Positions 1-64,000 of a stretch of 64,000 bases of DNA are shown piece by piece. The position numbers and the translations under genes were made by a program. Location: contig CAVSIV010000006.1 of the NCBI GenBank assembly GCA_963728205.1, forward strand, positions 192,001-256,000. Direction: 5' to 3'. The first letter of the stretch is position 1; each line of letters begins with the position of its first letter. A model generated the notes under the pieces. That model saw only the letters and a list, made by a program, of their open reading frames with translations, was not told where the DNA came from and made no database searches. Source of the DNA: an uncultured Chloroflexia bacterium. Lineage in GTDB: Bacteria > Chloroflexota > Dehalococcoidia > UBA2979.

Positions 1-1317
1 GACCGCCAGCGCCGCCAGCAGCCCGATCGCCGCCGGCATGAAGACGTACAGCGTGAGCGTCGGGTCGATGTGCAGCACCTCGTGCACGTACGCCGGCCCG
101 AGCATCCCCAGCACCACGCCGACCGTGCTCGCGAGCCCCGCCAGCAGCAGCATCCACAGCACACGACGCTCGCCGGCCAGCCAGCGCAGCGCCTCGCCGG
201 TGTCGGCGCCCAGCCGCATCGTGCCGGCCCGCGCGCGCGTCTCGCGCGGCGGCGTCAGCTCGAAGACGCGCGTGAACGCGAGGATGAACAGCACCCCCGC
301 GAAGGTCACCACCGGCTCCACGCCGAAGCGACGCACCAGCAGCGGCGCCAGCGCCGCCTTGCCCAGCACCTCGCCCGTCGACGACGCCAGCGACATGAAC
401 GAGTTCGCCGACGCCAGCTCCTCGGCGTCCGCCACCAGCGGCACCGCCGACGCCTCCGACGGCTGCGAGACCTGGTGCAGCGTGCGCACCAGGAAGATGA
501 TCGCGAGCAGCGACGCGAACCCCGTGCCGAGCAGCGCCGGCACCGCGAAGCACAGCAGGCCCATCGCGACGTAGGCGCCGGCCAGCGCCACGCGCTTCGG
601 CAGCACGTCGGCCACGGCGCCGCCGTAGAGCCCGAGCAGCACGCCCGGCAGCAGGTACGCCGTGCCCACGAGCGCCGCGTCGAACGCCGTGCCCCCGCGC
701 CGCACCACCGCGATCAGCGTGCCGTAGAGCAGCGCCTGCAGCGCCATGTCCGTGAGGAAGCGCGACGCCAGCAGCGCCTGGAAGTGCACGTCGAACGCCA
801 GCGACCCGGGGGGCACCGTGAACCAGAGGATGCGAAAGAGCCGGCGCTGACCGCGGTTCACCGCGCGGTCGAGCCGCGCCGCCTGGCGGATCAGCCGCGG
901 GCGCGTCGACGCCGACGCCCGCTGCAGCAGCCGTACCGCACCGCGCACGCGGCCCTCGGTCTCGCGCGCCGCCTGCTGCACCTGCGCCGGCGTGCCGGCG
1001 TGCGCCACGCGCATCAGCCGGTCGCCGGCGTCGCGCAGCAGCTGCTCGGCGTCGCGGCCGGCGCCGCGCACCGGGTCGGGCACCGCGCCCTCGCCCAGGC
1101 GGCGCAGGTGGTCGGCCGTCGCGCGCAGGCTGCGCTCGAGGTCGGCGGAGGCGCGGCGCACCACGTCCGGCGTCGCCGACGACGACGCCGCGGTCAGCTC
1201 CGCGCGCGCCAGGCGCAGCACGACCTCCAGCTCGACGAGCGTCTCGTCGAGCGCGGCCTCGGTCTCGGCGAGCGACCGGTCCGGCGTCGCGCGGTCGCGA
1301 CGGCGCTCGTCCTGCAT
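1..1317 (-). CDS. MFS transporter with a long N-terminal helical extension (3' end runs off the window)
   Basis: Read manually, absent from the ORF track. ATG at 1317 with AGGAG RBS; MQDERRRDRATPDRS...LLASRFLTDMALQALLYG...LYGGAVADVLPKRVAL (MFS motif A-like) followed by many TM helices; open to position 1. Confidence 0.85.
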   Translation of the reverse strand, partial: MQDERRRDRATPDRSLAETEAALDETLVELEVVLRLARAELTAASSSATPDVVRRASADLERSLRATADHLRRLGEGAVPDPVRGAGRDAEQLLRDAGDRLMRVAHAGTPAQVQQAARETEGRVRGAVRLLQRASASTRPRLIRQAARLDRAVNRGQRRLFRILWFTVPPGSLAFDVHFQALLASRFLTDMALQALLYGTLIAVVRRGGTAFDAALVGTAYLLPGVLLGLYGGAVADVLPKRVALAGAYVAMGLLCFAVPALLGTGFASLLAIIFLVRTLHQVSQPSEASAVPLVADAEELASANSFMSLASSTGEVLGKAALAPLLVRRFGVEPVVTFAGVLFILAFTRVFELTPPRETRARAGTMRLGADTGEALRWLAGERRVLWMLLLAGLASTVGVVLGMLGPAYVHEVLHIDPTLTLYVFMPAAIGLLAALAV

Positions 1318-1495
1318 GCGTGCGGGCTCCTTGCGGCTCTCCCCGCAGGGTAGCCGAGCCCGTCGCGCCCGCCCGCCGCCGTTCGCCCTACCGCCCGGGT
1401 GACGAACGGCGTGCCGCCGCCGCGCGACACCGCACCGCCGGCCTGGCGGGCGCCCCGCCGCGGGTGCGACGAGGTGCTGTGCTACCGTCGTCGCC

Positions 1496-2257
1496 ATGGC
1501 GGAACCGACGACCGACGCCCCGCTCGCGCCGGCCTACCGGCACCTCGCGCTGCCCGCGCCGCCGCCCGGCCGCCCCTACGTGATCGTGAACATGGTGATG
1601 TCCGCCGACGGCCGCGTCGTCGTCGAGGACACCGAGCGCGGCCTCGGCTCCCCCACCGACCAGCGCCTGATGCGCGAGCTGCGCTCGCTCGCCGACGTCG
1701 TCCTCGACGGCGCCGGCACCTTCCGCAAGAGCGGCTCGTCGTCGCGCCTGAACGACCCGGAGCTCGAGGCCGCGCGCGTCGCCGCCGGCCGCCCGCGCGT
1801 GCCCCTCGCCGCCGTGATCACCGCCAGCGGCGCGCTGCCGCTCGACCGCGCCTTCTTCACCGCCGACGACTTCGAGGGCGTGGTCTACGTGAGCGAGTCC
1901 GCGCCCGCGGAGCGCCGCCGCGCGCTGGAGGCGACCGGCCGCCGCGTCTTCGCGATGCCGGACGCCGACCCGCTGCCCTGGGTGCTCGCGCACATGCGCC
2001 GCGCGCTCGACGCGCGCGTGCTGCTCGTCGAGGGCGGCCCCTCCACCAACGGCGGCCTCTTCGACGCCGGCCTGATCGACGAGTACTTCCTGACGCTCGC
2101 CCCGCGCATCGTCGGCGGCCGCGACGCGCTGCCGGCCGTGCGCTCTGCGCGCGAGCGGTCGATGGACGACGTCACGCAGCTGGCGCTGGTGTCCGCGGTG
2201 CCGAACCCGGAGACGGGCGAGGTCTACCTGCGGTACCGCGTGCGCCGAGAGGGCTGA
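1496..2257 (+). CDS. RibD C-terminal domain (pyrimidine reductase/DHFR-like) protein
   Basis: PYVIVNMVMSADG, DVVLDGAGT, LLVEGGPSTNG, LIDEYFLTLAPRIVGG motifs. Confidence 0.9.
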   Translation: MAEPTTDAPLAPAYRHLALPAPPPGRPYVIVNMVMSADGRVVVEDTERGLGSPTDQRLMRELRSLADVVLDGAGTFRKSGSSSRLNDPELEAARVAAGRPRVPLAAVITASGALPLDRAFFTADDFEGVVYVSESAPAERRRALEATGRRVFAMPDADPLPWVLAHMRRALDARVLLVEGGPSTNGGLFDAGLIDEYFLTLAPRIVGGRDALPAVRSARERSMDDVTQLALVSAVPNPETGEVYLRYRVRREG

Positions 2258-2329
2258 GCGCGTAAAGCGATCGGATGCCGAACGCCGCGACATCCAGTGA
2301 CCCTCGCTGCTAGTGGAATCAAACGCGTA

Positions 2330-3159
2330 CACAACGGCCTCACGGTTGGTCGTCAGAGAACCAGACACCTGGCGTGTCGAGCTGGTAGGCGCGGCTAACC
2401 CAATCTGGAGTCGCATAAGGCTCGCCGTAGCGGAACATCAAGATGAGGCCAGGGTTGAGTTCAGGAGCGCTTGAGCCACCATCGCCCGCCCCGCATGGCC
2501 TCGAATCACCTCTGCGGAAGCTTCGAGCGTGAGGTTCTTGATGTGGAATCCATCAGGACGGAGCTGAGCAGCCGGCCACCAGACAGATACGCTCCCGTTG
2601 TGGACCACCGGTCGCGCCATCAAGAAGTGTTTCGACTTGTTGAAGGCTTCAACGCGTGTCCTATGCTCCTCGGCGCGCTTGCGTGCCGTCCGCACCATTC
2701 CGTCAAGCACATGGGGGAGCGCCGTCGGCAATCTGCTCCCGCCGCGAAGCGTTCACCCTAGCGGCCGCCAACTCGTCGTCACTCGGGAGGTGGAGCACTC
2801 CACGGACTCCGTCTGGCGAAAGGCCCTCGAGCAGGGCGATCGCCTTCTCCTCGGTGTAACTCCCGTCACCGCGGACTTGTACGCGGTCCATCAAAGCCAG
2901 CAGCGAGTGTCGACCGTCTCCGGGCTGCCACTCGTGGAGAGCAAAGAGCGAACCGAGCGTGTCCTCGCTCGCTTCCATCTCCGCCTCGAATGCGGCTACC
3001 AGCAGAAAGCAACGACGCGAAATCACCCATTCCCTCGATGGGCTCGCGGAGAATCGCCTCCGCCTCGAATGCCCGCTGGGCCGTTGCGAACTCGACTGCT
3101 GCCCGGATGATCGCCGCATCATCGAACTCCGGGTTATCCCTCGGATACTGGATGAGCAT
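2330..3159 (-). pseudogene. Hypothetical protein gene broken by several frameshifts (pseudogene or assembly indels)
   Basis: Consecutive minus-strand fragments in different frames (MLIQYPRDNPEFDD... / ...FLLVAAFEAEMEASED... / ...LPHVLDGMVRTARKRAEEHRTRVEAFNKSKH...); lower GC than flanks; 3' boundary approximate. Confidence 0.45.
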
Positions 3160-4318
3160 CAGTGACTTGCTCCCCGATCGCCCCCGAACGGAGAAGCGAG
3201 GCGACTTGGGCGGCGCCATAGCCGAGGTCGGGGAGTAGCGCGCGCGTCTGGCCCGGCGAGCGGCGCCGGCTGACCGGCCCGCACCCTGCCTCCGAGAAGA
3301 ACAGCGGCGAGCGCACCACGCGAAATCGCCGGGCCGTCGCCGGGCCCGGCCGCACTTCCATGACCATGCCCCGCTCCGCGAAGTACGGGTGCGCGGCCGC
3401 CTCCGGCATCGTCTGCACGAGCCCGTACGGTGCGCCGGCGCGCTCCATCTCGCGCGCGACCGTTGCCGCGGGCAGCGCGGCGACCCAGCCGCCGACGACT
3501 GCATTCGCCGCCTCCGGGTTCGCCGGCATCGCCTCGCCGGCGTGGCCGAGCGCCGCCGCAATCCGTGCGAAGTTGTGCGCGCCGCCGATGTTGATCGTGA
3601 CGTGGCGGCCGTCGCTCGTCGCGTGGATCGGGTGGCGGAACGGCTTCCAGTCCGCCTCGGTCGCGCCGTTCAGCGCCGGCACCGCGACCTCGCTCAGCAT
3701 CGCGAGCTGGCAGTCCATCAGCGTGGTGTCGATGCGCTGGCCGCGGCCGGTGTGCTCGCGGTCGTAGAGCGCGGCGACGATGGCGGAGAAGCAGGTCATG
3801 CCGGTGACGATGTCGGCGACGGTGACCCCGGGCGCGAACGGCGCGTCGCCGCCCTGCGCCTGCTGCTGCACCCAGAGCCAGCCGGCCTCGGCATGGGCCG
3901 TCGCGCCGTAGGCGCGCCGCGACGAGAACGACCCGCTCTGCCCGAAGCCCGAGATCGACGCGTAGACGAGCCGCGGGTTGGCGCCCGCGAGCGCGTCGTA
4001 GCCGAGCCCCAGGCCGTCCATCACCCCCGGCGTGAAGTTCTCGACGAGCACGTCGGAACGCGCGGCGAGGTCGCGCGCGACCGCCGCGCCGTCGGGGTGC
4101 TTGAGGTCGAGGCTGATCGAGCGCTTCCCCAGGTTGTTCGCGACGCTGCCGTTGCTCGGCACGGGGCCGTCGCGCCGGTCCGGCGGCGGCAGCGGGGCGT
4201 CGACCTTCGTCACCTCGGCGCCCATGTCGGCGAGCAGGCGCGTGCAGTACGGCCCGGCGACGACGCGGGTGACGTCGAGGACACGGATGCCGTCGAGGAT
4301 GCGGCGAGCGGTCGGCAT
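3134..4318 (-). CDS. CaiB/BaiF family CoA-transferase (class III)
   Basis: LDGIRVLDVTRVVAGPYCTRLLADMGAEV, NLGKRSISLDLK, DVLVENFTPG; C-terminus may contain indels. Confidence 0.93.
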   Translation of the reverse strand: MPTARRILDGIRVLDVTRVVAGPYCTRLLADMGAEVTKVDAPLPPPDRRDGPVPSNGSVANNLGKRSISLDLKHPDGAAVARDLAARSDVLVENFTPGVMDGLGLGYDALAGANPRLVYASISGFGQSGSFSSRRAYGATAHAEAGWLWVQQQAQGGDAPFAPGVTVADIVTGMTCFSAIVAALYDREHTGRGQRIDTTLMDCQLAMLSEVAVPALNGATEADWKPFRHPIHATSDGRHVTINIGGAHNFARIAAALGHAGEAMPANPEAANAVVGGWVAALPAATVAREMERAGAPYGLVQTMPEAAAHPYFAERGMVMEVRPGPATARRFRVVRSPLFFSEAGCGPVSRRRSPGQTRALLPDLGYGAAQVASLLRSGAIGEQVTDAHPVSEG

Positions 4319-4671
4319 GGCGGTGGCCTTTCGTGAGCGCCGCCCCAGCGGAGCGAGCGAGGGCGCGCCGCGACAATGCGGCCCTCAGGCGCGAGTGTCC
4401 AGGCACGTGCATGCGAACCGGCCACCACGACGGCTCACGGCGGCGCGACTCGAAGCGATGAGCATTGGTGCAAAGAGGCGACCGTCGGTCGCATGGGGCT
4501 CTCGCGAGCGGAAGTGACCACGCGCCGCTGACCGGCTCTCACTAAGCGCCAGAGGCGCGCCAGCTTAGCCACGTCCTACGCGCAGAGCAGGCCGCTGTCG
4601 ACCGCGCGTCTCGCGCGTCCTGGTCTAGCGTCACCATTTCAAGTTGGCGATTCGCGCCTGGATATGGCGAA

Positions 4672-5132
4672 TTAGATGACTCGCCCGTGCAGGCAATGTT
4701 TCATCGTAACCGTACGCCTGAAGCCCTTCGCTTCGCGCTGAGAGTATCTGGTCAACCAAGCGAGCAGTCGTCCTATCCAACTCTGTCGCGCTGCGATCAA
4801 TTTTAGATTATCAATGAACGGCCCAAACCAATGGTCGAGTTCGCCGTACATACGTTTGTGGATCTCGCTCCACCATTGTTCGCTCACTGTCGTGCTCGTC
4901 CGCTTCGCAACGTCGAGTTCCAACGCGGCGTTGATGAGAAAGTGTGTCCACGAAAATTGGGCCTGAAACATCGCAACAATGGTGCGACGGCGGTCCTCGG
5001 TCCGGATTCTGCGCGCGCTCCTGCCGGCGCAACCAGTAAGAAGCGACCTCCCCGCCGAACGTGCCCAGCAGACTTGCACACCCGAGCAGCAGCAGCGGCG
5101 GCCGCGATCGCGACGGTCAACGTGTCGCTCAT
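4672..5132 (-). pseudogene. Hypothetical protein with N-terminal hydrophobic segment, frameshifted
   Basis: TACGCT -10-like box then ATG 5132 (MSDTLTVAIAAAAAA...); continues in other frames to ...EDRRRTIVAMFQAQFSWTHFLINAALEL... Confidence 0.35.
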
Positions 5133-5431
5133 CGCCGCGGAGCGTACTCCAGACGACGTAATGAGACGAACGTCGGGAGCAGGCAAAGTCCCACTTCAGC
5201 GCGACCCTCAGGCAACTCGCCCGGTCGTCCTCGCTACTTCGCTGACTGCAAAACCGGGCGCAGCCCCCGCTCCGCTGGCAAACGGGATGAACCCTAACGA
5301 CGACCAACGGTTTCGCGTGTTCGGTTTGTGGTGGACGCTTTTGAGGCGCGATAGAACACCCTGTCGCTCCGGAACACGTCGACTCCGACCGGTGCTGCTG
5401 AGAGCGCCACTGCGAGCAGGAGAGAGCGTCA

Positions 5432-5951
5432 TCAAGCCCCGGTATGCATACCTTCGATTAACTCTTCGATCGATTCTTCCCATTCACGCAGTGTGCGTCC
5501 GTCGGATACAGATCTCCCGTATGTAGAGAACGCCATCCGGTCACCATACGCCCCGGAAACTTTACCGCGAATTCTGAGTGCAGACTTGCGTATGCTGGCG
5601 ATTGGGTGCCTTGTCTCTATTCGACGCAGCGCGTGGACTACGTCACCAGGGCCGTGGAACGTTGGCGTCGGCAATTGGTACGTATCGTAGTCGAAATCGG
5701 CGCCGTGTAACTCCTCGCGTGCTCGGTACTCGAGCCATTCCGCAATGTCAGTCGGCGGACTCCGATGGCAGCCTCTTTCGCGGGCACGGTTCGCCGCTTC
5801 TTCTCGCCGCCGCCGTCGCTCCTGCGAGCTCACTCTTTCGCTCGAGCACCCACTCTTTAGCGAAGACAATCGCCTGGTTTACCGCGCCTGCGATGAGCCC
5901 AGAAGCTCGCGCCGACAAGTGCCAACTCGCGGGCCTGAGAGATTTGCTCAT
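5432..5951 (-). pseudogene. Hypothetical protein with N-terminal TM-like segment, frameshifted
   Basis: MSKSLRP...GLIAGAVNQAIVFAKEWVLERK then a shift to ...IAEWLEYRAREELHG...EELIEGMHTGA*; boundary with the upstream gene uncertain. Confidence 0.35.
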
Positions 5952-5959
5952 CGCTATCC

Positions 5960-6495
5960 TGTTCTTCCGCCCCATCGCGATCTTCTTGATCTGCTTGGCG
6001 TCGAGGTACACGCCCTTCAATTCCCAGTAGTCGAACGTCAGTCGTACGAGAGAGAAGAATGTTAGCAGCGTCCAGATGAACAAGAACCATGCGACGCCAA
6101 CCGTGAGACGAAGCCACAGCAGCATGCTCTCCCACACGCAGGGGCTGGCGATCACCGCGGCGAGTCCCGAAGAAGACGTCATCAGGGCCAAGCCCGCGGC
6201 GAGCGTAAATGGGAACGCGTGCTCCGCGAGTCCTTTCCGATTCGTTCGCATGAACACGAACAGGCTCGCTCGGGGAGGAATGTCAGCAACAACGCAAAGA
6301 CAGCAATGATGATGCCCAACAGCGCGGTCGCCACTCCGACGACAGCAGTCTCGTAACCGTCGAAGGCGCCGGCTAGCCGGCGACAGGGCACGAGGAGGGA
6401 GATTGCCAGCGCGGAAAGGACCGCGGCTGGGAAGGCCACGTCGACGAAGATATTCTTCTCTGCTCCCAGAAGAGCCGCGCGAAGTGCGGAGTCAC
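5960..6495 (-). pseudogene. Multi-pass (~4 TM) membrane protein, frameshifted
   Basis: Hydrophobic fragments ...AFPAAVLSALAISLLV...VATALLGIIIAVFALLLTFL / AFPFTLAAGLALM...LTVGVAWFLFIWTLLTFFSLVRLTF. Confidence 0.55.
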
Positions 6496-6501
6496 GTGTT
6501 T

Positions 6502-7332
6502 CTAGTTCTCAGCGGCCTGTTGGGTGTCCGGAATCGTGTCGAGCAACCGGTGGGCGAGGGCCTCACCTGTCTCCTCGGCTGGCCGGTCGATAGGGATGAT
6601 CACGTCGGTCAGTGACGTAGTTGTAGACGCGTCGCTCGCCGGCGGAGCTGGCCCTGCGCCTTCACTCGGCCGTAACGATGCGCATAAATGGAGAGGTCCT
6701 CCAACTCGGTGTCGCTCACCTGAAGGGACTCACCGGCGGGAGCCACTGCCGTCACTAGCACGGACTTGGCTTTCCAGTGTTCGAGGAAGTCCTTCGCGGT
6801 TTCAGAACCCTGCGGGAAGTGAGGGTTCGGCAGGTGGAAGGAGACCGTGACTCGCGCTACCGAGTCGACCTCTTCCAACCACCGCTCGAAGTCTTGCTCA
6901 TCAACGAGGAAGTCCACCGTCAGCCCGAGGACCTCGGAGAACGTCTCGTTAAGAATTCCTCGGAACCGAGCCCTGATTGAAGCGACTGTCAATGTCCGGT
7001 AGGTTTCCTCGGCCGCGATCCGCCCGTTTTCAAGGTTGATCGCATAGTGTGTGAATGACGCATGGCCTTCGGTGCCGGGAAGGATTTCGAAGTCTTCCGT
7101 CTCTTCGTTGTACACCGAGGCGCTTGATTCTCTCTCGTAGCCAATCCGACCCCACAACGCGTTCCGGTCCTGCAGGACTGATGGCCGCGACAGGCGCCAA
7201 TGCCTTCGGTAGTATTCGGGCCGTAATGGACGGGGCCAGCGCCCCTGTGATGGCCTGGCGAAGGAGAATATTCTGACCGGGACCGTTCGGCTCCTGAGTG
7301 ATCTGTAGCAAAACAACGCGACGTCTCGCCAT
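6502..7332 (-). pseudogene. Soluble hypothetical protein (DUF4747-like features), frameshifted
   Basis: ATG 7332 after GGAGG (MARRRVVLLQITQEP...); core frame ...LWGRIGYERE...FERWLEEVDSVARVTVSFHLPNPHF...; ends ...QQAAEN* at 6502. Family assignment tentative. Confidence 0.5.
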
Positions 7333-7691
7333 TGACCCCTCCGGCATACGATGCCGGGCGAACTTAGCACGATTACGCCTGCGTGAGGACGTCAGACAGC
7401 CACATCGGTCAGCGCGATCGGTGGAAGCACGACTCCCAACTGTTCCTCCGAACATCCTCCACGAGAAAGGACACCACCATGCCGCACCCTCCGCATTCCG
7501 ATTGGCCGGCGGCCTTTGGCGACCCGCGCGCGACCCGACGCAATCGCGGCCGCGCTGGCGTCGTCAAGATTCATCGATAAGAAGGACGAACGGGCGGACA
7601 CCGAGCGAGGGGAATCGCTCATCGGCTACGTGGGTGAACCCGCACGGGCACATCCCGATTGAAGCTAAGGGGACCCAGTGAAGCGAGGACA

Positions 7692-8600
7692 TCAAGAGCC
7701 GTGTGCCTGCATCAGCACGGCCAGCGCGCGGTGATTCCGATCGAGGGGCTCGGCTGCGGTCTCGACGAAGGCCGCCGCGCGACCGCGCACGCCGTCGATG
7801 CCACCGGCGTTCCGCAGCAGGTCGACGAGTGGCGGGTTGAGCCACTCGGACTCCGGGGCGGCGCGCTGCTCGGGTTCGACGCCGTCGGAGATTCCGTTGG
7901 CGCGTGCGAAGAGACGGGCGCGGATCACGAAGGCCACGAGGCTGCCGGGGTCGGGCAGCGACGCCACGTTCAGATCGTGGTGCGCGATCGCCTCACAGAG
8001 TGCGGGCGGGAAGTTCCAGTGGGTGGCGAGCGCGGCGCCGAGGTCGGCGTCGGTGTAGCCGAGGATCACCTCCTCGGCGCGGACGACGGGGATTCCCTGG
8101 GCCGCGGCCATCTGGCGGGCCGAGGCGAGGGCCCCGGGGCGGTGCTGATCGAGCGCGAGACGGCCGATGTTGTGCAGGACGCCGGCGGTGAACGCCTCGT
8201 CGAGGTGCTGCCGGCGGGCCCTGGAGAGGAGTTCGGCGAGCACGCCGACGGTGACCGAGTATCGCCAGAACCGCTCCTGGTCGACGTCGCCGGGGCCGTG
8301 CATCGTGTCCATCACGCTCGAGGCCAGCGCCGTGGAGCGGATGGTGCGGAATCCCAGCAGCACGACGGCGTCGCGCACGGTGGTGATGCGGCGGGGGAAG
8401 CCGTAGTAGGCGGAGTTCGCGAGGCGCAGGATCTTGGAGGTCAGCGCCTGGTCGCTGGCGATTGCGAGGGCGAGCTCAGGAGCGGAGAGGCGATCTTCGC
8501 CGGCGATCTGGAGGATGCGCACGGTGACGGCCGGCAGCGGGCGGAGTTCCCCGATCTCGGCAACGAGCTCATCGAGCGCCGGGTGAGCGGCCAACGACAT
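7692..8600 (-). CDS. HDOD domain signal-transduction protein
   Basis: LRPLPAV, DQALTSKILRLANSAYYG, ITTVRDAVVLLG, AFTAGVLHNIGRL, LGAALATHWNFP. Confidence 0.93.
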   Translation of the reverse strand: MSLAAHPALDELVAEIGELRPLPAVTVRILQIAGEDRLSAPELALAIASDQALTSKILRLANSAYYGFPRRITTVRDAVVLLGFRTIRSTALASSVMDTMHGPGDVDQERFWRYSVTVGVLAELLSRARRQHLDEAFTAGVLHNIGRLALDQHRPGALASARQMAAAQGIPVVRAEEVILGYTDADLGAALATHWNFPPALCEAIAHHDLNVASLPDPGSLVAFVIRARLFARANGISDGVEPEQRAAPESEWLNPPLVDLLRNAGGIDGVRGRAAAFVETAAEPLDRNHRALAVLMQAHGS

Positions 8601-8662
8601 CCCTGCTGCCTGTGCCGTCGCTCACTCCTCGCGTCCGTGCGGTAGAGCTTGTAGGAAGAGGG

Positions 8663-8731
8663 GAATGCACCGCGGGGTGAAACGCCTGCCAGGGCCGGTA
8701 GTAGACAGACGTTTCACCCCGCGACGCATTC
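8663..8731. repeat. Long imperfect inverted repeat upstream of the HDOD gene
   Basis: CGCGGGGTGAAACG (8671-8684) pairs with CGTTTCACCCCGCG (8710-8723); outer GAATGC (8663-8668)/GCATTC (8726-8731). Confidence 0.85.
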
Positions 8732-8735
8732 AGTT

Positions 8736-8770
8736 TCAAACCGGCGCCGCTCGCGGGTGGGCGGCGCCGG
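8736..8770 (-). terminator. Probable intrinsic terminator after the small peptide gene
   Basis: Perfect 10-bp stem CCGGCGCCGC (8741-8750)/GCGGCGCCGG (8761-8770) followed by a short TTT on the minus strand, 10 nt after the stop codon. Confidence 0.65.
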
Positions 8771-8780
8771 AATCGTGCTG

Positions 8781-8897
8781 TTACATGCCCCAGATGAAGA
8801 CGCCGAACGTCCCCAGGTGCATAACAATCGCGCTGCCGATAACAGCGGCGCCCACGCCGTACTGAAGAAGCTTGTCCACCGATAGAAGCTTGGCCAC
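8781..8897 (-). CDS. Unannotated 38-aa hydrophobic peptide MAKLLSVDKLLQYGVGAAVIGSAIVMHLGTFGVFIWGM (candidate signalling/precursor peptide)
   Basis: GTG start with GGAGG (8907-8911) 9 nt upstream, TAA stop, own terminator, candidate promoter; too short for the ORF track. Confidence 0.75.
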   Translation of the reverse strand: MAKLLSVDKLLQYGVGAAVIGSAIVMHLGTFGVFIWGM

Positions 8898-8944
8898 CGA
8901 CCCGTTCCTCCACTAACTCCCGCCTCTGCAGTCGGGATGCTGTG

Positions 8945-8979
8945 AAACTAGGAACGAGGTTCTCGCCAAGCTCTCGCCA
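8945..8979 (-). promoter_or_regulatory. Candidate SARP/BTAD-type promoter: TGGCGAGA direct repeat with 11-bp period plus -10 TAGTTT
   Basis: Minus strand TGGCGAGA-gct-TGGCGAGA (8979-8972, 8968-8961), then 10 nt, then TAGTTT (8950-8945). Confidence 0.55.
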
Positions 8980-9081
8980 CACCCCGTAGGCCCTCTTAAA
9001 TCTGATCAAATCTATGAGTCCCTGGCCGGAGCGCGGGCCAGTCCCCCACGAAGAATCGGCGCGAGAGGCGCGGATTAGCAG

Positions 9082-12000
9082 TCAAACTCGGGGGATCTGG
9101 AGCCTCAAGCTGTCGAGTGCTGCGCCAGAAATCACGCGGGCGTACTCCGACTGGACGGCCGCCGACGGCTCCTCCCCGAGCTCGTCCCTCAGCGCATCGT
9201 GATACCGGCGGTATACCCGCGCGGCTAACTCCAAGTGCCCACCACGGGAGTGAGCCTGCATCTGATAGCGGACTGCATCTTCGTTCAACGGGTCGATCGC
9301 AAGAATCGAATCCGTGAGGACAATCACCTCAGGAAACTCTGACCGGCGCAGCGCCTGGACGGCCAGTGTGACGAGCGACGCGACGTAACGGTCCTCATAC
9401 TGGCGACGCGTCTCACTTGCCCACTCCGTTTGGAACGGTTCAGCAAACGGCCCGCGGTAAAGCCGAATCGCGGCGAGAACCTCATCGAGCCAACGTTTGC
9501 CGCCCGGTCGTTCGCGCTCGGCAGCCGACATGTGGGTTTCAAATTCGCGAGCGTCGTACGCGATGTCGAACGCGTCGCTTACCTGATATCCCTCGTCCGA
9601 CTGGACGACGATCTGGCGGTCGATTGCCTTCCGCAGCCGGTAGAGGGTCGAGTGGAAGGCGCTGTTGATTTGGTCCTGTGCCGCGTCAGGCCACAACTCG
9701 AGCGCGATTTGCTCCTTGCGCAATGGCCGTCCGGAGTGCAGTAGGAAGAAGAACATCTCCTTGCTGCGCTCGCTTCGCCACTCCAAGTCGCTTACCTGAC
9801 GCCCCCCCATGAGCACACGCGGCGTTCCAAACGCTTCTGCGCGGATCTGCGACGTGGACGCTGGTGTCGTCGGGAAGGCCGGCTCGGCTCCGCGCACTCG
9901 CGGAATCCGGTCTCGGAGGGTCTTGAAGTAATCACCGCCAGCTCGACGAGCCACGGCGAACTCGACCAACTCAATATGTTGACGCGCTTCGACATAGAGG
10001 AACTCGTCATAGCCAACACGACCCGCGAGATTCGCAACCTGCTCGAGCTCCTGCACCGCGCGGCTGCGTTGCCGGTTGGCGAGGTGGGCGGCCGCCAATC
10101 GGAGCCTCGCAATCGCCTCCTCGCGGGGTTCTTCTGCTTCGCGGGCATCAGCCACGGACTGATTGAGGACGCTAGTCGCAGCCTCGATCCGCCCTTCCGC
10201 GAGAAGAACCGCGCCGAGCGCGCTCCTGAATTGAGCACGAAACAGCAGCATCCCCCCCTGTTCAGCCGTTCGCAGCCCGTGTTCGAGCAGGGAACGCGCG
10301 CGGGTCAGTTCCCCTTGCTCCCGATACACCAGCGCAAGGCCCAAAGTCGCACCCATGATTAACGGCGGGTCATCGATGTCCTGCGCGGCCTTGAGAGCCA
10401 GGGTCCGAAGAGAGGCAGCAGTCTGCAGTCCCCCAGATCGTGCTCCACGGCAGCGAGGTTCTCGTGGCCATAGGCTTCACCTCGTGCGTAGTGCAAATCC
10501 CGCGACCGCTGGATCACGGCGTTGAATGTGTCGCGAGCCGTCTCAAGCTCGCTCATGATCTTTTGCAACTCGCCGATGTTGCCCATCGTCGTCACTTGTT
10601 GCCTGAGGTCTCCGACCGCGCGCCATAGCCGCTGGGACGTCGTGAAGGCCTTCATCGCACCGGCAAGCTCACCGGTGTACCCGAGGCAGTCTGCCGAGCC
10701 CGTCGTAGCATTCAGCGGATCGGTGCTGATCGCCCAACTCCTCGAAGGCACGGGCTCCCCGTTCGAAGTTCTCGCGTGCCCGGTCGAACAAGCCGCTGAC
10801 GCCGAGAGCGATGCCTTCTTCCAAGTCGAGTTCGGCATGAACTTCGGGTTCGTCTACGGACTCCCGCGCAATTCCCCTGGCAGTCCGGCACGCCTCGAGC
10901 GCGTCCGTCAACCGACCCAGATGCCGCAAACCGACAGAGCGATATATCTCGCGTTTTACCTGCTGACTCGGGCTAAGACCGCGCTCGTCCACCGCTTCGA
11001 GCGTGCGAGGCCGCGGTGTCCCTCGCCCGATTTGAGAGCGTGCCGAGCGCGAGCCAAGGCGAGTTCGGTCTCCGAACGCAGCACGTCTTCGGGTAGCCGG
11101 TCCAGCCACCCGACAAGGGTCGACCATTCACCCCGCTGATAGAGCTCGTCACGCAGGTCTAGTATTTCGGGGACAGCCTCCGACCAATCCTTAGCATCAA
11201 GTGCCATCTCAACCGCTTCCCGCCGCATGCCGCGCCGGGCGTACAGGGCAGCAGACGATCGGCGGAGTTCCAGAATCCTCTCCGGATCCTCACGCTCCAT
11301 ACGCGACACCAAGTGCTCACGGAGGATGGAATGGATGCGGTACCAGTTCCCGTCCTCTAGTCGAACTATCAGATGGGTAGCGCGCTCTACGCTCACGCAA
11401 TCTCCGAGCAGCATCACTGTGTCCGCTCAACTCTCGGACGAGGGGCACGTCGAATGACTGCAGTACCGCGCAGGACTCGAGCAGGTCGAGCTGCTCGCTT
11501 GCGAGCCGCGCGAGCACCTCCTGATCGACAAAGTCCGCGAGGATGAACTCTGACGCTGAGGTGTCGCTGGGCCGCGTAGGGTCCGCATGTTCGCCAAGAA
11601 TCGCAAGTGCCGCCGCCCACCCATCAGCTCTGCGGATCACGGATGCCTGGGCAACACCCTCGGTGACGCCAAGCACCCGTAGCAGTTCCAGTGCTTCGTC
11701 GTCGGAGAATTGCAGATCGCGCACGGTAAGGCTCAGCGCCCTCCGCTGGGCAGTGAGACGGGGGAGGGAGGGAAGGAGCGTCCACGAGCGCGTCAAAACA
11801 ACCAGGCGCATGCTCAACGGCAAGCCCTGAGCCAGGGTATCGAGCAGCTCGAGCGCGGCGTCGGCTCCCTCAAGCGCGTTCAAGTCGTCGACCACGAGGA
11901 TGAAGAGCTCATCCACTGACTGGTGGATCACAGCGGCGAACTCAGACACGAGCGCGCTCGGGTCGGCCCGTTCGCCAACGTTCTCCAGACGTTCGGCAAA

Positions 12001-12305
12001 TGCCTGAAGCTCGTCCGGCGCGATCCCGCGCACTGCGCTCGTGAGGTTCGCCAGGAGCGCTAGCGGGTCGCGATCCTGCCGGTCGAGTGACAACCAGCAC
12101 GCGGGCAACCCAACCTCGGCGAGCCAGTCAACCGCCAGCGTTGACTTTCCGTAGCCCGCTGGTGCGCTGACGACGATCACGTCGTGCTCGAGCGCGTCGG
12201 AGAGGATGCGGTGCAAGCGGTCGCGGCGAATCGTGTCTGCCCGCCGACGCGGAGGCGTCAGTCGGGCGAACTACTCAAGAACTTCGGTGGGCGCTTCGCA
12301 GTCAT
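9082..12305 (-). CDS. Large MalT-like NTPase - TPR - OmpR-type wHTH - BTAD transcriptional regulator (~1070 aa), interrupted by about five frameshifts
   Basis: Fragments in order: LTPPRRRADTIRRDRL, Walker A APAGYGKST, Walker B LVVDDLN, GWAAAL, WYRIHSILREHL, TPR-like helices, WRSERSKEMFFFLL...LWPD...STLYRLRK (wHTH), LYRGPF...DPLNEDA...ELGEEPS (BTAD). Confidence 0.85.
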
Positions 12306-12436
12306 CGCCAACCCCTCAGGTAACTGTAGGGGTGAAAAATACGGCGCGTCATTACCGGACGGCTCTCAGGGGGGCTGGTGCCCGCGCGCTACCCTGCGCT
12401 CGCCCACTCAGCGCCCCCCGGGGGAAGGATTGCCAC

Positions 12437-13192
12437 ATGCCATACGTCGACCGCGACGGCGTCCAGGTCTACTACGAGAGCCACGGCGACGGTCCGGCCG
12501 TGCTGCTCAGCCACGGCTACTCGTCGACGTCGCACATGTGGGCCGGCCAGGTGGAGGCGCTCGCCGGCGACTACCGCCTCATCACCTGGGACATGCGCGG
12601 CCACGGCAGGACCGACAGCCCCGACGACCGGGACGCCTACAGCGAGCAGGCCACCGTGGAGGACATGGCGGCCATCCTCGCGGCCTGCGGCGAGGAGCGC
12701 GCGGTGATCGGCGGGCTCTCGCTCGGCGGCTACATGTCGCTCGCCTTCTACCTCGCCCACCCCGAGATGACCCGCGCCCTCATGCTCTTCGACACCGGCC
12801 CCGGCTACCGCAACCCGAAGGCGCGCGAGGGCTGGAACGAGACCGCCGTTCGCCGCGCCGAGCGCTTCGAGGAGCGCGGGCTCGACGCCCTCGGCGGCGG
12901 CGACGAGGTCCGGCGCGACCTCCATCGCTCCGCGACCGGCCTCGCCAACGCCGCGCGCGGCATGCTCGCGCAGTTCGACGACCGCGTGATCTCGTCGCTC
13001 GACCAGGTCAGCGTCCCGACGCTCGTGCTCGTCGGCGCGAACGACGAGCCGTTCCTCGCCGGCACCGACTACATGGTGAACAAGATCCCCGGCGCGACGA
13101 AGGTCGTGATCGCCGACGCCGGCCACGCGTCGAACATCCACCAGCCGGCGGCGTTCAACGACGCCGTGCGGTCGTTCCTCGCGACCCTCTAG
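12437..13192 (+). CDS. Alpha/beta fold hydrolase
   Basis: HGY, WDMRGHG, GLSLGG nucleophile elbow, AGH. Confidence 0.92.
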   Translation: MPYVDRDGVQVYYESHGDGPAVLLSHGYSSTSHMWAGQVEALAGDYRLITWDMRGHGRTDSPDDRDAYSEQATVEDMAAILAACGEERAVIGGLSLGGYMSLAFYLAHPEMTRALMLFDTGPGYRNPKAREGWNETAVRRAERFEERGLDALGGGDEVRRDLHRSATGLANAARGMLAQFDDRVISSLDQVSVPTLVLVGANDEPFLAGTDYMVNKIPGATKVVIADAGHASNIHQPAAFNDAVRSFLATL

Positions 13193-13196
13193 CGGC

Positions 13197-13733
13197 GTGC
13201 CCGACGCGCCGTCGCCGCGGCTCGTGATCGCGGTGGCCGGCGGGCAGGACGCCGGCGCCGAGGCGCTGCGGCAGGCCCACGAGGTCGGCCGCACGCTCGG
13301 CGCGCTCGGCCATGTCACGCTCACCGGCGGGCGCGGCGGCGTGATGGAGGCGGCCTCGCGCGGCGCGCAGGAGGCCGGCGGCCTCGTGCTCGCCATCCTC
13401 CCGGGCGACGACGCGAGCGAGGCTAACCCCTACGTCGACATCCCCGTCGTCACCGGCCTCGGCCTCGCGCGCAACACGATCGTCGCGCGCACGGCGCAGG
13501 CGCTGATCGCGATCGACGGGCAGTACGGCACGCTCTCCGAGATCGCGTTCGCGCTGATCGCCGGCACGCCGGTCGTCGGGCTCGGCACGTGGGAGGCGCG
13601 CGACGCCGCCGGCACGGCGGCGCCGGTGGTGCCGGCGGCGTCGCCGCTCGACGCCGTGGAGATCGCGGTGCGGCTCGCGAGCGGCCGGCCGCCGCGACGG
13701 CGCGCCTCGCCGCGCGACCGTCCGCGGGGGTAG
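13197..13733 (+). CDS. LOG/SLOG family (TIGR00725-like) Rossmann protein
   Basis: TGGRGGVMEAASRGA, TGLGLARN, GQYGTLSEIAFA. Confidence 0.88.
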   Translation: MPDAPSPRLVIAVAGGQDAGAEALRQAHEVGRTLGALGHVTLTGGRGGVMEAASRGAQEAGGLVLAILPGDDASEANPYVDIPVVTGLGLARNTIVARTAQALIAIDGQYGTLSEIAFALIAGTPVVGLGTWEARDAAGTAAPVVPAASPLDAVEIAVRLASGRPPRRRASPRDRPRG

Positions 13734-13791
13734 CCTGCCGCCGCCGCGGGCGGCATGCTCGCACCGCGACCACCGGGGCGGAGGAGGCGCG

Positions 13792-14196
13792 ATGACGGCC
13801 GACACCGAGCGCGAGCCCGACTTCATCTCCTGGGTCGGCTTCCAGACCACCGACCGCCGCGAGGGCTACGTGCTCTCGGAGCTCGACGTCGCGCCGCGCC
13901 ACCTCAACCCCTACGGCACCCTCCACGGCGGCGTCCTCTACGCGATGGCCGACACCGGCATGGGCGCGGCGCTCGCGGGGACGCTGGCGGCCGGGGAGAC
14001 CTCCGCGACGATCGAGATCAACATCGTCTACATCGCGGCCGTGACCTCCGGCCGCGTGCGCTGCGCGACGCGCGTCGTGCACCGCGGCAGCCGCATCGCG
14101 ACGCTGGAGTGCGAGCTGCACAACGACTCCGAGCGCGGCGAGCGGCTCGTGGCGAAGGCGCTGGGCACGTTCGCCGTCGTCCAGGTCCGCTCGTAG
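13792..14196 (+). CDS. PaaI family thioesterase (hotdog fold)
   Basis: HLNPYGTLHGGVLYAMADTGMG. Confidence 0.93.
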   Translation: MTADTEREPDFISWVGFQTTDRREGYVLSELDVAPRHLNPYGTLHGGVLYAMADTGMGAALAGTLAAGETSATIEINIVYIAAVTSGRVRCATRVVHRGSRIATLECELHNDSERGERLVAKALGTFAVVQVRS

Positions 14197-14295
14197 CGCC
14201 CGCGGCGCGACGCGTACGGGCGGCGGCGGGCGCTGTGGCCGACTGTCGTCCCGCGGACACTTCCCGCGCACCCGAAACCGCGTAGAATCCGGCGC

Positions 14296-14433
14296 ATGAA
14301 CCGACTCGCTCGAGCCTGTACCCACGTCGCCGTTCCGGCGTTCGCGCTCGTCGCGATCGCCGCCGGCGCGCTGCTCGCGAGCCCGCTCGTGTTCATCTGG
14401 GGCATGTCGGCGCAGCGGATGCTGTTCCGCTAG
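14296..14433 (+). CDS. Unannotated 45-aa hydrophobic peptide MNRLARACTHVAVPAFALVAIAAGALLASPLVFIWGMSAQRMLFR
   Basis: TAGAAT -10 box (14283-14288) 7 nt before ATG (leaderless pattern); fills the intergenic gap; shares VFIWGM with the 8781-8897 peptide. Confidence 0.65.
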   Translation: MNRLARACTHVAVPAFALVAIAAGALLASPLVFIWGMSAQRMLFR

Positions 14434-14518
14434 CCGCCCAGGGGCCGGGCCGGGATTCTCGCGTCGCGGTCGAGGCGAGCGCACACCGCTCGCCGTTTCG
14501 TCGTGTCCGCCTCCGGCC

Positions 14519-15325
14519 CTAGCTGCCCAGCACCGCGCGCCACGACGCGGCGTCGAAGCCGCCGTCGAGGTGGATGGTCTGGCCGATGAGCATCGGCGCC
14601 TGGTCCGAGCACACCCACGCCACCGCCGCCGCCACGTCCTCGGGCGCGACGTTGCGCCCGGCCGGGACGTGCGGCCGCACGCGGTCCGAGGTCTCCGCGC
14701 GGTAGGAGTGCTCGCCCTCGGAGCCCTCGACCCAGCCGGCCGACACCGCGTTGACGCGGATACCGCGCGGGGCGAGCTCGACGGCGAGGTACATGGTGAG
14801 CGACGCCAGCGCGGCCTTGCTCACGCCGACGGCGGAGTAGTCGGGCATGTAGTGGAAGGCGCCGGGCGAGAGCAGGTTGACCACCGCGCCGCCGCCGCGC
14901 GCCTCCATCAGCGGCGCGGCGGCCTGCACCGCGCCCCACGGGCCGAAGACGTTGACGTCCATCGTGCGGTGGAGGTGCTTCGGGCGCTGCTCGATCGCCG
15001 GCCGCGGGCGCTCGAGGCCGCGCGCGGCGTTGTTCACGAGGATGTCGAGCCCGCCCCACGCCGCGCCGACGTGCGCGAACAGCGCGTCGACCGCGGCCGC
15101 GTCGCCGACGTCGGCCTGGCGCGTCTCGGACTCCACGCCGAGCGCGCGGCAGTCGGCGGCGGTCTGCTCGGCCGCCTCCGCGGAGCGCGCGTAGTTCACG
15201 AGGACGTGCGCGCCCTCGCGCGCGAGGCGCAGCGCGATGGCGCGGCCGATGCCGCGCGAGCCGCCGAGCACGACGGCGCGCTTGCCGGCGAGGGAGGGGT
15301 AGCGGGGGCCGGTGGGGTCGGTCAT
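14519..15325 (-). CDS. SDR oxidoreductase (FabL-like enoyl reductase)
   Basis: GGSRGIG, DILVNNAA, YSAVGVSKAAL, IRVNAVSAG. Confidence 0.9.
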   Translation of the reverse strand: MTDPTGPRYPSLAGKRAVVLGGSRGIGRAIALRLAREGAHVLVNYARSAEAAEQTAADCRALGVESETRQADVGDAAAVDALFAHVGAAWGGLDILVNNAARGLERPRPAIEQRPKHLHRTMDVNVFGPWGAVQAAAPLMEARGGGAVVNLLSPGAFHYMPDYSAVGVSKAALASLTMYLAVELAPRGIRVNAVSAGWVEGSEGEHSYRAETSDRVRPHVPAGRNVAPEDVAAAVAWVCSDQAPMLIGQTIHLDGGFDAASWRAVLGS

Positions 15326-15386
15326 GCGACGGAGTATCGCGGGCGGCCGGGAGAGCGTCGATAGCGGCCGCACGGCTCGAGCCGGC

Positions 15387-16253
15387 TCACGCGCGCCGTC
15401 CGCTCCCCGGCCCGAGGTGCTCGAGCCCCGCCCGCACCTCGGCGGTCAACGCGATGCCCATGCGGCGCCCGTCCGGGAACCGGTCGGTCCGATCCCAGCG
15501 CCACGCCGCGACCATCGCGACGGAGAGGATGCGGCAGGCTCGGAGCAGCTCCGGGTCCGCGCCCCGGTACCGCTCGCCGACGGCCGCGGGCGCGTGGACG
15601 ACGTCGAACTCGACGGGCCCGCGGCAGCACGTCTCGAGGTCGATGAAGAGCAGCCCGTCGCGCGTGCCCAGGAGGTTGCCGGGATGCGGCTCGCCGTGCA
15701 GCAGCTGCTCGGCGGCGCCGCGCGCTGCGATCGCGGCGACCATCCCGTCCAGCGCGCCGACCAGCAGCGCCCGGTCGGCGTCGCCGAGGTCCGGGGTCGC
15801 CTCGGCCTCGGCGACGAGCCGCCGCGCCTCCGCCACGCGATCCGTGAAGCGCGGCGCATCGAGCGCAATCTCGCGCAGCCCCGCGTGCAGCCGCTCGAGC
15901 GCCCGGGCGTAGGCGCCCGGGGCGACGTCCTGCGACGCCGTCGGCTCGTAGTAGCGCCACAGCGTGACGACGAAGCCGTCGCGCGCGTACGCCCGCGGCT
16001 CGACGCGCGGGTCGAGGCCGGCCACCGGGGCGTCCGTCTCCGCCAGCCGCCGCGCGACCTCGATCTCGAACTCCGCGCCGGCGCGCGACGCCGGCGTCGC
16101 GATCGCGACGCGCGCGAGCACGTCGCACGGGAGCAGCCGCACGGCGATCCGGTTCGACACCCAGAGGACGGCGGCGTCGTCGGCCGCCAGGCCGAGCGCC
16201 GAGGCGGTCGACATCGCGGCAGCCACGGCGGGCCGCACGAGCGACGGTTGCAT
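15387..16253 (-). CDS. Aminoglycoside phosphotransferase/kinase-like protein
   Basis: LLHGEPHPGNLL, FIDLETCCRGPVEFD. Confidence 0.88.
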   Translation of the reverse strand: MQPSLVRPAVAAAMSTASALGLAADDAAVLWVSNRIAVRLLPCDVLARVAIATPASRAGAEFEIEVARRLAETDAPVAGLDPRVEPRAYARDGFVVTLWRYYEPTASQDVAPGAYARALERLHAGLREIALDAPRFTDRVAEARRLVAEAEATPDLGDADRALLVGALDGMVAAIAARGAAEQLLHGEPHPGNLLGTRDGLLFIDLETCCRGPVEFDVVHAPAAVGERYRGADPELLRACRILSVAMVAAWRWDRTDRFPDGRRMGIALTAEVRAGLEHLGPGSGRRA

Positions 16254-16396
16254 CGCGGATCACCTCCGGGCCCTGCGTGGGAAGCACGGCTGCGCTCGCC
16301 GCAGGCTACGCCCCGCCGCGTGCGGGGACTCGCGCTGCCGGTCGCTCGCGGCCCGAACGCCCCGTCGTGCCGCACCCGGGCCGCTATCATCCGCGC

Positions 16397-16921
16397 GTGA
16401 GCGACCTGATTGCCGACCTCTACCGCCAGAACGAGTGGGCGAACCTGCGGCTGATCGACGTCTGCCGCGGGCTCAGCGACGACCAGCTCGACGCGACGGC
16501 CGTCGGCGCGTACGGCTCGATACGGCGCACGCTGATGCACATCGCCTTCGGCGAAGTGAACTCCGTCACGCTGCTCGGGGCCACGCCGGCGCACAGCGTG
16601 ACCCGGGAACAGCCCTGGGTCGGCTTCGACGCCCTCGCGCAGGTCGTGCGCGCGACGGCCGCGGGGCTGGTCGAACGAGCGCGCGCGGTCGGCGGCACGA
16701 CGCTCGTCCTGCCCGACGACCGGGGCGACCCGGACAGGGCCTACGAGATCGACGCCAACGTGCTGCTGATCCAGGCGATCAACCACAGCACCGAGCACCG
16801 CAGCCAGGTCTGCACCGTGCTCACCACGCTCGGCGTCCTGCCGCGCGAGAGCGGCGGCGAGACGATCGTCGACGCGTGGACGTGGGCCGAGGCGGACGGC
16901 CGCGCGCGTCCCGTCGGGTAG
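16397..16921 (+). CDS. DinB family protein
   Basis: NEWAN, GSIRRTLMHI, INHSTEHRSQ; TATCAT box before GTG. Confidence 0.88.
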   Translation: MSDLIADLYRQNEWANLRLIDVCRGLSDDQLDATAVGAYGSIRRTLMHIAFGEVNSVTLLGATPAHSVTREQPWVGFDALAQVVRATAAGLVERARAVGGTTLVLPDDRGDPDRAYEIDANVLLIQAINHSTEHRSQVCTVLTTLGVLPRESGGETIVDAWTWAEADGRARPVG

Positions 16922-17054
16922 GCGGGCGCGAGCCCCGCGAGCGCGGCAACGAGCCCACGAAACTCCACGATTTCCCGACGCGCGGGGACGCCCCGTGCCC
17001 CCGCGAACCCCGACCATGACCGCAGGCAAACCTGTAGCCGGGGGGCAACGCCGC

Positions 17055-17834
17055 ATGACCGCCGTCGAAGACCTCCTGCATCGAGGCCTGATCGCCTTCG
17101 TGGAGCGCGTCCACGGCGCGATGGTCGCGGCCACGGCGTTCGCGCTGTACGCGGGCGCGGGGCTGCTGCTGCCGCTCGCGCGGCACTGGCCGGCGCCCGT
17201 GCTGGCGTATGCGAACTTCGTCGCGACGATGTTCGCCGCCTTCCTCATCCTCGCGTGGCTCGAGGTGCAGCTGCGGGCGCGGGACCGCCGCCACCTCCTC
17301 GAGTGGACGACGAACCTGCGGCTGCTGTCGTCCGAGGAGTTCGAGTGGTTCGTCGGCGAGCTCTTCCGTCGCGACGGCTGGAGCGTCCGCGAGACCGGGA
17401 GGCAGGGCGCGGGGGATGGCAACGTCGACCTGAAGTTAGAGCGCGGCACGGAGCGGCGGCTCGTGCAGTGCAAGCGGTGGTCGTCGTGGAGCGTCGGCGT
17501 CGACGACATCCGGCGCTTCGCGGGGACGCTGATGCGCGAGGGCCTGCCCGGCCCGGCCGGCGTGTTCGTGACGCTGTCGTCGTTCACCGAGCAGGCGGCG
17601 GCGGAGGCCGCGCGCACGGGGATGACGCTCGTCAACGGCCCCGACCTGCTGGCGCGAGCGGAGCAGGCGCGGCGCGCGGAACCCTGCCCCGTGTGCCGCC
17701 GGCCGATGCTGCTCGACCGCTCGCCGCGCGGGTGGTGGTTCCGCTGCACGTGGGCACGCTGCGGCGGCAAGCGCGACCTCGGCAACGAGCCCGGCGCGGC
17801 GGTGGACCTGCTGACGGCCGGTCCCGCGCTCTGA
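17055..17834 (+). CDS. Mrr-like restriction endonuclease with two N-terminal TM helices and a C-terminal Zn ribbon
   Basis: EFEWFVGELF, GDGNVDL, LVQCKRW, SSFTEQA, CPVC...FRCTWARC. Confidence 0.85.
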   Translation: MTAVEDLLHRGLIAFVERVHGAMVAATAFALYAGAGLLLPLARHWPAPVLAYANFVATMFAAFLILAWLEVQLRARDRRHLLEWTTNLRLLSSEEFEWFVGELFRRDGWSVRETGRQGAGDGNVDLKLERGTERRLVQCKRWSSWSVGVDDIRRFAGTLMREGLPGPAGVFVTLSSFTEQAAAEAARTGMTLVNGPDLLARAEQARRAEPCPVCRRPMLLDRSPRGWWFRCTWARCGGKRDLGNEPGAAVDLLTAGPAL

Positions 17835-17937
17835 GCTCAGTCGCGGCCATCCGGCGAGCGCGGGCCATATGGCCTGTGCCGACGGCTCAGAGCGGTGACA
17901 GGCTCGACCATGAGCACGGGGCGGGTTTGCCCCGCCG

Positions 17938-18555
17938 CTACACGGTCGCCCGCGCCACCGTGTAGTCCGGGCCCTGCTTCAGCTTCTCGTAGTTGCCGAA
18001 GTGCTCCTGGATCACGCGCTGCACGAAACGGCGCATGCCGGTGAGGCCGACCAGGTACAGCCGCCCCCCGGGCAGCAGCCGGTCGCGGGCGTCGGCGATC
18101 ATCAGCGTGAGCATCTCGTTGCCGGCGCGCGCGGGGATGTTCGACGCGACGAGCGTGAAGCGCCGCGCGGGGTCGACGTCGCGGAAGCCGTTGCTGAGCA
18201 TCGCCTCGGCGTTCGCGATGCCGTTCGCCGCGGCGTTCTTGCGCGCGTACTCCACCGCGACGAAGTCCTTGTCGAGCAAGAGCGTGCGCCCGCGCGGCGC
18301 GAGGCGCGCCAGCGTCAGCCCGATCGCGCCGTAGCCGCAGCCGACGTCGACGCAATCGTCGTCCTCGCGCACCTCGATGCGGTCGAGCAGCAGGCGCGTG
18401 CCGGAGTCAATCTCGCGCGGCGAGAAGAGGCCCCACGTGCTGCGCAGGTGCAGGCGCTGGCCGGCGAGGTCGGCGTCGAGCTCGATGTCGGCGCGGAGCC
18501 GGTCGAGCGCGGCGGCGCGCGCGCGGGCGGGGTCGTCGGCTGGCGGCTCCGTCAC
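17938..18555 (-). CDS. RsmC-like small class I SAM methyltransferase
   Basis: GLFSPREIDSGTRLLL, DVGCGYGAIG, SNIPARAG. Confidence 0.88.
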   Translation of the reverse strand: MTEPPADDPARARAAALDRLRADIELDADLAGQRLHLRSTWGLFSPREIDSGTRLLLDRIEVREDDDCVDVGCGYGAIGLTLARLAPRGRTLLLDKDFVAVEYARKNAAANGIANAEAMLSNGFRDVDPARRFTLVASNIPARAGNEMLTLMIADARDRLLPGGRLYLVGLTGMRRFVQRVIQEHFGNYEKLKQGPDYTVARATV

Positions 18556-19058
18556 GAGCCGGCGGGCGGGGGCGGCGGGGCGGGCGCCGGCTGCAGGCTG
18601 AACGGTCCGCGCGCGGGCGGGACGAGGACGCCGAGCGCCCACTCGTAGCCGTCCGGGTCGCGCACGAGCACTTCGCGCCAGCCGTGGCCCTTGTTCACGG
18701 GCGGCGCCACGACATCGGCGCCGTGGGCGGCGGCGCGCTCCGCGATCACGTCCGGGTCGCGCGTGCCGAGCAGCCGGATCTGCGCGCCGATCCCGCGCTG
18801 CGCGCCGGCCGCGAGCGCGGCGAACCACGGGTGGCCGTCGTGCGTGTGGTCGGCGTGCAGCATCACCTCGGCCGCGCCGACGCGCACCGCGGCGAAGTCG
18901 ACGTCGACGTAGTGCACCTCGGCGTCGAGCACGTCGCGGTAGAAGTCGGCGGCGCGCGCGGTGTCGCGCACGATCAGGTTGAGCGAGAGCTCCGGCAGCA
19001 GCGCGCCGTAGCGAAAGCCGGGCATCCACGGGACCATGTCGTCGGGTCGCTGCTTCAC
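18552..19058 (-). CDS. VOC/glyoxalase family protein
   Basis: LIVRDTARAADFYRDVL, HGWREVLVRDPDGYEW. Confidence 0.88.
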   Translation of the reverse strand: MKQRPDDMVPWMPGFRYGALLPELSLNLIVRDTARAADFYRDVLDAEVHYVDVDFAAVRVGAAEVMLHADHTHDGHPWFAALAAGAQRGIGAQIRLLGTRDPDVIAERAAAHGADVVAPPVNKGHGWREVLVRDPDGYEWALGVLVPPARGPFSLQPAPAPPPPPAGS

Positions 19059-19576
19059 GGCGCCGCCTCCGTCCCCGGGCCGGCCGCGGCGCCGTGCTCG
19101 GCGCGCAGGGCGCGCACCTGCGCGGCGTGCTCGCGGTCGTGCTTCGCGAGGAACGCGAGCGCCTCGCGGAAGCTGCGTCGACCGCCGTCGGCGGTGGGCC
19201 GGGCGACGTCGAGGTCGGCGGCGCCCTCGGTGCCCGGGCCGCCGGCGAGCTTGCCGAGCAGCACGAGCGTGGCGTGGCGCGACTGGTCGAGCCACGCGCG
19301 CAGCAGATCGGGCGTCTGCATGTGCACCGGGCGCGTGCGCCGCTCGAGCACGGGCAGCGCGGCGCCGCGGCGCGTGGCGTCCATCCAGCGGCGCACGAAG
19401 TCGTCGTAGATGCCGACGTGCCACGCGACGTCGCGGATCGACCAGCGCTCGTCGCCGGGGCTCGCGGCGGCGGCGGGCGGGCGCAGGAAGTCGTCGGGCG
19501 ACACGCCGTCGAGCGCGGCGAGCAGGTCGGCGCGGGCGGCGTCGAGGTCGGTGCGCAGGTCGTCGAGCGCGCTCAT
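19055..19576 (-). CDS. DinB_2 family protein
   Basis: WSIRDVAWHV, KHDREHAAQV. Confidence 0.82.
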   Translation of the reverse strand: MSALDDLRTDLDAARADLLAALDGVSPDDFLRPPAAAASPGDERWSIRDVAWHVGIYDDFVRRWMDATRRGAALPVLERRTRPVHMQTPDLLRAWLDQSRHATLVLLGKLAGGPGTEGAADLDVARPTADGGRRSFREALAFLAKHDREHAAQVRALRAEHGAAAGPGTEAAP

Positions 19577-19720
19577 CGCGGGGCAGCATACGGGACGCGC
19601 GGCGTGGAGCGCGCGGGGCGCCGCGACGCGAGCGCGGCGCGCACCCGTCGCGTGTAATATCCGCCGCCGAGAGCCCCGGCCGGCGTCCCGCCGCCCGGGC
19701 GGCACGGAGAGGACCGGCGC

Positions 19721-20491
19721 GTGGCGCGTCTCGACGGCAGGGTGGCGCTCGTGACGGGCGCGGGATCGGGCATCGGGCGCGCGATGGCGACACGCCTCGC
19801 CGACGAGGGCGCGGCGGTGATGTGCGCCGACGTCGACGAGGCGGGCGCGCAGGACACGGCGGCGCGCGTCGCGGAGCACGGCGGCCGCGCGGCGGCGCTG
19901 CGCCTCGACGTCACCGACGAGGCGGCGGTGCAGGCGGCGCTCGCACGGACCGTCGACGAGCTGGGCGGGCTCGACGCGATCATGAACAACGCCGGCGTCG
20001 GCGGCGGCTTCGGCTGGGACCGCACGGTGGCGGTGAACCTGAGCGGCGTCTACTACGGGCTGCTGCACGGCGCGGAGCTGCTCGCGCAGCGCGGCGGCGG
20101 CGCGATCGTGAACACGGCGTCGGTGGCGGGGCTGGTCGGGCTCGTGGGCGCGCAGGCGGCGGCGGCCGCGGAGGCGCCGCTCGCGCCGGGCGCGGGCGCG
20201 TACGTCGCGGCGAAGCACGGCGTGGTGGGGCTGACGCGGCAGTTCGCGCTGCACTTCGCGCGACGCGGCGTGCGCGTGAACGCGATCTGCCCCGGGTACA
20301 TCGACACCCCGATGATCGCCGGCATCACCGGCGTGGACGCGGGGCGCCAGTTCCTGGAGTCGCTGCACCCGATGGGGCGGCTCGGCCGCGCGGAGGAGAT
20401 CGCGGCGGCGGCGGCGTTCCTGGCGTCGGACGACGCGTCGTTCATCACCGGCGTGGCGCTGCCCGTCGACGGCGGGTACACCGCGCGATGA
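19721..20491 (+). CDS. SDR oxidoreductase
   Basis: TGAGSGIG, NNAG, YVAAKHG, PVDGG. Confidence 0.93.
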   Translation: MARLDGRVALVTGAGSGIGRAMATRLADEGAAVMCADVDEAGAQDTAARVAEHGGRAAALRLDVTDEAAVQAALARTVDELGGLDAIMNNAGVGGGFGWDRTVAVNLSGVYYGLLHGAELLAQRGGGAIVNTASVAGLVGLVGAQAAAAAEAPLAPGAGAYVAAKHGVVGLTRQFALHFARRGVRVNAICPGYIDTPMIAGITGVDAGRQFLESLHPMGRLGRAEEIAAAAAFLASDDASFITGVALPVDGGYTAR

Positions 20492-20609
20492 ACGAGATCG
20501 CACGTTCGAGCGGCACCTGGCAGGGTGCCGCTCGAGGCACGCGACGGGGCCACCCGACGATCGGCACCGTACCCGGTGCCGCTCGACGCACGCGGTCGGG
20601 GCGCGCGCG

Positions 20610-23006
20610 ATGACCACCCCCCGCATGCGCCCGCTCGAGGACGTCGTGGTGATCGAGGCGACCCAGGGCGTGGCCGGCGCGTACGCCGGGCGCCTCTACG
20701 CCGACCTCGGCGCGCGCGTGATCAAGATGGAGCCGCCGGGGGGCGACCGCCTGCGCCGGCTCGGGCCGTTCGCCGGCGACGTCGCGGACCCGGAGCGCGG
20801 CGGCCTGCACCTGGCACTCGACGCCGGCAAGGAGAGCGTCGTCGCCGACCTCGACACGGCGGACGGCGTGGCGCGGCTGCGCGGCCTGCTTGCCGGCGCC
20901 GACGTGCTGCTGGAGTCCGCGGGGCCGGGCACGATGGCGGCGCGCGGGCTCGGCGCCGAGACGCTGCTCTGGGATCACCCGTGGCTCGTGGTCGGCTCGC
21001 ACACGCCCTTCGGCCAGGACGGGCCGTACGCCGAGCGCGCGACGAGCGAGATCGTCGACTACGCGATGGGCGGCTACCTCTTCTTCTCGGGCTCGCCCGA
21101 GCACCACCCACTGCTCGTGCCCGGCCACCAGGGCGAGCTGCACGCCGGCATGCAGCTGGCGACCGGCACGCTGCTCGCGCTGTGGCACGCGCGGCAGACC
21201 GGCGCCGGGCAGCACGTCGACGTCTCGACGTTCGAGTCGATGCTGAACGCGCACAGCTGGCTGACGACGTGGTGGACGCACGAGGGCGAGGTGCAGACGC
21301 GCCTGCCGACGACGATCCTGCGCTGCGCGGACGGCCACTTCTTCTGGTTCCCGCGGCCGGACCCGCAGGTGTTCGCGCTGATCGAGCGGCTCGACCTGAT
21401 GGACGACCCGCGCATGCAGACGGTGCTCGGCTTCCGCGCCGCCGTGCAGGAGGTGCGGGACGCGTTCGAGCGCTGGGCGGCGGGGCGAACGAAGGCGGAG
21501 ATCTACCACACGGCGCAGTCGATGCGGATCGCGGTCACGCCGGTGAACACGGCGGCGGACCTCGCGGCATCGGGGCAGCTGGCGGAGCGCGGGTGGTGGC
21601 GCGCGGTGGAGCACCCGCTGGCGGGTCGGCTGGAGCTGCCGGGGCCGCCGTGGAACTTCAGCGACGCGCACGCGGGGCCGGTCGCGCCGGCGCCGCAGCT
21701 CGACGCCGACGCCGCCGCGCCGCCGCCGGCGCGCGCGCGGCGCGAGCCGCCGCACCCGGCGCGCGGCGACGCCGGGCCGCTGGCCGGCGTGCGCGTGCTC
21801 GAGGTGACCGCGAACTGGGCGGGGCCGCTGGCGGGGCGCCACCTCGGCGACCTCGGCGCCGACGTGATCAAGATCGAGCTCGCACGCCGCCCGGCCACGC
21901 GCGCGCTGCACCCGCCCGGCAACCAGCCGTGGAACACCGGCTACAACCGCGCCGGCTACTTCAACCTGCTCAACCGCAACAAGCGCGACCTCGTGCTCGA
22001 CCTCTCGTCCGACGAGGGCCGCGAGCTCTTCCTGCGCATGGTCGAGCGGGCCGACGTCGTGCTCGAGAACAACAGCGCGCGCGTCTTCCCCAACCTCGGG
22101 CTCGCCTACGCGACGCTCGCCGAGCGCAACCCGCGCATCATCATGTGCTCGATGTCGGGCATGGGCGGCAGCGGGCCGGAGATGCACTACCTGGCGTACG
22201 GCTCGAACGTCGAGGCGTCGAGCGGGCTCGTCTCGCAGCTCGGCTACGGCGACGGCGACCTCTACGGCACGGGCTCGTTCTACGCCGACCCGATCTGCGG
22301 GACGCACGGCACGATCGGGATCATGGCGGCGCTGATGCAGCGCGAGCGCACCGGGCGCGGTCAGTTCATCGACATGTCGCTGCAGGAGTCGGGCATCGCG
22401 TTCCAGGTCGAGGCGATCATGGACTACCGGCTGAACGGCCGCGTGGCCGGGCCGGCGAACAACCGCTCGCGGCGCATCGCGCCGCAGGGCGTGTACCGGA
22501 GCGTGGGCGACGACTGCTGGCTGGCGATCGGGGTGGAGACCGACGAGCAGTGGCGCGGGCTGTGCGCGGTGCTCGACCGGCCGGACCTGGCGCGGCGGTA
22601 CGCGACGGTGGAGGCGCGGCTGGCGGCGCACGACGCGATCGACGCGGCGATCGAGCAGTGGAGCGTGACGCTCGACCACCAGCGCGCGACGCGCCGGCTC
22701 CAGGACGCGGGCGTGCCGGCGGGGCCGGTGCTCGCGAACTGGGAGATCGTGAGCGATCCGCACCTCTTCGCGCGCGGCTACTTCGTGGACGTCGTGCACG
22801 CGGACGTCGGGCACTACCGCTGGGACGGCTACCCGTGGCGGCTGTCGCGCACGCCGGGCCGCGTGACGCGCGCGGCGCCGCTGTTCGGCGAGCACAACGA
22901 GGAGGTGCTCCGCGAGCTGGCCGGCTGCGGCGAGGAGCAGGTCGTCGCGCTGCACGCGCGCGGCGTGATCGCCGACGTGCCGGAGGTGCCGGCGGCTCTC
23001 GGGTAG
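20610..23006 (+). CDS. Tandem (two-domain) CaiB/BaiF CoA-transferase
   Basis: Two class III CoA-transferase repeats (ADLGARVIKMEP...GKES; GDLGADVIKIE...NRNKRD). Confidence 0.93.
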   Translation: MTTPRMRPLEDVVVIEATQGVAGAYAGRLYADLGARVIKMEPPGGDRLRRLGPFAGDVADPERGGLHLALDAGKESVVADLDTADGVARLRGLLAGADVLLESAGPGTMAARGLGAETLLWDHPWLVVGSHTPFGQDGPYAERATSEIVDYAMGGYLFFSGSPEHHPLLVPGHQGELHAGMQLATGTLLALWHARQTGAGQHVDVSTFESMLNAHSWLTTWWTHEGEVQTRLPTTILRCADGHFFWFPRPDPQVFALIERLDLMDDPRMQTVLGFRAAVQEVRDAFERWAAGRTKAEIYHTAQSMRIAVTPVNTAADLAASGQLAERGWWRAVEHPLAGRLELPGPPWNFSDAHAGPVAPAPQLDADAAAPPPARARREPPHPARGDAGPLAGVRVLEVTANWAGPLAGRHLGDLGADVIKIELARRPATRALHPPGNQPWNTGYNRAGYFNLLNRNKRDLVLDLSSDEGRELFLRMVERADVVLENNSARVFPNLGLAYATLAERNPRIIMCSMSGMGGSGPEMHYLAYGSNVEASSGLVSQLGYGDGDLYGTGSFYADPICGTHGTIGIMAALMQRERTGRGQFIDMSLQESGIAFQVEAIMDYRLNGRVAGPANNRSRRIAPQGVYRSVGDDCWLAIGVETDEQWRGLCAVLDRPDLARRYATVEARLAAHDAIDAAIEQWSVTLDHQRATRRLQDAGVPAGPVLANWEIVSDPHLFARGYFVDVVHADVGHYRWDGYPWRLSRTPGRVTRAAPLFGEHNEEVLRELAGCGEEQVVALHARGVIADVPEVPAALG

Positions 23007-23029
23007 CCGCCGCGGGGCCCTCGCCGCAA

Positions 23030-23105
23030 GCGGCGGCAGACACGCCGCCGATTTCGGCGCGGCCCGCGGGGCCGCGACAATGTCGGCGGCATATCTGCCG
23101 CCGCT
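23030..23105. repeat. REP-like family B, inverted pair
   Basis: GCGGCGGCAGACACGCCGCCGA and inverted TGTCGGCGGCATATCTGCCGCCGCT. Confidence 0.75.
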
Positions 23106-23280
23106 GAGCGAGCACCGTCGCGGGCGGCGCGGCCCCGCGTGGGGCATGCGCGAGGGCCGTGCGCTCGCGCGAGACCGCGCCCGCGCGCGGAACCGCCGGC
23201 GCGCGCGCGACGTCTGATCGCCAACGACACCCACGGCAGCGCTCACGACTGCCGCTCGCCCCGGAACAGCGAGGCAGGCC

Positions 23281-23706
23281 ATGCGGACACCACGGATCAT
23301 CGTCGCGGTCGCGCTCTCGGGACTGCTGCTGCTCGCGACCGCGTGCATCGACGAGCGCACGTCCACGCAGCCGCCGTCACCGACCGTGACGCATCGCGTG
23401 CTCGCGCCGATCGTCGACGCCGCGATCGTCACCACCCCCGGCTCGCCGACCGGCTACGCGGTGCGCGTGGAGTCGGCGCTGCCGAACGGCTGCCACCACT
23501 TCGCGGGCGCCTTCGTCCAGCGGCCGAGCGACGACGAGATCCGCGTGCAGGTCGAGAACGAGGTGCCCGCCGACCCGCACGTCGCATGCACGATGATCTA
23601 CGGCACACACGTCGAGGTGGTGGACCTCGGCTCGAACTTCGTCGCCGGGCGCAGCTACACGGTGATCGTGAACGGCGAGCGCACCCTCGAGTTCACCGCG
23701 CGCTGA
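23281..23706 (+). CDS. Lipoprotein of unknown function
   Basis: Signal peptide with lipobox LATAC; Cys pair PNGC...ACTMIY. Confidence 0.75.
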   Translation: MRTPRIIVAVALSGLLLLATACIDERTSTQPPSPTVTHRVLAPIVDAAIVTTPGSPTGYAVRVESALPNGCHHFAGAFVQRPSDDEIRVQVENEVPADPHVACTMIYGTHVEVVDLGSNFVAGRSYTVIVNGERTLEFTAR

Positions 23707-23729
23707 GGCGCGTCCCGGCGGCCCCGCGG

Positions 23730-24116
23730 TCAGGCCAGCTCGAGGTCGGTCTGCGCGAAGTCGTCGCCGGTGCAGAGCAGCGGCCGCCGCGCCGCCTGCG
23801 CGACCGCGTACGACAGGCAGTCGCCGAAGTTGAGGCCGGCCGGGTGGTTGCCGCGGCCGAAGCGGCGCCACGCGTCGATCGCGATGCGCGCCTCCGCCGG
23901 GCCGATCGGCACGACCTCGACGCGGAAGTCGACGAGCAGCGACGCGAGGAAGGCCGAGCCCTGCGCCGGCATGCGCGCGCCGAGCACGATGCCGGCTTCG
24001 ACGAGCGTCGGCGCGCCGATGGCGAGCGGTTCGCCGCGCGACAGCGCCTCGCGCAGGCGCGGCGCTTCGGGCTCGTCGAACGCGATCGCGACGATGGCCG
24101 ACGCGTCGAGGATCAC
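23730..24116 (-). CDS. vapC: VapC PIN-domain toxin
   Basis: MILDASAIVAI, LNFGDCLSYA, TGDDFAQTD. Confidence 0.93.
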   Translation of the reverse strand: MILDASAIVAIAFDEPEAPRLREALSRGEPLAIGAPTLVEAGIVLGARMPAQGSAFLASLLVDFRVEVVPIGPAEARIAIDAWRRFGRGNHPAGLNFGDCLSYAVAQAARRPLLCTGDDFAQTDLELA

Positions 24117-24385
24117 ACGCCGTGCCGTCCGTAGCCGAGGATCTCGTCCTCCTCCTCGCGGCTGAGGCGGCGGCCGCGCTCGCCCGGCGGGAGGTGTGGC
24201 CAGACCTCGGACTCGAGGTAGCGCCAGAACATGTCCACCTCCGCGCGGCGCGCCGCGCCCGTGTCCAGGCGCGCCAGGCGCTCCTCGAGCGCGCGGCGAA
24301 CGGCCTCGGTCTTCGTCTCGCCGGTGCGCTCGGCGACCTCGGCCGCGAGCTGCTCGACGCGACGGTTCTTCAGGTTGAGGGCCAT
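24113..24385 (-). CDS. vapB: VapB antitoxin
   Basis: MALNLKN...TGETKTEAVRRALEERL; 4-nt overlap with vapC. Confidence 0.9.
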   Translation of the reverse strand: MALNLKNRRVEQLAAEVAERTGETKTEAVRRALEERLARLDTGAARRAEVDMFWRYLESEVWPHLPPGERGRRLSREEEDEILGYGRHGV

Positions 24386-24534
24386 GGCGCCCCTCCTCGT
24401 GGCGTTACACCATCACACCGAATGTTACACCATCATACCATTCCCGCCTGCGATCTCGCGCTCAGCCGGCGCGCGATCCATGCTGGGCGCCCACCCGCGC
24501 GCCGCGCGCGCCATCACCGCACGAGGAGACGACG

Positions 24535-25419
24535 ATGCCCGACCCCGCCACCCCGGCCCCCACGCCCGAGGCCGAGCGCGACCCGAACAAGCGCTACACG
24601 CCCGAGGGCATCGAGGTCCCCGCGCCCTCGGAGAACGACGTCCTCTACGAGGCGCGCGACGGCATCGCGTGGATCACGTTCAACCGGCCGCTGGTGCTGA
24701 ACGCGGTCGACTGGTCGCTCACGCTGCACTTCGGCCGCGCGCTCGAGCGCGCCGACGCCGACGACGCGATCCGCGCGGTGATCGTGCGCGGCGCGGGTCG
24801 CGCGTTCTGCGCGGGCGGCGACCTGCAGTCATCGCCGCGCCCGGAGGGGCTGGAGATCCCCGGGATGCCCGAGGTGATGCAGCGCGCGTGGCGCATGCCG
24901 AAGCCGGTGATCGCGGCGGTGCGTGGCCACGCGGTCGGCCAGGGCTGCGAGATCGCCGGGATGTGCGACCTCACGATCGCCGCCGACGACGCGAAGTTCG
25001 GCGAGATCCAGGTCCGCCACGGCTTCGGCCCGCCGATGCTGATCGCGCCGTTCCTCGTCGGCCTCAAGGCCGCGAAGGAGCTGCTGATGCTCGGCGAGAT
25101 CGTCGAGGCGCAGGACGCGTTGCGGATGGGCCTCTGCAACCGGGTGGTCCCCGCGGACCGGCTCGACGCCGAGGCGGAGCAGATGGCGAAGCGGCTGGCG
25201 TCGCTGCCGGCGACGGCGGTCGCGCTGAACAAATTGCTCGTGAACCGCTCGTACGAGCTCGCCGCGATGGCGCAGGCGATGGACTACCGCAGCGACGCCG
25301 CGCTGGCGCAGCTCTCCGGCCGCACGCGCGACGACCAGGTCGCCGCCGAGCGGCTGCGCACGCTGCGCGAGCAGGGCTGGAACGCGTTCAAGGAGCAGCG
25401 CGACGAGGCGTTCAATTAG
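24535..25419 (+). CDS. Enoyl-CoA hydratase/isomerase
   Basis: ITFNRP, AFCAGGDL, KPVIAAVRGHAVGQG. Confidence 0.92.
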   Translation: MPDPATPAPTPEAERDPNKRYTPEGIEVPAPSENDVLYEARDGIAWITFNRPLVLNAVDWSLTLHFGRALERADADDAIRAVIVRGAGRAFCAGGDLQSSPRPEGLEIPGMPEVMQRAWRMPKPVIAAVRGHAVGQGCEIAGMCDLTIAADDAKFGEIQVRHGFGPPMLIAPFLVGLKAAKELLMLGEIVEAQDALRMGLCNRVVPADRLDAEAEQMAKRLASLPATAVALNKLLVNRSYELAAMAQAMDYRSDAALAQLSGRTRDDQVAAERLRTLREQGWNAFKEQRDEAFN

Positions 25420-25561
25420 CGGCGCTCTGATCCTCCTCCGCCCGTGTCGGCGGACGCCGGCACGGGCTCCGTCGGCGCGCCGTCGGGCGGAGGGGGTTCG
25501 GCGGCGGCGTTGAAGCGATGGCGACGCGGTGCGTCGGCCGCTCGCCGGCCCTTCGCTCCGC

Positions 25562-26074
25562 CTACGCCTTCAGGCGCAGGCGGAAGAACGCCAGCGGCTC
25601 GTTCTCGATCAGCGCCTCCGGGGTTCGCCGGAAACCGAGCTTCGTGAGCACATGCTGTGACGCCTCGTGGCGCGGGTCCGTCGTGGCCACGATGGTCGCG
25701 AGCGACAGCTCCTCACGAGCCAACGCCACGCACGCGCTCCCAACCTCCGTTGCGAGGCCCCTGCCCCAGTAGTCGGGCGTCAGCGCGTAGCCGAGCTCCA
25801 CTTCGTCGACGCCGGACACGGGAAGGTGTCGCAGGACGGCTCTCCCGATCGCGGCGCTCCCGCCGCCCTCGCGCAGCATCCAGACGCCGAATCCGAACCG
25901 TTCCCAGTGCTCCAGGTTTCGGGCGAGGTAATCCCGAGTCTGCGCCCGATCGCGGGTCCCGCCGAGGAACGCCATGAACCGCGGATCAGCGTGCATCCGC
26001 ACGAGGTCATCGTAGTGCTCGCGACGGAGCCTCTCGGCGTGCAGCCGCTCCGACGAGAAGGTCTCGATCGCCAC
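25562..26074 (-). CDS. GNAT N-acetyltransferase (RimJ/RimL-like)
   Basis: EVELGYALTPDYWGRGLATE, ASQHVLTKLGF; GGAGG RBS. Confidence 0.9.
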   Translation of the reverse strand: MAIETFSSERLHAERLRREHYDDLVRMHADPRFMAFLGGTRDRAQTRDYLARNLEHWERFGFGVWMLREGGGSAAIGRAVLRHLPVSGVDEVELGYALTPDYWGRGLATEVGSACVALAREELSLATIVATTDPRHEASQHVLTKLGFRRTPEALIENEPLAFFRLRLKA

Positions 26075-26278
26075 GAGGACCGCCCTCCGGAGCCCGGGAC
26101 CGCAACCGGCGCACCCACCGGTAGCGCATCTGCCGGCCGGTCGCACCGCGCGCACCGCCGTGGGGGGACGAAGAAGCCGCCCCCGGGGGCGTCGCTGCTT
26201 TCACGGGCCGGCCACCTCGCGCCGACGGGGCGGGCGCCGGCGTGAGCCGACGCGCGGTCGGCGGCGTATCCGCCGCCG

Positions 26279-26662
26279 CTAGCTCCAGCGCGCGAGCTTC
26301 GGCAGCTCCTTCTTCAGGTCGAGCCGCGTCTTGCCGATCGCCTGCTTGCGCTGGGCGGCGATGCGCGCGACGGCGGCGTGGATGAACTCCTCGGGCGTCT
26401 TCACGTCCTCGGTGAACTTACCGTCCCGATAGCAGCCCGCGCAGTACTGCTCGGTCATCGCGCCACTCTTCTCGGTGCCGAAGTCCGGGTCGCGGCGCAT
26501 GTTGAAGCCGCACGACTGGCAGAAGAGGTTGTCGCGACCCTTCGCGAAGTCCTTCATGTACTCGCGGCTGCCGCCCCCGCGCTTCACGGAGGTCGCGCGG
26601 ACCTTCGTCGCTCCGGCCGGCTTCTTCGCCGCCGTGCCGGGGGTGTTCTTCGCCGTGGGCAT
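26279..26662 (-). CDS. Zinc-ribbon domain protein
   Basis: FCQSCG...DFGTEKSG...YCAGCYRDGKF...LPKLARW. Confidence 0.85.
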   Translation of the reverse strand: MPTAKNTPGTAAKKPAGATKVRATSVKRGGGSREYMKDFAKGRDNLFCQSCGFNMRRDPDFGTEKSGAMTEQYCAGCYRDGKFTEDVKTPEEFIHAAVARIAAQRKQAIGKTRLDLKKELPKLARWS

Positions 26663-26969
26663 GCAGTCCTCCTCCCGCCGCGCGCCCGGCGGGGCGCATA
26701 CAGCGTGTATGTGTACGGTCGCGGCCCATGATAACGGATCGTCCCCGAGCGAGAGCCCCGGGCGAGATCCCGTGCCCTGTCGCGTGCGCGACGCCGAGGA
26801 CGCTCCCCGCCCCCTGCGTCGCGCTCTTCGCGTCAGCGGCCCATCGCATCCTCATGCCGACCGCGCGCTCGCCGGAGCCCGCCGCGCGCGCGAGCGCGCC
26901 GCGGGCGCAGGCAGAGAGGGAGCCGGCGCGGCCGTCCTCGGCGGCGCCCGCGACCGGTAGCGCGGCGAA

Positions 26970-27290
26970 TCACTGCAGCGGCGACTTCGGCGTCGGCGTG
27001 AGGCGCGTCACGCGGATCTGCTCGCGGTCCATCAGCTCGGGGATGCGCGGGCCGATGTTCGTCTTCCAGTGGTCGCTCTCGTAGACCGCCGCGTAGAGGC
27101 GCTTGCGCTCGTCCTCGTCGGCGAAGCGGCGGATCCACACGTAGACCGACTCGTCGTCCTCGCCGACGAAGCTGCCGAGGATCACCATCCCCTGCGCGAC
27201 CTGGAAGGGGATGACCTCGTCCTCCATCAGCCGCACCCACGCCTCCCGGCAGCCCGGCCGGATGTGGTACTGGCGCAGTTCGAAGAGCAT
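26970..27290 (-). CDS. NIPSNAP family protein
   Basis: FELRQYHIRPG, YVWIRRF, LTPTPKS. Confidence 0.9.
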   Translation of the reverse strand: MLFELRQYHIRPGCREAWVRLMEDEVIPFQVAQGMVILGSFVGEDDESVYVWIRRFADEDERKRLYAAVYESDHWKTNIGPRIPELMDREQIRVTRLTPTPKSPLQ

Positions 27291-27436
27291 CGGTGAGCCT
27301 TTCCCGTGTCCGACGGTGACGCGGGCGTTCATACGTGCGCGCGGCGCGCGTGGCAAGCCGGGTCCGCGGATCGGACAGTTTCCCGCACGCCGGGCCGCGG
27401 TATCCTGCGGCCGTATCCGTCACGAAGGGGGGAACC

Positions 27437-28648
<1,212 letters not shown>

Positions 28649-28665
28649 CCCCCCCTGCATGTCCG

Positions 28666-28784
28666 GGCGCGCGGCGGGCTTCAGGCCCGCCGTGTGCAGT
28701 GGCCGCCTCGACCCGCGTGAGGCGGCCACCTCCATACCCCGGAGGCGTGCACGAGCCACGGCGGCCTGAGGCCCGCCGCGCGCC
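28666..28784. repeat. REP-like family C, inverted pair
   Basis: GGCGCGCGGCGGGCTTCAGGCCCGCCGTGTGCAG (28666-28699) with a degenerate inverted copy at ~28757-28784. Confidence 0.7.
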
Positions 28785-28834
28785 GGCGCGGCGGACCCGG
28801 GGCCCGCGGCGCCGTCCGCGGTACAGTCCCCCGC

Positions 28835-29581
28835 ATGCTCGACGCCTTCCAGGAGTTCCACGACCCGCGCCTCGTCGCGCTCTACGACGCGTGGGACGAG
28901 TCCCGGCGCGACTTCGACTTCTACCTGGCGCTCGCCGCCGAGCTCGGCGCGGCCACCGTCGTCGACATCGGCTGCGGCACGGGTGCGCTCGCCTGCCTGT
29001 TCGCCGCGCGCGGGCTACGGGTCACCGGCATCGATCCCGCGACCGCAATGCTCGAGGTCGCGCGCGCCCGCTCCGGGGGCGACGCTGTGTCCTGGCTCTG
29101 CGGCGACGCATCCGTGTACGCCGGGCCGGCGGCGGACCTCGTCGTGATGACCGCCCATGTCGCGCAGGTGATCGCCGACGAGGACGCCTGGCACGCGACG
29201 CTCGCCGCCGCCCGCCACGGGCTGCGCCCGGGCGGGCACGTCGCGTTCGAGAGCCGCAACCCGGTGGCGCAGGCGTGGCGCACGTGGACGCCCGAGGCGA
29301 CGCGCCGCCGTATGACGGACACGCCGTTCGGCGCCGTCGACGCGTGGTGGGAGCTCATCGACGTGGACGGCGACCTCGTGCGCACGGAGATCCGCTACCG
29401 CTTCGCCGCGACCGGCGAGGAGCTCGTCTCGTCGAACGCGCTGCGCTTCCGCTCGCGCGCGGCCATCGAGCGGGAGGTCGCGGAGGCGGGCTTCGCGGTC
29501 GAGCGCGTGTACGGAGACTGGGATCGCTCGCCGGTCGACGCCGGGAGCCCGGAGCTGATCTTCGTCGCGCGGCGCGACTGA
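28835..29581 (+). CDS. Class I SAM-dependent methyltransferase
   Basis: VVDIGCGTG, LRPGGHVAFESRNP. Confidence 0.9.
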   Translation: MLDAFQEFHDPRLVALYDAWDESRRDFDFYLALAAELGAATVVDIGCGTGALACLFAARGLRVTGIDPATAMLEVARARSGGDAVSWLCGDASVYAGPAADLVVMTAHVAQVIADEDAWHATLAAARHGLRPGGHVAFESRNPVAQAWRTWTPEATRRRMTDTPFGAVDAWWELIDVDGDLVRTEIRYRFAATGEELVSSNALRFRSRAAIEREVAEAGFAVERVYGDWDRSPVDAGSPELIFVARRD

Positions 29582-29598
29582 CGAGACGCGGCCCTCCC

Positions 29599-29748
29599 GG
29601 CGCGCGGCGCGCTTCAGGCGCGCCGTGTGCAGCGCGCGCCTCTCGGCATGCGCCCCGGGGGGCCATGCGCGGATGAACGTCACCCAAAGCGGCGGCAGAT
29701 ATGCCGCCGCTTTGACGTTCCGACGAGGCCTGAAGCCCGCCGTGCGCC
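29599..29748. repeat. REP-like family C pair enclosing a family B copy
   Basis: GGCGCGCGGCGCGCTTCAGGCGCGCCGTGTGCAG (29599-29632), AGCGGCGGCAGATATGCCGCCG (~29688-29709), inverted GGCCTGAAGCCCGCCG (~29727-29742). Confidence 0.7.
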
Positions 29749-29803
29749 AGGAAGGCCGGGGCGATGCCCCGGCCTTCCCTCGCTCTCGAACCTCGCGGTT
29801 CGG

Positions 29804-31576
29804 CTACGACTTCAGCCAGTAGAACGGCAGCAGCTCCGCGGCGCCGCCGTAGCCGCGCGTCTGCGCGACGTTTTGCACCGACGGCTGGTACGCCGTGAAG
29901 CTCGTGCCCGTGCCGGCCTGCACCGGCGCGTAGTACATCTTCTCGGCGTTCGCGCGCTGGATGTCGAAGAGGATCTTCGTGCGCGCCTGCTTGTCCATCT
30001 CCACCTGCTGCTTCTTGTCCAGCGCGGTGATGGCGTCGTCGTGCACGCGACCGTGGTTGTTCGGGTCGTCGCCGAAGAACCGGTTCACGTAGCTCCCGGC
30101 CTCCGAGAAGACCGTCGACGACATGAACGCGATGCCGTGGAAGTTCCCGCGGAACGTCTGCGTGATGTACTTCGACGAGTAGTCCTGCACGTCGGTCGTC
30201 GTCTTCAGGCCGACGCCCGTCAGCCAGTTGCCGATCGCCTCGCCCAGGCTGTCGAACAGCTTCCCGTAGCGGTTCGTGTACTGGTACGTGATCGTCTGCG
30301 ACGGGATGCCCACCGCGTCGAGCAGCTTCTTCGCCTCGGCGACGTCGTACTTGAAGTACTTCGCCGACGCGCCCTGGTCCGCCGACTTCGGGTCGAGCCA
30401 GAACCGCGAGCCGAAGCCGGCCGGGATGAAGTTGTTCCAGTCCGTGTTGATCGCGATGCCGGCCTTCTTCATCTCCGGCGGGTTGAAGATGAGCTGGTTC
30501 ATGCCGTCGCGGTCGACCGCCATGGAGACGCCCTGGCGGAAGCGCTCGTCGCGCCACGCGCCGTTCGGGTCCATGTCGGCGCCCGAGAAGTTCACCCAGT
30601 TGAGGATGTAGTTCAGCGGCGCGTTCCAGATGAGGTCCGGGTGCCGCGAGCGCAGGTCGAGCACGGCGTCGACCGGCGTGCTCAGCACGTGCAGGTTGCC
30701 TGCCTCGAACTGCGTCTGCTGCTGCGCCGTCTCCGGGATGTTCGACAGGGTGACGCCGTCGAGATACGGCACGCCCTTGTCGTAGTAGTCCTTGTTCGCC
30801 TTGAACGTCATCTTCGACGAAGCGACGTACTGGTCCATGATCCACGGACCCGTGCCGACCGGCTTCAGCTTGATGTCGAGCGAGTCGCCGGATTCCTTCG
30901 GCAGCACCCAGAAGATATTGGCGTCGGCGAGCGTCTCCAGGAACGTCGGCGACGGCGCGTCGAGCGCGAACGTGTAGGTCGTGTCGTCGACGGCCTCGAC
31001 CTTCGTGAAGTGCGTGACGAGGTTGGCGCTCGTCGACTTCGGGTCGGTCAGCTTCTTCCAGGACTCGAGGACGTCGTCGCTCGTGAGCGCGCGCCCGTTC
31101 AGCGGGTCGATGTTCTGGAACTTGATCCCGGGCTTGAGCTTGACGGTCCAGTGCTGGCCGTCGCTGCTCTCGGCGCTCTGCGCGAGGTCGCCGACCGGGT
31201 CCTGGTCGAACGGGTTCTTCCCCGGCTGCGCGTTGATGCGGTACATCCGGCTGTAGACGTAGGCGGCGAAGCCCTTCGTCGAGTAGCTGGTGTTGCCGTT
31301 CGGGTCGAGCGTCGGCGGGTCGCCGGTGACGTAGGCGTTGTAGGTGCCGCCGCGCTTGACGGTCTCAGCGGAGCCCGTGGGCGCCGCGGTGGCCGTCTTC
31401 AGGCCGCCGCCGCCGCCGCCCGCGGGCGTGGTCGCGGTCGCGCTGCCGTTGCTCGAGCCGCAGCCGATCAGGGCGGCACCGAGCAGCCCCGCGCCGGCGA
31501 CGCCTCCCCCCCGGACGAGGGCGCGGCGTGAGACCCGACGCCCGGTCATCCTGGACCAGTAGCTGTCATCGGACAT
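29804..31576 (-). CDS. ABC transporter substrate-binding protein, family 5 (Tat lipoprotein)
   Basis: SRRALV twin-arginine plus ALIGC lipobox; PVGTGPW; DERFRQGVSMAVDR. Confidence 0.92.
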   Translation of the reverse strand: MSDDSYWSRMTGRRVSRRALVRGGGVAGAGLLGAALIGCGSSNGSATATTPAGGGGGGLKTATAAPTGSAETVKRGGTYNAYVTGDPPTLDPNGNTSYSTKGFAAYVYSRMYRINAQPGKNPFDQDPVGDLAQSAESSDGQHWTVKLKPGIKFQNIDPLNGRALTSDDVLESWKKLTDPKSTSANLVTHFTKVEAVDDTTYTFALDAPSPTFLETLADANIFWVLPKESGDSLDIKLKPVGTGPWIMDQYVASSKMTFKANKDYYDKGVPYLDGVTLSNIPETAQQQTQFEAGNLHVLSTPVDAVLDLRSRHPDLIWNAPLNYILNWVNFSGADMDPNGAWRDERFRQGVSMAVDRDGMNQLIFNPPEMKKAGIAINTDWNNFIPAGFGSRFWLDPKSADQGASAKYFKYDVAEAKKLLDAVGIPSQTITYQYTNRYGKLFDSLGEAIGNWLTGVGLKTTTDVQDYSSKYITQTFRGNFHGIAFMSSTVFSEAGSYVNRFFGDDPNNHGRVHDDAITALDKKQQVEMDKQARTKILFDIQRANAEKMYYAPVQAGTGTSFTAYQPSVQNVAQTRGYGGAAELLPFYWLKS

Positions 31577-31873
31577 GTGTGGAAGTCCCCTCTGCGTTCG
31601 CTGCCCCGCCAGGGCGACCGGGTACCGGAACCCCGGGGCGAACTGATCGTCCCGGCATGTTCGGAGCCTGTGATGACCCTGGAGATGCAGCCCGACCCCT
31701 CAGGTTGCTGACCGCGAATGTATGCGCCAAATACCACGTCCGTCGATACGTGAATGTAATTTCATGTACGCGCTCGTGATGTCCCAACACCGGCGGCGCG
31801 CTCGGCGCGGGATGCCGCGGCGTCCGCAGCGCCGCCGCGGCGCATGCTAGTGTCCGCGCGGCAGGAGGCGGCC

Positions 31874-32710
31874 GTGGAGTACCAGGACATCCGCTACGCG
31901 GTCGACGACCGCCACGTCGCGACCATCACCCTCGACCGGCCCCGCTACCGCAACGCGCAGAGCCGGCGCCTGCGCGAGGAGATGGACGACGCCTTCGACC
32001 GCGCGGCGGAGGACACGCACGTGCGCGTCGTCGTGCTGGCCGGCGTCGGCGATCACTTCTCGGCGGGGCACGACATCGGCACGCCGGAGCACCGCGCGGA
32101 TCTCGAGGCGCGTCCCTACGAGGCGGGTGTGCGCGGCGCGTACAAGCGCACGTGGGACCTCAACGTCGAGAACACGCTCCGCTGGCGCAATCACCCCAAG
32201 CCGACGATCGCCGCCGTGCAGGGCTACTGCATCTTTGGCGGCTGGATCATCGCCTCCGGCATGGACCTCATCGTCGCGGCCGACGACGCGAAGTTCCTGC
32301 CGGCGATGCTGCAGTACTTCTCGATGCCGTGGGACCTCGGCGCGCGGCGCGCGAAGGAGATCCTGTTCGAGAGCCGATTCCTCACCGCCGACGAGGCGCG
32401 CGACGCCGGGCTCGTGAACCGCGTGGTGCCGCGCGCGCGGTTGATGGAAGAGGTGATGGCGTACGCACACCGGGTCGCGGAGAACGACCCGTTCCAGCTG
32501 CGCATGATCAAGCTCGCGGTGAACCAGGCGCAGGACGCGCGGGGGTTCACGACCGCGATCCGCGGCGCGTTCCAGAACTACCTGCTGGCGAGCCTGGCCG
32601 AGCGCGACCCGGCGGCCGTGCGGGTCGACACCGGTGGGCGGCGCCGCCTGCCGGGGGTCGAGCGCGCGTTCCAGCACCTGGCGGACGCGCCGCCGCCCGC
32701 CGACGGCTGA
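31874..32710 (+). CDS. Enoyl-CoA hydratase/isomerase
   Basis: ITLDRPRYRNAQ, FSAGHDIG, KPTIAAVQG. Confidence 0.92.
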   Translation: MEYQDIRYAVDDRHVATITLDRPRYRNAQSRRLREEMDDAFDRAAEDTHVRVVVLAGVGDHFSAGHDIGTPEHRADLEARPYEAGVRGAYKRTWDLNVENTLRWRNHPKPTIAAVQGYCIFGGWIIASGMDLIVAADDAKFLPAMLQYFSMPWDLGARRAKEILFESRFLTADEARDAGLVNRVVPRARLMEEVMAYAHRVAENDPFQLRMIKLAVNQAQDARGFTTAIRGAFQNYLLASLAERDPAAVRVDTGGRRRLPGVERAFQHLADAPPPADG

Positions 32711-32797
32711 TCGCGCGCCCCCCGCACGGCCGGCGAGCCCGCGCCCTCGGCTGGCGCGGGCTCGCATCATGGAAGAGACGCGAAAGGAGGCACGCCG

Positions 32798-34381
32798 ATG
32801 ACCGTGGACGCCGAGCCCCTGCCCCGCTTCACCCTCCCCGACCTCGATGGCCAGCCCTGGAGCTTCCCGGGCGACCGCCACGCGCTGCTCTGCTTCGTGA
32901 AGGAGGACTGCCCGACCTGCGGCATGTCGATGCCGCTGATCGAGACCGCCGCCGAGGCGTTCGGCGACGCGATCGACGTGCGCGTCGTCGGCCAGGAGCG
33001 CGACGGCAACGCCCTGCTCGTCGAGCGCCACGGCCTCCGCGCGCCGATGCTCGACGACACGGACCTGCACGCCTCGTTCGCGTACGACATCGAGACGGTG
33101 CCCACGATCATCCTCGCCGACCCCGACGGCTTCGAGGTGCGCCGCTTCGTCGGCTTCGGGCGCGACGACTGGGAGCACCTGTTCGAGGACCTCGGCGAGC
33201 TCTCGGGACTCGCGCCGCCCGACGTCGATTGGCGCGAGTACCCGCAGTCGCGCCCCGGCTGCGGGTCGCGGTCGGTGGAGCCCGGCATCTACGAGCGGCT
33301 GCTCGCGGAGTCCGAGGGCAGCCCGCTGCGCGCGCGGCGCATCGAGATTGCCGCGCACGACGACGTGATGGAGTTCCTCTTCGACCAGGGACTTACCGAC
33401 GGCCTCCCGGTCGTGCCGCCCACGCCGGAGCGCGTCCTGCGCATGCTCAGCGGCACGCGGCGCGACGCGCAGGAAGTGGTGGCGACGGTGCCGCCGAACC
33501 TCGCGCCGGCGACGGTGGAGAAGATCGCGATCAACGCGGTGATGGCGGGCTGCCGGCCGGAGTACCTGCCGGTGGTGATCGCCGCCGTCGAGGCGATGTG
33601 CACCGACGAGTTCAACATCCACGGCGTGAGCGCGACGACGATGGGCGCGACGCCGGTGATCATCGTGAACGGCCCGATCCGCGAGCGCATCGGGCTGAAC
33701 ATGCGGCTCGGCGCGCTCGGCGCGGGGCACCGCGCGAACGCGAGCATCGGGCGCGCCGTGCGGCTCGTGCTGCGCAACGTCGGCGGGGGGCGGCCCGGCG
33801 GGACCGAGCGCTCCACGCAGGGCAACTCGATGAAGTACACGGCGTGCTTCGCCGAGTGGGAGGAGCGCAGCCCGTGGGCGCCGCTCCACGTGGAGCGCGG
33901 CTTCGCGCCGACCGACTCGGTGGTGACGGTGTTCGCGGCCACGGGGCAGAGCCTGCTCGTCGACCAGACGTCGCGCACGGCGAAGCAGCTCGGCGGGTCG
34001 TTCGGGCTGCGGCTCGAGGGCTCGCACCACCCGCGCGCGCACGGCGCGGGCGACGTCTTCGTGGTGGTCTGCCCGGAGCACGTCGACACGCTGTGGCGCG
34101 ACGGCATGTCGAAGGACGCGCTCCGCGCGCGCATCCAGGAGGTGACCGCACGGCCGGCGCGGGAGCTGCTCGCGAACGACGAGGTCGGCGCCGGCATCCC
34201 GCCGGGCCGCGTGCCGGAAGCCGAGCTCGACCGACCGATCCCGAAGTTTCGCTCGCCCGATAACATCCACATCGTCGTGGCCGGGTCGGAGGCGGGGAAA
34301 TTCTCCTCGATCCTCGACGGCTGGGCGAGCGGGTCGGTCGGGTCGATCCCGACGAGCCGCAAGATCGAGGAGGTCCCATGA
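32798..34381 (+). CDS. Redoxin (CxxC) domain fused to the DGLPVVPPT-type domain that accompanies UGSC proteins
   Basis: FTLPDLDG, KEDCPTC, ETVPT (thioredoxin fold); TDGLPVVPPTPERV, INAVMAGC, RANASIGRA; overlaps the next gene (ATGA). Confidence 0.8.
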   Translation: MTVDAEPLPRFTLPDLDGQPWSFPGDRHALLCFVKEDCPTCGMSMPLIETAAEAFGDAIDVRVVGQERDGNALLVERHGLRAPMLDDTDLHASFAYDIETVPTIILADPDGFEVRRFVGFGRDDWEHLFEDLGELSGLAPPDVDWREYPQSRPGCGSRSVEPGIYERLLAESEGSPLRARRIEIAAHDDVMEFLFDQGLTDGLPVVPPTPERVLRMLSGTRRDAQEVVATVPPNLAPATVEKIAINAVMAGCRPEYLPVVIAAVEAMCTDEFNIHGVSATTMGATPVIIVNGPIRERIGLNMRLGALGAGHRANASIGRAVRLVLRNVGGGRPGGTERSTQGNSMKYTACFAEWEERSPWAPLHVERGFAPTDSVVTVFAATGQSLLVDQTSRTAKQLGGSFGLRLEGSHHPRAHGAGDVFVVVCPEHVDTLWRDGMSKDALRARIQEVTARPARELLANDEVGAGIPPGRVPEAELDRPIPKFRSPDNIHIVVAGSEAGKFSSILDGWASGSVGSIPTSRKIEEVP

Positions 34382-34926
34382 CCAGCGCAGGCACGGATTC
34401 GCGGACGTCCACGGTGATCCTGGACCCGACCGACGAGCGGGAGCCGGTGCGCCGGCAGCTCGCGGCGCGGCCCGAGCACGTGAGCGGGACGGTCGGGCTG
34501 CTCGACATCTCGAAGCCGCGCGGGAGCGTGCTGCTCGACCGCGTGGAGGAGCTACTGCGCGAACGCGCCCCGGGCGTGACGGTGAAGCGCTACCGCAAGC
34601 CGACCTTCGCGAAGCCGGCGCCGGAGGACCTGCGCCGGCAGATCGCGCAGGAGTGCACGCTGGTGATCGAGGCGCTCGCCGACTGAGGGTCCTGCACGAC
34701 GTGCAGTGTGCACGACGCCGTCTGGTTCGAGATTCAGCACATCCCCGCGGTGTTCATCGCGTCGAGCGAGTTCGTGGAGGCCGCGGAGGCGCAGGCCGGC
34801 GCGCTCGGGTTGCCCGAGGTGCGTCGCGTGTTCGTCCCGCACCCGATCCAGGACGCGACCGACGAGGAGATGCGCGCCAAGGCGGACGCCGTGATCGACG
34901 CCGCGCTGGCCGCGCTGGTGGACTGA
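34378..34926 (+). CDS. UGSC-family selenoprotein (182 aa, Sec encoded by TGA 34684-34686)
   Basis: ORFs 34378-34686 and 34708-34926 are in the same frame; read-through gives ...IEALAD-U-GSCTTCSVHD..., the UGSC motif. Confidence 0.88.
34687..34719 (+). promoter_or_regulatory. Candidate bacterial SECIS hairpin
   Basis: Stem CGTGCA (34700-34705)/TGCACG (34709-34714) with a G-containing GTG loop ~20 nt after UGA; folded by eye only. Confidence 0.5.
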
Positions 34927-34944
34927 CGGCTCGCGTCGCCGCCT

Positions 34945-35037
34945 GCGCCCGCTTCGAGCGGCGCCTGGCCAAGGCGCTGAGCCGCTTCGTCCGCGAGCGC
35001 CCGCTTCGAGCGGCGCCTGGCCAAGGCGCTGAGCCGC
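34945..35037 (+). repeat. REP family A, two identical 41-bp direct copies
   Basis: GCGCCCGCTTCGAGCGGCGCCTGGCCAAGGCGCTGAGCCGC at 34945-34985 and 34997-35037. Confidence 0.92.
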
Positions 35038-35133
35038 GTACGTGCAGAGCCGCAAGAGGCGTTCGCAGCCGCTTCGCCCCGTAATCCGACCGGCCGATGC
35101 GCCGCTCGGCCGAGCGCCCGCTACGGTGCGGCG

Positions 35134-35696
35134 GTGGAACGCGCCTTCTGGCTGCTCACGTGGACGACGTACGGGACCCGCCCGGCGACCGCCGCGGGTT
35201 CGTGCGCACCGTGCGCGACGGCCCGGGCTCGCGGCGCCGCCACAACACCCCGCTGACTCCGATGGACCGCGACATTCCCGCACTCGACCGCTCCGCTCGG
35301 CGACTGTTGCGAGACGATCCGGTCCGGCTGTCCGCCGAGCACGCTCGGATCGTCGGTGCCGAGTTCGAGACGACCGCGCATGTCCAGGGGTGGTCGCTGC
35401 TCATCTACGCGATCATGTGGAACCACGTTCATCTCGTCGTCGGGTTGCCGAACCCGGGCGACTCGGCGGCCGCCGCAGATGCACTGCGGCGATTCAAGGC
35501 ATACGCGAGCAAGAGGATGAACGCCCGGTTTGGTCGTCGCGAGCGGTGGTGGACGCAGTCGGGTTCCAGGCGACTGCTTCCGGGCGAGCCAGCCGTGGTG
35601 GCGGCGGTGCGGTAGATGGCCGATCAACCGCAGTGCCTGGCGGTCCGCGTCGATCCGGAGTGGCGGGGAGTCGCGCAACTCGATCGTGAAGCGTGA
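35134..35696 (+). pseudogene. REP-associated tyrosine transposase (RAYT / IS200-like Y1 HUH), inactivated
   Basis: FWLLTWTTYGT-(frameshift)-PGDRRG, HUH motif AIMWNHVHLVV, FKAYASK, WWTQSGSRR, AAVR*MADQ (TAG at the expected catalytic Tyr). Confidence 0.82.
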
Positions 35697-35726
35697 CGCG
35701 CGCGGGCGACGGGCGTTCGCGGACGG

Positions 35727-35761
35727 GCGGCTCAGCGCCTTGACCAGGCGCCGCTCGAAGC
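35727..35761 (-). repeat. REP family A, inverted copy downstream of RAYT
   Basis: Reverse complement GCTTCGAGCGGCGCCTGGTCAAGGCGCTGAGCCGC, one mismatch to the upstream copies. Confidence 0.9.
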
Positions 35762-35833
35762 ACGTCGCTCGAAGCACGCCGCTCGAGGCGCGACGCCGTC
35801 CCTTAGACTCGCGCCCGCGGGAGAGGGACGGAC

Positions 35834-36602
35834 ATGCTCGGCAGCGCGCTCTTCGACCTCGGCGGCACGGCCGCCCTCGTGACCGGGGGGAACGGCGGGG
35901 ATCGGGCGTGGGATCGCGCTCGGCCTCGCGGCGGCGGGCGCGGACATCGTGATCGCGGGGCGCAACGAGGAGAAGACGCGCCGCGTCGTGGCCGAGGTCG
36001 AGGCGCTCGGGCGGCGGGCGGTCGGCGTGCGCTGCGACGTTCTGCAGCGTGGGGACCTCGATGCCGCGGTCGCGGCGGCACGCGAGACGTTCGGACGCCT
36101 CGACGTCCTCGTGAACAACGCGGGCGTCGCGGGCGGCGGGCGGCCCGAGGCGATCCCGGAGGACACGTGGGACCGCGTCGTCGACACCAACCTGCGGTCG
36201 GTGTTCGTCGCGTCGCAGCTCGCGCACCCGCTGCTCAAGGCGGGCGGCCGCGGCAAGGTGATCAACATCGGCTCCGAGTACTCGCTGTTCGGCAGCCCGA
36301 ACGTGCTCCCCTACTCCGCGAGCAAGGGCGGCATCATCCAGCTCACGAAATCGCTGGCGACGGCCTGGGCGCGCGACGGCATCCAGGTGAACGCGATCAT
36401 CCCGGGCTGGATCACGACCGACATGACGGCCGGCGTGAAAACGAACCCCGAGTTCCACGACCGCATCGTCGGACGCACGCCCGCGGGTCGGTTCGGCGAG
36501 CCGGAGGAGCTGGCGGGGACGGCGGTGTTCCTCGCATCCCACGCGTCGGATTTCGTCACGGGGCAGTCGATCCCGGTGGACGGCGGGTACTCGGTCGCCT
36601 GA
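35834..36602 (+). CDS. SDR oxidoreductase (KduD/gluconate dehydrogenase-like), one frameshift near 35900
   Basis: LFDLGGTAALVTGGNGG then a shift; NNAG, YSASKGG, PVDGGY. Confidence 0.85.
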
Positions 36603-36850
36603 GTCGCGGACGCGCGCGCGTTGTGGGCGATCTTTCGACATCCCTGTGGACAAAGTCGGCTGCGCCCCCGGCGGCGTCCGTATCGTCGCGGGGTCAGGCG
36701 GGGGCGCCCTGAGAACCGAGTCTGCTGACAGGTTCGAGGGGCGGGCAGAGCTTCTCCTGGCAGGAGCCGCTCTCCGCTTCGGCTGAGGGCGGCTCTTTCG
36801 CGTGCGCGCCCTCCGATTCCGCGCACGATCGGCGCCGGCCCGCGCACCCG

Positions 36851-37675
36851 CTAGTCGACGTCGAAGTCCCAGCGATAGATGCGCTTCGCGTTCTCCGCGT
36901 AGAACCGCGGCGCCACCTCGTCGCGCAGCGGCAGCGCGTCCAGCTCGTCGCGCGCGCGGTCCCAGGGGATCGTGGGGAACTCCGTGCCGAACATCATCTT
37001 GTCGCGGCCGCGCGTGTTGATGAACTGCAGCAGCGACTCCGGCCAGTACTTCGGCGCCACCGACGTGCACGACATGAAGACGTGGTCCCAGTGCGCGATG
37101 GTCGACGTCGCGACCTCGGTCCAGGGCTGCGCGCAGTGCGTCATGATCAGGTGCAGCTCGGGGAAGTGGTACGCGACCTCGTCGAAGTAGCGCGGGTCCT
37201 GCACCCAGCCCGGCCGGCGCGGCCCCGGCATCCCGGCGTTCATGCTCACGGCGATGCCCAGCTCGATCGCCTTCACGTAGAACGGCCAGTAGACGCGATC
37301 GGTCGGCGGCAGCGTGTAGCGGAACGGCGGGATGCGCAGGCAGCGCACGTTGTAGCGCTCGTGGTAGTCGACGACGCGCCGCACCTCGTCCATCCCGCGC
37401 GTGGGGTCGACGATCATCGCCGGCAGCACTTTCTTTGGGAACCGACGATGCGCGGCGCCGACCCACTCGGCGTGTTCGGGCTCCATGATCGAGATCACGC
37501 ACGCGCCGATGCCATAGCCGTCGAGGGTCCGCAGCAGCGCCTCGGGGTCGTCGAAGGTCGGCCGGCTCTCGATGTCGGTGAAGAGGTGGCCGAGCGTGCC
37601 GGAGCCGCTCTCGCCCTTGAGGTTGAGGAAGCTCGAGTTGATCAGCGAGTCGACCGCGCGGATGCGCTCTGCCAT
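36851..37675 (-). CDS. Amidohydrolase 2 family protein
   Basis: YWPFYVKAIELG, FPELHLIMTH, KMMFGTEFP, ENAKRIY. Confidence 0.88.
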   Translation of the reverse strand: MAERIRAVDSLINSSFLNLKGESGSGTLGHLFTDIESRPTFDDPEALLRTLDGYGIGACVISIMEPEHAEWVGAAHRRFPKKVLPAMIVDPTRGMDEVRRVVDYHERYNVRCLRIPPFRYTLPPTDRVYWPFYVKAIELGIAVSMNAGMPGPRRPGWVQDPRYFDEVAYHFPELHLIMTHCAQPWTEVATSTIAHWDHVFMSCTSVAPKYWPESLLQFINTRGRDKMMFGTEFPTIPWDRARDELDALPLRDEVAPRFYAENAKRIYRWDFDVD

Positions 37676-37677
37676 GC

Positions 37678-38730
37678 CTACGTCCTCTCCGCCTGCCCGG
37701 CCGACTCCCCCGCCGGCGCGAGCGCATCCTGCGCCTGCGCGAGCGCCGCGCGCCACGCCTCGAGGATGCGGTCCTCGCGCGCGTAGTCGAAGACGCCCGT
37801 CGCGCCGGGCGTGACCTCGCCCTCCGCGGGCGGGTTCGCGGCGAGCCAGCGCGCGGTGACGCGCGTCGCTTCCGCGACGTCGACGACGTCGCGATAGCCG
37901 AGCAGCGCCCGCGCCTTCGACATGTCGAGCACCATGCTCGACTTCTCGGCGAGCGGGTAGACGCCGCGGCAGAGATCGGCCGGCACGCCCACGAGCTCGA
38001 GCTCGGCGTCGAGCTCGTCGACGATGATCTCGGCGACGTGCCGCGCGCTGAGCACGCGCTCGTCGCCGCAGTTGAAGGCCTCACCCGCGGCCTCCGGGCG
38101 GGTGGCGGCGAGGTAGACGAGGCGGGCGGCGTTGTCGACGTAGCCGCGCTGGAAGTAGGCCATGCCGTCGTGCGGCAGCAGCATGAAGCGACGGCCGTCG
38201 AGGATGCGCTTCACCACCGCCCACTCGTGGGCGAGCGGCGCGCGCGGGCCGAAGATGCCGGGGTAGCGAACGATCACCGCCTCGAAGTCGCCGTGGCCGT
38301 GCTGCGCGAAGAGCTGGTCCTCGCCCTCCGCGACGCGACCGGTGTAGTTCGACGCGTCGCGCTGGCGCGGCGCGAACTCGGGCACGGGCAGCGGGATGCG
38401 GCCGGTCGGCGTGCGCTGGTTCGACCCATGGTAGACGGGCTGGCCGGTGATGCCGACGAGCCGCCGGGTCTTGCCGACGAGCGTGTCGGCGAGCGCGCGC
38501 AGCCGGCCGGAGGTGCACACCGCGACGTCCCACTCGCGCGCGCCGAGCGTGCGGGCGATGTCGTCGGGGTCGCGCGGGTCGCCATGCAGGTGCTCGACGG
38601 GCCCGGCGAAGTCGGCCTCGTGGCGGCCGGTGTGATAGATGGCGACGGCGTCGCCGGCGGCGAGGAAGGCGTTCACGAGCGGGACGCCGGTGGGGCCGGT
38701 GCCGCCGACGACGAGGACGGTGCGTGGCAT
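37678..38730 (-). CDS. NAD-dependent epimerase/dehydratase family
   Basis: VLVVGGTGPTG, IVRYPGIFGP, GEAFNCGD. Confidence 0.85.
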   Translation of the reverse strand: MPRTVLVVGGTGPTGVPLVNAFLAAGDAVAIYHTGRHEADFAGPVEHLHGDPRDPDDIARTLGAREWDVAVCTSGRLRALADTLVGKTRRLVGITGQPVYHGSNQRTPTGRIPLPVPEFAPRQRDASNYTGRVAEGEDQLFAQHGHGDFEAVIVRYPGIFGPRAPLAHEWAVVKRILDGRRFMLLPHDGMAYFQRGYVDNAARLVYLAATRPEAAGEAFNCGDERVLSARHVAEIIVDELDAELELVGVPADLCRGVYPLAEKSSMVLDMSKARALLGYRDVVDVAEATRVTARWLAANPPAEGEVTPGATGVFDYAREDRILEAWRAALAQAQDALAPAGESAGQAERT

Positions 38731-38785
38731 CAGGAACGGCTCCTCCGGTGCGGGCGACCGTGCACGCGCGGGCTCCTCAGCCCGC

Positions 38786-40057
38786 TCACGCGGGGCCGTT
38801 CGCCGTCGGATCGACGACGGCGCCTTCGGCGGCGAGGCGGTCGATCGCGGGGTCGGCGAGGCCGGCTTCGCGCAGCACTTCGCGCGTGTGCCTGCCCAGG
38901 ACCGGCGACGCGGCGCCGGCGGCCAGCGGCGTGTCGCTGAACTTCACGGGCGGCGCGACCACGGTCACGCCGCCGAGCAGCTCGTGCTCGAGCCGGACGA
39001 GGAAGTCGTTCGCCCACGCCTGCTCGTCGTCGAGCACCTGCTGCGGCGCCTGGTACGCCGCGACGGGCACGCCGTTCGCGCCGAACGCGGCAAGCCAGTA
39101 GGCCGTCGGGTGCTCGGCGAGGCGCGCACACACGCGCTCGTACGCGCGGTCGAGGTGGCCGGCCGCGTCCTCGGTCTCGAAGTCGGGGTCGGTCACCCAC
39201 GGGTCCTCGAGCTGCAACACCTCGAGGATGCGCCGCTGCACGACCCGCCCGCCGCCGGCGAGCGCGATCGTGCCGTCTTGCGTGGGCAGAAAGCCGTAGT
39301 ACGCGCGCGCCAGGCGCACGGGCATCATCGCGTCGCGCCGTTCGATCACGTCGGCCCACGTGTGGCCCTCGGCGAACGCGGTCTTCAGGTACTCGACGAA
39401 GTCGTGCCGCCAGCCGTCGACGGCGTCGACGTGGTTGACCGTGTTGTTCTGCAGCACGAGCGCGGCCTGCAGCAGCGCGACGTCGAGCTTCTGGCCGCGG
39501 CCGGATCGCTCGCGGTGGTAGAGCGCGGTCGAGATGCCCCACGCCATGAGCAGCCCGGCGGCGTAGTCGATGATCGGGTTCGCGAGCATCTCCGGCCCGC
39601 GCGGACCGAGGTGCGCGATGCCGGAATACGCCTGCAGCGCGACGTCCATGCCGGGCGCGTCGGCGCGCGGGCCGCGGCGCCCGTACCCGGTGTTCTCCGC
39701 GTAGATCACGCGCGGGTTGCGTGCGGCGACCGACGCATGATCGAGCCCCATGCGCTCCGCGATGCCCGGCCTGAAGTTCGCGATCACGACATCAGCGCGG
39801 TCGACGAGCCGGCGCACCGCCTCCACCACCTCGGGCCGACCGAGGTCGACGGCGAGGGAGCGCTTGCCGCGGTTCTTGTTGAGGTACTGGCGGCCCTCTC
39901 CGGGGATGACCTGGCCGTTGCGGCGCGTGTCGTCGCCGTCGAGCGGCTCGACCTTGATCACGTCGGCGCCGCCGTCGGCGAGCAGCTGCGCGCAGTAGGG
40001 CGCGGCGATGAAGCGCCCGAACTCCACGACGCGCAGCCCGGCGAACGGCCCCGTCAT
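38786..40057 (-). CDS. CaiB/BaiF CoA-transferase
   Basis: LADGGADVIKVEP, NRGKRSL, DVVIANFRPG. Confidence 0.93.
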   Translation of the reverse strand: MTGPFAGLRVVEFGRFIAAPYCAQLLADGGADVIKVEPLDGDDTRRNGQVIPGEGRQYLNKNRGKRSLAVDLGRPEVVEAVRRLVDRADVVIANFRPGIAERMGLDHASVAARNPRVIYAENTGYGRRGPRADAPGMDVALQAYSGIAHLGPRGPEMLANPIIDYAAGLLMAWGISTALYHRERSGRGQKLDVALLQAALVLQNNTVNHVDAVDGWRHDFVEYLKTAFAEGHTWADVIERRDAMMPVRLARAYYGFLPTQDGTIALAGGGRVVQRRILEVLQLEDPWVTDPDFETEDAAGHLDRAYERVCARLAEHPTAYWLAAFGANGVPVAAYQAPQQVLDDEQAWANDFLVRLEHELLGGVTVVAPPVKFSDTPLAAGAASPVLGRHTREVLREAGLADPAIDRLAAEGAVVDPTANGPA

Positions 40058-40072
40058 GCCGCGCGTCCCGCG

Positions 40073-41260
40073 CTAGCCACGGGGCAGGCCGAGGCCGCGC
40101 GTCGCGATCACGTTGCGCTGGATCTCGCTCGAGCCCTGGGCGATCGTGTCCGGGACCGCCGCGATGTACCCGGGCCCCCACTGCCCGTCGCCTCCGCGCC
40201 GGTCCTGCGGCGACGCGCCCTCCTCGGGCGCCGCGAGCAGCCCGTGGAGCCCCTGGAAGTTCACCCCGAGGTTGTGCAGCGCCTGGCTCGTCTCGCTGGC
40301 GAGCAGCTTCGTGATCGACACCTCGTAGTTCGGCACGCCGCCCGACGCCTGCATCGACACCACTCGATACGCGAGGTTCGCGGACACCTCCACGGTCGCG
40401 GCGAGCCCGGCGAGCCGATCGCGCGCGGCGGCGCGCGAACGACCCACGCCCTCGGCGCGGACGTCGCGCATCGCATCGAGGCAGCGGTCGAGCAGCCGCC
40501 GCAGGCTCGCGATGCGCGCGATGCCCGAGCGCTCGAAGTCCATCGTTGCGGCGTTCACGTACCAGCCGCGGTTCTCGTCCCCGACGATGTTGCGGGCCGG
40601 CACCCGCACCTCGTCGAGGAAGACCTCGTTGAAGTGATGGCGGTCCTGCATGTCGATCAGCGGCCGCACGGTCACGCCCGGCGCGTCGAGCGGGACGACC
40701 AGCATGGAGATGCCGCGGTGCTTGGGGGCGTCGCGGTCGGTCCGCACGACGGTCCAGAGGTAGTCGGAGTAGTGCGCGCCGCTCGTGAACCGCTTCGCGC
40801 CCGTCACGACGAAGTCGTCGCCGTCGCGCACGGCGCGCGTCTCGACGTTCGCGAGGTCCGATCCCGCGTGGGCCTCGGAGAGCCCCATCGCGAACGAGAT
40901 CTCGGCCGCCGCGATCTTCGGGAGGTAGTCGAGCTTCTGCTCGTCGGTGCCGAACAGGATGATCGAGGGGCCGACCTGCTGCACCGCGCGCCGGTGGTGC
41001 TCCTGGGGCGCGCCAGCGTAGGCCATCTCCTCCATGTAGATCATCTGCTCGAAGTAGCCGAGGCCCTGGCCGCCGTACTCCGCCGGCCATGCGACGGCGA
41101 GCCAGCCGCGCTCGGCCGCGGCGCGCGAGAACTCCGGCGACCACCCGGGCCGGCCGCGCTCGCGCTGCGCGCGCCAGAACTCGGGGGTAAGCGTGTCGGA
41201 CAGGAAACGGCGCACCTCCGCGCGGAAGGCGTCCTGCTCGGGCGAGAAGCGGAAGTCCAT
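40073..41260 (-). CDS. Acyl-CoA dehydrogenase
   Basis: LSEAHAGSDLA, FNEVFLDEV, GSSEIQRNVIA. Confidence 0.94.
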   Translation of the reverse strand: MDFRFSPEQDAFRAEVRRFLSDTLTPEFWRAQRERGRPGWSPEFSRAAAERGWLAVAWPAEYGGQGLGYFEQMIYMEEMAYAGAPQEHHRRAVQQVGPSIILFGTDEQKLDYLPKIAAAEISFAMGLSEAHAGSDLANVETRAVRDGDDFVVTGAKRFTSGAHYSDYLWTVVRTDRDAPKHRGISMLVVPLDAPGVTVRPLIDMQDRHHFNEVFLDEVRVPARNIVGDENRGWYVNAATMDFERSGIARIASLRRLLDRCLDAMRDVRAEGVGRSRAAARDRLAGLAATVEVSANLAYRVVSMQASGGVPNYEVSITKLLASETSQALHNLGVNFQGLHGLLAAPEEGASPQDRRGGDGQWGPGYIAAVPDTIAQGSSEIQRNVIATRGLGLPRG

Positions 41261-41294
41261 CGCGGCCCCTTCGCGGGTGGGCGTGGTCGGCAGT

Positions 41295-42074
41295 CTAGCG
41301 CCGCCCCCGTCCTTTCCGCCTGCGCCGGGGAGGGGCGCGGTCGGGAGTCGAGCGCACCGCGCGCAGCGCGTAGCGGCCGCGGTTGCCGGGGAGGCCGCCC
41401 TCGGCGCGGTCGAGCGGCGCGAGGTCGAGCGCGGCGACATGAACGAAGCCCGCGCGGGCGACGCGCGCGGCGATCGCGGCGACGTCCGTGGCCCGCAGCA
41501 GCGGCAGCGCCGCCAGGACGTCGTCCGTGTAGAAGGGGTCGGACTCGGCGGCGGGGGCCGCGGACGCGCCGGTCTCGCCGGTCTCGGCGGCGCGCTCCGC
41601 CGCCGCGTGCGCCCACAGCCCGTCGACGACGAGCAGCCGGCCGCCCGGCCGCAGCAGGTCGTGCCAGCGCGCGAGCGTCGCGTCGGGCTCGCGCAGCGTC
41701 CAGAGCACGTGGCGGCTCACGATCGCGTCGAAGGCGGCGTCGGGGAAGGGCGGGTCGACGGCGTCGCCCTCGACGTACGCCGGCGGGATCGCGACCTCGC
41801 GCGGCGGCGGCGCGATGCGCGCGACCTCGAGCATGCGCCGCGAGAGGTCGATGCCGGTGACGCGATGGCCCAGCTCGGCGGCGCGGCGCGCGAGGAAGCC
41901 GGTGCCGGTGCCGGCGTCGAGCACGTCGGCGGGGGCCGGCGGCAGGGCCGCGCGGAGCAGGTCGTGCCAGGCGCGGCGCTCGGCGTCGGAGCGGACCTCA
42001 TGGCCGGGCTGGTCGTCGTAGCCGTTCGCCGCTGCATCCCACGCGGCGGTGATCCGGGCCTGCACGCCGCTCAC
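41295..42074 (-). CDS. Class I SAM-dependent methyltransferase
   Basis: VLDAGTGTGF, FDAIVSRHVLWTL, LRPGGRL. Confidence 0.88.
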   Translation of the reverse strand: MSGVQARITAAWDAAANGYDDQPGHEVRSDAERRAWHDLLRAALPPAPADVLDAGTGTGFLARRAAELGHRVTGIDLSRRMLEVARIAPPPREVAIPPAYVEGDAVDPPFPDAAFDAIVSRHVLWTLREPDATLARWHDLLRPGGRLLVVDGLWAHAAAERAAETGETGASAAPAAESDPFYTDDVLAALPLLRATDVAAIAARVARAGFVHVAALDLAPLDRAEGGLPGNRGRYALRAVRSTPDRAPPRRRRKGRGRR

Positions 42075-42529
42075 GCGTGCGGCTCCCCGTCCTCCATGTA
42101 GAGCGTCGCGCCCGTGCGGGCCGCCTCGAGGCAGCGCAGCACGCGCCGCGCGAGGTTGCGGGGCAGCAGCGCCGCCAGCTCGCCGGGGGCGGCGAAGCGG
42201 TACGCGCTCAGCTCGCCCGGCTCGAGGCGAATCGCCGCGATCGCCGTCGCGTCGAGCGCGCCGCCGTCGAAGAGGAAGTGCAGCCCCTCGCCGAAGCGCT
42301 CGTTGACGCGATAGTCGAGCCCGAGCAGACGGCCCACCGGCAGGTCGAGCCCGAGCTCCTCGCGCACCTCCCGCACGCACGCGCTGCGCGGCGACTCGCC
42401 GTCCTCGACGAGCCCGCCGGGCACCTCCCATCGCGGCTTGTAGGTGGGGTTCACGAGAAGCACGCGCTCGTCGGCGACGAACAGCGCGGCGGCGCTCATG
42501 TACTTGGTCGCGGGATGGAAGTCAGTCAT
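42071..42529 (-). CDS. NUDIX hydrolase
   Basis: Nudix box PGGLVEDGESPRSACVREVREELGL. Confidence 0.93.
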   Translation of the reverse strand: MTDFHPATKYMSAAALFVADERVLLVNPTYKPRWEVPGGLVEDGESPRSACVREVREELGLDLPVGRLLGLDYRVNERFGEGLHFLFDGGALDATAIAAIRLEPGELSAYRFAAPGELAALLPRNLARRVLRCLEAARTGATLYMEDGEPHA

Positions 42530-42688
42530 GCGGGGAGCGTAGCGCGGGCGAGGAGGGCCACGCGTCAGCGGGCTGAGCGAGCCCCGCGCACCCCGTGGCC
42601 CGTCGGCGAACGGCCCCGGCCCTGGTGCCTCCGGTGCGGCCGCGGTGCGCGCGGAGCAGAGCCACGGAAACCGCGTGACCGGCGCGCG

Positions 42689-43990
42689 TTACGCGCGGCG
42701 TTCGCCGATCACGCCGGCGGCGCGCAGCGAGTCCAGGTCCGCCTCCGTCAGTCCGTGCTCGAGCAGCACCTCGTCGGTGTGCGCGGCGAGCGGGGGCGAC
42801 GCGCGCCGCGCGCGCGTGGGCGTGCCGGACATGCGCACGATCGGCCCGACGACGCGCTGCGGACCGGTCACCTCGTGCTCGAGGTCGACCATGATCTCCA
42901 TCGCCTCGACCTGCGGGTCCTCGGACATCTCCTCGGGGAAGTGCACGGGCGCGACCGGCACGCCCTCGGCTTCGAACAGCGCGACCCACTCGGCGACGGT
43001 CTTCGTGCGCATCTGGTCCTGGATGCGCTGGCGCCAGACGCGGGCGAGCTCATGGTTCGCAGGGTCGGTCGAGTCGAAGTCGGGGCTGTCGGTGAGGTCG
43101 AGACCCTCCATGCCCAGCACCCGCCGCGCGGCGGCGCGCGTGGGCTTCGTGAGGCAGCCGAGCACGAGCGTGCCGTCGGACGCCGTGTAGCCGGTGTAGT
43201 AGAGCCGCGGGATGCCGGCGCCGACCCAGCGGTACTCGTGCCGCGCGTGCAGCAGCTCCCCGTACGGCACGCCGGCGTCGCGCAGGCGGCGGATGCCGGC
43301 GATCATCGGGTCGCGCAGCGTCGCGTCGGTCACGCCCTGGCGCATCACGTAGACGTCCTGGATCGAGAGCGCCGACTGCAATAGCGAGCCGTCGATCACC
43401 TGGCCGGCGCCGGTCTCGCGCCGGTGGTAGAGCGCCGCGCAGATCGCCATCGCGCAGGCGAGCCCCGTGGTGTAGTCCGAGACGGCCGGCGTGAGCTGCA
43501 CGGGCGAGCCATCCTCGTCGATCTTCCCGTCGCCGGCGACAAGCCCGGAGTACGCGCCGGCCACGAGGTCCGTCGCGCCGTGGCCGGCGAGCGGGCCCTG
43601 CGTGCCGAAGCCGGTGATGCGGCAGTAGATGAGGCCGGGGTGCAGCGCGTGCAGCGTCGCGTCGTCCACGCCGAGCCGCTCCGCCACGCCGGGCCGGTAG
43701 TTGATGAGGACGACGTCGAACGACGGCACGATGCGATGGATGAGCGCCCGCCCGCGCTCGTGCTGGAGGTCGACGCCGAGGCTGCGCTTCCCCCGGTTGA
43801 GCGACTGGAAGCGCTTGCCCTCGCCCGGCACCACGGCGCCCGACGAGCGGTAGGCCTCGCCCTCGAGCGGCTCGACCTTCACGACGTCGGCGCCGAGGTC
43901 CGAGAGGTTCACGCCGACGTAGGGCGCGGCGACGATCTGCGAGAACTCGAGGACCTTGATGCCGGCCAGCGGTCCCTCGGCGTTCGCCAC
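42689..43990 (-). CDS. CaiB/BaiF CoA-transferase
   Basis: LSDLGADVVKVEP, NRGKRSL, NYRPG. Confidence 0.93.
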   Translation of the reverse strand: MANAEGPLAGIKVLEFSQIVAAPYVGVNLSDLGADVVKVEPLEGEAYRSSGAVVPGEGKRFQSLNRGKRSLGVDLQHERGRALIHRIVPSFDVVLINYRPGVAERLGVDDATLHALHPGLIYCRITGFGTQGPLAGHGATDLVAGAYSGLVAGDGKIDEDGSPVQLTPAVSDYTTGLACAMAICAALYHRRETGAGQVIDGSLLQSALSIQDVYVMRQGVTDATLRDPMIAGIRRLRDAGVPYGELLHARHEYRWVGAGIPRLYYTGYTASDGTLVLGCLTKPTRAAARRVLGMEGLDLTDSPDFDSTDPANHELARVWRQRIQDQMRTKTVAEWVALFEAEGVPVAPVHFPEEMSEDPQVEAMEIMVDLEHEVTGPQRVVGPIVRMSGTPTRARRASPPLAAHTDEVLLEHGLTEADLDSLRAAGVIGERRA

Positions 43991-44094
43991 GTGCTGCTCC
44001 CCGTCCCATGCCTGCGGTCGCGAGCCGCAGCCTAACGGACGGGGGGCGGCGACGGGAGAGCGGCGGCGGCACGAGGCGCGTCAGCGGCGCGCCG

Positions 44095-44616
44095 TCATGC
44101 GCGCTGTTCGCCGGGCGGCGGCACCGCGCACTCGAGGGTGGCGCGGAGGAGGTCGCGCGTCGTGACGATGCCCACGATGCGGTCCTCGGCATCGACGACC
44201 GGCAGGCAGGAGATGCCGTGCTCGAGCAGGATCGCGGCGGCCTCCTGGACGAGCGCGCCGGCGGGCACGGTGATCAGCCGGTAGGTCGCGGCCTGGAAGA
44301 CCTTGCGGTGCAGGGTGGCCTCGTCGCGACGCTGCGCGGCGTTCGTGTCCGCGTACGGGCTGATGGCGCGGAGCACGTCGCGGTCGGAGACGAGGGCGAT
44401 GACCGAGCCGGCGTCCTCGACGAACAGGTGATGGATGCCGAAGTGCTGAAACTGGTTGCGCGCTTCCCAGAGCTCGGCGTCGGCGGCGATGGTGTGGAGG
44501 TCGTGCGACATGATCTCGCCGACGGTCTGGCCGCCGAGGATGTCGTGCGAGCCGACGGGGATCGGGTGGCGGGGCGCGATCTGGCGGGGACGCGGGCGGA
44601 TCGGTTCGACGGCCAT
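44095..44616 (-). CDS. CBS domain pair protein
   Basis: VGEIMSH, LVSDRDVL, CLPVVD...VGIVTTRDLL. Confidence 0.88.
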   Translation of the reverse strand: MAVEPIRPRPRQIAPRHPIPVGSHDILGGQTVGEIMSHDLHTIAADAELWEARNQFQHFGIHHLFVEDAGSVIALVSDRDVLRAISPYADTNAAQRRDEATLHRKVFQAATYRLITVPAGALVQEAAAILLEHGISCLPVVDAEDRIVGIVTTRDLLRATLECAVPPPGEQRA

Positions 44617-44695
44617 GGCGGGGCTCCCCTCGTGGTCCTCCCCCCAAGAGCATCGACGCGACACTCCGTGTGGCGCAGCGTCCAACGGTGAGGCA

Positions 44696-44722
44696 GCTTC
44701 GAGCGGCGCCTGGTCAAGGCGC
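44696..44722 (+). repeat. REP family A, dispersed copy
   Basis: GCTTCGAGCGGCGCCTGGTCAAGGCGC. Confidence 0.8.
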
Positions 44723-44793
44723 CGGTCGGTGCGTCCGACGAAACCAGCCGGTCCGCGGGGTAGCGATCCGGCGTGCCGGCAGCGGCCGCCGAG

Positions 44794-45435
44794 TCAGGCC
44801 TCGCCGCCGCGGCGCGAGGCGAGCGCGCGGGCGGCGCCGGCGAGCGCGCGGAGGCGCGCCGCGAAGCCGCCCACGGCGACCGCGCGGCCGGGCGGCGGCA
44901 CGAAGACGTGCTCGCGGTACCAGCGCAGCTCGCGCACGCTCTCCCGCACGTCATCAATCGCGCGGTGCGCCTCGCGCTTGGGGGGCGGCTGGTAGCGCTC
45001 GGAGTACCAGCGTCGGACCAGCTCCTTTAGGGTGCTGACGTCGATCTGCCGATAGTGGAAGAAGGCGTCGAGCGCCGGCATCTCGCGGCGCAGGAAGCGG
45101 CGGTCCTGGGCGATCGAGTTCCCGCAGAGCGGCGAGACGCCGCGCGGGATCCACTGCTCGAGGAACGCCAGCGTCTGCCGCTCGGCCTCGCCGACGTCCA
45201 GCTGCGACGCGCGGATCCGCTCGACGAGGCCCGACCCGGTGTGGGTGCGCACGTTCCAGTCGTTCATGTGCGAGAGCTCCTCCTCGGTGCGGTGCACCGC
45301 GAGGACGGGGCCCTCGGCGAGGACGTTGAGGTCGCGATCGGTGACGAGGGTCGCGATCTCGATGATCACGTGCTGATTGGGCTCGAGCCCGGTCATCTCG
45401 AGATCGATCCAGCCGAGGTGAGTCTGGTCGCGCAC
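44794..45435 (-). CDS. orn: Oligoribonuclease
   Basis: [48 protein letters not shown]. Confidence 0.95.
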
Positions 45436-45504
45436 GGGTGGAGCCTACGACGACGGTGTGCGAGCGTCATGCGCTCGCACGGGCGGCGGTCAGGAGCGAA
45501 CCTC

Positions 45505-46053
45505 ATGGTACGGTACATGCATGCATCGGCCGCCTCGCCGTCGGCTCACCGCTTGACCCGCTTGCTTCGCCGCCCCGCCCTCTGGCTGGCACTCGCGTTG
45601 CTCGTTGCGCTGCCGACGGCGTGTGGCCGACTGGGGAAGGACCATCGCGTGGCGAAGGCAGGCGACACCGTCGCGGTGAACTACACGGGCACCCTGGACG
45701 ACGGGACGGTCTTCGACTCGTCCGTCGGCCGCGAGCCACTCACGTTCACGGTCGGCAAGGGCGACGTGATCTCCGGGTTTGACCAGGCGGTCGTCGGGAT
45801 GGCCGTCGGCGACAAGAAGACCGTGCACCTGACGCCCGACCAGGCGTATGGGGAGCACCGGGACGACCTGGTGATCACGGTGCCGAAGGACAAGGCGCCG
45901 GAGGGCCTGCAGGAGGGCGACCGGGTGCAGCTCGGCAACGGCGCGCCGGCCACGGTGGTCACGGTCACGGCGGACTCGGTGACGGTGGACGCGAACAGCC
46001 CGCTCGCCGGCAAGGCGCTCAACTTCGAGATCGAGCTCGTCAGCATCAACTAG
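45505..46053 (+). CDS. FKBP-type peptidyl-prolyl isomerase (SlyD/FkpB-like) with lipoprotein-like leader
   Basis: YTGTLDDGTVFDSS, AYGE, DANSPLAGKALNFEI; LPTAC lipobox; start uncertain. Confidence 0.9.
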   Translation: MVRYMHASAASPSAHRLTRLLRRPALWLALALLVALPTACGRLGKDHRVAKAGDTVAVNYTGTLDDGTVFDSSVGREPLTFTVGKGDVISGFDQAVVGMAVGDKKTVHLTPDQAYGEHRDDLVITVPKDKAPEGLQEGDRVQLGNGAPATVVTVTADSVTVDANSPLAGKALNFEIELVSIN

Positions 46054-46149
46054 CTCACGGCAACGGCAGCGCGACCGCCTCGGCGGCGGCGACGCAACGC
46101 GTCGGGGGCGGCGCGACGGACCTACGCCCCGTGCTCGTCGCTGCCGTTG

Positions 46150-46392
46150 TTAGACCGGCAGCGACTCGTCCGTCACGCCGAACGAGCGGTAGACGGCGCG
46201 CACGGCGTCCTTCAGCTCGTCGACGTTCTTGTAGCGGCGATCGGGGAGCAGCGACAGCACGCGGCCGACCTCGCGGTCGATTCCGCCCTTGTCGCGCCCG
46301 GCGTTCAGGATCGCCGCCTTGGACGTGGGGTAGTGGAAGCCCTTGAACGCGGCCTCGTAGTCCTGCTTGCTGGCGTGCGGCGTCATCGGCAT
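46150..46392 (-). CDS. DUF2795-like small protein
   Basis: GFHYPTSKAAIL...LPDRRYKNVDEL. Confidence 0.75.
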   Translation of the reverse strand: MPMTPHASKQDYEAAFKGFHYPTSKAAILNAGRDKGGIDREVGRVLSLLPDRRYKNVDELKDAVRAVYRSFGVTDESLPV

Positions 46393-46486
46393 CGCGGGCG
46401 CGCCCTCCCTCTGCGCCGGGATGGTAGCGGCATGGCACGTTATGCGCGCAAGCGGCCCGCGGGCTCGCCCGTGCGCGCGGCGGCGC

Positions 46487-46702
46487 TCAGCGCGCGGTCA
46501 CCCGTGCCTCCGCGTCCGCCGCCCGCTCGGCGCGCACGATCTGGTAGCGCACGAACGCCTCGTCGATGTGCTGGACCGACTTCGACCGCCACAACGCCAG
46601 GGCGTCGTCGTAGTCGTCGAACGGGCCCTCGGGCGGGTCCGCGCGGACGACCTCGCGGAAGGTCGTGTCGCGGTACCGGCCGCCGACCACGAAGTACGAC
46701 AC
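46487..46702 (-). CDS. DUF4170-like small protein
   Basis: YFVVGGRYRDTTF...GPFDDYDDALALWRS...RYQIV; GGAGG RBS. Confidence 0.75.
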   Translation of the reverse strand: MSYFVVGGRYRDTTFREVVRADPPEGPFDDYDDALALWRSKSVQHIDEAFVRYQIVRAERAADAEARVTAR

Positions 46703-46745
46703 GGGCGCCTCCTCCGCGGGAGATCGTACCGCGCGGCCGCAGGCG

Positions 46746-46997
46746 TCAGGCGGGCGCAGTGCCCGGCGAGCTCGCGTCGGCGGCGTGGCGTGCCGGCGTG
46801 GGCATCACCCAGTAGGCGTGGGCGGCGGTCGTGCGATCGGCGAGCCCGTGCTCGACCAGCAGCGCCCGCGCGCCGACGAGGCCGGCGTCGAGCGTGTCGG
46901 CGACAAGCTCCCACCGGCCATCGCCCAGCGGCGGGTCGTTCGCCCGCAGCGTCGCGATCTCGTTCGTCTCGCGTCGGAAGTAGAGTCCCGGCTGCAT
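46746..46997 (-). CDS. Hypothetical protein
   Basis: 83-aa ORF collinear with neighbouring small genes. Confidence 0.55.
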   Translation of the reverse strand: MQPGLYFRRETNEIATLRANDPPLGDGRWELVADTLDAGLVGARALLVEHGLADRTTAAHAYWVMPTPARHAADASSPGTAPA

Positions 46998-47240
46998 CGC
47001 CTCTGCACCCTTCGTCCCGTGGGAGCGGGCGGCGGAGCGGGGCCGCCTTCATCATGCGCGTCGTGCCGGCGCGAGTTGTCAGCGGACGTACCGGAAGCTG
47101 TGATCGGTGTGTGAAGCGGGGCGACCGCGACCGCCGGGCGAGGTACCATAACGGTGCTTGCCCCGGCCGCGCCGCGCGTGGTACTCCGGGGCGACGCTCC
47201 GAGGCCCGGCGAGGCCGCACCCACTGGCAAGGACGGACCG

Positions 47241-47870
47241 ATGCCGCTCTACGAGTACTACTGCCGCGACTGCAACGGCGTGTTCGAACTGCTGCGACCG
47301 GCGCGCGAGGCGTCGAAGACGCAGCCCTGCCCCGATTGCGACGAGGATTCCGAGCGGATCATGTCCCGCGAGTGGGCGGCGTTCGTCTTCCGCGACGGCT
47401 ACCCGCGTCGCATTCCGGACGACGGCACGTTCTGGCACCTCGGCAAGAAGGTGTCGCAGCCGATCACCGGCCCGAGCGACGGCTACACGCACCCCGAGCT
47501 GAAGAAGCCCGACGAGATCCCGGAGCCGACCGTCGAGGACGTGGAGCGCTTCGAGGTGCTCGCCGACGTGAAGCGCGAGCGCGACCTGGAGACGGGCGGC
47601 GCGATCCACGACCAGTCGTTCGAGCAGGCGGAGGAGGGCATGAAGAAGATCCTCCGCCAGAGGGGCGGGCGACGCGTCGAGCAGGAGAAGCAGCGCGTCA
47701 TCAGCAAGCTCGTCACCGAGGATGCGCGCGCGCAGCGCATCGTCGCTCAGGAGCAGCGCGCGGCCGTCGCCGCGAGCAAGAAGCGCCGTCGCGCGGACGG
47801 CGACTTCGTGCCGAAGAGCAGCCCCGCGGACGACCAGCCGATGGACTTCCCGCCGCCGATCACGCGCTGA
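47241..47870 (+). CDS. FmdB-family zinc ribbon protein with long C-terminal tail
   Basis: MPLYEYYCRDCNGVFE...CPDC...RIMS. Confidence 0.85.
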   Translation: MPLYEYYCRDCNGVFELLRPAREASKTQPCPDCDEDSERIMSREWAAFVFRDGYPRRIPDDGTFWHLGKKVSQPITGPSDGYTHPELKKPDEIPEPTVEDVERFEVLADVKRERDLETGGAIHDQSFEQAEEGMKKILRQRGGRRVEQEKQRVISKLVTEDARAQRIVAQEQRAAVAASKKRRRADGDFVPKSSPADDQPMDFPPPITR

Positions 47871-47972
47871 CCGGCCGGCCGGTCGCGCAGCACACACAGC
47901 GCGCCCGCCTCACGGCGGGCGCGCTGCGTTCGCGCGGGGGGACGCGCGAGGCTGCGTGGCGCGCAGCGCCGC

Positions 47973-48908
47973 CTAGTGGCGGCCGGACCCGCGCATGCGT
48001 GGGTCGAGGATGTCGCGCAGCGCGTCGCCGAACATGTTGAAGCCGAACACCGCGAAGAAGATCGCGAGCCCGGGGTAGATCGCGAGCCCCGGCTGCCGCC
48101 GGAAGAAGTCGCGCCCGTCCACCGAGAGCATCTGCCCCCACGACGGCTGCCCCGCGGGGCCGAGGCCGAGGAACGAGAGACTCGCCTCGGCGAGGATCGT
48201 GGCCGGCAGCGCGATCGTGGACGTCACCACGATCAGCGGGACGATGTTCGGGAAGACGTGCCGCCACATCACGCGCATCGGCCCGGCACCGGCGGCCTCG
48301 GCCGACTCGACGAACGGGCGGTGGCGCAGCTCGACCACGGCCGAGCGGTAGATGCGCGTCACCGGCGCGATGCGCAGCAGGCCGAGCGAGAACAGCATCG
48401 CCATCACCATGTTGGTGTCGGTGCGGCGGACGATGCCGAGGATCGTGATCAGCACGACGAGGCCGGGCATCGCGATCATGGCGTCGATGATGCGGCTCAG
48501 CACGAGGTCGACCCAGCCGCCGGTGTAGGCGCTGAGCAGCGCGAGCGTGGTGGCGGCGGCGCCGCTGAAGAGCACCGCGCCGAAGCCCACCGTCATCGAG
48601 ACGCGCGCCCCCCAGATCAGCCGCGAAAGGATGTCGTGCCCGACGTTGTCGGTGCCGAGGCGATACTGCGCGCTCGGTCCCTGCAACGCGTGCTTGAGGT
48701 CGATGTGGTTCGGCGAGTACGGCGCGATGACGGGCGCGAAGATCGCGAGCGCGATGAAGAGGACGACGAGCACGGCGCCGATGAAGCCGAGCGGCTTGCG
48801 CCGCGCGAACTTCAGGACGGATCGCGTCGCGCGGCCGGCGCCGGTGCCCGCGATGCGCGTTCCGAACCCGACGCCGGGGCCCGCAACCGTGTTCGTCTCG
48901 GTGGCCAT
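47973..48908 (-). CDS. Peptide/nickel ABC permease (DppC/OppC-like)
   Basis: LGTDNVGHDILSRLIWGARVS, EASLSFLGLG, GDALRDILDPR. Confidence 0.94.
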   Translation of the reverse strand: MATETNTVAGPGVGFGTRIAGTGAGRATRSVLKFARRKPLGFIGAVLVVLFIALAIFAPVIAPYSPNHIDLKHALQGPSAQYRLGTDNVGHDILSRLIWGARVSMTVGFGAVLFSGAAATTLALLSAYTGGWVDLVLSRIIDAMIAMPGLVVLITILGIVRRTDTNMVMAMLFSLGLLRIAPVTRIYRSAVVELRHRPFVESAEAAGAGPMRVMWRHVFPNIVPLIVVTSTIALPATILAEASLSFLGLGPAGQPSWGQMLSVDGRDFFRRQPGLAIYPGLAIFFAVFGFNMFGDALRDILDPRMRGSGRH

Positions 48909-48919
48909 CGTGGGTGCTC

Positions 48920-49882
48920 CTACTGGTACCGGATGCGGGGGTCGATGAAGCCGTAGGAGACGTCGACCAACAGGTTCGAGGCGACGATGAGCACGGCGAA
49001 CACGACGTTGATCCCCTGCACTACGGGGTAGTCGAGGTTCATGATCGACGAGTAGATGTAGAGGCCCATGCCGGGCAGCCCGAAGATGATCTCGAACAGC
49101 ACCGTGCCCGCGATCAGGTTCGGCAGCTCGAGGCCGATGATGGTCACGATCGGGATGAGCGAGTTGCGCAGCGCGTGGCGCAGCAGCACCGTTCGCTCCC
49201 CCAGGCCCTTGGCGCGCGCCGTGCGGACGTAGTCCTGGCGCAGCACCTCGAGCATCTGCGACCGCATGATTCGCAGCAGCCCGCCCGACGGCGTGAGGCC
49301 GATCAGCAGGCCGGGCAACAGCATGATCTTGATGTGCTGCATCGGGTCCGCGAAGAAGTACGTGTAGTGGATCGGCGGCGCCCAGCGGAACCAGATCGAC
49401 CCGAACGTGATGATCATGATCGCGACCCAGAAGTTGGGCACGGACGTCGAGCCGACCGCGTACGTCCGCAGCAGGTAATCGGGCCAGCGGTCCTGCATCA
49501 ACGCCGAGATGATGCCCATGGGGATCGCGAGGAAGATCGCCGCGAGCAGGCCGATGATCCCCAGCTCCAGCGAGACCGGCAGGCGGTCGCCCATCTCCCG
49601 CAGGATCGAGCGGCCGTTGAAGAGCGACTCGCCGAGGTCGCCGTGGAGGAGATCGCCCACCCACGACACGTACTGGTGCGCGACGTTCTGCGTCAGCCCG
49701 TACTGGGCGCGCAGCTGGTCCATCAGCGCGGGGTCGCTGCGCCCGTATTCGCCGGCGATGACGTCGACGACGTCGCCGTAAACGGCGGGGACCACGACGC
49801 GAAGCCCGACGAAGACGAGCAACGTGACGAGCCACACGGTCATGAGGCCCATGAGCGACCGACGAACGATATAAGCAGCCAC
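48920..49882 (-). CDS. Peptide/nickel ABC permease (DppB/OppB-like)
   Basis: GDLGES, DYVRTARAKGL, HALRNSLIP, DPRI. Confidence 0.94.
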   Translation of the reverse strand: MAAYIVRRSLMGLMTVWLVTLLVFVGLRVVVPAVYGDVVDVIAGEYGRSDPALMDQLRAQYGLTQNVAHQYVSWVGDLLHGDLGESLFNGRSILREMGDRLPVSLELGIIGLLAAIFLAIPMGIISALMQDRWPDYLLRTYAVGSTSVPNFWVAIMIITFGSIWFRWAPPIHYTYFFADPMQHIKIMLLPGLLIGLTPSGGLLRIMRSQMLEVLRQDYVRTARAKGLGERTVLLRHALRNSLIPIVTIIGLELPNLIAGTVLFEIIFGLPGMGLYIYSSIMNLDYPVVQGINVVFAVLIVASNLLVDVSYGFIDPRIRYQ

Positions 49883-49991
49883 GGCCGCGTCCCCCCGCGT
49901 CCTTCGTCCTGGTCAGTGGTCGGCGGTCACCCGTGGCGTCGGAGAGCGGAGGACGCCACGGGGACCGCGCCGAGCCGGCGGCTGCCGGCGG

Positions 49992-51887
49992 CTAGCCCTG
50001 CTTCAACCGCGCCTGGTCGATCCACCAGTGCGTGTACACCGTCTGCTCGTTCATCTCGGACGGGCCGTAGTCGCGGTACGAGCCGTAGTTCTTCACCCAC
50101 GGCCAGACCGCCGCGAAGCCCGGCACGCCGTACGGCCAGCCCGCCGGCACGATCGGCATGCGCGTCGAGTTGTCCTTCTGCCATTGCTTGATCTGCGCGA
50201 CCTGGTCCTTGAAGTCGGTCGTCGCCATGAACTTCTCGATGGCCTTGTCCGAGGCCAGCTGCCCGTCGATGGCGTTCGGGTCCTGCTTGAACGTCGCCTT
50301 GCCGCGATCGCCCGTCGAGTGGAAGTAGCCGAGAATGTGCTGGCCGACGTGCGGGTACACGGTCGTCGCGCCCCACGCGATGCCCTCGAAGTCGCCCTGG
50401 CCGAAGTAGTAGTTCGGCAGGTAGTCGGTCTGGTAGTCCGGGTTCACCTGCGTGAGCTTGAAGACGCCGCTCGCCTCGAGCAGGCCCTTGTAGGCCTCGC
50501 CGACGCGCGGGAACGTCGTCCCGTACTGCCCGGTCGTGATCCACGCCATCTTCGTGTCGATGGTGTTGTGGCCGGCGGCCTTGATGAGCTTGACGGCTTC
50601 GTCCGGGTTGTAGGCGTACGCGGCCTTCTGATCGGCCGAGTACTCGCTGCCCTGCGGGTCGACCCAGAAGGCGTCGTAGCCGGCGGAGACGCCGACGCCG
50701 TGCCAGCGCTCAGCGGTCGGCCAGTTGGCCTTCTTGAAGTCCGACATGCTGTAGAACGTGTCGTCGATCTGCGAGCGGTCGATCAGCATCGAGACCGCGC
50801 GGCGCACGCGCTCGTCGCGGAACGGCGAGTCGGGACGCAGGCCGAAGTAGATGTACCAGTTGCCCGGGTAGAAGCTGCCCTCGTAGATGTCGAGCTCCGG
50901 CAGGTCCTTCTTCGTCGCGAGGATGTCCTGCTGGTTCGGGACGGTCCCGGCGCTGCTCCAGATCTTGCCGGCGCGGAACTGCGCGAGCTGCGATGAGTAC
51001 TCGCCGATGATCGGGACGTCGAAGCCGTCGAGGAACGGCAGCTTCTTGTCCCAGTAGTTCGGGTTCTTCTTGTAGGTGAACTTCACGCTGCGCTGGTAGT
51101 CCGTGAGCACCCACGGGCCGGCGCCGCGCGTCTCGTTGCGCGGGTCGAATCCGCCGTCGGACTCGCGCGGCATGATCTGCAGCCAGCGCGTGTACGCCAG
51201 CGACTGCAGCAGCGGGGCGTACGGGAACGCGAGATCCACCTGCACCGTGTGGTCGTCGATCGCGGTCATCGCCTTGATCGGCGCGGTCGGCGCGGCGCCG
51301 TTCGCGAGCGTCTTCCGGGAGATCGACTTCTCCGCGAACTTGTTCCACGAGAAGACCACGTCCTGCGCGTCCACGGGGCGGCTGCTCGTCGGAGCGCGAT
51401 CCTCCCACTTCGCGTCGGTGCGCAGGTGCATGATCAGCTTGGTCGGCTCGGCCATCTCGTACGTCTGCGCGAGCTGACCCTCGACGTCGCCGGAAGCGAC
51501 GTCCTTCGCCTTGCCCGGCACGTACTGGACGAGTTGCGGATAGGTCCAGCGGCCCACGGTGTTCGCGGTGAACGACGGCGACGAGAGCGGGTCGAGGTTC
51601 GTGACGTCCGCTGATGTGAAGCTCTGGTAGGTGAGGCCCGGGACGGCCTGGTCGTCGGTCACCGCGCGCGACGCGAGCAGTCCCGCCGGCTCCGTCGCGG
51701 TGGCCGCGGCGGTCGCTGTCGCGCCTCCGCCGGGCGCCGTGGTCGCCGGGGCGGGCGTGGCGGTCGCGCCCGAGCCCCCGCAGCCGATGAGCGCGGCGCC
51801 GGCCATGCCGGCCAGCCCAACGGCGCTGCCCCGCAGCAGCGTACGGCGGCTCACGCCTCGGCGGATCCAGTAGTTCGCATCTGGCAT
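49992..51887 (-). CDS. ABC substrate-binding protein, family 5 (Tat lipoprotein)
   Basis: SRRTLL twin-arginine plus ALIGC; GAGPW; PFRDERVRRAVSMLIDR. Confidence 0.92.
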   Translation of the reverse strand: MPDANYWIRRGVSRRTLLRGSAVGLAGMAGAALIGCGGSGATATPAPATTAPGGGATATAAATATEPAGLLASRAVTDDQAVPGLTYQSFTSADVTNLDPLSSPSFTANTVGRWTYPQLVQYVPGKAKDVASGDVEGQLAQTYEMAEPTKLIMHLRTDAKWEDRAPTSSRPVDAQDVVFSWNKFAEKSISRKTLANGAAPTAPIKAMTAIDDHTVQVDLAFPYAPLLQSLAYTRWLQIMPRESDGGFDPRNETRGAGPWVLTDYQRSVKFTYKKNPNYWDKKLPFLDGFDVPIIGEYSSQLAQFRAGKIWSSAGTVPNQQDILATKKDLPELDIYEGSFYPGNWYIYFGLRPDSPFRDERVRRAVSMLIDRSQIDDTFYSMSDFKKANWPTAERWHGVGVSAGYDAFWVDPQGSEYSADQKAAYAYNPDEAVKLIKAAGHNTIDTKMAWITTGQYGTTFPRVGEAYKGLLEASGVFKLTQVNPDYQTDYLPNYYFGQGDFEGIAWGATTVYPHVGQHILGYFHSTGDRGKATFKQDPNAIDGQLASDKAIEKFMATTDFKDQVAQIKQWQKDNSTRMPIVPAGWPYGVPGFAAVWPWVKNYGSYRDYGPSEMNEQTVYTHWWIDQARLKQG

Positions 51888-52146
51888 CGCGGTCGTGTCC
51901 TTCGCTTCGTTACCCCTCTGGCACGCGCGATCGGAGACGCGCGTTTCTTGCATCACTTGTATCGGAATACAAACGTGATGTTGAGGGTCGAACGTCGGGT
52001 AGCAGACAGGACTTTGTTGGAGCGCGACTAGGCGTTGTGGCGGATGCGCTTCACCACCCGGATTCGACGAAGGCTTCGGCACACCCGGAAATGACGGGAC
52101 GGGTGAACCGTCGTTGCGTATGCGGGCGACTCGCCGCGGGCGGTGC

Positions 52147-53205
52147 TCAGCCCTCGACCGTGGCGGCGATCGCCGCGAACAGCGCCTCCACGTCGGGCTC
52201 CGGCAGCGGGCTCGCGGGCTCGGGGTCCGCCGCCGGCTCCTCGCCGAGCAGCAGCGCGCACAGCGTCCCCGCGCACCACGCCAGCGCGTGGAGGTCGTAG
52301 CCGCCCTCGAGCGCGAGCACGACCCGGCCCCCGCACAGCGCGCGAGCGGCGTCGAGCGCCGTCCGCATCACCCGCGCGTAGCCGTCGGTCGTGACCTCGA
52401 GCGTCGCGAGCGGGTCGCGCGCGTGGGCGTCCCAGCCGCACGAGACGATGATCAGCTGCGGACGAAAGCGCGCGAGCGCGGGCAGGATCAGACGCTCGTA
52501 CGCCGCCGTGATCGCGCGATCGCCGGCGCCGTGCGGCAGCGGAACGTTGAGCTTCGTGCCGGCCGCGGCACCGACGCCGCGCTCCCGGAAGTGGCCGCTT
52601 CCCGGGTAGAACGGGTAGGCGTGCGTGCTCGCGTAGAAGACGCGCGGCTCCGCGTCGAAGATCGCCTGCGTGCCGTTGCCGTGATGCACATCCCAGTCGA
52701 GGATGCCCACGCGCTCGAGCCCGACACGCAGCGCCGCCGCCGCCGCGATCGCGACGTTGTTCAAGAGGCAGAACCCCATCGCGCGTCCGCCCGTCGCGTG
52801 GTGGCCCGGCGGGCGCACCGCCGCGAACGCCGACTCCACTTCACCCGCGAGCACCGCCTCCAGACCGGCGAGCACGGCGCCCGCCGCCCGCCGCGCGATC
52901 GCCGGCGACGCCGGGTTCACGTAGGTGTCCGGGTCCATCCAGCCGTTGCGCGCCGCCACGCGCGCCTCCTCGTCGAGCAGCGCGCGGTCGTGCACGGCCA
53001 GGATCTCGTCGTCGGTGGCGTCGCGCGCGGGCAGGTCGCGCATGCGGGCGCGCAGCCCGCTGCGCTCGAGGTGATCGAGGATCGCGGTGAGCCGGGCGGG
53101 GCGCTCCGCGTGCCCCGCGGCTTCGTGGGCGAGGAACAGCGGGTCGGTGATGAGCGCCGCGGATCGCGCACGGGCGGCGGGGGGCGGCTCCGGCGCGGCG
53201 TTCAC
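52147..53205 (-). CDS. Histone deacetylase family (acetylpolyamine/acetoin utilization) protein
   Basis: HAERPARL, RPPGHHA, GFCLLNN, DWDVHHGNGTQ, LEGGY. Confidence 0.94.
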   Translation of the reverse strand: MNAAPEPPPAARARSAALITDPLFLAHEAAGHAERPARLTAILDHLERSGLRARMRDLPARDATDDEILAVHDRALLDEEARVAARNGWMDPDTYVNPASPAIARRAAGAVLAGLEAVLAGEVESAFAAVRPPGHHATGGRAMGFCLLNNVAIAAAAALRVGLERVGILDWDVHHGNGTQAIFDAEPRVFYASTHAYPFYPGSGHFRERGVGAAAGTKLNVPLPHGAGDRAITAAYERLILPALARFRPQLIIVSCGWDAHARDPLATLEVTTDGYARVMRTALDAARALCGGRVVLALEGGYDLHALAWCAGTLCALLLGEEPAADPEPASPLPEPDVEALFAAIAATVEG

Positions 53206-53267
53206 GCGCGGATGCTCGCCGCGCGGCGGCGCCACGTCAACGGCGTCGCCGACGCGTGCCCCGGTGA

Positions 53268-54236
53268 TCACACGGCCGCGTCGGCGACGATGCCGTCGTC
53301 GTGCGCGTGGCGCGCGCGGCGCAGGCGCCAGCGGTGGCGCGCGGCCGCGCGCGCGGCCGGCGGCTGCTCGATCAGCGACCCGAGGATCTCCTCCATGCGG
53401 TCGACGAACAGCATGTGCCCCGCGTCGCGCACGATGTGCAGGTGCGCGCCGGGGATCGCGGCGGCCACCTGCCGCCCGAGCCACACGGGCACGACCCGGT
53501 CGTCCTCGCCGTGCCAGACGTGGACCGGCACGCGGATGGCGTCGAGCGGGAAGCCCCACGGCTCGGCCATCAGGCCGATGTCCCACGCGGCGCCGGCCGG
53601 TCCCTGCGCGAAGGCCTCGCGCAGGTCCTCCTTGAGCACCGCGCGGATGGTCGGCCGCTCCATCACCTCGAGGTCGCAGGCCGGCGTCCGCGCGTGCCGC
53701 TGCACGAGGTAGCTCTCGACGTCGGTCGTGATGCGGCCCTCGAGGTAGCGCATCGCGAGGTGCACGGCCGGCGTGACGCGGCGCACGGTGAAACGGAAGG
53801 CGCGCTGGCCGGCGCTCATGCGGCGGGTGGCGTCGCGCGTCGTGGCCGGTCCCATGCCGCTGACGATCGCGGCCGCCGTCACGCGATCGGGCAGCGCGTG
53901 TGCGGTGGCGGCCGCGTAGGGACCGCCACCCGAGTAGCCGAGCACGGCGAAGCGGTCGAGCCCCAGCGCGTCGGCGAGCGCGGCGACGTCGGCGGGCCAC
54001 TGGGCGATGCGCCGCCGCGGCGCGAAGTCGGAGATGCCGTAGCCGGGACGGTCGACGGCGATCACGCGGCCGCCGCGCGGGGCGGCGAGCACGCCGGCGA
54101 GCAGTCCGCTCAGGCGCGAGCCCGGGATGCCGTGGAAGTAGAGGACGGGAGCGCCGTCCTCGCGCCCGTACTCGGCGTAGCCGAGCCGCCGGCCGCCCGG
54201 CAGCTCGATCGTGTGATGCGTGGAGAGGGCGACCAT
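53268..54236 (-). CDS. Alpha/beta hydrolase
   Basis: FHGIPGSRL, DRPGYG, GYSGGGPY, WHGEDD, GH. Confidence 0.92.
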   Translation of the reverse strand: MVALSTHHTIELPGGRRLGYAEYGREDGAPVLYFHGIPGSRLSGLLAGVLAAPRGGRVIAVDRPGYGISDFAPRRRIAQWPADVAALADALGLDRFAVLGYSGGGPYAAATAHALPDRVTAAAIVSGMGPATTRDATRRMSAGQRAFRFTVRRVTPAVHLAMRYLEGRITTDVESYLVQRHARTPACDLEVMERPTIRAVLKEDLREAFAQGPAGAAWDIGLMAEPWGFPLDAIRVPVHVWHGEDDRVVPVWLGRQVAAAIPGAHLHIVRDAGHMLFVDRMEEILGSLIEQPPAARAAARHRWRLRRARHAHDDGIVADAAV

Positions 54237-54417
54237 CCTTGGTCCCTGCGCTGGCGCCGGCGACCCGCGAGGGGCCGCGGCGCGACTGGGTGGCCACGGG
54301 CACCTACAGCATAGACAAGACGTGTTACGGATCCGTATCCCATGCGGCAGCGCGCGGCATCGCAGGAGGCGAGACGGAAGGGGCTAGCCTGAAAACCGCG
54401 GAGGAGGGAGCAGGGTC

Positions 54418-55971
54418 ATGGCCGAATCGAGCGAGGGGCCATCCGGACCGGACTTCGGAAGCGACGGCGTCGCGCAGGACGAGGTCGCCGACGGCGCGAT
54501 GGTGCTCGGCCACCTGGGCGACGCGGCGGTGTTGCTGGTGCGCCGCGGCGACGACGTCTTTGCGATCGGCGCGCAATGCACGCACTACGGCGGACCGCTC
54601 GCGGAGGGAGCGTTCGACGGCGAATGCGTGCGCTGCCCCTGGCACCACGCGGCGTTCGACGTCCGGACCGGCGCCGCGGCGCGCGCGCCGGCGCTCGACC
54701 CCGTGACCACCTACCACGTCGAGGCGCGCAACGGCCGCTGGCACGTCACGGGCGAGGTCGACCGCGCGCCGGCGCCGGCCCCCATCGCGAGCGCGCCGGC
54801 ATCGGTCGTGATCGTCGGAGCGGGCGCCGCCGGGAACGCCGCGGCCGAGACGCTGCGCCGCGAGGGGTACGAAGGTCCGATCACGATGCTCGGCGCGGAG
54901 CGCTCGCGGCCGCCCGACCGCCCGAACCTGTCGAAGGACTACCTCGCCGGCAAGGCCCCCGAGGAGTGGGTCTGGCTGCGCGATGACGACTTCTATCGCG
55001 AGCACCGCATCGAGGTGCGCCCCGACGCGGAGGTCACCGCGATCGATACGTCGTCGCGACACGTCGTGCTGCGCGACGGCGAGCGGATCGCGTACGGCGC
55101 GCTGCTGCTCGCCACCGGTGCCGAGCCGGTGCGGCTCGACCTGCCCGGCGCCGACCTGCCCCACGTCTTCACGCTGCGCTCGTTCGCCGACAGCAGCGCG
55201 ATCGTGGAGGCGGCGTCGCATGCGCGACGCGCGGTCGTGCTCGGCGCGAGCTTCATCGGGCTCGAGGTGGCGGCGGCGCTGCGCGAGCGCGACCTCGAGG
55301 TGCACGTGGTCGCGCCGGAGGCGGTGCCGCTGGAGCGCGTGCTCGGCGAGCACTTTGGGCCGTTCCTGCGCGCGATCCACGAGGAGCACGGCGTCGCGTT
55401 TCACCTCGGGCGCACCGCCGCGTCGATCGCGGAGTCGAGCGTGACGCTCGACGACGGATCGCGGCTCGACGCCGACATCGTCGTGATGGGCGTCGGCGTG
55501 CGACCGCGCGCCACGCTCGCCGAAGCGGCCGGCCTGCGCGTGGACAACGGCGTCGTGGTGGACGAGCAGCTGCGCACGAGCGCCGACGGAGTGTGGGCCG
55601 CCGGCGACATCGCGCGCTGGACGGAGCGGCGCTCCGGGCAGCCGGTGCGCGTCGAGCACTGGGTGGTCGCCGAGCGCCAGGGCGCCACGGCCGCCCGCAA
55701 CATGCTCGGGCGCGGCGAGGCGTTCCGCGACGTGCCGTTCTTCTGGAGCCAGCACTACGACGTGCCGATCAACTACGTCGGCCACGCGCCGTCGTGGGAC
55801 GAGACCGTCGTCAGCGGCAACGCGCAGGAGCGCGACGTCGTCGTCGCCTACCGGCGCGACGGCAAGACGCTCGCGGTCGCGTCGATCTACCGCGACGACG
55901 CGAGCCTCGCCGCGGAGCTGGCCATGGAGCGCGACGACGAGGCGGCGCTGCGCGCGCTCGTGGAGGGGTAG
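54418..55971 (+). CDS. Rieske 2Fe-2S plus FAD/NAD(P)H oxidoreductase fusion (AIF-like ferredoxin reductase)
   Basis: CTHYGGPL...CPWH; GAGAAG; RPNLSK; GASFIGLE; AAGDIA; PFFWS. Confidence 0.94.
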   Translation: MAESSEGPSGPDFGSDGVAQDEVADGAMVLGHLGDAAVLLVRRGDDVFAIGAQCTHYGGPLAEGAFDGECVRCPWHHAAFDVRTGAAARAPALDPVTTYHVEARNGRWHVTGEVDRAPAPAPIASAPASVVIVGAGAAGNAAAETLRREGYEGPITMLGAERSRPPDRPNLSKDYLAGKAPEEWVWLRDDDFYREHRIEVRPDAEVTAIDTSSRHVVLRDGERIAYGALLLATGAEPVRLDLPGADLPHVFTLRSFADSSAIVEAASHARRAVVLGASFIGLEVAAALRERDLEVHVVAPEAVPLERVLGEHFGPFLRAIHEEHGVAFHLGRTAASIAESSVTLDDGSRLDADIVVMGVGVRPRATLAEAAGLRVDNGVVVDEQLRTSADGVWAAGDIARWTERRSGQPVRVEHWVVAERQGATAARNMLGRGEAFRDVPFFWSQHYDVPINYVGHAPSWDETVVSGNAQERDVVVAYRRDGKTLAVASIYRDDASLAAELAMERDDEAALRALVEG

Positions 55972-55989
55972 CCCGTGTCGCGGCACTCG

Positions 55990-56038
55990 GCGGCGGCAGA
56001 CATGCTGCCGACGTGTCGGCGGCATGTCTGCCGCCGCT
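55990..56038. repeat. REP-like family B, head-to-head pair
   Basis: GCGGCGGCAGACATGCTGCCGAC-GT-GTCGGCGGCATGTCTGCCGCCGCT. Confidence 0.8.
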
Positions 56039-56212
56039 GAGGTGTCGCAGCCAACGCGGGCCGTGGTCCGCGCTGCGTACCCTCTCTCTACCCGCCACCC
56101 TGACGATCGCGGACCCGCGGAGTAGCGAGCGAGCGTGGACGCGCGGAACGCCGCGGCGCGCGCGCGGCGGTCCGAGCCACCGGGGGGATGCCGGCGGCTC
56201 GCCGGATCGCGG

Positions 56213-56683
56213 CTAGCGGGCGGCGCGCTCGATCTGCGCGGCGTGCTCCTCCAGGTGCGCGGCGTAGATTCGGAGCCAGTCCTCCGCCGAGTACGGTCCG
56301 GACTCCGTGTGCGTGCCGGCGCGCGTCCACGCCGCCTCCGGGAGGCGGCGAATGAGTGCCGCCGTGTTCGCTCGCACGGCGTCGACCACCGCGAGCGCCG
56401 GCTCGAGTGGGTGGCCGGCGTAGTCGAGCGCGGTCGCCCATCCGTGCTCGTCGTAGCCCATGATCACCGGCGCGCGCTCGCCGACGAGGTAGCGGATGCG
56501 CAGCGACGCGTTCGTCTCCGAGTCGGCGCAGTGGATCGCGATCTCGTGCGGCGACCACTCGTCCGGCGACGGGCGGCGGTGCATGCGGTCGGCGGGGACG
56601 CGCGCCAGCGTCGCGCGGAGGAGCGGCGGGCCGGCGGCGTAGCGAGCGATCAGGGCGTCGCGGTCGGCGGGCGTGAGGGGCAT
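56213..56683 (-). CDS. DinB/YfiT-like protein
   Basis: EWSPHEIAIHCADSE, HLEEHAAQI. Confidence 0.87.
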   Translation of the reverse strand: MPLTPADRDALIARYAAGPPLLRATLARVPADRMHRRPSPDEWSPHEIAIHCADSETNASLRIRYLVGERAPVIMGYDEHGWATALDYAGHPLEPALAVVDAVRANTAALIRRLPEAAWTRAGTHTESGPYSAEDWLRIYAAHLEEHAAQIERAAR

Positions 56684-56855
56684 CGCGGTGCGCTCCTTCC
56701 GAGGGGAAAGCGCCGTGTATAGCACACGGCCGGGTGAGGCAGCGGCGGCGGCGCGCTCGCGTGCGCGGAGAGCGTCGGCACAGCGTGCGCGCGCTCGACG
56801 CGGGGGGGCCTCGGTGCGGAGGCCGGCGAGCGTCGGCCGGCTGGTGCCGGCCGGC

Positions 56856-56880
56856 TGTCGGCGGCATGTCTGCCGCCGCT
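56856..56880. repeat. REP-like family B copy
   Basis: TGTCGGCGGCATGTCTGCCGCCGCT. Confidence 0.75.
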
Positions 56881-56888
56881 GTGGGCGA

Positions 56889-58532
56889 TCACAGCGCGGG
56901 CGCGACCATCCCGTCGGCGCGCGGGTCCGTCCCGCCCCAGAAGGCACCCGTCGCCGGGTCGCGGAGGATTGCCTGCCCGGTGCCGAACAGGAAGCGGTCG
57001 GTCGACGGGATGACCGCGTGACCCATGCGCGCGAGGCGCGACATCGTCGCCACCGGCACGCCCGCCTCGAGGTGCACCGCGCTCCCCGGCGTGCCGGCGC
57101 GCAGCGTGAAGCGCGGCAGGTCGAGCGCGGCCTGCGGGTCCATGCCATGGTCGACGAGGTTCGCGAGGATCTGCACGTGGCCGGCGGGCTGCGTGAATGC
57201 CCCCTTCACCCCGAATACCGCGTGCAACGACCCGTCCTCGTGCGTGGTCAGCGCCGGGATGATCGTCTGGTACGGCCGCTTCAGACCGTGCAGCGCGTTC
57301 GGGTGCGCCGGGTCGAGCGAGAAGTTCGAGCCGCGGTTGTGCAGCGTGAAGCCCGTCCCCGCCGGCACGATCCCGGTGCCGAAGCCGACGTAGACGCTGT
57401 TCACGAACGAGCACGCGTTGCCGTCGGCGTCGACCGCCGCGAGGTAGACGGTGTCCGAGCCGCGCGGCGGATCCCCGTGCGTCGCGTCCGTTCGTGCGCG
57501 AGCCGGGTCGATGTGCGCGCGGCGCTCGTCGGCGTACGCCTTCGCGAGCAGGCCGCCGAGCGGCGCCGGCGCGAACGCGGGGTCGGCGACGAACCAGCGC
57601 GCGTCGGCGAACGCGAGTCGCACCGATTCGATCGCGAGATGCAGGTGTTCGGGCGACAGGGGATCGAGCGCCGCGAGGTCGAAGCCCTCGAGGATGTTCA
57701 GCGCGATCAGCGCGGCGACCCCCTGCCCGTTTGGCGGACATTCGTGCACGGTGACGCCGCGGTAGGTCGTCGCCACCGGCGCCTCGAACGTGGAGTGGTG
57801 TGCGGCGAGGTCCTCGCGTTGCATCACGCCGCCCATGCCGGCGAGCACGTCGACGATCGCGTCCGCGACCGCGCCACGGTAGAACGCCTCCGGCCCGCCC
57901 TCGGCGACGCCGCGCAGGACGCGCGCGAGCCCGGGGTTGCGCCACGCCTCCCCGGCGCGCGGGGCGCGGCCGTCGATCAGCAGCTCGCCGAAGTTCGGCT
58001 GTGCGAGCAGCGGCGGCGTCAGCTCGGCCCAGTAGGCGGCGATCAGCGGCGAGACGGGGAAGCCGTCCTCCGCGAGCCGGATGGCCGGCTGCAGGACGTC
58101 GGCGAGCGTCATGCGGCCGTGGCGCGCGAGCGTGTCGAACCAGCCGGCGATGGCGCCGGGCACCGTCACCGCGTGCGGCGAGCGCGCCGGGATGGTCGCG
58201 GCGGCGTCGCCCTCCGCCGCCACGCCGCGCTCGACGAGCGCGCGGATCGACAGCGCGGACGGCGCACGGCCGCTGCCGTTGAGCGCCGAGACGCGGCGCG
58301 ACGCCGCGTCGTAGGCGAGCGCGAAGCAGTCGCCGCCGATGCCGGTGGCCGGCGGCTCGACGACCGCGAGCGCGGCCGCCGCCGCGACGGCGGCGTCGGC
58401 CGCGGTGCCCCCGCGGCGCAGCATCTCGACGCCGGCCGCCGACGCGAGCGGCTGGCTTGTCGCCACCATCCCGCGCGACGACAGCACGGGCGCGCGGCGC
58501 GAGCGGAACGGCAGGTCCTCGGCGTGCGACAT
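56889..58532 (-). CDS. ggt: Gamma-glutamyltransferase family (Ntn hydrolase)
   Basis: GMVATSQPLAS, GIGGDCF, catalytic DTVYLAAVD, KRPYQTIIP, GTDPRADG. Confidence 0.92.
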   Translation of the reverse strand: MSHAEDLPFRSRRAPVLSSRGMVATSQPLASAAGVEMLRRGGTAADAAVAAAAALAVVEPPATGIGGDCFALAYDAASRRVSALNGSGRAPSALSIRALVERGVAAEGDAAATIPARSPHAVTVPGAIAGWFDTLARHGRMTLADVLQPAIRLAEDGFPVSPLIAAYWAELTPPLLAQPNFGELLIDGRAPRAGEAWRNPGLARVLRGVAEGGPEAFYRGAVADAIVDVLAGMGGVMQREDLAAHHSTFEAPVATTYRGVTVHECPPNGQGVAALIALNILEGFDLAALDPLSPEHLHLAIESVRLAFADARWFVADPAFAPAPLGGLLAKAYADERRAHIDPARARTDATHGDPPRGSDTVYLAAVDADGNACSFVNSVYVGFGTGIVPAGTGFTLHNRGSNFSLDPAHPNALHGLKRPYQTIIPALTTHEDGSLHAVFGVKGAFTQPAGHVQILANLVDHGMDPQAALDLPRFTLRAGTPGSAVHLEAGVPVATMSRLARMGHAVIPSTDRFLFGTGQAILRDPATGAFWGGTDPRADGMVAPAL

Positions 58533-58670
58533 GCGGCACATCGTAGCGGCTGCCCCGCGACGGTCGTCCGGGAGACGCCGGGGAGCTGGGGGCTTCGGTA
58601 CCCTGCCCGCACGGTCCGGTCGTCGCAAGCCGCGCCATCACCACGGATGGCGATGGGGAAGGGGAGCCGC

Positions 58671-59789
58671 ATGGTCGCCGACGTGATGGACGACGCGATT
58701 GCCGTCGCGGAGGCATGGGCGGAGCGGGAACGCGCGACGCCGGATTGGCTCGACCCCGCGAACATCGAGGCCGTGAAGCGCAGCGGGATGCTTGCGTGGC
58801 CGCTTGCCGCCGAGCACGGCGGGCGCGGCTGTACGGCCGAAGAGACGACGCGGCTCGTCGAGTCCCTCGCGCGCGTCTCGCCGTCGATGGCGCTGCTCCT
58901 CGCGATGCCGCTCGGACTCGCCGGTCTGCACGGCGTCGGCCCCGACGGCGCCCCCTCGGAGCGGCAGCGCGAGTGGATGGACCGCGTCGACGCCTTTGCC
59001 GCCGACGTCACGGGCGGCGCGTGGTACGCGGCCTGCAACTCGGAGCGGGGCGCCGGCGGGTCGCTCGACGCGACGAAGACGACGGCGGCGCGTGCCCCCG
59101 ACGGCACCTGGACGATCAGCGGCGAGAAGATCCTCGCCACCGCCGGCGCGCATGCCGACCGCTTTCTCTCGTCGGCGAAGGTCCGCGCGGAGGATCTGCC
59201 CGGCGCGGGGATCGTCGAGCTCTTCGCGGTCGACACCACCGCTCCCGGCGTCACGATCCTCGACGACTGGGACGGCTTCGGGATGCGGCCGACCGAGAGC
59301 CAGTCCGTGCGCTACGAGTCGGCGCCGGTGCGCGACCTGATCGGCTATCCCGACTTCATGGGCGTGATGCAGCCGGTGACGTACTGGTACCTGCTCTTCG
59401 CCGCCATCCCGCTCGGGTGTGCCGCGGCGATCCTCGACGGCCTCGGTCGGCCGGCGCCGGCCTCGCCCGCGCTGCGGCTGCGCTTCGCCGAAGCGCAGAT
59501 GCGGATCGAGGCGATGCGCGCGTATCTCCTCGAGTCGGCGCGGGCATGGCGGCCGGCGGCCGGCGCGGCGTACGGCGCGCGCGTGCTGCGCACGAAGACG
59601 TACGTCTCGCAGGAGGCGACGAAGCTGTGCGCGGAGCTCTTCGCGCTCGCCGGCGGGCGTCACTACCGGCGGACCGATCCGCTGGCGCGGGCGCTGGCCG
59701 ACGCCTTCGCGGGAACGGCGCTGCGCCCGCCGCTCGCGCTCGCGCTGGATGGGCTCGTGGAGCAGTTCGATCTGGACGCGAGCGGGTAA
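58671..59789 (+). CDS. Acyl-CoA dehydrogenase-like flavoprotein
   Basis: LARVSPSMAL, ISGEKILAT, DWDGFGMRPTES. Confidence 0.85.
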   Translation: MVADVMDDAIAVAEAWAERERATPDWLDPANIEAVKRSGMLAWPLAAEHGGRGCTAEETTRLVESLARVSPSMALLLAMPLGLAGLHGVGPDGAPSERQREWMDRVDAFAADVTGGAWYAACNSERGAGGSLDATKTTAARAPDGTWTISGEKILATAGAHADRFLSSAKVRAEDLPGAGIVELFAVDTTAPGVTILDDWDGFGMRPTESQSVRYESAPVRDLIGYPDFMGVMQPVTYWYLLFAAIPLGCAAAILDGLGRPAPASPALRLRFAEAQMRIEAMRAYLLESARAWRPAAGAAYGARVLRTKTYVSQEATKLCAELFALAGGRHYRRTDPLARALADAFAGTALRPPLALALDGLVEQFDLDASG

Positions 59790-60024
59790 GCGCGAGCCGC
59801 GGGACATGCGCCGCGCCGCGCGGTACGCGCCGCGGACCCCGGCGCGCGGTCGAGCGGCAGGGCAGCCGAAGGCGGTCATGACGCCCGCCGCGGGCCCCAC
59901 TGCGGGGCCCTCGACACGACGGGCGCGACGCCCGCCGCGTCAGACCGTTCGCGGCGGATCGCTATACTGCGGCCCGCGTCTCACCACGTCGTCGCCAGCA
60001 CACAGAACCCGGAGGGTCTGCTCC

Positions 60025-60960
60025 ATGGAATATCGTCACCTCGGACGGTCCGGCCTCGAGGTCTCCGTCGTCGGCATCGGCTGCAACAACTTCGGCGGCC
60101 GCATGGACGGCGCGGCGACCGACGCGGTCGTCGGCAAGTCCATCGACATGGGCATCAACCTGTTCGACACCGCGGACGTCTACGGCGGCCAGGGCAAGTC
60201 CGAGGAGCTGCTCGGTCGGGCCCTCAAGGGCAAGCGGCAGGACGTCGTGATCGCGACGAAGTTCGCGAGCCCGATGGGCGAGGGTCCGATGCACGCCGGC
60301 GGGTCGCGGCGGTGGATCATCCAGGCCGTCGAGGACTCGCTGCGCCGCCTCGGCACCGACTACATCGACCTCTACCAGGTGCACCGCCCGGACCCGAAGA
60401 CGCCGCTCGAGGAGACGGTGCGCGCGCTCGATGACCTCGTGACGTCGGGCAAGGTGCGCTACCTCGGCAACTCGAACTTCGCGGGCTGGCAGATTGCGTC
60501 CGCGGCGTGGATCCAGAAGACCGAGCACCTCGAGCCCTTCGTGAGCGCGCAGAACCAGTACAGCCTGCTCGAGCGGCGCATCGAACAGGAGGTGATCCCG
60601 GCGGCCGAGGAGTTCGGGCTGGGCGTGCTGCCGTTCTTCCCGCTGGCGAGCGGGCTGCTCACCGGCAAGTACCGTCGCGGCGAGGAAGCCCCCGAGGGCA
60701 CCCGGCTCGCCGGTCCGATGGGCGCGCGCTCGCTGAACGACCGCAACTTCGACGTGGTCGAGCGGCTCGAGGAGTGGGCGCGGGCGCACGACCACACGCT
60801 GCTCGAGCTGGCGTTCGGCTGGCTCGCGACGAAGCCGTACATCTCCAGCGTGATCGCCGGCGCGACCAGGCCGGAGCAGGTGGAGGCGAACGCGCAGGCC
60901 GCCGCGTGGCGCCTCACCCCGGAGGAGATGGCGGAGGTCGACGAGATCTCCAAGCGGTAG
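60025..60960 (+). CDS. Aldo/keto reductase
   Basis: LGRSGLEVS, FDTADVYG, SLRRLGTDYIDLYQVH, PLASGLLTGKY. Confidence 0.95.
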   Translation: MEYRHLGRSGLEVSVVGIGCNNFGGRMDGAATDAVVGKSIDMGINLFDTADVYGGQGKSEELLGRALKGKRQDVVIATKFASPMGEGPMHAGGSRRWIIQAVEDSLRRLGTDYIDLYQVHRPDPKTPLEETVRALDDLVTSGKVRYLGNSNFAGWQIASAAWIQKTEHLEPFVSAQNQYSLLERRIEQEVIPAAEEFGLGVLPFFPLASGLLTGKYRRGEEAPEGTRLAGPMGARSLNDRNFDVVERLEEWARAHDHTLLELAFGWLATKPYISSVIAGATRPEQVEANAQAAAWRLTPEEMAEVDEISKR

Positions 60961-61204
60961 CCCCGCCGGGAGCAGTCGTCCAGGCCAGAGGGGCGGGTCC
61001 AGGCGGACCCGCCCCTCACGCATCCGGGTTGCAGTATCGTTCCGTCGCTCCGGGCGGCGGGCGTCACGGCCGATATGGTTCGATATCATACCGAGCCGGA
61101 CGTCGGCGCCCTGTAGGCTCCACGCGTGCGCGACGCGCCCGGCGGCGGCGCGTCGTACGAATGCCCGAGGCGCGGGCGGCGCTTCTCGCTCGGAGGACGC
61201 GACG

Positions 61205-61735
61205 TTGACCGGCCAACCGGCACGGCTCTCCGCCAGCGATCGGCACGCGGCGACCGGCCCGCGCCGGCTCGCCGTGCTGTCGCTCGTCGCTGCCGGCCGT
61301 TCCGACCAGGAGATTGCCGACTCCCTCGCCCTGAGCCCCGAAGCGGTCGAGTCCGAGCTGATGAGCCTGCTGGGTCTGTTCGACGTCCCCGACCGCAAGG
61401 CGCTCGTGGCATCGGCGCGGCGCTATCAGGCCGTGCCCGACGCGGAGGGCCGCGACGCCATGCTCGTGATGCGCTGGAGCCTCGAGGAGGTGATCGGCGC
61501 GACCGCCTACGGCACGCTCCTCCGTCGCGCAGCCAAGCACGCGGATGTGCCGGTGAGCGCCACCGGTCCGCCCGCGGCGGAGTTGACGGACGACGACGCG
61601 CACCACCTGATCCGCGCGCTCTGGCCGCTGCTCGCGGAGTTCGGTGGGCAAGTCCTGACCGGACGGTTGGAGTCCCTGGGGTTCCAGGCCGGGGGAGACT
61701 TCGCAACGGGGGAACTCGCGCGATGGACGGAGTGA
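61205..61735 (+). CDS. LuxR-type HTH protein with an uncharacterised C-terminal domain
   Basis: VLSLVAAGRSDQEIADSLALSPEAVES; GGAGG before TTG; overlaps the KaiC-like gene. Confidence 0.7.
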   Translation: MTGQPARLSASDRHAATGPRRLAVLSLVAAGRSDQEIADSLALSPEAVESELMSLLGLFDVPDRKALVASARRYQAVPDAEGRDAMLVMRWSLEEVIGATAYGTLLRRAAKHADVPVSATGPPAAELTDDDAHHLIRALWPLLAEFGGQVLTGRLESLGFQAGGDFATGELARWTE

Positions 61736-63216
61736 CGACGGGGAGTCCCGCGACGAACGGAGCGCACGAGCCGCTCGACCGCATGCCGACGGGCATCGCC
61801 GAGTTCGACGTCATGACCGGCGGCGGCATCCCCGCGCGGTCGCTCACGGTCGTCACGGGCGCGCCGGGCGCCGGCAAGACGGTCTTCACGATGCAGGTGA
61901 TGTTCGCGCAGGCGCTCCGCGGCAAGCGCTGCGTCTACTTCACCACGCTGTCGGAACCCGCCATCAAGCTGATCCGCTTCATGCAGGCCTTCGCGTTCTT
62001 CGACGCGTCGCTGGTCGGAGACCGCGTGCGGTTCATCGACCTCGGCGGCCCGCTGATCGAGCATGGCGCCGAGCAGGCGCTGCGCATCGTGCGCGAGCAC
62101 CTCGAGCAGGACGAGCCGGACTTCGTCGTGTTCGACAGCTTCAAGGCGATCCACGACCTCGCCGGCGCCGACCCGGCCCAGCGCCGCACCATGATCCACG
62201 AGCTCGCGATCTCGCTGGCAGGCTGGGGGACGACGTCGTTCCTGGTCGGCGAGTACGAGCCGGGGGACCTCACGCGGCTGCCCGAGTTCGCGATCGCCGA
62301 CGGCGTCATTCAGCTGTCGAACGAGCGCCAGGACCTCACGCGCGTGCGCGGGCTCGAGATCGTGAAGCTGCGCGGCGCGCAGTACGTCTCGGGGCTGCAC
62401 TTCTTCGAGATCACGCCCGACGGTCTCCAGATCTACCCGCGCGTGCGCGCCTCCGACGGCTCGCACGAGGAAGCGGACGCCGCGTGGAACCCGGAGCGGC
62501 TCGCGACCGGCCTGCCCGGGCTCGACGACATGCTCACCGGCGGGTTCCCGCAGCAGAGCGTCACGCTGATCGAGGGCGGCACGGGCACGGGGAAGACCCT
62601 GCTCTCGCTGCGCTTTCTGCTCGAGGGCGCCCGGCGCGGCGAGCCCACCATCCACTTCGGGCTCGAGGAGCAGCCGACGCACCTCCGACGTGCCGCCGAC
62701 GCGTTCGGGTGGGATCTCGCCCGGTACCAGGCCGAGGGGACGCTGCACTTCGTGCACACACCACCGGTCGAGCTCAACCCCGACCGCTTCCTCGGCCAGG
62801 CCCTCGCGGTGGTGCGCGATACGGGCGCGCGCCGCGTCGTGTTCGACAGCGCCTCCGCGCTGGCGCTCGGCGTGCCATCGGAGCGTCGCTTCCGCGAGCT
62901 GATGCACGCCCTGACCAGCCGACTGCGCGAGTGCTCGGTGACCACGGCGCTCACACTCGAGATCCCGGAGCTGCTGGGGTCGGCGCAACTGGGCGGGCAG
63001 GGCCTGTCATCCATCGCCGACAACGTGATCCTGCTGCACTACATCGAGATGGAGGGCCAGCTGGCCCGCGCGGTGGCGGTGCTGAAGGCGCGCGGCACGG
63101 CGCACGACACCCGGCTGCACGAGCTCAGGATCACCGGCGACGGACCGCAGGTCGGCGCCCCGCTGGCCTCCCTGCGCGGCGTCCTCACCGGGCTGCCGCA
63201 GCCGATCGAGGGTTGA
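61723..63216 (+). CDS. Double-domain KaiC/RAD55-like ATPase
   Basis: Two RecA-like domains: GAPGAGKT and GGTGTGKT, FDS Walker B, VKLRG/LKARG, SSIADNVILL. Confidence 0.92.
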   Translation: MDGVTTGSPATNGAHEPLDRMPTGIAEFDVMTGGGIPARSLTVVTGAPGAGKTVFTMQVMFAQALRGKRCVYFTTLSEPAIKLIRFMQAFAFFDASLVGDRVRFIDLGGPLIEHGAEQALRIVREHLEQDEPDFVVFDSFKAIHDLAGADPAQRRTMIHELAISLAGWGTTSFLVGEYEPGDLTRLPEFAIADGVIQLSNERQDLTRVRGLEIVKLRGAQYVSGLHFFEITPDGLQIYPRVRASDGSHEEADAAWNPERLATGLPGLDDMLTGGFPQQSVTLIEGGTGTGKTLLSLRFLLEGARRGEPTIHFGLEEQPTHLRRAADAFGWDLARYQAEGTLHFVHTPPVELNPDRFLGQALAVVRDTGARRVVFDSASALALGVPSERRFRELMHALTSRLRECSVTTALTLEIPELLGSAQLGGQGLSSIADNVILLHYIEMEGQLARAVAVLKARGTAHDTRLHELRITGDGPQVGAPLASLRGVLTGLPQPIEG

Positions 63217-63243
63217 CGCGCGCCGCGCAACGCGGAGCGGCGG

Positions 63244-63462
63244 CTACTCCTCGCAGCCGGCTTCGCGCAGCGCCTGCTCCAGGTTGCGAATGCGCTCGTA
63301 GACGTCCTGGTTGACCTCGGGCGTGGGGGTGACGATTTGAGCGCCCTGTGCGCCCTGGAAGCCCGTGCGCTCCGACGGCGGCTCGATCGATGCCTGCGCG
63401 GCCTCGAGCGCCGCGCGGAGTTCCTCGCAGGTCCGGTCGTTGGCTTTCTGGGGGTTCGGCAT
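63244..63462 (-). CDS. Small hypothetical protein (72 aa)
   Basis: Strong GAGGAGG RBS; MPNPQKANDRTCEELRAAL...LREAGCEE. Confidence 0.6.
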   Translation of the reverse strand: MPNPQKANDRTCEELRAALEAAQASIEPPSERTGFQGAQGAQIVTPTPEVNQDVYERIRNLEQALREAGCEE

Positions 63463-63522
63463 GAGGTGAATCCTCCTCATCTCGACCGTACCCCGGCGCC
63501 GCAAGCGCGTTCGCGGACCCAC

Positions 63523-63607
63523 AGCGGTGGCAGACATGCCGCCGACAGGCGCCCACGCAGTCCGCGGCTGGCGCCTCGGTCCTGCCGGCGGCATATCTGC
63601 CGCCGCT
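63523..63607. repeat. REP-like family B, inverted pair
   Basis: AGCGGTGGCAGACATGCCGCCGACA and inverted CCGGCGGCATATCTGCCGCCGCT. Confidence 0.75.
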
Positions 63608-63651
63608 GGGGCGCCTGAGGCCGGTCTGGGCGCGCGTGCCGGCGCTCTCGG

Positions 63652-64000
63652 TCAGCGCACCCGCTCCAGCGCGGCGCGCAGCCGCATCGGGCGGTGGGGC
63701 AGGGGGAAGCGTCGCGACGGATCCGGGCAAACCTGGCGGTCGCGGAGCGTCTCGAGCATGAGGCGCGACTCGCGGCGCGGCAGGCGCGCCAGCGTCCACC
63801 CAAGCTGCTCTTCGACGCGCTCACCCCAGCCCGGCAGCGGCACGTAGACGCGGCGCTTGCCGCTGATGCGCCCCCACTCGCGCACGACGCGACCGAACGT
63901 CGTGCGCTCCGCGCCGCAGATGTCGAAGGCGCGGCCGGCGTATTCCGGCTCGTCGATCGCCATGCCCAGCGCCTCCACGACGTCCACCAGCGCGACCGGC
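63652..64000 (-). CDS. 3' end of an NAD(P)-binding atypical SDR (5' end beyond the window)
   Basis: ...DVVEALGMAIDEPEYAGRAFDICGAERTTF... Confidence 0.6.
   Translation of the reverse strand, partial: PVALVDVVEALGMAIDEPEYAGRAFDICGAERTTFGRVVREWGRISGKRRVYVPLPGWGERVEEQLGWTLARLPRRESRLMLETLRDRQVCPDPSRRFPLPHRPMRLRAALERVR

Follow-up and report, generated by a model that had tools for sequence, protein, structure and literature searches.

A probably decayed copy of a regulator-prepeptide cassette conserved in many Chloroflexota

The 64,000-nucleotide stretch of DNA analysed here (the window) belongs to a Dehalococcoidia (Chloroflexota) MAG with a genome of 4.1 Mb and its own G+C content of about 73%, and judged from sequence comparison it probably holds a decayed copy of a cassette that is conserved in many Chloroflexota. 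The explanation of the whole towards which we lean is a conserved cassette with a regulator-driven peptide loop, the member in the window having decayed. The small gene of the cassette would yield a secreted peptide of about six residues, which is probably a bacterial cell-to-cell signal of a kind not described before, and literature searches found no published description of such a cassette, in agreement with the initial annotation, which knew of no system with this architecture. Each element listed in that annotation was recovered at its place, all of them on the minus strand (Table 1). The working loop proposed for this locus is probably dead, with four to five frameshifts in the regulator and a closest relative whose copy is also frameshifted.

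Table 1. Features of the cassette copy and related elements in the window
Feature	Position	Strand	Basis
Intact stand-alone HDOD gene, 302 aa, G+C as genome	7692..8600	-	Pfam HDOD
Long hairpin, 32 predicted pairs, 13-nt loop, then C/T-rich tract	8657..8735	-	
GC-rich hairpin, 10-bp stem, right after prepeptide stop, then TTTG	8741..8770	-	
Putative prepeptide ORF, 38 codons, GTG start, ends GVFIWGM	8781..8897	-	Alignment to 19 homologous prepeptides (A2)
GGAGG ribosome-binding site, 9 nt ahead of GTG	8907..8911	-	
-10-like hexamer TAGTTT, 7 bp past box	8945..8950	-	
SARP-type box of 22 bp: direct repeats TGGCGAGAGCT / TGGCGAGAACC, 11 bp each	8958..8979	-	
Direct repeat AGATTT-gatc-AGATTT upstream of box	8998..9013	-	
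Regulator pseudogene (probable): MalT-like NTPase, TPR sensor region, C-terminal wHTH + BTAD	9082..12305	-	Pfam, three-frame translation, tblastn and windowed alignment to intact homologues
wHTH + BTAD part of regulator	about 9136-9750	-	
Second small ORF of prepeptide family, 45 aa; VFIWGM then 8 further residues	14296..14433	+	

Domain make-up, promoter and gene order of the cassette

Intact homologues of the regulator are 1048-1099 aa long and consist of a MalT-like NTPase part, a TPR_MalT-like sensor region and a C-terminal AfsR-like wHTH-BTAD part. Residues 38-439 of an intact homologue match MalT (PDB 8bob, 5.9e-31; NCBIfam MalT 1e-67, below the family cut-off) and residues 829-1088 match the SARP domain of AfsR (8hvr, 7.7e-13), with EmbR as a further match (3.8e-10). 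No Pfam or NCBIfam match to the RRNPP receptor families (Rap/NprR/PlcR/PrgX/Rgg/AimR) was obtained, the matches being MalT, AfsR and generic TPR. In the window, homology with the intact relatives spans ~12264 to 9085 (tblastn, windowed alignment), and Pfam recognised AAA_16 (6e-05), TPR_12, TPR_MalT and BTAD (8e-18) in the separate pieces. The piece at 9082-10356 combines BTAD with a Trans_reg_C match under the cut-off (0.0038), and both this piece and the intact homologue display the OmpR-type winged HTH followed by BTAD that marks the SARP family. The piece at 12216-11317 carries Walker A (APAGYGKST) and Walker B (LVVDD) motifs, which together with AAA_16 and the MalT homology of the intact homologue identify a P-loop NTPase of the STAND/MalT type.

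According to PMC10936776, SARP sites are direct repeats with a period of 11 bp (or 22 bp) whose 3' repeat lies about 8 bp from the -10 element. Repeat period and distance in the window conform to this description and to the 22-bp afs box in the same account (PMC10936776), so the geometry upholds the initial reading of the repeat as a SARP site. Across the 4.1-Mb genome, a strict form of the double repeat is present at only two places. The AGATTT-gatc-AGATTT repeat is kept in the same-genus relative G001 and, irrespective of its orientation, is seen in 6 of the 20 closest loci.

The initial annotation had proposed to look next to homologous regulators, on their downstream side, for small ORFs and for repeats of 11 bp, and both were found. 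Among 80 loci fetched, 76 were assessable, and by a fixed criterion a small ORF follows the regulator on the same strand in 46/76 versus 12/76 on the opposite strand, with 8/61 and 7/49 in control windows. A looser rule gave 52/76 versus 19/76, and the ORF is present at 10 of 11 relatives' loci; within 600 nt of the regulator it is absent in 24-30 of the 76. The box followed by 7 bp and TAnnnT stands upstream of the small ORF in 24/76 loci on the same strand versus 0/76 on the opposite strand, and in 19 of the 20 closest loci. The typical product starts with a basic N-terminus, continues through a hydrophobic core to an AxA-type site and ends in a tail of 5-8 residues (e.g. EVIWGM, EMILPW, EVIWDL). 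As in RRNPP systems, the regulator is thus adjoined by a gene for a small propeptide that bears a secretion signal and, at its C-terminus, a short putative mature peptide (46/76; alignment A2). There is evidence in the sequences that the small ORF is translated, since exactly 33 codons are kept in 14 loci across four clades, GGGAG- or GGAGG-like sites precede the start of most homologues, and codon differences summed over pairs amount, for the 6-codon tail, to 13 synonymous against 6 non-synonymous, and for the signal part to 108 against 104.

The genes that follow the peptide differ between clades. Of the 20 closest loci, 11 have HDOD as the next gene on the same strand (11/76 overall), and these cassette-linked HDODs fall together in a single clade (support 93/95). 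Elsewhere the next gene encodes a DUF5317 membrane protein (18/76), a receiver protein (5) or a GAF-HD-GYP protein (3). An oligopeptide-binding protein or permease gene adjoins in only 3 loci (L071, L072 and L099).

In the mechanism that we propose, a STAND-type regulator composed of a MalT-like NTPase module, a TPR sensor and a C-terminal SARP module (wHTH + BTAD) would bind the 22-bp box, probably as a side-by-side dimer like AfsR, 7 bp before a weak -10, and would activate a gene of 33-38 codons. Its product would be a Sec-type prepeptide, from which AxA-type cleavage would free the 5-8-residue tail outside the cell, VFIWGM here and EVIWGM, EMILPW, EVIWDL or others elsewhere. The transcript most likely runs on, in one clade, into the HDOD gene and that of a conserved ~350-aa protein without a Pfam family; in other clades it would continue into the gene for the DUF5317 membrane protein, the GAF-HD-GYP protein or the receiver protein. 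The tail peptide would most likely be a diffusible signal that is re-imported and sensed by the TPRs of its own regulator, and such sensing may activate the NTPase, so that a positive loop is closed. Domain make-up, the box with its spacing, the prepeptide ORF with its tails and the order of the genes are read from the sequences themselves, and activation by the regulator, cleavage, export and most of all TPR sensing are inferred from them.

The conserved box and gene order indicate regulation, not sensing, and it is possible, if on the unlikely side, that the regulator activates a peptide gene whose product is not its ligand. The TPRs would then respond to something else, such as a metabolite, as MalT does, or, as with AfsR, a phosphorylation state, and the peptide would act outside the cell, for example as an antimicrobial, as a metal- or surface-active agent, or as a signal to another receptor such as a membrane protein; the real receptors might be the DUF5317 proteins that follow the peptide. 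When regulators of different tail types are compared, identity is about 0.60 in the TPR region, 0.61 in the NTPase and 0.66 in the DNA-binding parts, values that carry no domain-specific signal of co-diversification with peptide type, the TPR region not being extra divergent. A precedent is AfsR-AfsS, in which a large SARP regulator activates a small neighbour gene whose product is not its ligand (PMC10936776). Against this, each regulator is closely paired with a single peptide gene and the tails change fast even inside one genus (EFVYG, EVVWHG, VFIWGM, TGACGG), which is the pattern of a receptor and its pheromone, and 5-8 residues are short for most effector roles. On the other hand, that tails track the regulator phylogeny is what common descent by itself would give.

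Probable decay of the copy in the window

The initial annotation described a ~1070-aa NTPase/TPR/wHTH-BTAD regulator, of which the domains stand but the intact gene does not. Four frame switches are certain (~11392, 11001, 10690-10673 and 10437-10428), and a fifth frameshift near 12266 is likely, since the ATG at 12305 is out of frame with the NTPase part and its frame reaches a stop codon. Three-frame translation and windowed alignment gave no single uninterrupted frame from NTPase through sensor to effector, and this copy is probably non-functional. At the closest loci all 16 regulators checked are uninterrupted.

It is unlikely that the window cassette is in fact intact and working, with the frameshifts as local assembly or consensus errors in a strain-variable island of lower G+C. 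The genome is a MAG in 6 contigs with 89% completeness and 5.6% contamination, the frame alternates between only two of the three frames, and promoter, ribosome-binding site and peptide ORF are unbroken; the flanking low-G+C tract at 4400-7600 is also without convincing ORFs. However, indel errors are not general in the assembly, as it holds elsewhere 723 uninterrupted frames of at least 500 aa, 82 of them of at least 1000 aa. The shift sites also avoid long homopolymers, save for one G5 run, and the copy of the closest relative (G001:C191), from another assembly, likewise has four frame switches, at other positions.

Further signs of decay were seen in the prepeptide. The GGAGG-led 38-codon ORF was confirmed, and its n-region contains an 18-nt (6-codon) tandem duplication at 8866-8900, followed by the hydrophobic core, TFG in place of AxA, and the tail VFIWGM. 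When the whole genome is translated in six frames, this hexapeptide motif appears at just two sites, separated by 5.6 kb, and the ending is therefore beyond chance; the second occurrence is in the small ORF at 14296..14433, which has no box and no adjoining regulator. Since the regulator is frameshifted, the prepeptide AxA lost and the 6-codon duplication gained, the loop in the source genome is most likely broken, and what is left over would be the promoter, the peptide gene, two hairpins and an unrelated HDOD gene.

The hairpin directly after the stop is real, and the 190 nt analysed here have a predicted fold with z = -4.2. As the peptide gene's own terminator it is a weak intrinsic candidate, with only TTTG after the stem and no call in a simple consensus terminator scan. 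The long inverted repeat was verified, with 26-nt arms (8663-8688 and 8706-8731) that are 88% complementary and extend to the 32 pairs; it is single copy in the genome and is kept, with compensatory changes, in the same-genus G001 and G003.

HDOD had been taken for an output or modulator of the loop, which agrees with its position in the closest loci but not with the gene in the window. The product of the latter is a clear HDOD protein (PF08668, 2.6e-54, 184 bits versus a cut-off of 22.9, residues 20-209). As an orthologue of the cassette-linked HDODs it was rejected, since it falls outside their clade and groups with a non-cassette copy of G023. Neither box nor prepeptide was found upstream of its nine closest relatives, and the gene is most likely an unrelated resident.

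Proposed release and nature of the peptide

In alignment A2, Ala occupies position -1 in all 19 non-window rows, with a small or aliphatic residue at -3 and the conserved tail directly after, which is suggestive of cleavage. The ORF product is mostly one hydrophobic helix, both copies in the window are without a clean AxA site, and membrane proteins (DUF5317, MFS) are frequent neighbours; from these observations one may consider an uncleaved micro-membrane protein whose single helix stays in the membrane with a short outer tail and modulates DUF5317, a transporter or a kinase. We regard this as quite unlikely, given the invariant Ala right before the tail and the conservation of the tail, not the helix, within clades. 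It is highly improbable that the tail is a RiPP core peptide modified (e.g. at Trp or Cys) by a nearby enzyme under a pathway activator: in G004 the gene directly after the peptide is a B12-binding radical-SAM gene, G024 has one at a distance of 2.4 kb downstream, and some tails contain two Cys (ECEWTC, CEGEWTC), but most loci lack a modifying enzyme in the one or two called genes downstream, none is near the window copy, and the N-terminal part, with its AxA site, resembles a Sec signal rather than the leader of a RiPP.

Relation to known systems and implications

AfsS of Streptomyces coelicolor is a 63-aa cytoplasmic protein, whereas the small gene of the cassette encodes a signal-peptide-bearing prepeptide with a tail of 5-8 residues. 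Both systems share a large regulator with a SARP module, which in the intact homologue matches that of AfsR, an NTPase (NOD) and TPRs, and in both the target is a small neighbour gene, whose promoter has two 11-bp direct repeats in a 22-bp box that closely precedes a weak -10 (PMC10936776). The domain order is reversed, NTPase-TPR-SARP in the cassette versus SARP-NOD-TPR in AfsR, the NTPase module is MalT-like, and the hosts are Chloroflexota versus Actinomycetota.

RRNPP receptors are HTH-TPR or phosphatase-TPR proteins of 300-400 aa, to which the cassette regulator, with about 1050-1100 aa, a STAND NTPase and a SARP output, is not homologous. The shared element with the RRNPP(A) systems of Bacillota (Rap/Phr, NprR/NprX, PlcR/PapR, PrgX, Rgg/SHP, AimR/AimP) is a gene for a cytoplasmic TPR receptor beside a small propeptide gene with a secretion signal; there the signal is formed by a short segment at the C-terminus of the propeptide, and peptides diversify between close lineages (PMC10075063). 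Apart from the phylum, release of the cassette peptide may differ in needing signal peptidase only.

With MalT of Escherichia coli, the N-terminal 400 residues of intact homologues share NTPase and arm, followed by the sensor. Ligand binding at the MalT sensor licenses ATP-dependent multimerisation, and by analogy a sensor ligand would do so in the cassette regulator. Where MalT ends in a LuxR-type HTH, the cassette regulator has wHTH + BTAD, and the ligand is maltotriose in MalT versus the proposed peptide in the cassette.

The cassette family looks like a new form of peptide-receptor signalling. We suggest, tentatively, that Chloroflexota may own a widespread peptide signalling class independent of the RRNPP systems of Bacillota, in which signal peptidase would set free a 5-8-residue peptide, in many cases with Trp as its fourth residue, and the TPRs of a MalT-like STAND NTPase fused to a C-terminal SARP module would sense it. 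The regulator would autoinduce the peptide gene and drive HDOD, HD-GYP or DUF5317 proteins, with fast diversification of the peptide and decay of the system in some lineages.

The cassette in the window

All of the elements named in the initial annotation are present on the minus strand, as established by their positions and by Pfam scans of the window. They belong to a metagenome-assembled genome (G000) of 4.1 Mb in six contigs with 72-74% G+C, in which the regulator and peptide region stands at 61-67% G+C, compared to ~72.5% for the genome and ~73% for the HDOD gene. The regulators of two other genomes of the same genus also have a low third-position G+C (0.66-0.72) relative to their neighbours. 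Beyond the HDOD gene, positions 4400-7600 are low in G+C as well (55-62% versus the ~72.5% of the genome), and no Pfam match was obtained there for the ORFs 4672-5307, 4831-5526, 5432-5869, 5748-6257 and 6609-7370; this tract may be further decayed or foreign DNA. A tRNA scan found no tRNA within the window.

Features of the cassette and of the second peptide gene in the window
Feature	Position	Strand	Description
HDOD gene	7692-8600	-	302 aa, intact, Pfam HDOD 2.6e-54
Long hairpin	arms 8663-8688 / 8706-8731	-	downstream of prepeptide ORF
GC hairpin	8741-8770	-	10-bp stem, downstream of prepeptide ORF, followed merely by TTTG
Prepeptide ORF	8781-8897	-	38 codons, GTG start 9 nt past GGAGG, C-terminus GVFIWGM
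TAGTTT	8950-8945	-	7 bp after the direct repeats
Direct repeats (box)	8979-8958	-	TGGCGAGAGCT + TGGCGAGAACC, 11 bp each, upstream of prepeptide ORF
AGATTT-n4-AGATTT direct repeat	8998-9013	-	~20 nt upstream of the box, kept in same-genus relative G001
Regulator	12305-9082	-	pieces match AAA_16, TPR_12, TPR_MalT, Trans_reg_C (weak) and BTAD
Second prepeptide-family ORF	14296-14433	+	45 aa, VFIWGM then eight more residues, aligns with the family

The regulator is interrupted in the window. When 30-residue windows of an intact homologue were aligned to the three frames, the best frame was seen to change at ~11392, 11001, 10690-10673 and 10437-10428. A fifth shift near 12266 is likely, since the frame opened by the ATG at 12305 meets a stop after 15 codons and homology to the conserved N-terminal motif starts at 12264 in another frame, immediately past a stop. 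Assembly error was considered as an explanation in place of decay. The switch sites hold no long homopolymers, one G5 run excepted, and the 723 uninterrupted frames of at least 500 aa in the assembly (82 of them at least 1000 aa) show that general indel error is not the cause. The closest relative of the regulator (G001:C191, locus L092), which comes from a different assembly within this genus, has four frame switches at other positions, and all 16 of the 16 regulators translated from the closest loci are uninterrupted. Assembly error is in our judgement an unlikely explanation, and judging from these reading frames the cassette in the window is probably a decayed member of the cassette family. 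A C-terminal ORF of the regulator (424 aa, ATG at 10356) was considered as a stand-alone activator and judged unlikely to be one because no ribosome-binding site is visible ahead of its ATG.

Regulators, promoter boxes and small genes in the family

Homologous regulators are encoded in 321 stretches of DNA, of which 80 were fetched and 76 of these could be assessed. Judging from record titles, the family occurs mainly in the Chloroflexota, in Dehalococcoidia, Anaerolineae, Thermoflexus, Tepidiformales and one Thermosporothrix isolate, with a few metagenome-assembled genomes labelled otherwise. Open frames span 1006-1133 aa in the intact homologues from the five nearest relatives whose frame is full-length. 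Residues 38-439 of an intact homologue match MalT (PDB 8bob, 5.9e-31; NCBIfam MalT, 1e-67, under the equivalog cut-off), its middle part matches TPR families including TPR_MalT, and residues 829-1088 match the SARP domain of AfsR (8hvr, 7.7e-13), with EmbR also matched. Together these matches define a STAND regulator of the MalT type which, in contrast to MalT itself, carries a C-terminal SARP module in place of the LuxR-type output. One relative (locus L024 of genome G002) has tandem paralogous regulators, 2749-6036 and 6096-9347 (1095 and 1083 aa), and a prepeptide gene only after the second.

The expectation that repeats of 11-bp period would recur near homologous regulators was borne out: the box, a 7-bp spacer and TAnnnT were found in 24 of the 76 loci on the strand of the regulator, whereas the opposite strand had them in 0 of 76. 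This arrangement is present in 19 of the 20 closest loci, and the remaining one is a single base off. One study describes SARP targets as carrying direct repeats spaced 11 or 22 bp, of which the 3' one lies 8 bp from the -10 element; it gives the afs box as two 11-bp repeats overlapping the -35 region, and AfsR as a STAND protein by which the small adjoining gene afsS is activated (PMC10936776). The geometry of the cassette box equals that of the AfsR/SARP targets to within 1 bp. The strict double repeat occurs at only two sites in G000, in the window and at C1:331416, where a TAGGGT stands past the repeats at the same spacing, upstream of an ORF of ~85 aa that, from its sequence, looks like a LuxR-type HTH protein. 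The AGATTT-n4-AGATTT repeat is found in six of the 20 closest loci, in either orientation.

A small ORF on the same strand lies 90-230 nt past the regulator stop in 10 of 11 relatives' loci, and all ten start with basic residues, continue with a hydrophobic stretch and end in a short tail. A fixed rule was applied to the larger set, by which an ORF of 18-100 aa on the same strand, at most 600 nt past the regulator stop, must have Lys/Arg ahead of a hydrophobic window 12 or more residues long and a tail of 2-12 residues. Such ORFs were found downstream of the regulator in 46 of 76 loci, compared to 12 of 76 on the opposite strand (several of these being antisense of the same ORF), 8 of 61 in a control window 2000-2620 nt downstream and 7 of 49 in one before the regulator, as the proposal of conserved small genes had predicted. 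A looser rule (52/76 versus 19/76) gains clear members, for example with the tails ECEWTC and CEGEWTC. In locus L086 two prepeptide-like ORFs (+21 and +376 past the regulator stop) both end in QSPFF, perhaps because the peptide gene was duplicated in tandem.

Across the 80 fetched loci, the tail groups track the relatedness of the regulators. They comprise EMILPW; GVIWPW/GVVWPW; EVIFPW/EVIYPW/EVIWPW; EVIWDL; GMIWGL; GVAWGT; EVIWGS; EFVYG; EVVWHG; EGDWY/EGDWG; PWMYA-like; GPDGIGP; QSPFF; GAPNSFDP-like and GAAPYQSY-like tails, and others besides. In an alignment of the window prepeptides with 19 homologues (A2), all 19 rows from outside the window carry Ala at -1, with -3 taken by a small or aliphatic residue, immediately ahead of the tail, which we take to be the pattern of a signal-peptidase I site. 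A length of exactly 33 codons is kept in 14 loci from four clades. Synonymous and non-synonymous codon differences, summed over pairs, stand at 13:6 in the tail and 108:104 in the signal part, from small numbers and non-independent pairs; as a sequence comparison this fits a translated ORF with the tail as its constrained part. The prepeptides match no family in Pfam or NCBIfam, and a 33-aa prepeptide retrieved from the ESM Atlas solely unnamed 'hypothetical protein' clusters with low scores (at most 0.84).

The 38-aa ORF of the window departs from its relatives by 18 nt duplicated in tandem within the n-region (8866-8900), by TFG at the place of the others' AxA and by Val at +1, which is mostly Glu or Gly in the relatives (A2). 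The second ORF of the family sits in DNA of the native, high G+C content, flanked by genes for a PaaI-type thioesterase and an SDR protein, with TAGAAT 7 nt ahead of its ATG and neither box nor regulator beside it. In the sole same-genus genome found to have the orthologous thioesterase gene, no such ORF follows that gene. The six-frame translation of G000 contains VFIWGM only twice, both times in the window, where the 18-base pattern was expected 0.06 times. A 20-nt inverted match joins the two genes (8783-8802 and 14388-14407), and no comparable arrangement of an inverted peptide-motif pair was seen among the relatives. The match could mark an inversion between the two motif copies; with the strong codon bias, the shared hexapeptide alone explains the DNA identity.

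Hairpins and downstream genes

The 190 nt holding both hairpins have a folding z of -4.2, and a consensus terminator scan called neither of them. The long hairpin, which is followed by a C/T-rich tract, recurs past the prepeptide gene in G001 and in another relative (G003), and the copy in G002 is interrupted by N. In a three-way alignment its 13-nt loop is identical and pairing is kept with changes on both sides in 5 of 32 pairs. It reads as a structure peculiar to the genus that would form the 3' end of the peptide transcript or stabilise it, and could also be a palindromic protein site. A repeated mobile element was rejected, the inverted repeat being single-copy in G000. Rfam searches of 7000-15000 gave merely sub-threshold microRNA-type matches on the long hairpin, which were taken as chance.

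The first one or two called genes past the regulator were scanned in the 76 loci (135 proteins). The next same-strand gene encodes an HDOD protein in 11 loci, all within the 20 closest and usually starting a few tens of nt past the peptide stop, a receiver-domain protein in five and a GAF-HD-GYP protein in three. In 18 of 76 loci (for example L060:7498-8037), one of the first two same-strand genes called after the regulator encodes a DUF5317 membrane protein, past the prepeptide ORF where one was found. A stand-alone HD-GYP gene is downstream in G033, and MFS transporter genes are downstream in two same-genus genomes. Next to the cassette-linked HDOD, on its downstream side, comes a conserved ~350-aa protein that belongs to no Pfam or NCBIfam family (L036:8650-9717 and equivalents in L038-L054); it is also present in four loci with no called HDOD, and had no match in G000.

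The suggestion that HDOD is an output of the cassette thus gains comparative support from the relatives, where it is the next gene in 11 loci, but does not apply directly to the gene in the window. The 11 cassette-linked HDOD proteins form one clade (support 93/95), and the HDOD of the window falls outside it, beside a non-cassette copy. Neither box nor prepeptide was found upstream of its closest relatives in nine of nine loci, and two hairpins lie between the peptide gene and the HDOD gene. Since the protein has 21 matches in G000, an unusually large family of HDOD paralogues, the adjacency in the window may be secondary.

Peptide product, sensing and significance

The best-supported reading of the cassette is a prepeptide gene that the regulator would activate through the box, with a product that would be exported and cut so that the short tail is released as the product. 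The same regulator may then sense the tail through its TPRs, as the initial annotation had envisaged; we infer this step from regulators and peptide genes being paired one to one, from tails that change fast even inside a single genus and from the gating of STAND proteins by ligands. When regulators of different peptide types were compared, the TPR region had not diverged more than the other domains (identity 0.60 versus 0.61-0.67), a result that is silent on sensing or slightly negative. Complex prediction with the whole 33-aa prepeptide (A2) and residues 355-840 of alignment A1, which make up the TPR region, gave scores on either side of the mark of 0.32 (0.40/0.20/0.05). That the peptide is output-only, as with AfsS, is a real though lesser possibility. 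An uncleaved micro-membrane protein as the ORF product seems rather improbable.

The tail as product of a RiPP precursor is highly improbable, though a gene for a B12-binding radical-SAM protein does follow the prepeptide in G004. Such genes are downstream of prepeptides at L058:7537-9078 (G004, tail EGDWY) and L031:11536-12912 (G024, tail CEGEWTC), and might point to modified peptides in that genus; both loci also have a LuxR-type regulator of ~500 aa upstream. Genes for oligopeptide-type solute-binding proteins (SBP_bac_5) or for an OppC-type permease adjoin the cassette at L071:8911-10692, L072:9116-10891 and L099:8404-9330.

Literature searches returned no paper joining RRNPP with Chloroflexota, none on DUF5317, and nothing relevant on STAND/MalT/BTAD/TPR regulators with secreted peptides or on quorum signalling in Dehalococcoidia. 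The texts of two RRNPP surveys, as far as available, do not mention Chloroflexi, and their supplements could list candidates from outside the Bacillota (PMC10075063, PMC9765709). Since no description was found, we take the cassette family to be a variant joining receptor-propeptide signalling with SARP-activated small genes. Since the box, the regulator and the hexapeptides are all short enough for synthesis, the hypothesis lends itself to direct testing.

One of these surveys treats signalling by genetically encoded peptides and cytoplasmic receptors as a Bacillota trait (PMC10075063). If the proposed mechanism is true, a second, non-homologous class of receptors would extend such signalling to the Chloroflexota. 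Soils, sediments, aquifers and reactors harbour this phylum in abundance, and most of its members are uncultured. STAND/SARP regulators would also acquire a definite candidate for their ligand, which for large SARPs like AfsR is still unclear, and peptide signals would be tied to HDOD and HD-GYP proteins, the inputs of which are poorly known.
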